Source of the DNA: Eledone cirrhosa
Taxonomy: Eukaryota
Length of the DNA stretch: 64,000 bases
Assembly (NCBI GenBank): GCA_964016885.1
Contig: OZ024750.1
Location: 37,324,001-37,388,000, forward strand
Direction: 5' to 3'
This document shows, in pieces, positions 1-64,000 of the stretch. How positions within the stretch are numbered: the first letter of the stretch is position 1; each line of letters starts with the position of its first letter. The notes under the pieces are model-generated. The model ran no database searches and was not told the origin of the DNA. It worked only from the letters and a program-made list of their open reading frames with translations. The translations under genes and the position numbers were made by a program.

Positions 1-524
1 ATTTGAAAAAAAGGCGTTTATACATTTAGTTTCGACACGTTGAAAAATAAAAAATATATATCAATTTTCGAAAGAAAAAAAATTAATCTTTTTTGAAAAA
101 AAACAATTTTTCGAAATACTGTGTAAAATGATCAATTTGTGAAAAACAATATAATAATAAAATAATCCATTTTTTTATACTTTTCGAAATATTTACTTCT
201 GATTTCTAAAATTGATTTTTTTAGGTTTTTCACAAATTGATCATTTTACACAGTATTTCGAAAAATTGTTTTTTTTCAAAAAAATGCGTTTATACATTGT
301 GTTTCGACACGTTGAAAAATTTTTTAAAAACACAAAATATATATCAATTTTCGAAATCAGAAAGTATATATTTCAAAAGAAAAAAAATCAATCATTTTTA
401 AAAAAAAACAATTTTTCGAAATACTGTGTAAAATGATCAATTTGTGAAAAACCTAAAATAATCAATTTTTTTATACCTTTCTTAATATTTACTTCTGATT
501 TCTAAAATTGATATTTTTTAGGTT
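1..524. repeat. AT-rich tandem satellite, left flank (about 2 monomers), same family as 13865-64000
   Basis: Same motifs as the main array (TTTCGACACGTTGAAAA; AAATACTGTGTAAAATGATCAATTTGTGAAAAACCTAAAA). Nearly identical to about 18467-18990. Ends at ...TTTTTTAGGTT (524). Confidence 0.97.
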
Positions 525-1088
525 GAGTTAAAGTTTGATTTATGATCTTTCAGGTTGAAGTGTGGTCTTTTCAATGCCAAAAGTTCAGTTCTATCTTCAA
601 TATTTAGTTTATTCACTATGTTGTGTGTTTTGTTGTTGATGTTGGTGAGTGACGCATTATTAGTTTTTCTATAATTTTTCCTGAGTTCTTTATATATGAA
701 CTCATTATAATTTTCAATATCCATGTGATATAAGTTTCCAGTTTTGTCCGAGTGGACATGGATTTTTTTAGACTTTTTTAGGTCCAATAGGGTAGAATCA
801 AGGTCCTTTTGAAAGATAGATTTATACTTCTTAAATTTGAGGTGTTTAATTAAATTAAAAAGGTCTTTCTCAAAGTCTTCAAGTAGAGAGTTGTGTGGTG
901 GATTCTTGTAAGTAGTGAAATCATACATATTTCCTATCTGCATATTTAGATTTTTTATCGAAGTGGTAGGCCCTCCATCTAACTCTTCTGATAAATTGGT
1001 TAGTTTTCTGTATCATAAGGAGTAAGAAGTCATCCTTAGAAGGTATTGGTATATTCTTTAAAGAAGTTCCCAAGTATTGTTTTTCCAT
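525..1088 (-). pseudogene. N-terminal fragment of the PLE ORF (3' tail copy), frameshifted and cut off by the satellite junction
   Basis: ORFs 921-1109 and 518-943 join across a 2-bp loss near 930 relative to the copy at about 6140. ATG of MEKQYLGTSLKNIPIPSK at 1088. Confidence 0.9.
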
Positions 1089-1437
1089 TGTGATATGGAT
1101 AATGGACAAGAGAAAGAGCTCAACTAAATGTATATGGAGTTATAAAATCATACATATATATGTATATACATAAATATAAAATTAACACACATATACAATA
1201 CAAAAATAAGAATATTTCCGTGAAAATAGGAGCAAATTATGTAGATAAATCTACCAAAAGTTTACGGTAGTGTCCAATCCGTATGAAGAACTCAATGTAA
1301 TCCGGATATTATGGAAAGAAGAGATGCATTCAAAAATCACTTTCGGTGAAAGATAAACGGAATACAGAGTCAAGATAAAATATTAAAAAAATAATGAATA
1401 AAACAATGAAACAGTTCCTTATATTAAACAAAAAAAG

Positions 1438-1580
1438 TTCATTATTTAACGATCGTTTCTAGGACATATATGTGTTAGAATTGGCATGCATATTCAAAAG
1501 ATCGATGTACAAACTTATACAAACTATCAAAGAGAATATACATACCATTACATATATATGCTGTCTTCAAAAATAATGAA
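1438..1580 (-). ncRNA. Variant or degenerate type I hammerhead ribozyme in the PLE 5' UTR (copy 1)
   Basis: Minus strand reads TTCATTATTT (stem I, 10 bp) - TTGAAGA - long stem II (CAGCATATATATG...CACATATATGTCCTA) - GAAAC-GATC-GTT - AAATAATGAA (stem I'). The stem III loop GATC is palindromic, as in minimal PLE hammerheads. There is a C.A mismatch at the base of stem II. Confidence 0.65.
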
Positions 1581-1825
1581 GTATATTTATTGATAACAAC
1601 AATTCAAAATTACAGGTCTGTTTGGGAACAGATTTTAAATAGACCAATGAAATACATAAAAATTAATCAAGAAAATACAGTTAGGTGTGTGTATATATGT
1701 AAGTAACTTCGTTCACAGATATGCATAAAAATGTATGTTCATATGCATACGCATGTCGAAAAAGTGTATGTAAATACAAAAATTCAGGGCTAATGTCTCT
1801 GTATGTTTATAATCCACAGACAAAA

Positions 1826-2362
1826 TATACATACATATACATATACATATACACACATATATACACACATATACATACATTCATACACACACACGCATAT
1901 ACACATAAACACACACATACCTACGAACACACACACATATATACACACACACACACACACATACGTATATATTATTATTATAACTATATGGATATTGAGG
2001 CGCACACATAAACACGGCCACGCACACTTACATCTAGATGCAGAATTAAAAGGAGGTAAGGGAGTAAGTAATTAAGGAGGGTGTCAGACTCAGCATATTT
2101 ATAAAAATGTATCTATAAATTTAGAAATAAAAAGAAATATAATAAAAGAAATATAATAAAAACATAAAAAACATAAAAGAGAGACATAAAATATACATGC
2201 ATTATACGCACATTTACACATCCATACGTTCGATACATACATACGTACACACACACACATACACATAGTTAACCTCACGCATATTAACCTGTTTGTATGC
2301 ATATACATAAAAACAAGTAAAACATATATTCATACATATAAATACACACCGATATATATATA

Positions 2363-2422
<60 letters not shown>

Positions 2423-2426
2423 CACA

Positions 2427-2468
<42 letters not shown>

Positions 2469-2532
2469 CACATACGCACAACACACATATATACATATAT
2501 GTACACACACATACACACATACATACACATAC

Positions 2533-2565
<33 letters not shown>

Positions 2566-2702
2566 CATATATATATAAACACATATATATACACACACAC
2601 ATACATATACGTATATATACATACACACACATACCCATGTATATATACACACAACCACACACTCACACACACTCAGACATACATAAATATAGAGACATAC
2701 AT

Positions 2703-2800
<98 letters not shown>

Positions 2801-3015
2801 ATAAATACACACAGTCAGACAATTATGCACATATATACACCTACATACACATATCTCTACAAATACATATACATACACATACATACATACACATATATAT
2901 ACATATATATATATATAGACAGTCATACACACTTATTTACATGCGCACATATGTATTTTTATACTCACATACAAACACACAAACATACATACATACTTAC
3001 ATACACATACATACA
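1826..3015. repeat. Compound (TA)n/(CA)n/(TACA)n microsatellite with short unique spacers, internal to the PLE unit
   Basis: Direct reading. Homologous to 7043-8157 plus 8946-9060, with different tract lengths. Confidence 0.95.
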
Positions 3016-3199
3016 TCCACGCTTACAAATACGAATAATTATGGGGGGGGGAGATTCAAATTATTAGTGGGAAATAGTAAATATAGGTTTCAAGGAACAT
3101 AGAATATTAATCTGCATTTAAATCATAATATGTGTTTACATAGTAGTGTCAGTATTAGGAAATGATATTTGTAAGAAAGAAGGCTAAATTATGCATTTT

Positions 3200-4035
3200 A
3201 ATATAAGTAGACTATTAATTATAGGTTAATTAAAGTAAAAATAGTTAATATATTAATTTCTAAGGTGTATACTACTTAGGTTTATAATATTTAAATCGGA
3301 ATTTTGAAGTTAAACAGTAGTAGAGTATTAATTATAGCATAACTAAATTAAAAATATTAACATGATGGTATCAATTTTAGGAAATGAATTCATCGGTAGT
3401 AGAATATTAATTATAGGTTAACTAAATTAAAAATTATATATTAATTTCTATAGTATATGTTAATTAGGTTTATAATAATTAAAGCAAAATTTTGTATTTT
3501 ATCTATAGTAGAATATAATTATAGGTTAACTAAATTAAAATTAATCTATATATTTATTTGTAAAGAATATATTAATTAGGTATATATTTAAAAGTTTTTC
3601 TCAGTTTATGATTACATGATATTCTGCAATCCATCTGTATTAGAATTTTAATTTTAAGCTAACTAAATTAAAATTATAGGTTAACTAAATTAAAATTAAT
3701 TTATAAATTAATTTCTAAATTGTATATTAATTAGGTTTGTAATATTAAAAAGTATTTCTCTGTTATTGATTACACGATATTTTGTTATATTTCATCTGGA
3801 AAGGAATTTTAATAAAAGGTTAAATAAACTAAAATTAATCTATATATTAATTTCCAAAGTATATATTAATTATGTTAATAATATTTAAAAGTTTATGATT
3901 ACACGATATTTAATTAAATTAAAATTATATGTTAACTACATTTAAATTAATTTATATATTAATTTCTAAAATATATATTATTAATTAGGTTTATAATATT
4001 TAAATGTTTTTCTCAGTTTATGATTACACGATATA
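3200..4035 (-). repeat. Degenerate tandem sub-repeats (about 100-160 bp) in the PLE 3' UTR, overlapping the ORF end
   Basis: TTATAGGTTAACTAAATTAAAA-like motif at about 3220, 3330, 3411, 3519 and 3674. GTTTATGATTACACGATAT-like motif at about 3604, 3763, 3891 and 4016. Confidence 0.8.
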
Positions 4036-6302
4036 ATTAATTCCTGTCCTTAGATTTCATTATTCTTGGGAACACAATCTACATTCATTTCTATTATTTT
4101 TCATAAGGGGTGGCTCTTTTGAGCACACTCCAGGTCATATCATATTCTATATTCTTATTTCTATAACTATTAATTTTTTCTGCTAGAGATGTTGTATTAG
4201 CCAGTGCGGCATTTTTAAAACTATGTTTGTGGGTATTAAACCTTACCTTAAAATTGTTAGAAGTAGCTCCTATATATGAGCAAATAGAATCTTTAGTTTT
4301 AACTTTACATTTATAAACTATGTTGTTAACAAGACAATTTCCTTTTAATGGGCAGTTTGCTTTGTTTCTACCTTTCGTTAATTCTGTATTTGAGGAGATA
4401 TTATGGTTAGTTTGATGTATTGGTGGTATACTTATGGTTTTTTACATTTATATGCATTTATAGGCACTTATATTTTGTTTTATGTTTTTGGTTGTTGAGT
4501 ATGAGAATTTAACTGTTGATCTATTTAAGATTTGACGGTATTTGTGGTTTGGCGGGAAGTTTTTCTCTAGGATATTAAAAAAATTTTTAGCAATATTATC
4601 CTTAATTTGTAAATTAAATGGAGCATTATACCAAGTAACTCGTCTATTACGGTTTCTATGTTGTTTATTGTTTTTATAGGATGCATGTTTACTAGGAGGA
4701 TTAATGCTAATGACCTCACCACGCGCATTTTAGTTAGATTTATTGATTTAGGTGTTTCAGCTTGTTTATTAGGAGTTTTATTATTAACATTTATTAGAGT
4801 TGTATGATGAGTAGTTTTTTGAGAGTTACTATACTTTATATTAGTTAGAGAAATTTGGTTTTATGTTGGTATTTTGGGGTATAGTGTGAGTGGCATTTAG
4901 GTGTGTACTTTTCATTTGGTGTTTGTTGGTAATATTAGGTTGTATGTTTATAGTGTTATTAGTAGAAGGTATATATTCCAATCTATTTTTGTGGCCACTT
5001 CTATCTAGAGCTTCGTTATAGAAGGTCGCATTTTTATCAAATACATCTTGTTTAGACGAAAGGTTAGAAATTCTAAGTGATATATTATATGCAAGGTTTT
5101 TAAGGATAGATTTAGGGTGATTAGATTGTGAGTGTATGTAGTGTAAGTTTTGGTTGGGTTTATGGTAAGGTTGGTAGATACCCGTAGCTAAGTCTAAAGT
5201 TATATCTAGGAAATCACTACTTTACTTGTGTTTTCAAAAGTAATATGAAGACTATAATAGTCTTTAAGGAAATTTCTAATAAGCTTTTTGTTTTTTTCTA
5301 TTTCTGAGAGGCTAAGGTTGTTGGAAAGAAGAAGACAGTCATCACGATATAAACCACCTTTAAGGTGGGGAAAGGAAGCATTTATGTTAAAAAGATCAGT
5401 AATTTGGGCAGAATCGCTTGAACCCATAGTAATATCAAATAGATTACTATATGTGTTTCTGGTCCAGTATTCATTCTGAAATTCAATAAGTGTTAGTCTA
5501 GCGTGTGTAATAATATTAATGTCATCCAAAGTTAAGTTAGATCTATTTTTAGCAAATATCAAAGCTTTGTTCAGGAGTATAGGTGATATAGAAGAATAGT
5601 AATTATCTATATCAAATTGTAGAAATGAAGCAGAAGATTTACATCTAATATTTTTAAACCAGTTAATTACCTGGGAAGTGTTTTCCCAGAGTGGTAAATT
5701 AACATGTTTTCTTATTTGTGGGATGGCTCTATCCAAAATTTTTTTGCTGATTATTCCAATATCAGATTTGGAGGGACATATAAGTCTTATAGAAGGATTT
5801 GAGTTAAAGTTTGATTTAGTTTATTCACTATGTTGTGTGTTTTGTTGTTGATGCTGGTGAGTGACGCATTATTAGTTTTTCTATAATTTTTCCTGAGTTC
5901 TTTATATATGAACTCATTATAATTTTCAATATCCATGTGATATAAGTTTCCAGTTTTGTCCGAGTGGACATGGATTTTTTTAGACTTTTTTAGGTCCAAT
6001 AGGGTAGAATCAAGGTCCTTTTGAAAGATAGATTTATACTTCTTAAATTTGAGGTGTTTAATTAAATTAAAAAGGTCTTTCTCAAAGTCTTCAAGTAGAG
6101 AGTTGTGTGGTGGATTCTTGTAAGTAGTGAAATCATACATATATTTCCTATGTGCATATTTAGATTTTTTATCGAAGTGGTAGGCCCTCCATCTAACTCT
6201 TCTGATAAATTGGTTAGTTTTCTGTATCATAAGGAGTAAGAAGTCATCCTTAGAAGGTATTGGTATATTCTTTAAAGAAGTTCCCAAGTATTGTTTTTCC
6301 AT
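3981..6302 (-). pseudogene. Full-length but disrupted PLE ORF: N-terminal domain, reverse transcriptase, linker, GIY-YIG endonuclease
   Basis: ORF pieces 5787-6323 and 5206-5736 carry RT motifs A, B' and C (YRDD). Deletion of about 70 bp at 5815 versus copy 1, frameshift near 5215, 9-bp deletion removing CNC at 4370, and small deletions near 4047-4065. Stop at 3981-3983 by homology to 10064. Confidence 0.92.
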
Positions 6303-6651
6303 TGTGATATGGATAATGGACAAGAGAAAGAGCTCAACTAAATGTATATGGAGTTATAAAATCATACATATATATGTATATACATAAATATAAAATTAAC
6401 ACACATATACAATACAAAAATAAGAATATTTCCGTGAAAATAGGAGCAAATTATGTAGATAAATCTACCAAAAGTTTACGGTAGTGTCCAATCCGTATGA
6501 AGAACTCAATGTAATCCGGATATCATGGAAAGAAGAGATGCATTCAAAAATCACTTTCGGTGAAAGATAAACGGAATACAGAGTCAAGATAAAATATTAA
6601 AAAAATAATGAATAAAACAATGAAACAGTTCCTTATATTAAACAAAAAAAG

Positions 6652-6794
6652 TTCATTATTTAACGATCGTTTCTAGGACATATATGTGTTAGAATTGGCA
6701 TGCATATTCAAAAGATCGATGTACAAAATTATACAAACTATCAAAGAGAATATACATACCATCACATATATATGCTGTCTTCAAAAATAATGAA
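6652..6794 (-). ncRNA. Variant or degenerate type I hammerhead ribozyme in the PLE 5' UTR (copy 2)
   Basis: Same architecture as 1438-1580. Here stem II has an 11-bp helix ATATATATGTG/CACATATATGT. Lies about 350 nt upstream of the ORF start, on the ORF strand. Confidence 0.68.
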
Positions 6795-7042
6795 GTATAT
6801 TTATTGATAATAACAACAATTCAAAATTACAGCTCTGTTTGGGAACAGATTTTAAATAGACCAATGAAATACATAAAAATTTATCAAGAAAATACAGTTA
6901 GGTGTGTGTATATATGTAAGTAACTTCGTTCACAGATATGCATAAAAATGTATGTTCACATGCATACGCATGTCGAAAAAGTGTATGTAAATACAAAAAT
7001 TCAGGGCTAATGTCTCTGTATGTTTATAATCCACAGACAAAA

Positions 7043-8157
<1,115 letters not shown>

Positions 8158-8192
8158 TGTAGACGCGTTCTTGAGACTAGTAAAATGAGGTA

Positions 8193-8280
8193 TCCTCTTG
8201 ATAAGTCGGCAGACCTCGCAAGGACTCTATATCTTTGATATATTGCTTTTGTTTATGCCACGAAACTACGTAGTCGAGGA
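8193..8280 (+). ncRNA. Type I hammerhead ribozyme, U3-A8 core variant; predicted cleavage after GUC at 8275
   Basis: TCCTC (stem I) - TTGATAA - stem II GT(C)GGCA...TGCCAC, extended by GCAA/TTGC and TATATC/GATATA - GAAAC-TACGTA-GTC - GAGGA (stem I'). Stem III ACTACGTAGT is palindromic. Confidence 0.88.
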
Positions 8281-8783
8281 ATTTAGGAGCAGTTTAGGTA
8301 TGATACATTTTATTACTAATTATATCTAAATGTTTCTTCTCTCTTCATAATGTATTTTTAACTCTGATACTGGTTCAGTCTGGTTCAAACTGAATTGGTC
8401 TGTCCCAGTCATTCATTGAGCAACATCGGTGAAGTTGGCACCCTTAACTCACAGTTGGGTGCGGATGCATTCATGTATATATGTGTGTGTCCGCATGTAT
8501 CTGTGTGTTTATAAATATATTAATAACTCCCTCTGGTCGAGCAATCTTTGAGGTGTGGGGACAACTGGAAAGCTTCCATTACTCATACTTCTCGCCTTCT
8601 TCACTACCTCTTCTACGGCCTCGATATGAATACCCCCTCCGCCTCCGTGGTATTTTCTTCGTGGTTATAAGAGGCTTAGCTCTGTTTCTCGACCGTTATA
8701 TCGCGTGACTATCTCCCCCTCCGCCTTTTGGGATTCTTTCTCACGTCGTGTAGACGCGTTCTTGAGACTAGTAAAATGAGGTA

Positions 8784-8871
8784 TCCTCTTGATAAGTCGG
8801 CAGACCTCGCAAGGACTCTATATCTTTGATATATTGTTTTTGTTTATGCCACGAAACTACGTAGTCGAGGA
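8784..8871 (+). ncRNA. Type I hammerhead ribozyme, U3-A8 core variant (second copy); predicted cleavage after 8866
   Basis: Identical to 8193-8280 except one C>T in distal stem II. Offset 591. Confidence 0.88.
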
Positions 8872-9259
8872 ATTTAGGAGCAGTTTAGGTATGATACATT
8901 TTATTACTAATTATATCTAAATGTTTCTTCTCTCTTCATAATGTACATATATATATATATAGACACTCATACACACTTATTTACATGCGCACATATGTAT
9001 TTTTATACTCACATACAAACACACAAACATACATACATACTTACATACACATACATACATCCACGCTTACAAATACGAATAATTATGGGGGGGAGGGGGG
9101 ATTAAAATTATTAGTGGGAAATAGTAAATATAGGTTTCAAGGAACATAGAATATTAATCTGCATGTAAATGATAATATGTGTTTACATAGTAGTGTCAGT
9201 ATTAGGAAATGATATTTGTAAGAAAGAAGGCTAAATTATGCATTTTAATATAAGTAGAC

Positions 9260-10115
9260 TATTAATTATAGGTTAATTAAAGTAAAAATAGTTAATATAT
9301 TAATTTCTAAGGTGTATACTACTTAGGTTTATAATATTTAAATCGGAATTTTGAAGTTAAACAGTAGTAGAGTATTAATTATAGCATAACTAAGTTAAAA
9401 ATATTAACATGATGGTATCAATTTTAGGAAATGAATTCATCGGTAGTAGAATATTAATTATAGGTTAACTAAATTAAAAATTATATATTAATTTCTATAG
9501 TATATGTTAATTAGGTTTATAATAATTAAAGCAAAATTTTGTATTTTATCTATAGTAGAATATAATTATAGGTTAACTAAATTAAAATTAATCTATATAT
9601 TTATTTGTAAAGAATATATTAATTAGGTATATATTTAAAAGTTTTTCTCAGTTTATGATTACATGATATTCTGCAATCCATCTGTATTAGAATTTTAATT
9701 TTAAGCTAACTAAATTAAAATTATAGGTTAACTAAATTAAAATTAATTTATAAATTAATTTCTAAATTGTATATTAATTAGGTTTGTAATATTAAAAAGT
9801 ATTTCTCTGTTATTGATTACACGATATTTTGTTATATAGATTAATTTTAGTTTATTTAACCTTTTATTAAAATTCCTTTACAGATGAAATATATTAATTT
9901 CCAAAGTATATATTAATTATGTTAATAATATTTAAAAGTTTTTCACAGTTTATGATTACACGATATTTTTTAATTTCATCTGTAGCAGAATTTTAATTAA
10001 ATTAAAATTATATCTTAACTACATTTAAATTAATTTATATATTAATTTCTAAAATATATATTATTAATTAGGTTTATAATATTTAAATGTTTTTCTCAGT
10101 TTATGATTACACGAT
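9260..10115 (-). repeat. Degenerate 3' UTR sub-repeats of the upstream PLE copy
   Basis: Homologous to 3200-4035. Includes an inversion of about 60 bp at 9833-9892. Confidence 0.8.
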
Positions 10116-11649
10116 ATAATTAATTCCTGTCGCTTATTTAATAGGATATCCTTAGAATTCATTATTTCAAATAGTTCTTGGGAACACAATCTACATTCAT
10201 TTCTATTATTTTGATAAGGGGTGGCTCTTTTGAGCACACTCCAGGTCATATCATATTCTATATTCTTATTTCTATAACTATTAATTTTTTCTGCTAGAGA
10301 TGTTGTATTAGCCAGTGCGGCATTTTTAAAACTATGTTTGTGGGTATTAAACCTTACCTTAAAATTGTTAGAAGTAGCTCCTATATATGAGCAAATAGAA
10401 TCTTTAGTTTTAACTTTACATTTATAAACTATGTTGTTAACAAGACAATTTCCTTTTAATGGGCAGTTTGCTTTGTTTCTACAGTTACAACCTTTCGTTA
10501 ATTCTGTATTTGAGGAAATATTATGGTTAGTTTGATGTATTGGTGGTATACTTATGGTTTTTTTACATTTATATGCATTATAGGCACTTATATTTTGTTT
10601 TATGTTTTTGGTTGTTGAGTATGAGAATTTAACTGTTGATCTATTTAAGATTTGATGGTATTTGTGGTTTGGCGGGAAGTATTTCTCTAGGATATTAAAA
10701 TTTTTTTTAGCAATATCATCCTTAATTTGTAAATTAAATGGAGCATTATACCAAGTAACTCGTCTATTACGGTTTCTATGTTGTTTATTGTTTTTATAGG
10801 ATGCATGTTTACTAGGAGGATTAATATTAATGACCTCACCACGCGCATTTTTAGTTAGATTTATTGATTTAGGTGTTATTATTAACATTTATTAGAGTTG
10901 TATGATGAGTAGTTTTTTGAGAGTTACTATACTTTATATTAGAGGAGTTAGAGAAATTTGGTTTTATGTTGGTATTTTGGGGTATAGTGTGAGTGGCATT
11001 TAGGTGTGTACTTTTCATTTGGTGTTTGTTGGTAATATTAGGTTGTATGTTTATAGTGTTATTAGTAGAAGGTATATATTCCAATCTATTTTTGTGGCCA
11101 CTTCTATCTAGAGCTTCGTTATAGAAGGTCGCATTTTTATCAAATACATCTTGGTTAGACGAAAGGTGGCTAGAAATTCTAAGTGATATATTATATGCAA
11201 GGTTTTTAAGGATAGATTTAGGGTGATTAGATTGTGAGTGTATGTAGTGTAAGTTTTGGTTGGGTTTATGGTAAGGTTGGTAGATACCCGTAGCTAAGTC
11301 TAAAGTTATATCTAGGAAATTAACTACTTTACTTGTGTTTTCAAAAGTAATATGAAGACTATAATAGTCTTTAAGGAAAGTTCTAAGCTTTTCTATTTCT
11401 GAGAGGCTAAGGTTGTTGGAAAGAAGAAGACAGTCATCACGATATAAACCACCTTTAAGGTGGGGAAAGGAAGCATTTATGTTAAAAAGATCAGTAATTT
11501 AGGCAGAATCGCTTGAACCCATAGTAATATCAAATAGATTACTATATGTGTTTCTGGTCCAGTATTCATTCTGAAATTCAATAAGTGTTAGTCTAGCATG
11601 TGTAATAATATTAATGTCATCCAAAGTTAAGTTAGATCTATTTTTAGCA
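10064..11649 (-). pseudogene. 5'-truncated PLE ORF: C-terminal half of the RT (frameshifted) and an open GIY-YIG endonuclease region (10064-10888)
   Basis: ORF 10064-10888 reads VTWYNAPFN...TVKFSYST...CNCR...CPLKGNCL..IVY...SYIGATSNNFKVRFNTHKHSF...CRLC..E...[20 protein letters not shown] and YRDD at about 11430-11530. Truncated by (TA)n at 11649. Confidence 0.92.
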
Positions 11650-12266
<617 letters not shown>

Positions 12267-12324
12267 AACTAGTATTGAGTACCTCACTTACTGTGGTTAT
12301 CCCCGACTCAACCCGGGACCTACG

Positions 12325-12525
<201 letters not shown>

Positions 12526-12530
<5 letters not shown>

Positions 12531-13231
12531 TAAATTAGCGAGAATCGTTTTCAGCTCAGGAATTAACGAAAATCAACGTCCGATATGTGTGGCAAGCGCT
12601 CGATGAATCATATGAATCAGAGCTACAACATACGTTAAGGGCCAAACACACTGAGATGATGGTTAAACAGATCATCCGCACAATCAAAATCAAAACGACC
12701 AAGTAATTCGGGTCAAACAATAAAAATATATGTGTTGATACTTTCCCGGACCCTGGACTGATGGTAAAATCCAGTATTGGTTTCTGCGACTCCAAATCAG
12801 GTACTGTCCGCCTACATAAAGAATGTTGGGCTTCTGGTGAGATGATGAACAAGGCAGTCGTGGTTTCAACGGGTTTTGCTCCAATATGCTATAGATAGTG
12901 TAGCTATTACTGACCCCTCGTGGGATTCAGCAAGGGAGGTAACACCTCTATTAAGCGAATGATTCAGTTGTGTATTATTGCGAGAATGCAAAATATCACA
13001 AATCGAATTAAAGCTCTCAACAGAATGGTTAAATATAACAGAGCCATTCAACAGTCAATATATGTAACTGAAAAAAATCAATAAAATTAACTGCTCAATA
13101 GCTAGACTCTGGAGATTAATACAAATATAAATTAGCGAGAATCGTTTTCAGCTCAGGAATTAACGAAAATCAACGTCCGATATGTGTGGCAAGCGCTCGA
13201 TGAATCATATGAATCAGAGCTACAACATACG

Positions 13232-13234
<3 letters not shown>
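12526..13234. mobile_element. Putative non-autonomous element: 597-bp unit with identical 112-bp terminal direct repeats, inserted in (TA)n
   Basis: 12526-12637 equals 13123-13234. Flanked on both sides by TA tracts. Many short hairpins and no credible ORF. Confidence 0.78.
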
Positions 13235-13308
<74 letters not shown>

Positions 13309-13324
13309 CATATATATATATATA

Positions 13325-13382
<58 letters not shown>
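13235..13382. repeat. (TA)n microsatellite with TGTGCA interruptions
   Basis: Direct reading. Confidence 0.95.
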
Positions 13383-13387
<5 letters not shown>

Positions 13388-13864
13388 ATAAATTAACGGA
13401 GGCATAGGCCGTCGTTATTCCCTGTAAATAATGTGCTCAAAGGGGAAGAGATCCTGAGCCCTTTAAAATATAATATGTTGAGAAGGTAACACACCAGAGA
13501 GAGATATATAGTGCGTTATCAATAATACAGGGAAAAAACCACCAGTGTATGGAATCTATAACCTATGAAAGGCACGATAATTAAAAATATAAATTAAAGC
13601 GTAAATAAATACCTTTATAACTATATAACACACGTACAAATCCAAAGATATGTTTCACCAGAAAATTTGTTGAAAAAAATGGTCTAGTCTCGGTTCATCA
13701 GCGTGTGTAAGGCCATACATTTCAGACAACACTAAGAGGATTTTACAACATATCTTTGGATTTGTACGTGTGTTATATAGTTATAAAGGTATTTATTTAC
13801 GCTTTAATTTATATTTTTAATTATCGTGTCTATAGTCTGCCTTTCATAGGTTATAGATTCCATA
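13383..13864 (-). mobile_element. Hammerhead-containing pLTR-like fragment of a different PLE or retrozyme family, with an inverted terminal duplication
   Basis: Contains the hammerhead at 13628-13708. 13548-13654 is inverted at 13747-13864 with an 11-nt insertion. No visible similarity to the Naiad-like UTR. Confidence 0.7.
13628..13708 (-). ncRNA. Canonical type I hammerhead ribozyme; predicted cleavage after GUA (between 13635 and 13634)
   Basis: Minus strand reads ACACACG (stem I) - CTGATGA - ACC(G)AGA...TCTGGT (stem II) - GAAAC-ATATC-TTTG-GATTT-GTA - CGTGTGT (stem I'). Confidence 0.92.
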
Positions 13865-16800
13865 AAATCCTAAAATAATAAATTTTTTTATACTTTTCGA
13901 AATATTTACTTCTGATTTCTAAAATTGATTTTTTTAGGTTTTTCACAGATTGATCATTTTACACAGTATTTGGAAAAAATGCGTTTATACATTATGTTTC
14001 GACACGTTGAAAAATTTTTTAAAAATACAAAATATATATCAATTTTCGAAATAAGATAGTATGTATTTCGAAAGAAAAAAAATCAATCTTTTTTGAAAAA
14101 AAAACAATTTTTCGAAATACTGTGTAAAGTGATCAATTTGTGAAAAACCTAAAATAATCAATTTTTTTATACTTTTCGAAATATTTACTTCTGATTTCTA
14201 AAATTGATTTTTTTTAGGTTTTTCACAAATTGATCATTTTACACAGTATTTGGAAAAAATATTTTTTTTCAAAAAAATGTGTTTATACATTGTTTCGACA
14301 CGTTGAAAAATATTTGAAAAATACAAAATATATATCAATTTTCGAAATCAGAAAGTATATATTTCGAAAGAAAAAAAATTAATCTTTTTTGAAAAAAAAC
14401 AATTTTTCGAAATACTGTGTAAAATGATCAATTTGTGAAAAACCTAAAATAATCAATTTTTTTATACTTTCCGAAATATTTACTTCTGATTTCTAAAATT
14501 GATTTTTTTAGGTTTTTCATAAATTGATCATTTCACACAGTATTTGGAAAAAATGCGTTATGTTTCGACACGTTGAAAAACTTTTGAAAAATTCAAAATA
14601 TATATCAATTTTCGAAATCAGAAAATATATATTTCGAAAGAAAAAAAATTAATATTTTTTGAAAAAAAACAATTTTTCGAAATACTGTGTAAAATGATCA
14701 ATTTGTGAAAAACCTAAAATAATCAATTTTTTTATACTTTTCGAAATATTTACTTCTGATTTCTAAAATTGATTTTTTTAGGTTTTTCATAAATTGATCA
14801 TTTCACACAGTATTTGGAAAAAATACATTGTTTCGACACGTTGAAAAATTTTTTAAAAATACAAAATATATATCAATTTTCGAAATCAGAAAGTATATAT
14901 TTCTAAAGAAATAAAATCAATCTTTTTTGAAAAAAAACAACTTTTCGAAATACTGTGTAACATGATCAATTTGTGAAAAACCTAAAATAATAAATTTTTT
15001 TATACTTTTCGAAATATTTACTTCTGATTTCTAAAATTGATTTTTTTAGGTGTTTCACAAATTTATCATTTTACACAGTATTTGGAAAAAATATTTTTTT
15101 TCAAAAAAATGTGTTTATACATTGTGTTTCGACACGTTGAAAAATACAATATATATATCAATTTTCGGAATCAGAAAGTATGTATTTCGAAAGAAAAAAA
15201 ATCAATCTTTTTTGAAAAAAAACAATTTTTCGAAAGTATTTGGAAAAAATGCGTTATGTTTCGACACGTTGAAAAATACAAAATATATATCAAAAAGTAT
15301 ATATATCGAAATCAGAAAGTATATATTTCGAAAGAAATAAAATCAATCCTTTTTGAAAGAAAACAATTTTTCGAAATACTGTGTAAAATGATCAATTTGT
15401 GAAAAACATAAAATAATCAATTTTTTTATACTTTTCGAAATATTTACTCCTGATTTCTAAAATTGATTTTTTTAGGTTTTTCACAAATTGATCATTTTAA
15501 ACAGTATTTGGAAAAAATATTTTTTTTCAAAAAGATGTGTTTATACATTGTGTTTCGACACGTTGAAATATATTTCAAAAATACAAAATATATATCAATT
15601 TTCGAAATCAGAAAGTATATTTCGAAAGAAAAAAAATCAATCTTTATTGAAAAAAAACAATTTTTCGAAATACTTTGTAAAATGATAGATTTGTGAAAAA
15701 CCTAAAATAATCCATTTTTTTATACTTTTCGAAATATTTACTTCTGATTTCTAAAATTGATTTTTTTAGGTTTTTCACAAATTGGTCATTTTACACAGTA
15801 TTTGGAAAAAATATTTATAAATTGTGTTTCGACACGTTGAAAAATACAAAATATATATCAAAAAGTATATATATCGAAATCAGAAAAGAATTTCGAAAGA
15901 AATAAAATCAATCCTTTTTGAAATATAACAATTTTTCGAAATACTGTGTAAAATGATCAATTTGTGAAAAACCTAAAATAATCAATTCGTTTATACTTTT
16001 CGAAATATTTACTTCTGATTTCTAAAATTGATTTTTTTAGGTTTTACACAGTATTTGGAAAAAATGCGTTTATACATTATGTTTCGACACGTTGAAAGAT
16101 TTTTTAAAAATACAAAATATATATCAATTTTCGAAATCAGAAAGTATATATTTCGAAAGAAAAAAAATCAATCTTTTTTGAAAAAAAACAATTTTTCGAA
16201 ATACTTTGTAAAATGATAGATTTGTGAAAAACCTAAAATAATCCATTTTTTTATACTTTTCGAAATATTTACTTCTGATTTCTAAAATTGATTTTTTTAG
16301 GTTTATCACAAATTGATCATTTTACACAGTATTTGGAAAAAATATTTTTTTTCAAAAGAATGCGTTTATAAATTGTTTCGACACGTTGAAAAATACAAAA
16401 TATATATCAAAAAGTATATATATCAAAATCAGAAAGTATATATTTCGAAAGAAAAAAAAATCAATCTTTTTTGAAAAGAAATTTTTCGAAATACAATTTA
16501 TGATCAATTTGTGAAATTTTTCGAAATACAATTTATGATCAATTTGTGAAAAACCTAAAATAATCAATTTTTTTATACTTTTCGAAATATTTACTTCTGA
16601 TTTCTAAAATTGATTTTTTTAGGTTTTACACAGTATTTGGAAAAAAGGCGTTTATACATTTAGTTTCGACACGTTGAAAAATACAAAATATATATCAATT
16701 TTCGAAATCAGAAAGTATGTATTTCGAAAGAAAAAAAATCAATCTTTTTTGAAAAATAACAATTTTTCGAAATATTGTGTAAAGTGATCAATTTGTGACA

Positions 16801-19800
16801 AACCTAAAATAATCAATTTTTTTATACTTTTCGAAATATTTACTTCTGATTTCTAAAATTGATTTTTTTAGGTTTTGTGTAAACACAGTATTTGGAAAAA
16901 ATATATTTTTTCAAAAAATGTGTTTATACATTGGGTTTCGACACGTTGAAAAACTTTTGACAAATTCAAAATATATATCAATTTTCGAAATCAGAAAGTA
17001 TATATTTCGAAAGAAATAAAATCAATCTTTTTTCAAAAAAAACAATTTTTCGAAATACTGTGTAACATGATCAATTTGTGAAAAACCTAAATTAATAAAT
17101 TTTTTTATAATTTTAGAAATATTTACTTCTGATTTCTAACATTGATTTTTTTAGGTTTTACACAGTATTTGGAAAAAATGCATTTATACATTTAAAAATA
17201 CAAAATATATATCAATTTTCGAAATCAGAAAGTATATATTTCGAAAGAAAAAAAATTAATCTTTTTTAAAAAAAAACAATTTTTCGAAATACTGTGTAAA
17301 ATGATCAATTTGTGAAAAACCTAAAATAATCAATTTTTTTATACTTTTCGAAATATTTACTTCTGATTTCTAAAATTGATTTTTTTGGTTTTACACAGTA
17401 TTTGAAAAACAGGCGTTTATACATTTAGTTTCGACACGTTGAAAAATACAAAATATATATCAATTTTCGAAATCAGAAAGTATATATTTCGAAAGAAATA
17501 AAATCAATCCTTTTTGAAATATAACAATTTTTCGAAATACTGTGTAAAATGATCAATTTGTGAAAAACCTAAAATAATCAATTTTTTTATACTTTTCGAA
17601 ATATGTACTTCTGATTTCTAAAATTGATTTTTTTAGGTTTTTCACAAATTGAACATTTTACACAGTATTTGAAAAAATGCGTTATGTTTCGACACGTTGA
17701 AAAACTTTTGAAAAATTCAAAATATATATCAATTTTCGAAATCAGAAAGTATATATTTCGAAAGAAATAAAATCAATCTTTTTTGAAAAAAAACAATTTT
17801 TCGAAATACTGTGTAACATGATCATATTGTGAAAAACCTAAATTAATAAATTTTTTTATAATTTTAGAAATATTTACTTCTGATTTCTAACATTGATTTT
17901 TTTAGGTTTTACACAGTATTTGGAAAAAATGCGTTTATACATTATGTTTCGACACGTTGAAAAATTTTTTAAAAATACAAAATATATATCAATTTTCGAA
18001 ATCAGAAAGTATATATTTCGAAAGAAAAAAAATTAATCTTTTTTAAAAAAAAACAATTTTTCGAAATACTGTGTAAAATGATCAATTTGTGAAAAACCTA
18101 AAATAATCAATTTTTCATACTTTTCGAAATATTTACTTCTGATTTCTAAAATTGATTTTTTTAGGTTTTTCACAAATTGATCATTTTACACAGTATTTGG
18201 AAAAAATTTTTTTTTTCAAAAGAATGCGGTTATAAATTGTGTTTCGACACGTTGAAAAATACAAAATATATATCAAAAAGTATATATATCGAAATCAGAA
18301 AGTATATATTTCGAAAGAAAAAAAATCAATCTTTTTTGAAAAGAAATTTTTCGAAATACTGTGTAAAATGATCAATTTGTGAAAAACCTAAAATAATCAA
18401 TTTTTTTATACTTTTCGAAATAGTTACTTCTGATTTCTAAAATTGATTTTTTTGGTTTTACACAGTATTTGAAAAAAAGGCGTTTATACATTTAGTTTCG
18501 ACACGTTGAAAAATAAAAAATATATATCAATTTTCGAAAGAAAAAAAATTAATCTTTTTTGAAAAAAAACAATTTTTCGAAATACTGTGTAAAATGATCA
18601 ATTTGTGAAAAACAATATAATAATAAAATAATCCATTTTTTTATACTTTTCGAAATATTTATTTCTGATTTCTAAAATTGATTTTTTTAGGTTTTTCACA
18701 AATTGATCATTTTACACAGTATTTCGAAAAATTGTTTTTTTTCAAAAAAATGCGTTTATACATTGTGTTTCGACACGTTGAAAAATTTTTTAAAAACACA
18801 AAATATATATCTATTTTCGAAATCAGAAAGTATATATTTCAAAAGAAAAAAAATCAATCATTTTTAAAAAAAAACAATTTTTCGAAATACTGTGTAAAAT
18901 GATCAATTTGTGAAAAACCTAAAATAATCAATTTTTTTATACCTTTCTTAATATTTACTTCTGATTTCTAAAATTGATATTTTTTAGGTTTTTCACAAAT
19001 TGATCATTTTACACAGTATTTGGAAAAAATGCGTTTATAAATTAAGTTTCGACACGTTGAAAAATTTTTTAAAAATACAAAATATATATCAATTTTCGAA
19101 ATCAGAAAGTATGTATTTCGAAAGAAAAAAAATCAATCTTTTTTGAAAATACTTTGTAAAATGATCAATTTGTGAAAAACCTAAAATAATCCATTTTTTT
19201 ATACTTTTCGAAATATTTACTTCTGATTTCTAAAATTGATTTTTTTAGGTTTTTCATAAATTGATCATTTCACACAGTATTTGGAAAAAATGCGTTATGT
19301 TTCGACACGTTGAAAAACTTTTGAAAAATTCAAAATATATATCAATTTTCGAAATCAGAAAATATATATTTCGAAAGAAAAAAAATTAATATTTTTTGAA
19401 AAAAAACAATTTTTCGAAATACTGTGTAAAATGATCAATTTGTGAAAAACCTAAAATAATCAATTTTTTTATACTTTTCGAAATATTTACTTCTGATTTC
19501 TAAAATTGATTTTTTTAGGTTTTTCATAAATTGATCATTTCACACAGTATTTGGAAAAAATACATTGTTTCGACACGTTGAAAAATTTTTTAAAAATACA
19601 AAATATATATCAATTTTCGAAATCAGAAAGTATATATTTCTAAAGAAATAAAATCAATCTTTTTTGAAAAAAAACAACTTTTCGAAATACTGTGTAACAT
19701 GATCAATTTGTGAAAAACCTAAAATAATAAATTTTTTTATACTTTTCGAAATATTTACTTCTGATTTCTAAAATTGATTTTTTTAGGTGTTTCACAAATT

Positions 19801-22800
19801 TATCATTTTACACAGTATTTGGAAAAAATATTTTTTTTCAAAAAAATGTGTTTATACATTGTGTTTCGACACGTTGAAAAATACAATATATATATCAATT
19901 TTCGGAATCAGAAAGTATGTATTTCGAAAGAAAAAAAATCAATCTTTTTTGAAAAAAAACAATTTTTCGAAATACTGTGTAAAATGATCAATTTGTGTAA
20001 ACCTAAAATAATCAATTCGTTTATACTTTTCGAAATATTTACTTCTGATTTCTAAAATTGATTTTTTAGGTTTTTCACAAATTGATCATTTTACACAGTA
20101 TTTGGAAAAAATATTTTTTTTCAAAAGAATGCGGTTATAAATTGTGTTTCGACACGTTGAAAAATACAAAATATATATTAAAAAGTATATATATCGAAAT
20201 CAGAAAGTATATATTTCGAAAGAAATAAAATCAATCCTTTTTGAAATATAACAATTTTTCGAAATACTGTGTAAAATGATCAATTTGTGAAAAACCTAAA
20301 ATAATCAATTTTTTTATACTTTTCGAAATATGTACTTCTGATTTCTAAAATTGATTTTTTTAGGTTTTTCACAAATTGAACATTTTACACAGTATTTGAA
20401 AAAATGCGTTATGTTTCGACACGTTGAAAAACTTTTGAAAAATTCAAAATATATATCAATTTTCGAAATCAGAACGTATATATTTCGAAAGAAATAAAAT
20501 CAATCTTTTTTGAAAAAAAACAATTTTTCGAAATACTGTGTAACATGATCATATTGTGAAAAACCTAAATTAATAAATTTTTTTATAATTTTAGAAATAT
20601 TTACTTCTGATTTCTAAAATTGATTTTTTTAGGTTTTACACAGTATTTGGAAAAAAGGCGTTTATACATTTAGTTTCGACACGTTGAAAAATACAAAATA
20701 TATATCAATTTTCGAAATCAGAAAGTATGTATTTCGAAAGAAAAAAAATCAATCTTTTTTGAAAAAAAACAATTTTTCGAAATATTGTGTAAAGTGATCA
20801 ATTTGTGACAAACCTAAAATAATCAATTTTTTTATACTTTTCGAAATATTTACTTCTGATTTCTAAAATTGAGTTTTTTAGGTTTTTCACAAATTGATCA
20901 TTTTACACAGTATTTGGAAAAAATATTTTTTTTCAAAAAAATGTGTTTATACATTGTGTTTCGACACGTTGAAAAACTTTTGACAAATTCAAAATATATA
21001 TCAATTTTCGAAATCAGAAAGTATATATTTCGAAAGAAATAAAATCAATCTTTTTTCAAAAAAAACAATTTTTCGAAATACTGTGTAACATGATCAATTT
21101 GTGAAAAACCTAAATTAATAAATTTTTTTATAATTTTAGAAATATTTACTTCTGATTTCTAACATTGATTTTTTTAGGTTTTACACAGTATTTGGAAAAA
21201 ATGCATTTATACATTTAAAAATACAAAATATATATCAATTTTCGAAATCAGAAAGTATATATTTCGAAAGAAAAAAAATTAATCTTTTTTAAAAAAAAAC
21301 AATTTTTCGAAATACTGTGTAAAATGATCAATTTGTGAAAAACCTAAAATAATCAATTTTTCATACTTTTCGAAATATTTACTTCTGATTTCTAAAATTG
21401 ATTTTTTAGGTTTTTGGAAAAAATATTTATAAATTGTGTTTCGACACGTTGAAAAATACAAAATATATATCAAAAAGTATATATATCGAAATCAGAAAAG
21501 AATTTCGAAAGAAATAAAATCAATCCTTTTTGAAATATAACAATTTTTCGAAATACTGTGTAAAATGATCAATTTGTGAAAAACCTAAAATAATCAATTC
21601 GTTTATACTTTTCGAAATATTTACTTCTGATTTCTAAAATTGATTTTTTTAGGTTAAAACCTAATATTAGGTTAAAACACACAGTATTTGGAAAAAATGC
21701 GTTTATACACTATGTTTCGACACGTTGAAAGATTTTTTAAAAATACAAAATATATATCAATTTTCGAAATCAGAAAGTATATATTTCGAAAGAAAAAAAA
21801 TTAATCTTTTTTGAAAAAAAACAATTATTCGAAATACTGTGTAAAATGATCAATTTGTGAAAAACCTAAAATAATCAATTCGTTTATACTTTTCGAAATA
21901 TTTACTTCTGATTTCTAAAATTGATTTTTTAGGTTTTTCACAAATTGATCATTTTACACAGTATTTGGAAAAAATATTTTTTTTCAAAAGAATGCGGTTA
22001 TAAATTGTGTTTCGACACGTTGAAAAATACAAAATATATATTAAAATATATATCGAAATCAGAAAGTATATATTTCGAAAGAAATAAAATCAATCCTTTT
22101 TGAAATATAACAATTTTTCGAAATACTGTGTAAAATGATCAATTTGTGAAAAACCTAAAATAATCAATTTTTTTATACTTTTCGAAATATGTACTTCTGA
22201 TTTCTAAAATTGATTTTTTTAGGTTTTTCACGAATTGAACATTTTACACAGTATTTGAAAAAATGCGTTATGTTTCGACACGTTGAAAAACTTTTGAAAA
22301 ATTCAAAATATATATCAATTTTCGAAATCAGAACGTATATATTTCGAAAGAAATAAAATCAATCTTTTTTGAAAAAAAACAATTTTTCGAAATACTGTGT
22401 AACATGATCATATTGTGAAAAACCTAAATTAATAAATTTTTTTATAATTTTAGAAATATTTACTTCTGATTTCTAAAATTGATTTTTTTAGGTTTTACAC
22501 AGTATTTGGAAAAAAGGCGTTTATACATTTAGTTTCGACACGTTGAAAAATACAAAATATATATCAATTTTCGAAATCAGAAAGTATGTATTTCGAAAGA
22601 AAAAAAATCAATCTTTTTTGAAAAAAAACAATTTTTCGAAATATTGTGTAAAGTGATCAATTTGTGACAAACCTAAAATAATCAATTTTTTTATACTTTT
22701 CGAAATATTTACTTCTGATTTCTAAAATTGAGTTTTTTAGGTTTTTCACAAATTGATCATTTTACACAGTATTTGAAAAAAATATTTTTTTTCAAAAAAA

Positions 22801-25800
22801 TGTGTTTATACATTGTGTTTCGACACGTTGAAAAACTTTTGACAAATTCAAAATATATATCAATTTTAGAAATCAGAAAGTATATATTTCGAAAGAAATA
22901 AAATCAATCTTTTTTCAAAAAAAACAATTTTTCGAAATACTGTGTAACATGATCAATTTGTGAAAAACCTAAATTAATAAATTTTTTTATAATTTTAGAA
23001 ATATTTACTTCTGATTTCTAACATTGATTTTTTTAGGTTTTACACAGTATTTGGAAAAAATGCATTTATACATTTAAAAATACAAAATATATATCAATTT
23101 TCGAAATCAGAAAGTATATATTTCGAAAGAAAAAAAATTAATCTTTTTTAAAAAAAAACAATTTTTCGAAATACTGTGTAAAATGATCAATTTGTGAAAA
23201 ACCTAAAATAATCAATTTTTCATACTTTTCGAAATATCTACTTCTGATTTCTAAAATTGATTTTTTTAGGTTTTTCACAAATTGATCATTTTACACAGTA
23301 TTTGGAAAAAATATTTTTTTTCAAAAGAATGCGGTTATAAATTGTGTTTCGACACGTTGAAAAATACAAAATATATATCAAAAAGTATATATATCGAAAT
23401 CAGAAAGTATATATTTCGAAAGAAAAAAAATCAATCTTTTTTGAAAAGAAATTTTTCGAAATACTGTGTAAAATGATCAATTTGTGAAAAACCTAAAATA
23501 ATCAATTTTTTTATACTTTTCGAAATATTTACTTCTGATTTCTAAAATTGATTTTTTTGGTTTTACACAGTATTTGAAAAAAAGGCGTTTATACATTTAG
23601 TTTCGACACGTTGAAAAATACAAAATATATATCAATTTTCGAAATCAGAAAGTATATATTTCGAAAGAAAAAAAATTAATCTTTTTTGAAAAAAAACAAT
23701 TTTTCGAAATATTGTGTAAAATGATCAATTTGTGAAAAACCTAAAATAATCAATTTTTTTATACTTTTCGAAATATGTACTTCTGATTTCTAAAATTGAT
23801 TTTTTTAGGTTTTTCACAAATTGAACATTTTACACAGTATTTGAAAAAATGCGTTATGTTTCGACACGTTGAAAAACTTTTGAAAAATTCAAAATATATA
23901 TCAATTTTCGAAATCAGAAAGTATATATTTCGAAAGAAATAAAATCAATCTTTTTTGAAAAAAAACAATTTTTCGAAATACTGTGTAACATGATCATATT
24001 GTGAAAAACCTAAATTAATAAATTTTTTTATAATTTTAGAAATATTTACTTCTGATTTCTAACATTGATTTCTTTAGGTTTTTCACAAATTGATCATTTT
24101 ACACAGTATTTGGAAAAAATATTTTTTTTCAAAAAAATGTGTTTATACATTGTGTTTCGACACATTGAAAAAATATTTGAAAAATACAAAATATATATCA
24201 ATTTTCGAAATAAGAAAGTATATATTTCGAAAGAAAAAAAATCAATCTTTTTTGAAAAGAAATTTTTCGAAATACTGTGTAAAATGATCAATTTGTGAAA
24301 AACCTAAAATAATCAATTTTTTTATACTTTTCGAAATATTTACTTCTGATTTCTGAAATTGATTTTTTTAGGTCTTTCACAAATTTATCATTTTACACAG
24401 TATTTGGAAAAAATATTTTTTTTCAAAAAAATGTGTTTATACATTGTGTTTCGACACGTTGAAAAATACAATATATATATCAATTTTCGGAATCAGAAAG
24501 TATGTATTTCAAAAGAAAAAAAATCAATCTTTTTTGAAAAAAAACAATTTTTCGAAAGTATTTGGAAAAAATGCGTTATGTTTCGACACGTTGAAAAATA
24601 CAAAATATATATCAAAAAGTATATATATCGAAATCAGAAAGTATATATTTCGAAAGAAATAAAATCAATCCTTTTTGAAAGAAAACAATTTTTCGAAATA
24701 CTGTGTAAAATGATCAATTTGTGAAAAACATAAAATAATCAATTTTTTTATACTTTTCGAAATATTTACTCCTGATTTCTAAAATTGATTTTTTTAGGTT
24801 TTTCACAAATTGATCATTTTAAACAGTATTTGGAAAAAATATTTTTTTTCAAAAAGATGTGTTTATACATTGTGTTTCGACACGTTGAAATATATTTCAA
24901 AAATACAAAATATATATCAATTTTCAAAATCAGAAAGTATATTTCGAAAGAAAAAAAATCAATCTTTATTGAAAAAAAACAATTTTTCGAAATACTTTGT
25001 AAAATGATAGATTTGTGAAAAACCTAAAATAATCCATTTTTTTATACTTTTCGAAATATTTACTTCTGATTTCAAAAATTGATTTTTTTAGGTTTTTCAC
25101 AAATTGGTCATTTTACACAGTATTTGGAAAAAATATTTATAAATTGTGTTTCGACACGTTGAAAAATACAAAATATATATCAAAAAGTATATATATCGAA
25201 ATCAGAAAAGAATTTCGAAAGAAATAAAATCAATCCTTTTTGAAATATAACAATTTTTCGAAATACTGTGTAAAATGATCAATTTGTGAAAAACCTAAAA
25301 TAATCAATTCGTTTATACTTTTCGAAATATTTACTTCTGATTTCTAAAATTGATTTTTTTAGGTTTTTCACAAATTAATCATTTTACACAGTATTTGGAA
25401 AAAATATTTTTTTTCAAAAGAATGCGGTTATAAATTGTGTTTCGACACGTTGAAAAATACAAAATATATATCAAAAAGTATATATATCGAAATCAGAAAG
25501 TATATATTTCGAAAGAAAAAAAATCAATCTTTTTTGAAAAGAAATTTTTCGAAATACTGTGTAAAATGATCAATTTGTGAAAAACCTAAAATAATCAATT
25601 TTTTTATACTTTTCGAAATATTTACTTCTGATTTCTAAAATTGATTTTTTTGGTTTTACACAGTATTTGAAAAAAAGGCGTTTATACATTTAGTTTCGAC
25701 ACGTTGAAAAATACAAAATATATATCAATTTTCGAAATCAGAAAGTATATATTTCGAAAGAAAAAAAATTAATCTTTTTTGAAAAAAAACAATTATTCGA

Positions 25801-28800
25801 AATACTGTGTAAAATGATCAATTTGTGAAAAACCTAAAATAATCAATTCGTTTATACTTTTCGAAATATTTACTTCTGATTTCTAAAATTGATTTTTTAG
25901 GTTTTTGGAAAAAATATTTATAAATTGTGTTTCGACACGTTGAAAAATACAAAATATATATCAAAAAGTATATATATCGAAATCAGAAAAGAATTTCGAA
26001 AGAAATAAAATCAATCCTTTTTGAAATATAACAATTTTTCGAAATACTGTGTAAAATGATCAATTTGTGAAAAACCTAAAATAATCAATTCGTTTATACT
26101 TTTCGAAATATTTACTTCTGATTTCTAAAATTGATTTTTTTAGGTTAAAACCTAATATTAGGTTAAAACACACAGTATTTGGAAAAAATGCGTTTATACA
26201 CTATGTTTCGACACGTTGAAAGATTTTTTAAAAATACAAAATATATATCAATTTTCGAAATCAGAAAGTATATATTTCGAAAGAAAAAAAATCAATCTTT
26301 TTTGAAAAAAAACAATTTTTCGAAATACTTTGTAAAATGATAGATTTGTGAAAAACCTAAAATAATCCATTTTTTTATACTTTTCGAAATATTTACTTCT
26401 GATTTCTAAAATTGATTTTTTTAGGTTTTACACAGTATTTGGTAAAAAGGCGTTTATACATTTAGTTTCGACACGTTGAAAAATACAAAATATATATCAA
26501 TTTTCGAAATCAGAAAGTATATATTTCGAAAGAAAAAAAATTAATCTTTTTTGAAAAAAAACAATTATTCGAAATACTGTGTAAAATGATCAATTTGTGA
26601 AAAACCTAAAATAATCAATTCGTTTATACTTTTCGAAATATTTACTTCTGATTTCTAAAATTGATTTTTTAGGTTTTTCACAAATTGATCATTTTACACA
26701 GTATTTGGAAAAAATATTTTTTTTCAAAAGAATGCGGTTATAAATTGTGTTTCGACACGTTGAAAAATACAAAATATATATTAAAAAGTATATATATCGA
26801 AATCAGAAAGTATATATTTCGAAAGAAATAAAATCAATCCTTTTTGAAATATAACAATTTTTCGAAATACTGTGTAAAATGATCAATTTGTGAAAAACCT
26901 AAAATAATCAATTTTTTTATACTTTTCGAAATATGTACTTCTGATTTCTAAAATTGATTTTTTTAGGTTTTTCACAAATTGAACATTTTACACAGTATTT
27001 GAAAAAATGCGTTATGTTTCGACACGTTGAAAAACTTTTGAAAAATTCAAAATATATATCAATTTTCGAAATCAGAACGTATATATTTCGAAAGAAATAA
27101 AATCAATCTTTTTTGAAAAAAAACAATTTTTCGAAATACTGTGTAACATGATCATATTGTGAAAAACCTAAATTAATAAATTTTTTTATAATTTTAGAAA
27201 TATTTACTTCTGATTTCTAAAATTGATTTTTTTAGGTTTTTCACAAATTGATCATTTTACACAGTATTTGGAAAAAATATTTTTTTTCAAAAGAATGCGG
27301 TTATAAATTGTGTTTCGACACGTTGAAAAATACAAAATATATATCAAAAAGTATATATATCGAAATCAGAAAGTATATATTTCGAAAGAAAAAAAATCAA
27401 TCTTTTTTGAAAAGAAATTTTTCGAAATACTGTGTAAAATGATCAATTTGTGAAAAACCTAAAATAATCAATTTTTTTATACTTTTCGAAATATTTACTT
27501 CTGATTTCTAAAATTGATTTTTTTGGTTTTACACAGTATTTGAAAAAAAGGCGTTTATACATTTAGTTTCGACACGTTGAAAAATACAAAATATATATCA
27601 ATTTTCGAAATCAGAAAGTATATATTTCGAAAGAAAAAAAATTAATCTTTTTTGAATAAAAACAATTTTTCGAAATATTGTGTAAAATGATCAATTTGTG
27701 AAAAACCTAAAATAATCAATTTTTTTATACTTTTCGAAATATGTACTTCTGATTTCTAAAATTGATTTTTTTAGGTTTTTCACAAATTGAACATTTTACA
27801 CAGTATTTGAAAAAATGCGTTATGTTTCGACACGTTGAAAAACTTTTGAAAAATTCAAAATATATATCAATTTTCGAAATCAGAAAGTATATATTTCGAA
27901 AGAAATAAAATCAATCTTTTTTGAAAAAAAACAATTTTTCGAAATACTGTGTAACATGATCATATTGTGAAAAACCTAAATTAATAAATTTTTTTATAAT
28001 TTTAGAAATATTTACTTCTGATTTCTAACATTGATTTCTTTAGGTTTTTCACAAATTGATCATTTTACACAGTATTTGGAAAAAATATTTTTTTTCAAAA
28101 AAATGTGTTTATACATTGTGTTTCGACACATTGAAAAAATATTTGAAAAATACAAAATATATATCAATTTTCGAAATAAGAAAGTATATATTTCGAAAGA
28201 ACAAAAAATCAATCTTTTTTGAAAAGAAATTTTTCGAAATACTGTGTAAAATGATCAATTTGTGAAAAACCTAAAATAATCAATTTTTTTATACTTTTCG
28301 AAATATTTACTTCTGATTTCTGAAATTGATTTTTTTAGGTTTTTCACAAATTGATCATTTTACACAGTATTTGGAAAAAATATTTTTTTTCAAAATAATG
28401 CGGTTATAAATTGTGTTTCGACACGTTGAAAAATACAAAATATATATCAAAAAGTATATATATCGAAATCAGAAAGTATATATTTCGAAAGAAAAAAAAT
28501 CAATCTTTTTTGAAAAGAAATTTTTCGAAATACTGTGTAAAATGATCAATTTGTGAAAAACCTAAATTAATAAATTTTTTTATAATTTTAGAAATATTTA
28601 CTTCTGATTTCTAACATTGATTTTTTTAGGTTTTACACAGTATTTGGAAAAAATGCATTTATACATTTAAAAATACAAAATATATATCAATTTTCGAAAT
28701 CAGAAAGTATATATTTCGAAAGAAAAAAAATCAATCTTTTTTGAAAAGAAATTTTTCGAAATACTGTGTAAAATGATCAATTTGTGAAAAACCTAAAATA

Positions 28801-31800
28801 ATCAATTTTTTTATACTTTTCGAAATATTTACTTCTGATTTCTAAAATTGATTTTTTTAGATTTTTCACAAATTGATCATTTTACACAGTATTTGGAAAA
28901 AATATTTTTTTTCAAAATAATGCGGTTATAAATTGTGTTTCGACACGTTGAAAAATACAAAATATATATCAAAAAGTATATATATCGAAATCAGAAAGTA
29001 TATATTTCGAAAGAAAAAAAATCAATCTTTTTTGAAAAGAAATTTTTCGAAATACTGTGTAAAATGATCAATTTGTGAAAAACCTAAAATAATCCATTTT
29101 TTTATACTTTTCGAAATATTTACTTCTGATTTCTAAAATTGATTTTTTTGGTTTTACACAGTATTTGAAAAAAAGGCGTTTATACATTTAGTTTCGACAC
29201 GTTGAAAAATAAAAAAATATATCAATTTTCGAAAGAAAAAAAATTAATCTTTTTTGAAAAAAAACAATTTTTCGAAATACTGTGTAAAATGATCAATTTG
29301 TGAAAAACTATATAATAATAAAATAATCCATTTTTTTATACTTTTCGAAATATTTACTACTGATTTCTAAAATTGATTTTTTTAGGTTTTTCACAAATTG
29401 ATCATTTTACACAGTATTTCGAAAAATTGTTTTTTTTCAAAAAAATGCGTTTATACATTGTGTTTCGACACGTTGAAAAATTTTTTAAAAACACAAAATA
29501 TATATCAATTTTCGAAATCAGAAAGTATATATTTCAAAAGAAAAAAAATCAATCATTTTTAAAAAAAAACAATTTTTCGAAATACTGTGTAAAATGATCA
29601 ATTTGTGAAAAACCTAAAATAATCAATTTTTTTATACCTTTCGAAATGTTTACTTCTGATTTCTAAAATTGATATTTTTTAGGTTTTTCACAAATTGATC
29701 ATTTTACACAGTATTTGGAAAAAATGCGTTTATAAATTAAGTTTCGACACGTTAAAAAATTTTTTAAAAATACAAAATATATATCAATTTTCGAAATCAG
29801 AAAGTATGTATTTCGAAAGAAAAAAAATCAATCTTTTTTGAAAAAAAACAATTTTTCAAAATACTTTGTAAAATGATCAATTTGTGAAAAACCTAAAATA
29901 ATCCATTTTTTTATACTTTTCGAAATATTTACTTCTGATTTCTAAAATTGATTTTTTTAGGTTTTTCACAAATTGATCATTTTACACAGTATTTGGAAAA
30001 AATGCATTGTTTCGACACGTTGAAAAATTCAAAATATATATCAATTTTCGAAATCAGAAAGTATATATTTCGAAAGAAATAAAATCAATCTTTTTTGAAA
30101 AAAAACAATTTTTCGAAATACTGTGTAACATGATCATATTGTGAAAAACCTAAATTAATAAATTTTTTTATAATTTTAGAAATATTTACTTCTGATTTCT
30201 AACATTGATTTTTTTAGGTTTTACACAGTATTTGGAAAAAATGCGTTTATACATTATGTTTCGACACGTTGAAAAATTTTTTAAAAATACAAAATATATA
30301 TCAATTTTCGAAATCAGAAAGTACATATTTCGAAAGAAAAAAAATTAATCTTTTTTGAAAAAAAACAATTTTTCGAAATACTGTGTAAAATGATCAATTT
30401 GTGAAAAACCTAAAATAATCAATTCGTTTATACTTTTCGAAATATTTACTTCTGATTTCTAAAATTGATTTCTTTAGGTTTTTCACAAATTGATCATTTT
30501 ACACAGTATTTGGAAAAAATATTTTTTTTCAAAAGAATGCGGTTATAAATTGTGTTTCGACACGTTGAAAAATACAAAATATATATTAAAAAGTATATAT
30601 ATCGAAATCAGAAAGTATATATTTCGAAAGAAATAAAATCAATCCTTTTTGAAATATAACAATTTTTCGAAATACTGTGTAAAATGATCAATTTGTGAAA
30701 AACCTAAAATAATCAATTCGTTTATACTTTTCGAAATATTTACTTCTGATTTCTAAAATTGATTTCTTTAGGTTTTTCACAAATTGATCATTTTACACAG
30801 TATTTGGAAAAAATATTTTTTTTCAAAAAAATGTGTTTATGCATTGTGTTTCGACACGTTGAAAAAATATTTGAAAAATACAAAATATATATTAAAAAGT
30901 ATATATATCGAAATAAGAAAGTATATATTTCGAAAGAACAAAAATTCAATCTTTTTTGAAAAGAAATTTTTCGAAATACTGTGTAAAATGATCAATTTGT
31001 GAAAAACCTAAAATAATCAATTTTTTTATACTTTTCGAAATATTTACTTCTGATTTCTAAAATTGATTTTTTTAGGTTTTTCACAAATTGATCATTTTAC
31101 ACAGTATTTGGAAAAAATGCATTGTTTCAACACGTTGAAAGATTTTTTAAAAATACAAAATATATATCAATTTTCGAAATCAGAAAGTATATTTCGAAAG
31201 AAAAAATATCAATCTTTTTTGAAAAAAAACAATTATTCGAAATACTTTGTAAAATGATAGATTTGTGAAAAACCTAAAATAATCCATTTTTTTATACTTT
31301 TCGAAATATTTACTTCTGATTTCTAAAATTGATTTTTTTAGGTTTTTCACAAATTGAACATTTTACACAGTATTTGGAAAAAATGCGTTATGTTTCGACA
31401 CGTTGAAAAACTTTTGAAAAATTCAAAATATATATCAATTTTCGAAATCAGAAAGTATATATTTCGAAAGAAATAAAATCAATCTTTTTTGAAAAAAAAC
31501 AATTTTTCGAAATACTGTGTAAAATGATCAATTTGTGAAAAACCTAAAATAATCAATTTTTTATACTTTTCGAAATATTTACTTCTGATTTCTAAAATTG
31601 ATTTTTTTAGGTTTTTCACAAATTGATCATTTTACACAGTATTTGGAAAAAATGCATTGTTTCGACACGTTGAAAAATTTTTTAAAAATACAAAATATAT
31701 ATCAATTTTCGAAATCAGAAAGTATATATTTCGAAAGAAAAAAAATTAATCTTTTTTGAAAAAAAACAATTTTTCGAAATACTGTGTAAAATGATCAATT

Positions 31801-34800
31801 TGTGAAAAACCTAAAATAATCAATTTTTTTATACCTTTCGAAATATTTACTTCTGATTTCTAAAATTGATTTTTTTTAGGTTTTTCACAAATTGATCATT
31901 TTACACAGTATTTGTAAAAAATATTTTTCTTCAAAAAAATGTGTTTATACATTGTGTTTCGACACGTTGAAAAATACAAAATATATATCAATTTTCGAAA
32001 TCAGAAAGTATATATTTCGAAAGAAAAAAAATTAATCTTTTTTGAAAAAAAACAATTTTTCGTGTAAAATGATCAATTTGTGAAAAACCTAAAATAATCA
32101 ATTTTTTTATACTTTTCGAAATATTTACTTCTGATTTCTAAAATTGATTTTTTTAGGTTTTACACAGTATTTGGAAAAAAGGCGTTTATACATTTAGTTT
32201 CGACACGTTGAAAAATACAAAATATATATCAATTTTCGAAATCAGAAAGTATATATTTCGAAAGAAAAAAAATTAATCTTTTTTGAAAAAAAACAATTTT
32301 TCGAAATACTGTGTAAAATGATCAATTTGTGAAAAACCTAAAATAATCAATTTTTTTATACTTTTCGAAATATTTACTTCTGATTTCTAAAATTGATTTT
32401 TTTTAGGTTTTTCACAAATTGATCATTTTACACAGTATTTGGAAAAAATGCATTGTTTCGACACGTTGAAAAATTTTTTAAAAATACAAAATATATATCA
32501 ATTTTCGAAATCAGAAACTATGTTTCGAAAGAAAAAAAATCAATCTTTTTTGAAAAAAAACAATTTTTCGAAATACTTTGTAAAATGATAGATTTGTGAA
32601 AAACCTAAAATAATCAATTTTTTTATACTTTTCGAAATATTTACTTCTGATTTCTAAAATTGATTTTTTTAGGTTTTTCACAAATTGATCATTTTACACA
32701 GTATTTGGAAAAAATATTTTTTTTCAAAAGAATGCGTTTATAAATTGTGTTTCGACACGTTGAAAAATACAAAATATATATCAATTTTCGAAATCAGAAA
32801 GTATATATTTCGAAAGAAAAAAAATTAATCTTTTTTGAAAAAAAACAATTTTTCGAAATACTGTGTAAAATGATCAATTTGTGAAAAACATAAAATAATC
32901 AATTTTTTTATACTTTTCGAAATATTTACTTCTGATTTCTAAAATTGATTTTTTTAGGTTTTTCACAAATTGATCATTTTACACAGTATTTGGAAAAAAT
33001 GCATTGTTTCGACACGTTGAAAAATTTTTTAAAAATACAAAATATATATCAATTTTCGAAATCAGAAAGTATATATTTCGAAAGAAAAAAAATTAATCTT
33101 TTTTGAAAAAAAACAATTTTTCGAAATACTGTGTAAAATGATCAATTTGTGAAAAACCTAAAATAATCAATTTTTTTATACTTTTCGAAATATTTACTTC
33201 TGATTTCTAAAATTGATTTTTTTAGGTTTTTCACAAATTGATCATTTTACACAGTATCTGGAAAAAATATTTTTTTTCAAAAGAATGCGTTTATAAATTG
33301 TGTTTCGACACGTTGAAAAATACAAAATATATATCAAAAAGTATATATATCGAAATCAGAAAGTATATATTTCGAAAGAAAAAAAATCAATCTTTTTTGA
33401 AAAGAAATTTTTCGAAATACTGTGTAAAATGATCAATTTGTGAAAAACCTAAAATAATCAATTTTTTTATACTTTTCGAAATATTTACTTCTGATTTCTA
33501 AAATTGATTTTTTTAGGTTTTACACAAATTGATCATTTTACACAGTATTTCGAAAAAATGCATTGTTTCGACACGTTGAAAAATACAAAATATATATCAA
33601 TTTTCGAAATCAGAAAGTATATATTTCGAAAGAAAAAAAATTAATATTTTTTGAAAAAAAACAATTTTTCGAAATACTGTGTAAAATGATCAATTTGTGA
33701 AAAACCTAAAATAATCAATTTTTTTATACTTTTCGAAATAGTTACTTCTGATTTCTAAAATTGATTTTTTTGGTTTTACACAGTATTTGAAAAAAAGGCG
33801 TTTATACATTTAGTTTCGACACGTTGAAAAATAAAAAATATATATCAATTTTCGAAAGAAAAAAAATTAATCTTTTTTGAAAAAAAACAATTTTTCGAAA
33901 TACTGTGTAAAATGATCAATTTGTGAAAAACAATATAATAATAAAATAATCCATTTTTTTATACTTTTCGAAATATTTACTTCTGATTTCTAAAATTGAT
34001 TTTTTTAGGTTTTTCACAAATTGATCATTTTACACAGTATTTCGAAAAATTGTTTTTTTTCAAAAAAATGCGTTTATACATTGTGTTTCGACACGTTGAA
34101 AAATGTTTTAAAAACACAAAATATATATCTATTTTCGAAATCAGAAAGTATATATTTCAAAAGAAAAAAAATCAATCATTTTTAAAAAAAAACAATTTTT
34201 CGAAATACTGTGTAAAATGATCAATTTGTGAAAAACCTAAAATAATCAATTTTTTTATACCTTTCTTAATATTTACTTCTGATTTCTAAAATTGATATTT
34301 TTTAGGTTTTTCACAAATTGATCATTTTACACAGTATTTGGAAAAAATGCGTTTATAAATTAAGTTTCGACACGCTGAAAAATTTTTTAAAAATACAAAA
34401 TATATATCAATTTTCGAAATCAGAAAGTATGTATTTCGAAAGAAAAAAAATCAATCTTTTTTGAAAAAAAACAATTTTTCGAAATACTTTGTAAAATGAT
34501 CAATTTGTGAAAAACCTAAAATAATCAATTTTTTTATACTTTTCGAAATATTTACTTCTGATTTCTAAAATTGATTTTTTTAGGTTTTTCATAAATTGAT
34601 CATTTCACACAGTATTTGGAAAAAATACATTGTTTCGACACGTTGAAAAATTTTTTAAAAATACAAAATATATATCAATTTTCGAAATCAGAAAGTATAT
34701 ATTTCTAAAGAAATAAAATCAATCTTTTTTGAAAAAAAACAACTTTTCGAAATACTGTGTAACATGATCAATTTGTGAAAAACCTAAAATAATAAATTTT

Positions 34801-37800
34801 TTTATACTTTTCGAAATATTTACTTCTGATTTCTAAAATTGATTTTTTTAGGTGTTTCACAAATTTATCATTTTACACAGTATTTGGAAAAAATATTTTT
34901 TTTCAAAAAAATGTGTTTATACATTGTGTTTCGACACGTTGAAAAATACAATATATATATCAATTTTCGGAATCAGAAAGTATGTATTTCGAAAGAAAAA
35001 AAATCAATCTTTTTTGAAAAAAAACAATTTTTCGAAAGTATTTGGAAAAAATGCGTTATGTTTCGACACGTTGAAAAATACAAAATATATATCAAAAAGT
35101 ATATATATCGAAATCAGAAAGTATATATTTCGAAAGAAATAAAATCAATCCTTTTTGAAAGAAAACAATTTTTCGAAATACTGTGTAAAATGATCAATTT
35201 GTGAAAAACATAAAATAATCAATTTTTTTATACTTTTCGAAATATTTACTCCTGATTTCTAAAATTGATTTTTTTTAGGTTTTTCACAAATTGATCATTT
35301 TAAACAGTATTTGGAAAAAATATTTTTTTTCAAAAAGATGTGTTTATACATTGTGTTTCGACACGTTGAAATATATTTCAAAAATACAAAATATATATCA
35401 ATTTTCGAAATCAGAAAGTATATTTCGAAAGAAAAAAAATCAATCTTTATTGAAAAAAAACAATTTTTCGAAATACTTTGTAAAATGATAGATTTGTGAA
35501 AAACCTAAAATAATCCATTTTTTTATACTTTTCGAAATATTTACTTCTGATTTCAAAAATTGATTTTTTTAGGTTTTTCACAAATTGGTCATTTTACACA
35601 GTATTTGGAAAAAATATTTATAAATTGTGTTTCGACACGTTGAAAAATACAAAATATATATCAAAAAGTATATATATCGAAATCAGAAAAGAATTTCGAA
35701 AGAAATAAAATCAATCCTTTTTGAAATATAACAATTTTTCGAAATACTGTGTAAAATGATCAATTTGTGAAAAACCTAAAATAATCAATTCGTTTATACT
35801 TTTCGAAATATTTACTTCTGATTTCTAAAATTGATTTTTTTAGGTTAAAACCTAATATTAGGTTAAAACCCACAGTATTTGGAAAAAATGCGTTTATACA
35901 CTATGTTTCGACACGTTGAAAGATTTTTTAAAAATACAAAATATATATCAATTTTCGAAATCAGAAAGTATATATTTCGAAAGAAAAAAAATCAATCTTT
36001 TTTGAAAAAAAACAATTTTTCGAAATACTTTGTAAAATGATAGATTTGTGAAAAACCTAAAATAATCCATTTTTTTATACTTTTCGAAATATTTACTTCT
36101 GATTTCTAAAATTGATTTTTTTAGGTTTATAACAAATTGATCATTTTACACAGTATTTGGAAAAAATATTTTTTTTCAAAACAATGCGTTTATAAATTGT
36201 GTTTCGACACGTTGAAAAATACAAAATATATATCAAAAAGTATATATATCGAAATCAGAAAGTATATATTTCGAAAGAAAAAAAATCAATCTTTTTTGAA
36301 AAGAAATTTTTCGAAATACAATTTATGATCAATTTGTGAAATTTTTCGAAATACAATTGTGAAAAACCTAAAATAATCAATTTTTTTATACTTTTCGAAA
36401 TATTTACTTCTGATTTCTAAAATTGATTTTTTTAGGTTTTACACAGTATTTGGTAAAAAGGCGTTTATACATTTAGTTTCGACACGTTGAAAAATACAAA
36501 ATATATATCAATTTTCGAAATCAGAAAGTATGTATTTCGAAAGAAAAAAAATCAATCTTTTTTGAAAAAAAACAATTTTTCGAAATATTGTGTAAAGTGA
36601 TCAATTTGTGACAAACCTAAAATAATCAATTTTTTTATACTTTTCGAAATATTTACTTCTGATTTCTAAAATTGAGTTTTTTAGGTTTTTCACAAATTGA
36701 TCATTTTACACAGTATTTGGAAAAAATATTTTTTTTCAAAAAAATGTGTTTATACATTGTGTTTCGACACGTTGAAAAATATGTGAAAAATACAAAATAT
36801 ATATCAATTTTCGAAATCAGAAAGTATATATTTCGAAAGAAAAAAAATTAATCTTTTTTGAAAAAAAATTTTTCGAATTACTGTGTAAAATGATCAATTT
36901 GTGAAAAACCTAAAATAATCAATTCGTTTATACTTTTCGAAATATTTACTTCTGATTTCTAAAATTGATTTTTTTAGGTTTTTCACAAATCGATCATTTT
37001 ACACAGTATTTGGAAAAATATTTTTTTTCAAAAAAATGTATTTATACATTGGGTTTCGACACGTTGAAAAACTTTTGACAAATTCAAAATATATATCAAT
37101 TTTCGAAATCAGAAAGTATATATTTCGAAAGAAATAAAATCAATCTTTTTTCAAAAAAAACAATTTTTCGAAATACTGTGTAACATGATCAATTTGTGAA
37201 AAACCTAAATTAATAAATTTTTTTATAATTTTAGAAATATTTACTTCTGATTTCTAACATTGATTTTTTTAGGTTTTACACAGTATTTGGAAAAAATGCA
37301 TTTATACATTTAAAAATACAAAATATATATCAATTTTCGAAATCAGAAAGTATATATTTCGAAAGAAAAAAAATTAATCTTTTTTAAAAAAAAACAATTT
37401 TTCGAAATACTGTGTAAAATGATCAATTTGTGAAAAACCTAAAATAATCAATTTTTCATACTTTTCGAAATATTTACTTCTGATTTCTAAAATTGATTTT
37501 TTTAGGTTTTTCACAAATTAATCATTTTACACAGTATTTGGAAAAAATATTTTTTTTCAAAAGAATGCGGTTATAAATTGTGTTTCGACACGTTGAAAAA
37601 TACAAAATATATATCAAAAAGTATATATATCGAAATCAGAAAGTATATATTTCGAAAGAAAAAAAATCAATCTTTTTTGAAAAGAAATTTTTCGAAATAC
37701 TGTGTAAAATGATCAATTTGTGAAAAACCTAAAATAATCAATTTTTTTATACTTTTCGAAATATTTACTTCTGATTTCTAAAATTGATTTTTTTGGTTTT

Positions 37801-40800
37801 ACACAGTATTTGAAAAAAAGGCGTTTATACATTTAGTTTCGACACGTTGAAAAATACAAAATATATATCAATTTTCGAAATCAGAAAGTATATATTTCGA
37901 AAGAAAAAAAATTAATCTTTTTTGAAAAAAAACAATTGTTCGAAATACTGTGTAAAATGATCAATTTGTGAAAAACCTAAAATAATCAATTCGTTTATAC
38001 TTTTCGAAATATTTACTTCTGATTTCTAAAATTGATTTTTTAGGTTTTTGGAAAAAATATTTATAAATTGTGTTTCGACACGTTGAAAAATACAAAATAT
38101 ATATCAAAAAGTATATATATCGAAATCAGAAAAGAATTTCGAAAGAAATAAAATCAATCCTTTTTGAAATATAACAATTTTTCGAAATACTGTGTAAAAT
38201 GATCAATTTGTGAAAAACCTAAAATAATCAATTCGTTTATACTTTTCGAAATATTTACTTCTGATTTCTAAAATTGATTTTTTTAGGTTAAAACCTAATA
38301 TTAGGTTAAAACACACAGTATTTGGAAAAAATGCGTTTATACACTATGTTTCGACACGTTGAAAGATTTTTTAAAAATACAAAATATATATCAATTTTCG
38401 AAATCAGAAAGTATATATTTCGAAAGAAAAAAAATCAATCTTTTTTGAAAAAAAACAATTTTTCGAAATACTTTGTAAAATGATAGATTTGTGAAAAACC
38501 TAAAATAATCCATTTTTTTATACTTTTCGAAATATTTACTTCTGATTTCTAAAATTGATTTTTTTAGGTTTTACACAGTATTTGGTAAAAAGGCGTTTAT
38601 ACATTTAGTTTCGACACGTTGAAAAATACAAAATATATATCAATTTTCGAAATCAGAAAGTATGTATTTCGAAAGAAAAAAAATCAATCTTTTTTGAAAA
38701 AAAACAATTTTTCGAAATATTGTGTAAAGTGATCAATTTGTGACAAACCTAAAATAATCAATTTTTTTATACTTTTCGAAATATTTACTTCTGATTTCTA
38801 AAATTGAGTTTTTTAGGTTTTTCACAAATTGATCATTTTACACAGTATTTGGAAAAAATATTTTTTTTCAAAAAAATGTGTTTATACATTGTGTTTCGAC
38901 ACGTTGAAAAATATTTGAAAAATACAAAATATATATCAATTTTCGAAATCAGAAAGTATATATTTCGAAAGAAAAAAAATTAATCTTTTTTGAAAAAAAA
39001 TTTTTCGAATTACTGTGTAAAATGATCAATTTGTGAAAAACCTAAAATAATCAATTCGTTTATACTTTTCGAAATATTTACTTCTGATTTCTAAAATTGA
39101 TTTTTTTAGGTTTTTCACAAATTGATCATTTTACACAGTATTTGGAAAAAATATTTTTTTTCAAAAAAATGTGTTTATACATTGGGTTTCGACACGTTGA
39201 AAAACTTTTGACAAATTCAAAATATATATCAATTTTCGAAATCAGAAAGTATATATTTCGAAAGAAATAAAATCAATCTTTTTTCAAAAAAAACAATTTT
39301 TCGAAATACTGTGTAACATGATCAATTTGTGAAAAACCTAAATTAATAAATTTTTTTATAATTTTAGAAATATTTACTTCTGATTTCTAACATTGATTTT
39401 TTTAGGTTTTACACAGTATTTGGAAAAAATGCATTTATACATTTAAAAATACAAAATATATATCAATTTTCGAAATCAGAAAGTATATATTTCGAAAGAA
39501 AAAAAATTAATCTTTTTTAAAAAAAAACAATTTTTCGAAATACTGTGTAAAATGATCAATTTGTGAAAAACCTAAAATAATCAATTTTTCATACTTTTCG
39601 AAATATTTACTTCTGATTTCTAAAATTGATTTTTTTAGGTTTTTCACAAATTGATCATTTTACACAGTATTTGGAAAAAATATTTTTTTTCAAAAGAATG
39701 CGGTTATAAATTGTGTTTCGACACGTTGAAAAATACAAAATATATATCAAAAAGTATATATATCGAAATCAGAAAGTATATATTTCGAAAGAAAAAAAAT
39801 CAATCTTTTTTGAAAAGAAATTTTTCGAAATACTGTGTAAAATGATCAATTTGTGAAAAACCTAAAATAATCAATTTTTTTATACTTTTCGAAATATTTA
39901 CTTCTGATTTCTAAAATTGATTTTTTTTGGTTTTACACAGTATTTGAAAAAAAGGCGTTTATACATTTAGTTTCGACACGTTGAAAAATACAAAATATAT
40001 ATCAATTTTCGAAATCAGAAAGTATATATTTCGAAAGAAAAAAAATTAATCTTTTTTGAAAAAAAACAATTATTCGAAATACTGTGTAAAATGATCAATT
40101 TGTGAAAAACCTAAAATAATCAATTCGTTTATACTTTTCGAAATATTTACTTCTGATTTCTAAAATTGATTTTTTAGGTTTTTCACAAATTGATCATTTT
40201 ACACAGTATTTGGAAAAAATATTTTTTTTCAAAAGAATGCGGTTATAAATTGTGTTTCGACACGTTGAAAAATACAAAATATATATTAAAAAGTATATAT
40301 ATCGAAATCAGAAAGTATATATTTCGAAAGAAATAAAATCAATCCTTTTTGAAATATAACAATTTTTCGAAATACTGTGTAAAATGATCAATTTGTGAAA
40401 AACCTAAAATAATCAATTTTTTTATACTTTTCGAAATATGTACTTCTGATTTCTAAAATTGATTTTTTTAGGTTTTTCACAAATTGAACATTTTACACAG
40501 TATTTGAAAAAATGCGTTATGTCGAAACATAACGCATTTTTTCAAATACTGTGTAAAATGTTCAATTTGTGAAAAACCTAAAAAAATCAATTTTAGAAAT
40601 CAGAAGTACATATTTCGAAAAGTATAAAAAAATTGATTATTTTAGGTTTTACACAGTATTTGAAAAAAAGGCGTTTATACATTTAGTTTCGACACGTTGA
40701 AAAATACAAAATATATATCAATTTTCGAAATCAGAAAGTATATATTTCGAAGTATATATTTCGAAAGAAAAACTTTTGAAAAACTTTTGAAAAATTCAAA

Positions 40801-43800
40801 ATATATATCAATTTTCGAAATCAGAACGTATATATTTCGAAAGAAATAAAATCAATCTTTTTTGAAAAAAAACAATTTTTCGAAATACTGTGTAACATGA
40901 TCATATTGTGAAAAACCTAAATTAATTAATAAATTTTTTTATAATTTTAGAAATATTTACTTCTGATTTCTAAAATTGATTTTTTTAGGTTTTACACAGT
41001 ATTTGGAAAAAAGGCGTTTATACATTTAGTTTCGACACGTTGAAAAATACAAAATATATATCAATTTTCGAAATCAGAAAGTATGTATTTCGAAAGAAAA
41101 AAAATCAATCTTTTTTGAAAAAAAACAATTTTTCGAAATATTGTGTAAAGTGATCAATTTGTGACAAACCTAAAATAATCAATTTTTTTATACTTTTCGA
41201 AATATTTACTTCTGATTTCTAAAATTGAGTTTTTTAGGTTTTTCACAAATTGATCATTTTACACAGTATTTGGAAAAAATATTTTTTTTCAAAAAAATGT
41301 GTTTATACATTGTGTTTCGACACGTTGAAAAACTTTTGACAAATTCAAAATATATATCAATTTTCGAAATCAGAAAGTATATATTTCGAAAGAAATAAAA
41401 TCAATCTTTTTTCAAAAAAAACAATTTTTCGAAATACTGTGTAACATGATCAATTTGTGAAAAACCTAAATTAATAAATTTTTTTATAATTTTAGAAATA
41501 TTTACTTCTGATTTCTAACATTGATTTTTTTAGGTTTTACACAGTATTTGGAAAAAATGCATTTATACATTTAAAAATACAAAATATATATCAATTTTCG
41601 AAATCAGAAAGTATATATTTCGAAAGAAAAAAAATTAATCTTTTTTAAAAAAAAACAATTTTTCGAAATACTGTGTAAAATGATCAATTTGTGAAAAACC
41701 TAAAATAATCAATTTTTCATACTTTTCGAAATATTTACTTCTGATTTCTAAAATTGATTTTTTTAGGTTTTTCACAAATTGATCATTTTACACAGTATTT
41801 GGAAAAAATATTTTTTTTCAAAAGAATGCGGTTATAAATTGTGTTTCGACACGTTGAAAAATACAAAATATATATCAAAAAGTATATATATCGAAATCAG
41901 AAAGTATATATTTCGAAAGAAAAAAAATCAATCTTTTTTGAAAAGAAATTTTTCGAAATACTGTGTAAAATGATCAATTTGTGAAAAACCTAAAATAATC
42001 AATTTTTTTATACTTTTCGAAATATTTACTTCTGATTTCTAAAATTGATTTTTTTGGTTTTACACAGTATTTGAAAAAAAGGCGTTTATACATTTAGTTT
42101 CGACACGTTGAAAAATACAAAATATATATCAATTTTCGAAATCAGAAAGTATATATTTCGAAAGAAAAAAAATTAATCTTTTTTGAAAAAAAACAATTTT
42201 TCGAAATATTGTGTAAAATGATCAATTTGTGAAAAACCTAAAATAATCAATTTTTTTATACTTTTCGAAATATGTACTTCTGATTTCTAAAATTGATTTT
42301 TTTAGGTTTTTCACAAATTGAACATTTTACACAGTATTTGAAAAAATGCGTTATGTTTCGACACGTTGAAAAACTTTTGAAAAATTCAAAATATATATCA
42401 ATTTTCGAAATCAGAAAGTATATATTTCTAAAGAAATAAAATCAATCTTTTTTGAAAAAAAACAATTTTTCGAAATACTGTGTAACATGATCATATTGTG
42501 AAAAACCTAAATTAATAAATTTTTTTATAATTTTAGAAATATTTACTTCTGATTTCTAACATTGATTTCTTTAGGTTTTTCACAAATTGATCATTTTACA
42601 CAGTATTTGGAAAAAATATTTTTTTTCAAAAAAATGTGTTTATACATTGTGTTTCGACACATTGAAAAAATATTTGAAAAATACAAAATATATATCAATT
42701 TTCGAAATAAGAAAGTATATATTTCGAAAGAACAAAAAATCAATCTTTTTTGAAAAGAAATTTTTCGAAATACTGTGTAAAATGATCAATTTGTGAAAAA
42801 TCTAAAATAATCAATTTTTTTATACTTTTCGAAATATTTACTTCTGATTTCTGAAATTGATTTTTTTAGGTTTTTCACAAATTGATCATTTTACACAGTA
42901 TTTGGAAAAAATATTTTTTTTCAAAATAATGCGGTTATAAATTGTGTTTCGACACGTTGAAAAATACAAAATATATATCAAAAAGTATATATATCGAAAT
43001 CAGAAAGTATATATTTCGAAAGAAAAAAAATCAATCTTTTTTGAAAAGAAATTTTTCGAAATACTGTGTAAAATGATCAATTTGTGAAAAACCTAAATTA
43101 ATAAATTTTTTTATAATTTTAGAAATATTTACTTCTGATTTCTAACATTGATTTTTTTAGGTTTTACACAGTATTTGGAAAAAATGCATTTATACATTTA
43201 AAAATACAAAATATATATCAATTTTCGAAATCAGAAAGTATATATTTCGAAAGAAAAAAAATCAATCTTTTTTGAAAAGAAATTTTTCGAAATACTGTGT
43301 AAAATGATCAATTTGTGAAAAACCTAAAATAATCAATTTTTTTATACTTTTCGAAATATTTACTTCTGATTTCTAAAATTGATTTTTTTAGATTTTTCAC
43401 AAATTGATCATTTTACACAGTATTTGGAAAAAATATTTTTTTTCAAAATAATGCGGTTATAAATTGTGTTTCGACACGTTGAAAAATACAAAATATATAT
43501 CAAAAAGTATATATATCGAAATCAGAAAGTATATATTTCGAAAGAAAAAAAATCAATCTTTTTTGAAAAGAAATTTTTCGAAATACTGTGTAAAATGATC
43601 AATTTGTGAAAAACCTAAAATAATCCATTTTTTTATACTTTTCGAAATATTTACTTCTGATTTCTAAAATTGATTTTTTTGGTTTTACACAGTATTTGAA
43701 AAAAAGGCGTTTATACATTTAGTTTCGACACGTTGAAAAATAAAAAAATATATCAATTTTCGAAAGAAAAAAAATTAATCTTTTTTGAAAAAAAACAATT

Positions 43801-46800
43801 TTTCGAAATACTGTGTAAAATGATCAATTTGTGAAAAACTATATAATAATAAAATAATCCATTTTTTTATACTTTTCGAAATATTTACTACTGATTTCTA
43901 AAATTGATTTTTTTAGGTTTTTCACAAATTGATCATTTTACACAGTATTTCGAAAAATTGTTTTTTTTCAAAAAAATGCGTTTATACATTGTGTTTCGAC
44001 ACGTTGAAAAATTTTTTAAAAACACAAAATATATATCAATTTTCGAAATCAGAAAGTATATATTTCAAAAGAAAAAAAATCAATCATTTTTAAAAAAAAA
44101 CAATTTTTCGAAATACTGTGTAAAATGATCAATTTGTGAAAAACCTAAAATAATCAATTTTTTTATACCTTTCGAAATGTTTACTTCTGATTTCTAAAAT
44201 TGATATTTTTTAGGTTTTTCACAAATTGATCATTTTACACAGTATTTGGAAAAAATGCGTTTATAAATTAAGTTTCGACACGTTAAAAAATTTTTTAAAA
44301 ATACAAAATATATATCAATTTTCGAAATCAGAAAGTATGTATTTCGAAAGAAAAAAAATCAATCTTTTTTGAAAAAAAACAATTTTTCAAAATACTTTGT
44401 AAAATGATCAATTTGTGAAAAACCTAAAATAATCCATTTTTTTATACTTTTCGAAATATTTACTTCTGATTTCTAAAATTGATTTTTTTAGGTTTTTCAC
44501 AAATTGATCATTTTACACAGTATTTGGAAAAAATGCATTGTTTCGACACGTTGAAAAATTCAAAATATATATCAATTTTCGAAATCAGAAAGTATATATT
44601 TCGAAAGAAATAAAATCAATCTTTTTTGAAAAAAAACAATTTTTCGAAATACTGTGTAACATGATCATATTGTGAAAAACCTAAATTAATAAATTTTTTT
44701 ATAATTTTAGAAATATTTACTTCTGATTTCTAACATTGATTTTTTTAGGTTTTACACAGTATTTGGAAAAAATGCGTTTATACATTATGTTTCGACACGT
44801 TGAAAAATTTTTTAAAAATACAAAATATATATCAATTTTCGAAATCAGAAAGTATATATTTCGAAAGAAAAAAAATTAATCTTTTTTGAAAAAAAACAAT
44901 TTTTCGAAATACTGTGTAAAATGATCAATTTGTGAAAAACCTAAAATAATCAATTCGTTTATACTTTTCGAAATATTTACTTCTGATTTCTAAAATTGAT
45001 TTCTTTAGGTTTTTCACAAATTGATCATTTTACACAGTATTTGGAAAAAATATTTTTTTTCAAAAGAATGCGGTTATAAATTGTGTTTCGACACGTTGAA
45101 AAATACAAAATATATATTAAAAAGTATATATATCGAAATCAGAAAGTATATATTTCGAAAGAAATAAAATCAATCCTTTTTGAAATATAACAATTTTTCG
45201 AAATACTGTGTAAAATGATCAATTTGTGAAAAACCTAAAATAATCAATTCGTTTATACTTTTCGAAATATTTACTTCTGATTTCTAAAATTGATTTCTTT
45301 AGGTTTTTCACAAATTGATCATTTTACACAGTATTTGGAAAAAATATTTTTTTTCAAAAAAATGTGTTTATACATTGTGTTTCGACACGTTGAAAAAATA
45401 TTTGAAAAATACAAAATATATATCAATTTTCGAAATAAGAAAGTATATATTTCGAAAGAACAAAAATTCAATCTTTTTTGAAAAGAAATTTTTCGAAATA
45501 CTGTGTAAAATGATCAATTTGTGAAAAACCTAAAATAATCAATTTTTTTATACTTTTTCGAAATATTTACTTCTGATTTCTAAAATTGATTTTTTTAGGT
45601 TTTTCACAAATTGATCATTTTACACAGTATTTGGAAAAAATATTTTTTTTCAAAATAATGCGGTTATAAATTGGGTTTCGACACGTTGAAAAATACAAAA
45701 TATATATCAAAAAGTATATATATCGAAATCAGAAAGTATATATTTCGAAAGAAAAAAAATCAATCTTTTTTGAAAAGAAATTTTTCGAAATACTGTGTAA
45801 AATGATCAATTTGTGAAAAACCTAAATTAATAAATTTTTTTATAATTTTAGAAATATTTACTTCTGATTTCTAACATTGATTCTTTTAGGTTTTACACAG
45901 TATTTGGAACAAATGCGTTTATACATTTAAAAATACAAAATATATATCAATTTTCGAAATCAGAAAGTATATATTTCGAAAGAAAAAAAATTAATCTTTT
46001 TTAAAAAAAAACAATTTTTCGAAATACTGTGTAAAATGATCAATTTGTGAAAAACCTAAAATAATCAATTTTTCATACTTTTCGAAATATTTACTTCTGA
46101 TTTCTAAAATTGATTTTTTTAGGTTTTTCACAAATTGATCATTTTACACAGTATTTGGAAAAAATATTTTTTTTCAAAAGAATGCGGTTATAAATTGTGT
46201 TTCGACACGTTGAAAAATACAAAATATATATCAAAAAGTATATATATCGAAATCAGAAAGTATATATTTCGAAAGAAAAAAAATCAATCTTTTTTGAAAA
46301 GAAATTTTTCGAAATACTGTGTAAAATGATCAATTTGTGAAAAACCTAAAATAATCAATTTTTTTATACTTTTCGAAATAGTTACTTCTGATTTCAAAAA
46401 TTGATTTTTTTGGTTTTACACAGTATTTGAAAAAAAGGCGTTTATACATTTAGTTTCGACACGTTGAAAAATAAAAAATATATATCAATTTTCGAAAGAA
46501 AAAAAATTAATCTTTTTTGAAAAAAAACAATTTTTCGAAATACTGTGTAAAATGATCAATTTGTGAAAAACAATATAATAATAAAATAATCCATTTTTTT
46601 ATACTTTTCGAAATATTTACTTCTGATTTCTAAAATTGATTTTTTTAGGTTTTTCACAAATTGATCATTTTACACAGTATTTCGAAAAATTGTATTTTTT
46701 CAAAAAAATGCGTTTATACATTGTGTTTCGACACGTTGAAAAATTTTTTAAAAACACAAAATATATATCAATTTTCGAAATCAGAAAGTATATATTTCAA

Positions 46801-49800
46801 AAGAAAAAAAATCAATCATTTTTAAAAAAAAACAATTTTTCGAAATACTGTGTAAAATGATCAATTTGTGAAAAACCTAAAATAATCAATTTTTTTATAC
46901 CTTTCGAAATATTTACTTCTGATTTCTAAAATTGATATTTTTTAGGTTTTTCACAAATTGATCATTTTACACAGTATTTGGAAAAAATGCGTTTATAAAT
47001 TAAGTTTCGACACGTTGAAAAATTTTTTAAAAATACAAAATATATATCAATTTTCGAAATCAGAAAGTATGTATTTCGAAAGAAAAAAAATCAATCTTTT
47101 TTGAAAAAAAACAATTTTTCGAAATACTGTGTAAAGTGATCAATTTGTGACAAACCTAAAATAATCAATTTTTTTATACTTTTCGAAATATTTACTTCTG
47201 ATTTCTAAAATTGATTTTTTTAGGTTTTTCACAAATTGATCATTTTACACAGTATTTGGAAAAAATATTTTTTTTCAAAAAAATGTGTTTATACATTGTG
47301 TTTCGACACGTTGAAAAATATTTGAAAAATACAAAATATATATCAATTTTCGAAATCAGAAAGTATATTTCGAAAAAAAAAATCAATCTTTTTTGAAAAA
47401 AAACAATTATTCGAAATACTGTGTAAAATGATCAATTTGTGAAAAAACCTAAAATAATCAATTCGTTTATACTTTTCGAAATATTTACTTCTGATTTCTA
47501 ACATTGATTTTTTTAGGTTTTACACAGTATTTGGAAAAAATGCGTTTATACATTATGTTTCGACACGTTGAAAAATTTTTTAAAAATACAAAATATATAT
47601 CAATTTTCGAAATCAGAAAGTATATATTTCGAAAGAAAAAAAATTAATCTTTTTTGAAAAAAAACAATTTTTCGAAATGATCAATTTTAAAATGATCAAT
47701 TTGTGAAAAACCTAAAATAATCAATTTTTTATACTTTTCGAAATATTTACTTCTGATTTCTAAAATTGATTTTTTTAGGTTTTTCACAAATTTATCATTT
47801 TTCACAGTATTTGAAAAAAATGCATTATTTCGACACGTTGAAAAATTTTTTTAAAATACAAAATATATATCAATCTTCGAAATCAGAAAGTATATATTTC
47901 GAAAGAAAAAAAATCAATCTTTTTTGAAAAGAAATTTTTCGAAATACTGTGTAAAATGATCAATTTGTGAAAAACCTAAAATAATCAATTTTTTTATACT
48001 TTTCGAAATATTTACTTCTGATTTCTAAAATTGATTTTTTTAGGTTTTACACAAATTGATCATTTTACACAGTATTTCGAAAAAATGCATTGTTTCGACA
48101 CGTTGAAAAATACAAAATATATATCAATTTTCGAAATCAGAAAGTATATATTTCGAAAGAAAAAAAATTAATATTTTTTGAAAAAAAACAATTTTTCGAA
48201 ATACTGTGTAAAATGATCAATTTGTGAAAAACCTAAAATAATCCATTTTTTTATACTTTTCGAAATATTTACTTCTGATTTCTAAAATTGATTTATTTAG
48301 GTCTTTCACAAATTGATCATTTTACACAGTATTTGGAAAAAATATTTTTTTTCAAAAGAATGCGGTTATAAATTGTGTTTCGACACGTTGAAAAATACAA
48401 AATATATATCAAAAAGTATATATATCGAAATCAGGATGTATATATTTCGAAAGAAATAAAATCAATCCTTTTTGAAATATAACAATTTTTCGAAATACTG
48501 TGTAAAATGATCAATTTGTGAAAAACCTAAAATAATCAATTCGTTTATACTTTTCGAAATATTTACTTCTGATTTCTAAAATTGATTTTTTTAGGTTTTT
48601 CACAAATTGATCATTTTACACAGTATTTGGAAAAAATATTTTTTTTCAAAAAAATGTGTTTATACATTGTGTTTCGACACGTTGAAAAATACAAAATATA
48701 TATCAATTTTCGAAATCAGAAAGTATATATTTCGAAAGAAAAAAAATCAATCTTTTTTGAAAAGAAATTTTTCGAAATACTGTGTAAAATGATCAATTTG
48801 TGAAAAACATAAAATAATCAATTTTTTTATACTTTTCGAAATATTTACTTCTGATTTCTAAAATTGATTTTTCACAAATTGATCATTTTACACAGTATTT
48901 GGAAAAAATATTTTTTTTCAAAAAAATGTGTTTATACATTGTGTTTCGACACGTTGAAAAATATTTGAATGATACAAAATATATATCAATTTTCGCAATC
49001 AGAAAGTATATATTTCGAAAGAAAAAAAATCAATCTTTTTTGAAAAGAAATTTTTCGAAATACTGTGTAAAATGATCAATTTGTGAAAAACCTAAAATAA
49101 TCAATTTTTTTATACTTTTCGAAATATTTACTTCTGATTTCTAAAATTGATTTTTTTAGGTTTTACACAGTATTTGGAAAAAAGGCGTTTATACATTTAG
49201 TTTCGACACGTTGAAAAATACAAAATATATATCAATTATCGAAATCAGAAAGTATATATTTCGAAAGAAAAAAAATTAATCTTTTTTGAAAAAAAACAAT
49301 TTTCCGAAATATTGTGTAAAATGATCAATTTGTGAAAAACCTAAAATAATCAATTTTTTTATACTTTTCGAAATATTTACTTCTGATTTCTAAAATTGAT
49401 TTTTTCTAGGTTTTTCACAAATTGATCATTTTACACAGTATTTGGAAAAAATGCATTGTTTCGACACGTTGAAAAATTTTTTAAAAATACAAAATATATA
49501 TCAATTTTCGAAATCAGAAACTATATTTCGAAAGAAAAAAAATCAATCTTTTTTGAAAAAAAACAATTTTTCGAAATACTGTGTAAAATGATCAATTTGT
49601 GAAAAACCTAAAATAATCAATTTTTTTATACTTTTCGAAATATTTACTTCTGATTTCTAAAATTGATTTTTTTAGGTTTTTCACAAATTGATCATTTTAC
49701 ACAGTATTTGGAAAAAATATTTTTTTTCAAAAGAATGCGGTTATAAATTGTGTTTCGACACGTTGAAAAATACAAAATATATATCAAAAAGTATATATAT

Positions 49801-52800
49801 CGAAATCAGAAAGTATATATTTCGAAAGAAATAAAATCAATCCTTTTTGAAATATAACAATTTTTCGAAATACTGTGTAAAATGATCAATTTGTGAAAAA
49901 CCTAAAATAATCAATTCGTTTATACTTTTCGAAATATTTACTTCTGATTTCTAAAATTGATTTTTTTAGGTTTTTCACAAATTGATCATTTTACACAGTA
50001 TTTGGAAAAAATATTTTTTTTCAAAAAAATGTGTTTATACATTGTGTTTCGACACGTTGAAAAACTTTTGAAAAATTCAAAATATATATCAATTTTCGAA
50101 ATCAGAAAGTATATATTTCGAAAGAAAAAAAATTAATCTTTTTTGAAAAAAAACAATTTTTCGAAATACTGTGTAAAATGATCAATTTGTGAAAAACCTA
50201 AAATAATCAATTTTTTTATACTTTTCGAAATATTTACTTCTGATTTCTAAAATTGATTTTTTTAGGTTTTTCACAAATTGATCATTTTACACAGTATTTG
50301 GAAAAAATGCATTGTTTCAACACGTTGAAAGATTTTTTAAAAATACAAAATATATATCAATTTTCGAAATCAGAAAGTATATTTCGAAAGAAAAAATATC
50401 AATCTTTTTTGAAAAAAAACAATTATTCGAAATACTTTGTAAAATGATAGATTTGTGAAAAACCTAAAATAATCCATTTTTTTATACTTTTCGAAATATT
50501 TACTTCTGATTTCTAAAATTGATTTTTTTAGGTTTTTCACAAATTGAACATTTTACACAGTATTTGGAAAAAATGCGTTATGTTTCGACACGTTGAAAAA
50601 CTTTTGAAAAATTCAAAATATATATCAATTTTCGAAATCAGAAAGTATATATTTCGAAAGAAATAAAATCAATCTTTTTTGAAAAAAAACAATTTTTCGA
50701 AATACTGTGTAAAATGATCAATTTGTGAAAAACCTAAAATAATCAATTTTTTATACTTTTCGAAATATTTACTTCTGATTTCTAAAATTGATTTTTTTAG
50801 GTTTTTCACAAATTGATCATTTTACACAGTATTTGGAAAAAATGCATTGTTTCGACACGTTGAAAAATTTTTTAAAAATACAAAATATATATCAATTTTC
50901 GAAATCAGAAAGTATATATTTCGAAAGAAAAAAAATTAATCTTTTTTGAAAAAAAACAATTTTTCGAAATACTGTGTAAAATGATCAATTTGTGAAAAAC
51001 CTAAAATAATCAATTTTTTTATACCTTTCGAAATATTTACTTCTGATTTCTAAAATTGATTTTTTTTAGGTTTTTCACAAATTGATCATTTTACACAGTA
51101 TTTGGAAAAAATATTTTTTTTCAAAAAAATGTGTTTATACATTGTGTTTCGACACGTTGAAAAATACAAAATATATATCAATTTTCGAAATCAGAAAGTA
51201 TATATTTCGAAAGAAAAAAAATTAATCTTTTTTGAAAAAAAACAATTTTTCGTGTAAAATGATCAATTTGTGAAAAACCTAAAATAATCAATTTTTTTAT
51301 ACTTTTCGAAATATTTACTTCTGATTTCTAAAATTGATTTTTTTAGGTTTTACACAGTATTTGGAAAAAAGGCGTTTATACATTTAGTTTCGACACGTTG
51401 AAAAATACAAAATATATATCAATTTTCGAAATCAGAAAGTATATATTTCGAAAGAAAAAAAATTAATCTTTTTTGAAAAAAAACAATTTTTCGAAATAAT
51501 TTGTGAAAAACCTAAAATAATCAATTTTTTTATACTTTTCGAAATATTTACTTCTGATTTCTAAAATTGATTTTTTTTAGGTTTTTCACAAATTGATCAT
51601 TTTACACAGTATTTGGAAAAAATGCATTGTTTCGACACGTTGAAAAATTTTTTAAAAATACAAAATATATATCAATTTTCGAAATCAGAAACTATGTTTC
51701 GAAAGAAAAAAAATCAATCTTTTTTGAAAAAAAACAATTTTTCGAAATACTTTGTAAAATGATAGATTTGTGAAAAACCTAAAATAATCCATTTTTTTAT
51801 ACTTTTCGAAATATTTACTTCTGATTTCTAAAATTGATTTTTTTAGGTTTTTCACAAATTGATCATTTTACACAGTATTTGGAAAAAATATTTTTTTTCA
51901 AAAGAATGCGTTTATAAATTGTGTTTCGACACGTTGAAAAATACAAAATATATATCAATTTTCGAAATCAGAAAGTATATATTTCGAAAGAAAAAAAATT
52001 AATCTTTTTTGAAAAAAAACAATTTTTCGAAATACTGTGTAAAATGATCAATTTGTGAAAAACATATAATAATCAATTTTTTTATACTTTTCGAAATATT
52101 TACTTCTGATTTCTAAAATTGATTTTTTTAGGTTTTTCACAAATTGATCATTTTACACAGTATTTGGAAAAAATGCATTGTTTCGACACGTTGAAAAATT
52201 TTTTAAAAATACAAAATATATATCAATTTTCGAAATCAGAAAGTATATATTTCGAAAGAAAAAAAATTAATCTTTTTTGAAAAAAAACAATTTTTCGAAA
52301 TACTGTGTAAAATGATCAATTTGTGAAAAACCTAAAATAATCAATTTTTTTATACTTTTCGAAATATTTACTTCTGATTTCTAAAATTGATTTTTTTAGG
52401 TTTTTCACAAATTGATCATTTTACACAGTATCTGGAAAAAATATTTTTTTTCAAAAGAATGCGTTTATAAATTGTGTTTCGACACGTTGAAAAATACAAA
52501 ATATATATCAAAAAGTATATATATCGAAATCAGAAAGTATATATTTCGAAAGAAAAAAAATCAATCTTTTTTGAAAAGAAATTTTTCGAAATACTGTGTA
52601 AAATGATCAATTTGTGAAAAACCTAAAATAATCAATTTTTTTATACTTTTCGAAATATTTACTTCTGATTTCTAAAATTGATTTTTTTAGGTTTTACACA
52701 AATTGATCATTTTACACAGTATTTCGAAAAAATGCATTGTTTCGACACGTTGAAAAATACAAAATATATATCAATTTTCGAAATCAGAAAGTATATATTT

Positions 52801-55800
52801 CGAAAGAAAAAAAATTAATATTTTTTGAAAAAAAACAATTTTTCGAAATACTGTGTAAAATGATCAATTTGTGAAAAACCTAAAATAATCCATTTTTTTA
52901 TACTTTTCGAAATATTTACTTCTGATTTCTAAAATTGATTTATTTAGGTCTTTCACAAATTGATCATTTTACACAGTATTTGGAAAAAATATTTTTTTTC
53001 AAAAGAATGCGGTTATAAATTGTGTTTCGACACGTTGAAAAATACAAAATATATATCAAAAAGTATATATATCGAAATCAGGATGTATATATTTCGAAAG
53101 AAATAAAATCAATCCTTTTTGAAATATAACAATTTTTCGAAATACTGTGTAAAATGATCAATTTGTGAAAAACCTAAAATAATCAATTCGTTTATACTTT
53201 TCGAAATATTTACTTCTGATTTCTAAAATTGATTTTTTTAGGTTTTTCACAAATTGATCATTTTACACAGTATTTGGAAAAAATATTTTTTTTCAAAAAA
53301 ATGTGTTTATACATTGTGTTTCGACACGTTGAAAAATACAAAATATATATCAATTTTCGAAATCAGAAAGTATATATTTCGAAAGAAATAAAATTAATCT
53401 TTTTTGAAAAAAAACAATTTTTCGAAATACTGTGTAACATGATCAATTTGTGAAAAACCTAAATTAATAAATTTTTTTATAATTTTAGAAATATTTACTT
53501 CTGATTTCTAAAATTGATTTTTTTAGGTTTTTCACAAATTGATCATTTTACACAGTATTTGGAAAAAATGCATTGTTTCAACACGTTGAAAGATTTTTTA
53601 AAAATACAAAATATATATCAATTTTCGAAATCAGAAAGTATATTTCGAAAGAAAAAAAATCAATCTTTTTTGAAAAAAAACAATTATTCGAAATACTTTG
53701 TAAAATGATAGATTTGTGAAAAACCTAAAATAATCCATTTTTTTATACTTTTCGAAATATTTACTTCTGATTTCTAAAATTGATTTTTTTAGGTTTTTCA
53801 CAAATTGAACATTTTACACAGTATTTGGAAAAAATGCGTTATGTTTCGACACGTTGAAAAACTTTTGAAAAATTCAAAATATATATCAATTTTCGAAATC
53901 AGAAAGTATATATTTCGAAAGAAATAAAATCAATCTTTTTTGAAAAAAAACAATTTTTCGAAATACTGTGTAACATGATCATATTGTGAAAAACCTAAAT
54001 TAATAAATTTTTTTATAAGTTTAGAAATATTTACTTCTGATTTCTAACATTGATTTTTTTAGTATTTGGAAAAAATGCGTTTATACATTATGTTTCGACA
54101 CGTTGAAAAATTTTTTAAAAATACAAAATATATATCAATTTTCGAAATCAGAAAGTATATATTTCGAAAGAAAAAAAATTAATATTTTTTGAAAAAAAAC
54201 AATTTTTCGAAATACTGTGTAAAATGATCAATTTGTGAAAAACCTAAAATAATCCATTTTTTTATACTTTTCGAAATATTTACTTCCGATTTCTAAAATT
54301 GATTTTTTTAGGTCTTTCACAAATTGATCATTTTACATAGTATTTGGAAAAAATATTTTTTTTCAAAAGAATGCGGTTATAAATTGTGTTTCGACACGTT
54401 GAAAAATACAAAATATATATCAAAAAGTATATATATCGAAATCAGAAAGTATATATTTCGAAAGAAATAAAATCAATCCTTTTTGAAATATAACAATTTT
54501 TCGAAATACTGTGTAAAATGATCAATTTGTGAAAAACCTAAAATAATCAATTCGTTTATACTTTTCGAAATATTTACTTCTGATTTCTAAAATTGATTTT
54601 TTTAGGTTTTTCACAAATTGATCATTTTACACAGTATTTGGAAAAAATATTTTTTTTCAAAGAATGCGTTTATAAATTGTGTTTCGACACGTTGAAAAAT
54701 ACAAAATATATATCAATTTTCGAAATCAGAAAGTATATATTTCGAAAGAAAAAAAATTAATCTTTTTTGAAAAAAAACAATTTTTCGAAATATTGTGTAA
54801 AATGATCAATTTGTGAAAAACCTAAAATAATCAATTTTTTTATACTTTTCGAAATATTTACTTCTGATTTCTAAAATTGATTTTTTTTTAGGTTTTTCAC
54901 AAATTGATCATTTTACACAGTATTTGGAAAAAATGCATTGTTTCGACACGTTGAAAAATTTTTTAAAAATACAAAATATATATCAATTTTCGAAATCAGA
55001 AACTATATTTCGAAAGAAAAAAAATCAATCTTTTTTGAAAAAAAACAATTTTTCGAAATACTTTGTAAAATGATAGATTTGTGAAAAACCTAAAATAATC
55101 CATTTTTTTATACTTTTCGAAATATTTACTTCTGATTTCTAAAATTGATTTTTTTAGGTTTTTCACAAATTGATCATTTTACACAGTATTTGGAAAAAAT
55201 ATTTTTTTTCAAAAGAATGCGGTTATAAATTGTGTTTCGACACGTTGAAAAATACAAAATATATATCAAAAAGTATATATATCGAAATCAGAAAGTATAT
55301 ATTTCGAAAGAAATAAAATCAATCCTTTTTGAAATATAACAATTTTTCGAAATACTGTGTAAAATGATCAATTTGTGAAAAACCTAAAATAATCAATTTT
55401 TTTATACCTTTCGAAATATTTACTTCTGATTTCTAAAATTGATATTTTTTAGGTTTTTCACAAATTGATCATTTTACACAGTATTTGGAAAAAATGCGTT
55501 TATAAATTAAGTTTCGACACGTTGAAAAATTTTTTAAAAATACAAAATATATATCAATTTTCGAAATCAGAAAGTATGTATTTCGAAAGAAAAAAAATCA
55601 ATCTTTTTTGAAAAAAAACAAGTATTCGAAATACTGTGTAAAATGATCAATTTGTGAAAAACCTAAAATAATCAATTCGTTTATACTTTTCGAAATATTT
55701 ACTTCTGATTTCTAACATTGATTTTTTTAGGTTTTACACAGTATTTGGAAAAAATGCGTTTATACATTATGTTTCGACACGTTGAAAAATTTTTTAAAAA

Positions 55801-58800
55801 TACAAAATATATATCAATTTTCGAAATCAGAAAGTATATATTTCGAAAGAAAAAAAATCAATCTTTTTTGAAAAAAAACAATTTTTCGAAATACTTTGTA
55901 AAATGATCAATTTGTGAAAAACCTAAAATAATCCATTTTTTTATACTTTTCGAAATATTTACTTCTGATTTCTAAAATTGATTTTTTTAGGTTTTTCACA
56001 AATTGATCATTTTACACAGTATTTGGAAAAAATGCATTGTTTCGACACGTTGAAAAATACAAAATACATATCAATTTTCGAAATCAGAAAGTATATATTT
56101 CGAAAGAAAAAAAATTAATATTTTTTGAAAAAAAAACAATTTTTCGAAATACTGTGTAAAATGATCAATTTGTGAAAAACCTAAAATAATCCATTTTTTT
56201 ATACTTTTCGAAATATTTACTTCTGATTTCTAAAATTGATTTTTTTAGGTCTTTCACAAATTGATCATTTTACACAGTATTTGGAAAAAATATTTTTTTT
56301 CAAAAGAATGCGGTTATAAATTGTGTTTCGACACGTTGAAAAATACAAAATATATATCAAAAAGTATATATATCGAAATCAGAAAGTATATATTTCGAAA
56401 GAAATAAAATCAATCCTCTTTGAAATATAACAATTTTTCGAAATACTGTGTAAAATGATCAATTTGTGAAAAACCTAAAATAATCAATTCGTTTATACTT
56501 TTCGAAATATTTACTTCTGATTTCTAAAATTGATTTTTTTAGGTTTTTCACAAATTGATCATTTTACACAGTATTTGGAAAAAATATTTTTTTTCAAAAA
56601 AATGTGTTTATACATTGTGTTTCGACACGTTGAAAAACTTTTGAAAAATTCAAAATATATATCAATTTTCGAAATCAGAAAGTATATATTTCGAAAGAAA
56701 TAAAATCAATCTTTTTTGAAAAAAAACAATTTTTCGAAATACTGTGTAACATGATCATATTGTGAAAAACCTAAATTAATAAATTTTTTTATAATTTTAG
56801 AAATATTTACTTCTGATTTCTAACATTGATTTTTTTAGGTTTTACACAGTATTTGGAAAAAATGCGTTTATACATTATGTTTCGACACGTTGAAAAATTT
56901 TTTAAAAATACAAAATATATATCAATTTTCGAAATCAGAAAGTATATATTTCGAAAGAAAAAAAATTAATCTTTTTTGAAAAAAAACAATTTTTCGAAAT
57001 ACTGTGTAAAATGATCAATTTGTGAAAAACCTAAAATAATCAATTCGTTTATACTTTTCGAAATATTTACTTCTGATTTCTAAAATTGATTTTTTTAGGT
57101 TTTTCACAAATTGATCATTTTACACAGTATTTGGAAAAAATATTTTTTTTCAAAAAAATGTGTTTATACATTGGGTTTCGACACGTTGAAAAACTTTTGA
57201 CAAATTCAAAATATATATCAATTTTCGAAATCAGAAAGTATATATTTCGAAAGAAATAAAATCAATCTTTTTTCAAAAAAAACAATTTTTCGAAATACTG
57301 TGTAACATGATCAATTTGTGAAAAACCTAAATTAATAAATTTTTTTATAATTTTAGAAATATTTACTTCTGATTTCTAACATTGATTTTTTTAGGTTTTA
57401 CACAGTATTTGGAAAAAATGCGTTTATACATTTAAAAATACAAAATATATATCAATTTTCGAAATCAGAAAGTATATATTTCGAAAGAAAAAAAATTAAT
57501 CTTTTTTAAAAAAAAACAATTTTTCGAAATACTGTGTAAAATGATCAATTTGTGAAAAACCTAAAATAATCAATTTTTCATACTTTTCGAAATATTTACT
57601 TCTGATTTCTAAAATTGATTTTTTTAGGTTTTTAACAAATTGATCATTTTACACAGTATTTGGAAAAAATATTTTTTTTCAAAAGAATGCGGTTATAAAT
57701 TGTGTTTCGACACGTTGAAAAATACAAAATATATATCAAAAAGTATATATATCGAAATCAGAAAGTATATATTTCGAAAGAAAAAAAATCAATCTTTTTT
57801 GAAAAGAAATTTTTCGAAATACTGTGTAAAATGATCAATTTGTGAAAAACCTAAAATAATCAATTTTTTTATACTTTTCGAAATATTTACTTCTGATTTC
57901 TAAAATTGATTTTTTTGGTTTTACACAGTATTTGAAAAAAAGGCGTTTATACATTTAGTTTCGACACGTTGAAAAATACAAAATATATATTAATTTTCGA
58001 AATCAGAAAGTATATATTTCGAAAGAAAAAAAATTAATCTTTTTTGAAAAAAAACAATTATTCGAAATACTGTGTAAAATGATCAATTTGTGAAAAACCT
58101 AAAATAATCAATTCGTTTATACTTTTCGAAATATTTACTTCTGATTTCTAAAATTGATCTTTTAGGTTTTTCACAAATTGATCATTTTACACAGTATTTG
58201 GAAAAAATATTTTTTTTCAAAAGAATGCGGTTATAAATTGTGTTTCGACACGTTGAAAAATACAAAATATATATTAAAAAGTATATATATCGAAATCAGA
58301 AAGTATATATTTCGAAAGAAATAAAATCAATCCTTTTTGAAATATAACAATTTTTCGAAATACTGTGTAAAATGATCAATTTGTGAAAAACCTAAAATAA
58401 TCAATTTTTTTATACTTTTCGAAATATGTACTTCTGATTTCTAAAATTGATTTTTTTAGGTTTTTCACAAATTGAACATTTTACACAGTATTTGAAAAAA
58501 TGCGTTATGTTTCGACACGTTGAAAAACTTTTGAAAAATTCAAAATATATATCAATTTTCGAAATCAGAAAGTATATATTTCGAAAGAAATAAAATCAAT
58601 CTTTTTTGAAAAAAAACAATTTTTCGAAATACTGTGTAACATGATCATATTGTGAAAAACCTAAATTAATAAATTTTTTTATAATTTTAGAAATATTTAC
58701 TTCTGATTTCTAACATTGATTTTTTTAGGTTTTACACAGTATTTGGAAAAAATGCGTTTATACATTATGTTTCGACACGTTGAAAAATTTTTTAAAAATA

Positions 58801-61800
58801 CAAAATATATATCAATTTTCGAAATCAGAAAGTATATATTTCGAAAGAAAAAAAATTAATCTTTTTTGAAAAAAAACAATTTTTCGAAATGATCAATTTT
58901 AAAATGATCAATTTGTGAAAAACCTAAAATAATCAATTTTTCATACTTTTCGAAATATTTACTTCTGATTTCTAAAATTGATTTCTTTAGGTTTTTCACA
59001 AATTGATCATTTTACACAGTATTTGGAAAAAATGCATTATTTCGACACGTTGAAAAATTTTTTTAAAATACAAAATATATATCAATCTTCGAAATCAGAA
59101 AGTATATATTTCGAAAGAAAAAAAATCAATCTTTTTTGAAAAGAAATTTTTCGAAATACTGTGTAAAATGATCAATTTGTGAAAAACCTAAAATAATCAA
59201 TTTTTTTATACTTTTCGAAATATTTACTTCTGATTTCTAAAATTGATTTTTTTAGGTTTTACACAAATTGATCATTTTACACAGTATTTCGAAAAAATGC
59301 ATTGTTTCGACACGTCGAAAAATACAAAATATATATCAATTTTCGAAATCAGAAAGTATATATTTCGAAAGAAAAAAAATTAATATTTTTTGAAAAAAAA
59401 CAATTTTTCGAAATACTGTGTAAAATGATCAATTTGTGAAAAACCTAAAATAATCCATTTTTTTATACTTTTCGAAATATTTACTTCTGATTTCTAAAAT
59501 TGATTTATTTAGGTCTTTCACAAATTGATCATTTTACACAGTATTTGGAAAAAATATTTTTTTTCAAAAGAATGCGGTTATAAATTGTGTTTCGACACGT
59601 TGAAAAATACAAAATATATATCAAAAAGTATATATATCGAAATCAGGATGTATATATTTCGAAAGAAATAAAATCAATCCTTTTTGAAATATAACAATTT
59701 TTCGAAATACTGTGTAAAATGATCAATTTGTGAAAAACCTAAAATAATCAATTCGTTTATACTTTTCGAAATATTTACTTCTGATTTCTAAAATTGATTT
59801 TTTTAGGTTTTTCACAAATTGATCATTTTACACAGTATTTGGAAAAAATATTTTTTTTCAAAAAAATGTGTTTATACATTGTGTTTCGACACGTTGAAAA
59901 ATACAAAATATATATCAATTTTCGAAATCAGAAAGTATATATTTCGAAAGAAAAAAAATTAATCTTTTTTGAAAAAAAACAATTTTTCGATATACTGTGT
60001 AAAATGATCAATTTGTGAAAAACATAAAATAATCAATTTTTTTATACTTTTCGAAATATTTACTTCTGATTTCTAAAATTGATTTTTTTAGGTTTTACAC
60101 AGTATTTGGAAAAAAGGCGTTTATACATTTAGTTTCGACACGTTGAAAAATACAAAATATATATCAATTTTCGAAATCAGAAAGTATATATTTCGAAAGA
60201 AAAAAAATTAATCTTTTTTGAAAAAAAACAATTTTTCGAAATATTGTGTAAAATGATCAATTTGTGAAAAACCTAAAATAATCAATTTTTTTATACTTTT
60301 CGAAATATTTACTTCTGATTTCTAAAATTGATTTTTTTTAGGTTTTTCACAAATTGATCATTTTACACAGTATTTGGAAAAAATGCATTGTTTCGACACG
60401 TTGAAAAATTTTTTAAAAATACAAAATATATATCAATTTTCGAAATCAGAAACTATATTTCGAAAGAAAAAAAATCAATCTTTTTTGAAAAAAAACAATT
60501 TTTCGAAATACTGTGTAAAATGATCAATTTGTGAAAAACCTAAAATAATCAATTTTTTTATACTTTTCGAAATATTTACTTCTGATTTCTAAAATTGATT
60601 TTTTTAGGTTTTTCACAAATTGATCATTTTACACAGTATTTGGAAAAAATATTTTTTTTCAAAAGAATGCGGTTATAAATTGTGTTTCGACACGTTGAAA
60701 AATACAAAATATATATCAAAAAGTATATATATCGAAATCAGAAAGTATATATTTCGAAAGAAATAAAATCAATCCTTTTTGAAATATAACAATTTTTCGA
60801 AATACTGTGTAAAATGATCAATTTGTGAAAAACCTAAAATAATCAATTCGTTTATACTTTTCGAAATATTTACTTCTGATTTCTAAAATTGATTTTTTTA
60901 GGTTTTTCACAAATTGATCATTTTACACAGTATTTGGAAAAAATATTTTTTTTCAAAAAAATGTGTTTATACATTGTGTTTCGACACGTTGAAAAACTTT
61001 TGAAAAATTCAAAGTATATATCAATTTTCGAAATCAGAAAGTATATATTTCGAAAGAAATAAAATCAATCTTTTTTGAAAAAAAACAATTTTTCGAAATA
61101 CTGTGTAAAATGATCAATTTGTGAAAAACCTAAAATAATCAATTTTTTATACTTTTCGAAATATTTACTTCTGATTTCTAAAATTGATTTTTTTAGGTTT
61201 TTCACAAATTGATCATTTTACACAGTATTTGGAAAAAATGCATTGTTTCGACACGTTGAAAAATTTTTTAAAAATACAAAATATATATCAATTTTCGAAA
61301 TCAGAAAGTATATATTTCGAAAGAAAAAAAATTAATCTTTTTGGAAAAAAAACAATTTTTCGAAATACTGTGTAAAATGATCAATTTGTGAAAAACCTAA
61401 AATAATCAATTTTTTTATACCTTTCGAAATATTTACTTCTGATTTCTAAAATTGATTTTTTTTTAGGTTTTTCACAAATTGATCATTTTACACAGTATTT
61501 GGAAAAAATATTTTTTTTCAAAAAAATGTGTTTATACATTGTGTTTCGACACGTTGAAAAATACAAAATATATATCAATTTTCGAAATCAGAAAGCATAT
61601 ATTTCGAAAGAAAAAAAATTAATCTTTTTTGAAAAAAAACAATTTTTCGAAATATTGTGTAAAATGATCAATTTGTGAAAAACCTAAAATAATCAATTTT
61701 TTTATACTTTTCGAAATATTTACTTCTGATTTCTAAAATTGATTTTTTTAGGTTTTACACAGTATTTGGAAAAAAGGCGTTTATACATTTAGTTTCGACA

Positions 61801-64000
61801 CGTTGAAAAATACAAAATATATATCAATTTTCGAAATCAGAAAGTACATATTTCGAAAGAAAAAAAATTAATCTTTTTTGAAAAAAAACAATTTTTCGAA
61901 ATACCGTGTAAAATGATCAATTTGTGAAAAACCTAAAATAATCAATTTTTTTATACTTTTCGAAATATTTACTTCTGATTTCTAAAATTGATTTTTTTTA
62001 GGTTTTTCACAAATTGATCATTTTACACAGTATTTGGAAAAAATGCATTGTTTCGACACGTTGAAAAATTTTTTAAAAATACAAAATATATATCAATTTT
62101 CGAAATCAGAAACTATGTTTCGAAAGAAAAAAAATCAATCTTTTTTGAAAAAAAACAATTTTTCGAAATACTTTGTAAAATGATAGATTTGTGAAAAACC
62201 TAAAATAATCCATTTTTTTATACTTTTCGAAATATTTACTTCTGATTTCTAAAATTGATTTTTTTAGGTTTTTCACAAATTGATCATTTTACACAGTATT
62301 TGGAAAAAATATTTTTTTTCAAAAGAATGCGTTTATAAATTGTGTTTCGACACGTTGAAAAATACAAAATATATATCAATTTTCGAAATCAGAAAGTATA
62401 TATTTCGAAAGAAAAAAAATTAATCTTTTTTGAAAAAAAACAATTTTTCGAAATACTGTGTAAAATGATCAATTTGTGAAAGACATAAAATAATCAATTT
62501 TTTTATACTTTTTGAAATATTTACTTCTGATTTCTAAAATTGATTTTTTTAGGTCTTTCACAAATTGATCATTTTACACAGTATTTGGAAAAAATATTTT
62601 TTTTCAAAAGAATGCGGTTATAAATTGTGTTTCGACACGTTGAAAAATACAAAATATATATCAAAAAGTATATATATCGAAATCAGAAAGTATATATTTC
62701 GAAAGAAATAAAATCAATCCTTTTTGAAATATAACAATTTTTCGAAATACTGTGTAAAATGATCAATTTGTGAAAAACCTAAAATAATCAATTCGTTTAT
62801 ACTTTTCGAAATATTTACTTCTGATTTCTAAAATTGATTTTTTTAGGTTTTTCACAAATTGATCATTTTACACAGTATTTGGAAAAAATATTTTTTTTCA
62901 AAAAAATGTGTTTATACATTGTGTTTCGACACGTTGAAAAACTTTTGAAAAATTCAAAATATATATCAATTTTCGAAATCAGAAAGTATATATTTCGAAA
63001 GAAATAAAATTAATCTTTTTTGAAAAAAAACAATTTTTCGAAATACTGTGTAACATGATCAATTTGTGAAAAACCTAAATTAATAAATTTTTTTATAATT
63101 TTAGAAATATTTACTTCTGATTTCTAAAATTGATTTTTTTTAGGTTTTTCACAAATTGATCATTTTACACAGTATTTGGAAAAAATGCATTGTTTCGACA
63201 CGTTGAAAAATTTTTTAAAAATACAAAATATATATCAATTTTCGAAATCAGAAACTATATTTCGAAAGAAAAAAAATCAATCTTTTTTGAAAAAAAACAA
63301 TTTTTCGAAATACTGTGTAAAATGATCAATTTGTGAAAAACCTAAAATAATCAATTTTTTTATACTTTTCGAAATATTTACTTCTGATTTCTAAAATTGA
63401 TTTTTTTAGGTTTTTCACAAATTGATCATTTTACACAGTATTTGGAAAAAATATTTTTTTTCAAAAGAATGCGGTTATAAATTGTGTTTCGACACGTTGA
63501 AAAATACAAAATATATATCAAAAAGTATATATATCGAAATCAGAAAGTATATATTTCGAAAGAAATAAAATCAATCCTTTTTGAAATATAACAATTTTTC
63601 GAAATACTGTGTAAAATGATCAATTTGTGAAAAACCTAAAATAATCAATTCGTTTATACTTTTCGAAATATTTACTTCTGATTTCTAAAATTGATTTTTT
63701 TAGGTTTTTCACAAATTGATCATTTTACACAGTATTTGGAAAAAATATTTTTTTTCAAAAAAATGTGTTTATACATTGTGTTTCGACACGTTGAAAAACT
63801 TTTGAAAAATTCAAAATATATATCAATTTTCGAAATCAGAAAGTATATATTTCGAAAGAAATAAAATCAATCTTTTTTGAAAAAAAACAATTTTTCGAAA
63901 TACTGTGTAAAATGATCAATTTGTGAAAAACCTAAAATAATCAATTTTTTATACTTTTCGAAATATTTACTTCTGATTTCTAAAATTGATTTTTTTAGGT
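13865..64000. repeat. AT-rich tandem satellite array, variable monomer of about 250-295 bp with internal inverted repeats and multi-kb block duplications; runs off the window end
   Basis: Continuous head-to-tail monomers (very roughly 180-190, estimated by division). Recurrent indel variants. Diagnostic variants recur in blocks, for example at offset 14531 between about 27250-30900 and 41780-45430. Confidence 0.98.
40399..40650. repeat. Near-perfect 252-bp palindrome (124-bp arms, CGAA loop): local inverted duplication in the satellite
   Basis: ...AATGCGTTATGT-CGAA-ACATAACGCATT...; the arms match out to AAAACC (40399) and GGTTTT (40650). Confidence 0.93.

Follow-up and report, generated by a model that had tools for sequence, protein, structure and literature searches.

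Two fixed ends and one template per insertion in a non-LTR retrozyme-like family of Eledone cirrhosa: probable rolling-circle reverse transcription in (TA)n tracts

Non-LTR retrozymes have been proposed to move as circles mobilised by Penelope-like elements (PLEs) (PMC7229834; PMC7761336). The metazoan representatives described there are non-coding tandem units with a GC content under 50%, each unit bearing a type I hammerhead. Their monomers are structured, PLEs co-exist with them, and in the model put forward a reverse transcriptase (RT) makes longer-than-unit cDNA from the circle. The family reported here, found in Eledone cirrhosa, is alike in these respects. In contrast, the monomers described in those papers measure 170-400 nt and mostly carry canonical hammerheads, whereas the present unit measures 591 nt and has a U3-A8 core and a 57-nt stem II. 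The circles were demonstrated there by northern blot, whereas the circle here is predicted from sequence. The accessible text of the two papers reports no fixed priming sites, no inverted insertions that pair two fixed ends (A+B, see below) and no haplotype test.

Li, Clavereau and Pollet (2026, 10.64898/2026.07.22.740005) described units of 51-972 bp in monomer-to-multimer arrays that co-occur with PLEs. A first-pass annotation of the present locus held that described animal monomers are generally shorter; this is true of the 170-400 nt range, yet 591 nt lies inside the range of Li et al. In their work, the link to PLEs is drawn from pLTR homology and co-distribution, whereas here it is drawn from a common insertion signature, and the PLE family tested is not homologous to the unit. 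The hammerhead descriptors used there may not admit a 57-nt stem II, and the insertion mechanism is left to be elucidated (10.64898/2026.07.22.740005). Plant LTR retrozymes are similar in circle size range and in having a ribozyme-released monomer, but they are characterised by a type III hammerhead, fixed LTRs, PBS/PPT, a 4-bp target-site duplication (TSD) and a Gypsy partner (10.64898/2026.07.22.740005; PMC7229834). The type I topology, the variable repeat and the 15-bp TSD found here led us to reject this identity.

PLEs themselves leave partial tandems, inverted 5'-truncated copies and an extension at one end, the "tail" (Craig et al. 2021, PMC8557442; Frangieh et al. 2024, PMC11167929). 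The tail measures 30-40 bp in PMC8557442, compared with about 166 nt in the retrozyme and 137 nt in the host PLE of the present locus, and Craig et al. ascribe it to endonuclease resolution. In the sole PLE studied in vitro, two internal RT start sites are used, both target strands are cut and extended, and a dimer is predicted (PMC11167929). This enzyme prefers unprocessed RNA, and its start sites are not homologous to the target and show no strand difference (PMC11167929). Unlike in these two studies, the arms of a retrozyme insertion almost always begin at different sites, which resemble the TA target, and derive from a single template. The supplementary figures of both papers may show end pairing. 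The accessible literature, subscription papers lying outside its scope, links neither PLEs nor retrozymes to twin priming, a one-site-per-strand rule, rolling-circle haplotype evidence or ADAR.

The family is probably a non-LTR retrozyme whose self-cleaved 591-nt circle would be reverse-transcribed in trans by a Hydra-clade PLE protein primed from both nicked (TA)n strands.

The insertion in the window and its family

The window, i.e., the whole 64,000-nucleotide stretch that was analysed, covers positions 37324001-37388000 of contig C10 in a 3.0-Gb genome. Its features are listed in Table 1, in which unit positions are numbered from 8158. The retrozyme copy entered a TA tract as a true insertion and lies in opposite orientation to the host PLE. 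Both insertion flanks align to one unbroken stretch of the sister PLE copy, and 15 nt of that stretch are duplicated around the insertion. The first-pass annotation had pointed to this empty site and to the 197-bp direct repeats 591 bp apart; both were borne out, the repeats with a single mismatch (8246 C / 8837 T). It had also described the element as nested in a PLE microsatellite, which is correct as to the location, but the nesting is incidental to TA targeting. Identical flanks at two further places of C10 (L002, L003) are segmental duplicates of the window insertion.

Because 5' ends are scattered in the family, the length of the 197-bp repeat is that from a chance truncation point to site A, the copy of which used by the window insertion lies at 8937-8945. 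A fixed LTR-like terminus was considered and rejected, as the left boundary lies wherever 5' truncation happened to fall and the repeat length varies with it.

Table 1 Features of the insertion and its surroundings in the window
Feature	Positions	Strand	Remarks
Host PLE	520..11654	-	Decayed partial tandem of a Hydra-clade PLE (RT + C-terminal GIY-YIG), period ~5.2 kb
Hammerhead-like motif of host PLE	6652..6794	-	Cut predicted after 6662; core of this copy carries mutations; second copy at 1438-1580
Empty site in sister PLE copy	2900..2914		
TSD, left copy	8144..8158		Up to 15 bp, within TA tract
TSD, right copy	8944..8958		
Insertion	8159..8943	+	5'-truncated copy of 1.33 units (unit length 591 nt); its 3' end is fixed site A
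197-bp direct repeat, 5' copy	8158..8354	+	Incomplete unit resulting from truncation
197-bp direct repeat, 3' copy	8749..8945	+	
Variant type I hammerhead 1	8193..8280	+	Stem I 8193-8197/8276-8280; core UUGAUAA 8198-8204; stem II 8205-8261; GAAA 8262-8265; palindromic stem III 8266-8273; predicted cut after 8275
Variant type I hammerhead 2	8784..8871	+	Predicted cut after 8866
Predicted 591-nt monomer / circular RNA	8276..8866	+	42% GC, non-coding
Hairpin A	8276..8345	+	Begins with stem I 3' strand, stops ~10 nt before site A
Fixed 3' end / putative priming site A	8346..8355	+	Unit 197-198, 80 nt past predicted cut
Hairpin upstream of site B	8448..8507	+	
Fixed 3' end / putative priming site B	8512..8522	+	Unit 363-365, 245-247 nt past predicted cut
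CCCCCTCCGCCT box 1	8633..8644	+	Largely kept in 72-88% identical subfamilies
CCCCCTCCGCCT box 2	8715..8726	+	

The interior had been annotated as non-coding and hairpin-rich. The 591-nt monomer folds better than its shuffles (z -5.87, 0 of 100 as good), the longest ATG open reading frame of the circular unit is 75 aa at a GC content of 0.42, and the motifs were located where they had been placed: TTCAGT at 8374 with ACTGAA at 8389, GCACCC at 8438 with GGGTGC at 8457, and GCGGATGCAT at 8461 with GTGTGTCCGC at 8485. One detail did not stand, as the GCACCC/GGGTGC pairing is absent from the predicted folds and is not retained in older subfamilies. The repeated box CCCCCTCCGCCT was recovered at both places claimed for it (8633 and 8715). 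These two conserved C-rich boxes are possible internal promoter elements and may resemble a GC-box.

Exact matches to the hammerhead core number 6,378 genome-wide (reversed control 1), and U3-A8 is present in 99 of the 100 matches listed. Exact junctions with TA amount to 2,674 for end A (reversed control 1) and 643 for one form of end B (reversed control 0). Of the 372 candidates of the unit search, 40 were scored, and full-length matches are 98-100% identical. We estimate the insertions at about 3,000. The unit is found in (TA)n on many contigs, in arrays of up to 7.3 units, with a period of 591 (593-598 in old subfamilies). The family is real, high-copy and recently active. The first-pass annotation would have been contradicted by a single-copy unit or by one that is only the UTR of a longer autonomous PLE. 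Thousands of copies were found genome-wide, including copies with variable repeat length and TA flanks as had been anticipated. All 78 end-A loci taken in order along contig C1 hold the non-coding unit, with zero autonomous PLE ends, and the unit as UTR of the host PLE was rejected. A satellite expanded by unequal crossing-over was rejected as well, because the arrays are short and dispersed and have fixed TA-joined ends.

As far as sequence can tell, the unit has the traits of a non-LTR retrozyme: dispersed tandem repeats, absence of coding capacity, GC under 50%, no fixed LTR and, where visible, a TSD of more than 4 bp. A PLE pLTR from which the unit could descend was not found in the 20 host-PLE loci and the pattern searches described below. 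The PLE insertion signature is present, namely 5' truncation, partial tandem, inverted copy, one-end tail and microsatellite target. TSDs are readable in only 3 of 131 insertions, that of the window locus measuring 15 bp.

The main set comprises 96 non-redundant loci from five sources. The unit search supplied 16 (14 overlapping or duplicated ones were dropped) and its match list another 20; 38 are the end-A loci that come first along C1; and the initial 57 Mb of C1 added 2 end-B sites as well as 20 out of 22 further core sites. The 40 end-A sites that follow form the held-out set. A further 30 loci, picked by a mutated motif, were left out of the counts.

A variant type I hammerhead

A motif of type I topology, in the U3-A8 variant, is found in each tandem unit. 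Both hammerheads of the window have stem I UCCUC/GAGGA, a palindromic stem III CUACGUAG without loop and a predicted cut past GUC. In hammerhead 1, the private C at 8246 disrupts one distal pair of stem II. The core UUGAUAA and the 57-nt stem II region are non-canonical. The earlier claim of a complete type I hammerhead in each repeat is confirmed as regards the motif and its conserved core, but its form is not canonical and Rfam does not recognise it: the proposed search with hammerhead models gave no match at gathering score in the window, nor at E up to 10 in 7900-9200. Rfam microRNA matches in the window are microsatellite artefacts. Unconstrained folding of 8185-8290 did not give the hammerhead (z +1.34), and a motif scan found none on the opposite strand of the unit.

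Conservation supports a hammerhead function for this putative ribozyme. Sites variable in at least two loci make up 2 of 33 in the core and stems I/III, compared with 123 of 558 elsewhere (p 0.027), and the core is retained in subfamilies just 72-81% identical. That 2 of 216 pieces begin exactly at the predicted cut also speaks for the hammerhead. In 19 diverged copies, 97.2% of hammerhead cells pair, against 34-57% in slid controls. Covariation is not demonstrated in these copies, because no pair changes on both sides (zero two-sided compensatory changes) and shuffles are not exceeded. When confident pairs all around the circle are considered, pairing is preserved by 49 of 64 recurrent changes; for transitions at Watson-Crick pairs, counted by hand, 26 preserve and 8 disrupt it (p 0.003).

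Hammerheads 1 and 2 are predicted to pair as a double hammerhead. Folding of 8158-8945 gave -219.4 kcal/mol for the double hammerhead, -209.9 for two monomers and -229.1 for the free minimum. The double form would therefore beat two monomers by 9.5 kcal/mol, and the active fold would lie 5-10 kcal/mol above the minimum.

The minimal PLE hammerheads (Cervera and de la Pena 2014, PMC4209133) are alike in their covariant U3-A8 core, short helix I, enlarged helix II and palindromic helix III suited to dimer cleavage. The U3-A8 core is a known variant of these hammerheads, which are believed to act as dimers and to cleave poorly in vitro (PMC4209133). The present unit differs from them in a far longer helix II, in lacking an extra base between 9 and 10.1, and in being a non-autonomous tandem unit and not a pLTR. 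Among frog elements, 8 of 9 showed no cleavage (10.64898/2026.07.22.740005).

Fixed ends, paired arms and the template

Like the anatomy, the counts and the conserved core, the two 3' ends, their pairing and the haplotypes are read directly from the sequence. The 3' end lies at unit 197-198 (A) in 117 of 216 pieces and about 166 nt further on, at unit 363-365 (B), in 90; the other 9 end elsewhere. Pieces ending at A or B make up 146 of 151 in the main set and 61 of 65 in the held-out set, and 203 of the 207 A/B ends continue into TA. The 5' ends are dispersed, with peaks at hairpin bases: 15 of 216 lie at unit 289-298, the base of the hairpin upstream of site B, and 11 at unit 127-136, where 3.65 per 10 nt are expected. 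Three bases inside end A, G195 is replaced by A in 20 of 117 terminal units and in none of the 215 internal units; pairing of a TA primer across it by G-T wobble would have this effect.

Head-to-head junctions join A to B in 67 of 71 cases and never A to A, each arm running outward into TA. The main set holds 50 junctions, i.e., 47 A+B (one locally duplicated locus being counted twice), 1 B+B, 0 A+A and 2 others; in the held-out set (n = 21), 20 are A+B and 1 is other. A+A is absent even from the 78 loci selected for an A end, where it could have shown, and B+B is under-sampled because these 78 of the 136 loci were selected in this way. The lack of A+A argues that both primings take place on one RNA, each site being used once. 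The A+B pattern is not general to TA-targeted repeats, since in 19 loci of a second tandem family present in the window (597 bp) a single end is fixed and inversions are absent. Site B and the A+B rule were absent from the first-pass annotation.

In L1 twin priming, two target strands prime on one RNA, which leads to an inverted 5' part. There, the second site varies, and each arm is copied from a different, non-overlapping part of a linear RNA. The retrozyme, by contrast, has two fixed sites, and its arms overlap over entire turns. That the head-to-head copies arose after insertion, by cDNA fold-back or by a second independent insertion in the same TA tract, is very improbable. TA tracts do draw repeated insertions, as separate copies in one tract show at L023, L214 and L216, but the absence of A+A among 71 junctions and the private alleles common to both arms largely refute such an origin. 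The junctions overlap mostly by 0-5 nt, and in 6 of 50 neither arm contains the other, for which reason fold-back is rejected.

Each insertion is uniform in its haplotype. Tandem units of the same arm, compared at 40 common polymorphic sites, carry the same allele in 4390 of 4400 pairs (0.78 expected), and held-out tandem units agree in 781 of 785. Adjacent arms agree in 2845/2853 and 396/402 pairs, compared with 0.773 for arms of different insertions. Alleles private to one locus occupy all its copies in 22 cases, and at L132 four private alleles are found in 7-8 copies spanning both arms. Partial private alleles are confined to a single copy in 116 of 119 cases; DNA-level homogenisation is therefore rare, and the uniformity stems from a unit-length template. 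As a check for inherited mixed arrays, 19 shared unit-specific variants were counted against a null mean of 11.6 (95% 6-19), 10 of them in a low-complexity stretch. This is no clear excess and yet no clean negative, as 19 tops the null range.

Arms have a median length of 700 nt and range from 0.1 to 7.3 units, 82 of 146 exceeding one unit; arrays of 5-7 units occur at L032, L132 and L207. The earlier description of an element bounded by two hammerheads does not fit this range or a repeat length set by truncation. The predicted cut site is crossed by 132 of 146 arms, and 306 of 307 crossings are gap-free, the exception being an 8-nt deletion (L226). Summed arms exceed one unit in 62 of 71 junctions, from which it follows that the template survives copying, and in 46 both arms cross the cut. 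To our knowledge, PLE RTs have no RNase H. A covalent circle would most simply account for uniformity, cut crossings and template survival. The 1.33-unit layout of the window had been attributed to copying around a circle or to a template jump; the circle fits the gap-free crossings and the single haplotype better, and the jump less so.

Three other templates were weighed. The first, an uncut tandem transcript of long uniform arrays that is twin-primed at A and B, would make hammerhead and circle unnecessary for mobility. It would explain the precise cut-site crossings, arrays of 5-7 units exist, and in vitro the PLE of the anole takes unprocessed multi-copy RNA as template, hammerhead mutants being inserted normally (PMC11167929). 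It is nevertheless unlikely: new alleles are fixed in every unit and post-insertion mutations are single, which points to a unit-length bottleneck; arrays with a median arm of 700 nt would shrink in each generation; and the hammerhead core is kept across 28% divergence. The second template, slightly less likely again, is a cleaved linear 591-nt monomer on which the RT jumps from the 5' end to the 3' end of the same molecule, with no covalent circle. End-to-end jumps occur in other non-LTR RTs, the L226 deletion spans the cut, and two pieces (L232, L240) start exactly at it. These two are, however, the only ones of 216 5' ends within unit 115-123, and the gap-free crossings are at odds with RT jumps, which usually add or lose bases. 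Improbable, finally, are concatemers made beforehand by another rolling circle, either a transcribed excised circular DNA or RNA-to-RNA replication, and then twin-primed. One haplotype per insertion and precise junctions would be accounted for, and RNA-RNA replication has been suggested for retrozymes (PMC7229834). An extra step would be needed, though, the opposite strand has no hammerhead, and a DNA circle alone would leave the conserved ribozyme and the sense-strand A>G skew unexplained. The preferred template remains the self-cleaved RNA circle.

The skew appears among fixed alleles, where A>G and T>C number 24 and 10, compared with 7 and 31 among unit-specific ones (both sets combined, p 1e-5). 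The main set gives 22 vs 8 against 5 vs 22 (p 5e-5), and the held-out set 9:4 against 2:9 (p 0.019). For rare alleles alone, the ratio of 10:7 is not significant (p 0.09), and the skew is absent from alleles new in the held-out set (2:2). The 5' neighbours of fixed A>G sites are U in 13, A in 6, C in 4 and G in 1, and the neighbour preference of ADAR resembles this U/A-rich composition. At L154, three A>G alleles are clustered in hairpin A. A-to-I editing is at most suggested by the skew, and selection for pairing that tolerates G-U yields the same skew. In either case, the + strand RNA is the molecule under selection.

The unit was also encountered in public runs of unspecified type. In X3 and X5, which come from two studies (organisms B and C), it forms single contigs of 621 and 620 nt, i.e., the unit length plus 30, in X5 with the joint going back 591; tandem DNA assembles alike. 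On a control stretch made of a satellite and a PLE ORF, X1 covers 30 of 30 bins, X6 covers the ORF but not the satellite, and X3 and X5 leave nearly all of it uncovered. RNA libraries would give such a picture, but with run types unspecified, missing cover proves nothing.

A candidate Penelope-like partner and its implications

The host PLE fits the Hydra-clade description (PMC8557442) in its C-terminal GIY-YIG, RWK-like motif, DKT, CxCX5C linker and (TA)n target. It departs from it in a unit of more than 5 kb and a non-canonical hammerhead-like motif, where the description gives less than 3 kb and a canonical hammerhead. The 813-aa protein has RWR, DKT and the CxCX5C linker; F replaces the first C in one copy, and the window copy has C. 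Homologues number 119, and the Hydra-clade placement was made by motifs and target. Pfam gave nothing useful for four PLE frames, and no solved structure matched. Open frames of about 830 codons are found in many copies of the family, which are 96-100% identical.

This PLE family has two fixed TA-joined ends 137 nt apart, represented by 3,374 and 6,048 exact junctions. Mixed (A+B) pairs account for 29 of the 31 cases in which two outward ends lie no more than 16 kb apart within the first 75 Mb of C1. In four inverted copies, the arms differ by 4-8 mismatches, compared with 29-120 between insertions. The hammerhead-like motif has a stem II of 104-116 nt (104 in the window copy) and a palindromic stem III, and was matched in 0 of 200 shuffles. 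It is followed by a hairpin opening with the stem I 3' strand, in the same layout as in the 591-nt unit, and the fixed ends lie 73 and 210 nt downstream of the motif (80 and 245-247 nt in the unit).

Comparison of the unit with 20 loci of the host PLE family gave low-complexity matches only. A canonical core combined with the stem III pattern of the unit had 0 genome matches, and a pattern from a related X6 contig end had 0 matches. With another base before GAAA, 30 of 94 matches were examined, of which 25 were unit copies and 5 unrelated. An autonomous element with the stem III of the unit was not found in these pattern searches. A Hydra-type protein is likely the kind of partner that the retrozyme uses, the link being drawn from the common insertion signature and not from homology.

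We infer the following cycle. Any copy longer than one unit would be transcribed; read-through transcription has been proposed for retrozymes (PMC7761336). The tandem transcript would cleave as a double hammerhead and release a 591-nt RNA, and a lone circle would stay resistant. As with other animal retrozymes, ligation into a circle would probably fall to a host RtcB-type ligase; RtcB ligation was shown for axolotl and mussel retrozyme RNAs (PMC7229834). Two RT active sites would then sit at A and B of one RNA, an RT dimer being suggested by analogy with PMC11167929, and each would be primed by one nicked TA strand base-paired with the AU-rich site. Each RT would circle the template for 0.1-7 turns by strand displacement, the template not being destroyed. 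The two cDNAs would finally be joined head to head at short microhomologies, or only one would be captured, leaving a single arm as in the window.

The re-entry of retrozyme circles into the genome, the role of PLE hammerheads and the tandem, inverted and tailed insertions of PLEs are treated as open in the accessible text of PMC8557442, PMC7229834, PMC7761336 and 10.64898/2026.07.22.740005. A young and abundant family makes these questions countable, through the template of each insertion, the turns past the cut and the near-absolute A+B rule. Judged on its genomic sequences, the family likely provides unusually direct evidence for the proposed rolling-circle RT mechanism. The interpretation given in the first-pass annotation is supported overall.

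The A+B rule is common to the retrozyme and to an autonomous PLE with open frames. A wider reading, which we favour slightly, is that the insertions are a record of rolling-circle reverse transcription by two RTs at fixed sites of one, sometimes A-to-I edited, circle; that the rule in the Hydra-clade PLE would be the origin of the PLE tail and of inverted copies; and that long-stem hammerheads which escape current descriptors may mark a hidden class of such elements. A matched small RNA and candidate enzyme are supplied, and the haplotype test applies to any retrozyme or PLE family in long-read genomes. An RT that targets TA and copies a small circle from internal sites would be of interest for RNA-templated insertion tools.

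Surroundings of the insertion and the Penelope-like element

Most of the window is occupied by an AT-rich satellite of about 270 bp. Through segmental duplication, the same insertion of the 591-nt retrozyme-like unit stands at three places on contig C10, each time with the same flanks, and the duplication takes in the entire region. The hammerhead-like motif of the surrounding Hydra-clade Penelope-like element (PLE) has a long stem II and escapes short-stem hammerhead descriptors. Related families at the loci L114 and L119 have a different stem I.

Features of the window and of other loci (L) of the same genome
Position	Strand	Feature	Details
Window 1-520, 13860-64000		AT-rich satellite	~270 bp; internal palindrome
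L001-L003, L071-L073, L161-L162		Segmental duplicates of the region	on C10
Window 6652-6794, 1438-1580	-	Hydra-clade PLE hammerhead-like motif	stem II 104-116 nt, L101 copy included
L101:2116-2270		Same motif, further copy	
L115:3500-8702		Long open frames, different PLE-like element	beside a Hydra-clade PLE copy
Window 12269-12322		Short unique fragment	flanked by TA tracts
Window 12526-13234	-	Second tandem family, non-coding and in high copy number	597-bp unit; 112-bp direct repeat
Window 13397-13860		Further TA-tract element	inverted segment 13570-13831
L118:57-1484		Tandem array, period 465-466	canonical CUGAUGA type I hammerhead in every unit

Other elements at TA tracts

The 597-bp family counts 3,482 candidates genome-wide. 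In every one of 19 loci, a single fixed 3' end is joined to TA, and the 5' ends cluster at unit positions 375-401 in about half. Inversions are absent from these loci. Neither a hammerhead nor an Rfam match was found in the family, and another ribozyme may be hidden there. The short unique fragment probably represents one end, truncated, of a further element that targets TA. In the further TA-tract element, a hammerhead-like CTGATGA...GAAA motif lies on the minus strand near 13650-13710.

Occurrence under other organism labels and related families

In two public sequencing runs (X3 and X5) filed under organism labels (B and C) other than that of the window's source, the 591-nt unit occurs as single near-identical haplotypes at a depth of about 8. 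This may stem from mislabelled or contaminated runs, from a related host or from transfer, and the data do not separate these causes.

The L118 array is another retrozyme-like family. A motif related to the L118 hammerhead is seen at L120:170, and one more family is present at L084, L102, L113 and L117.
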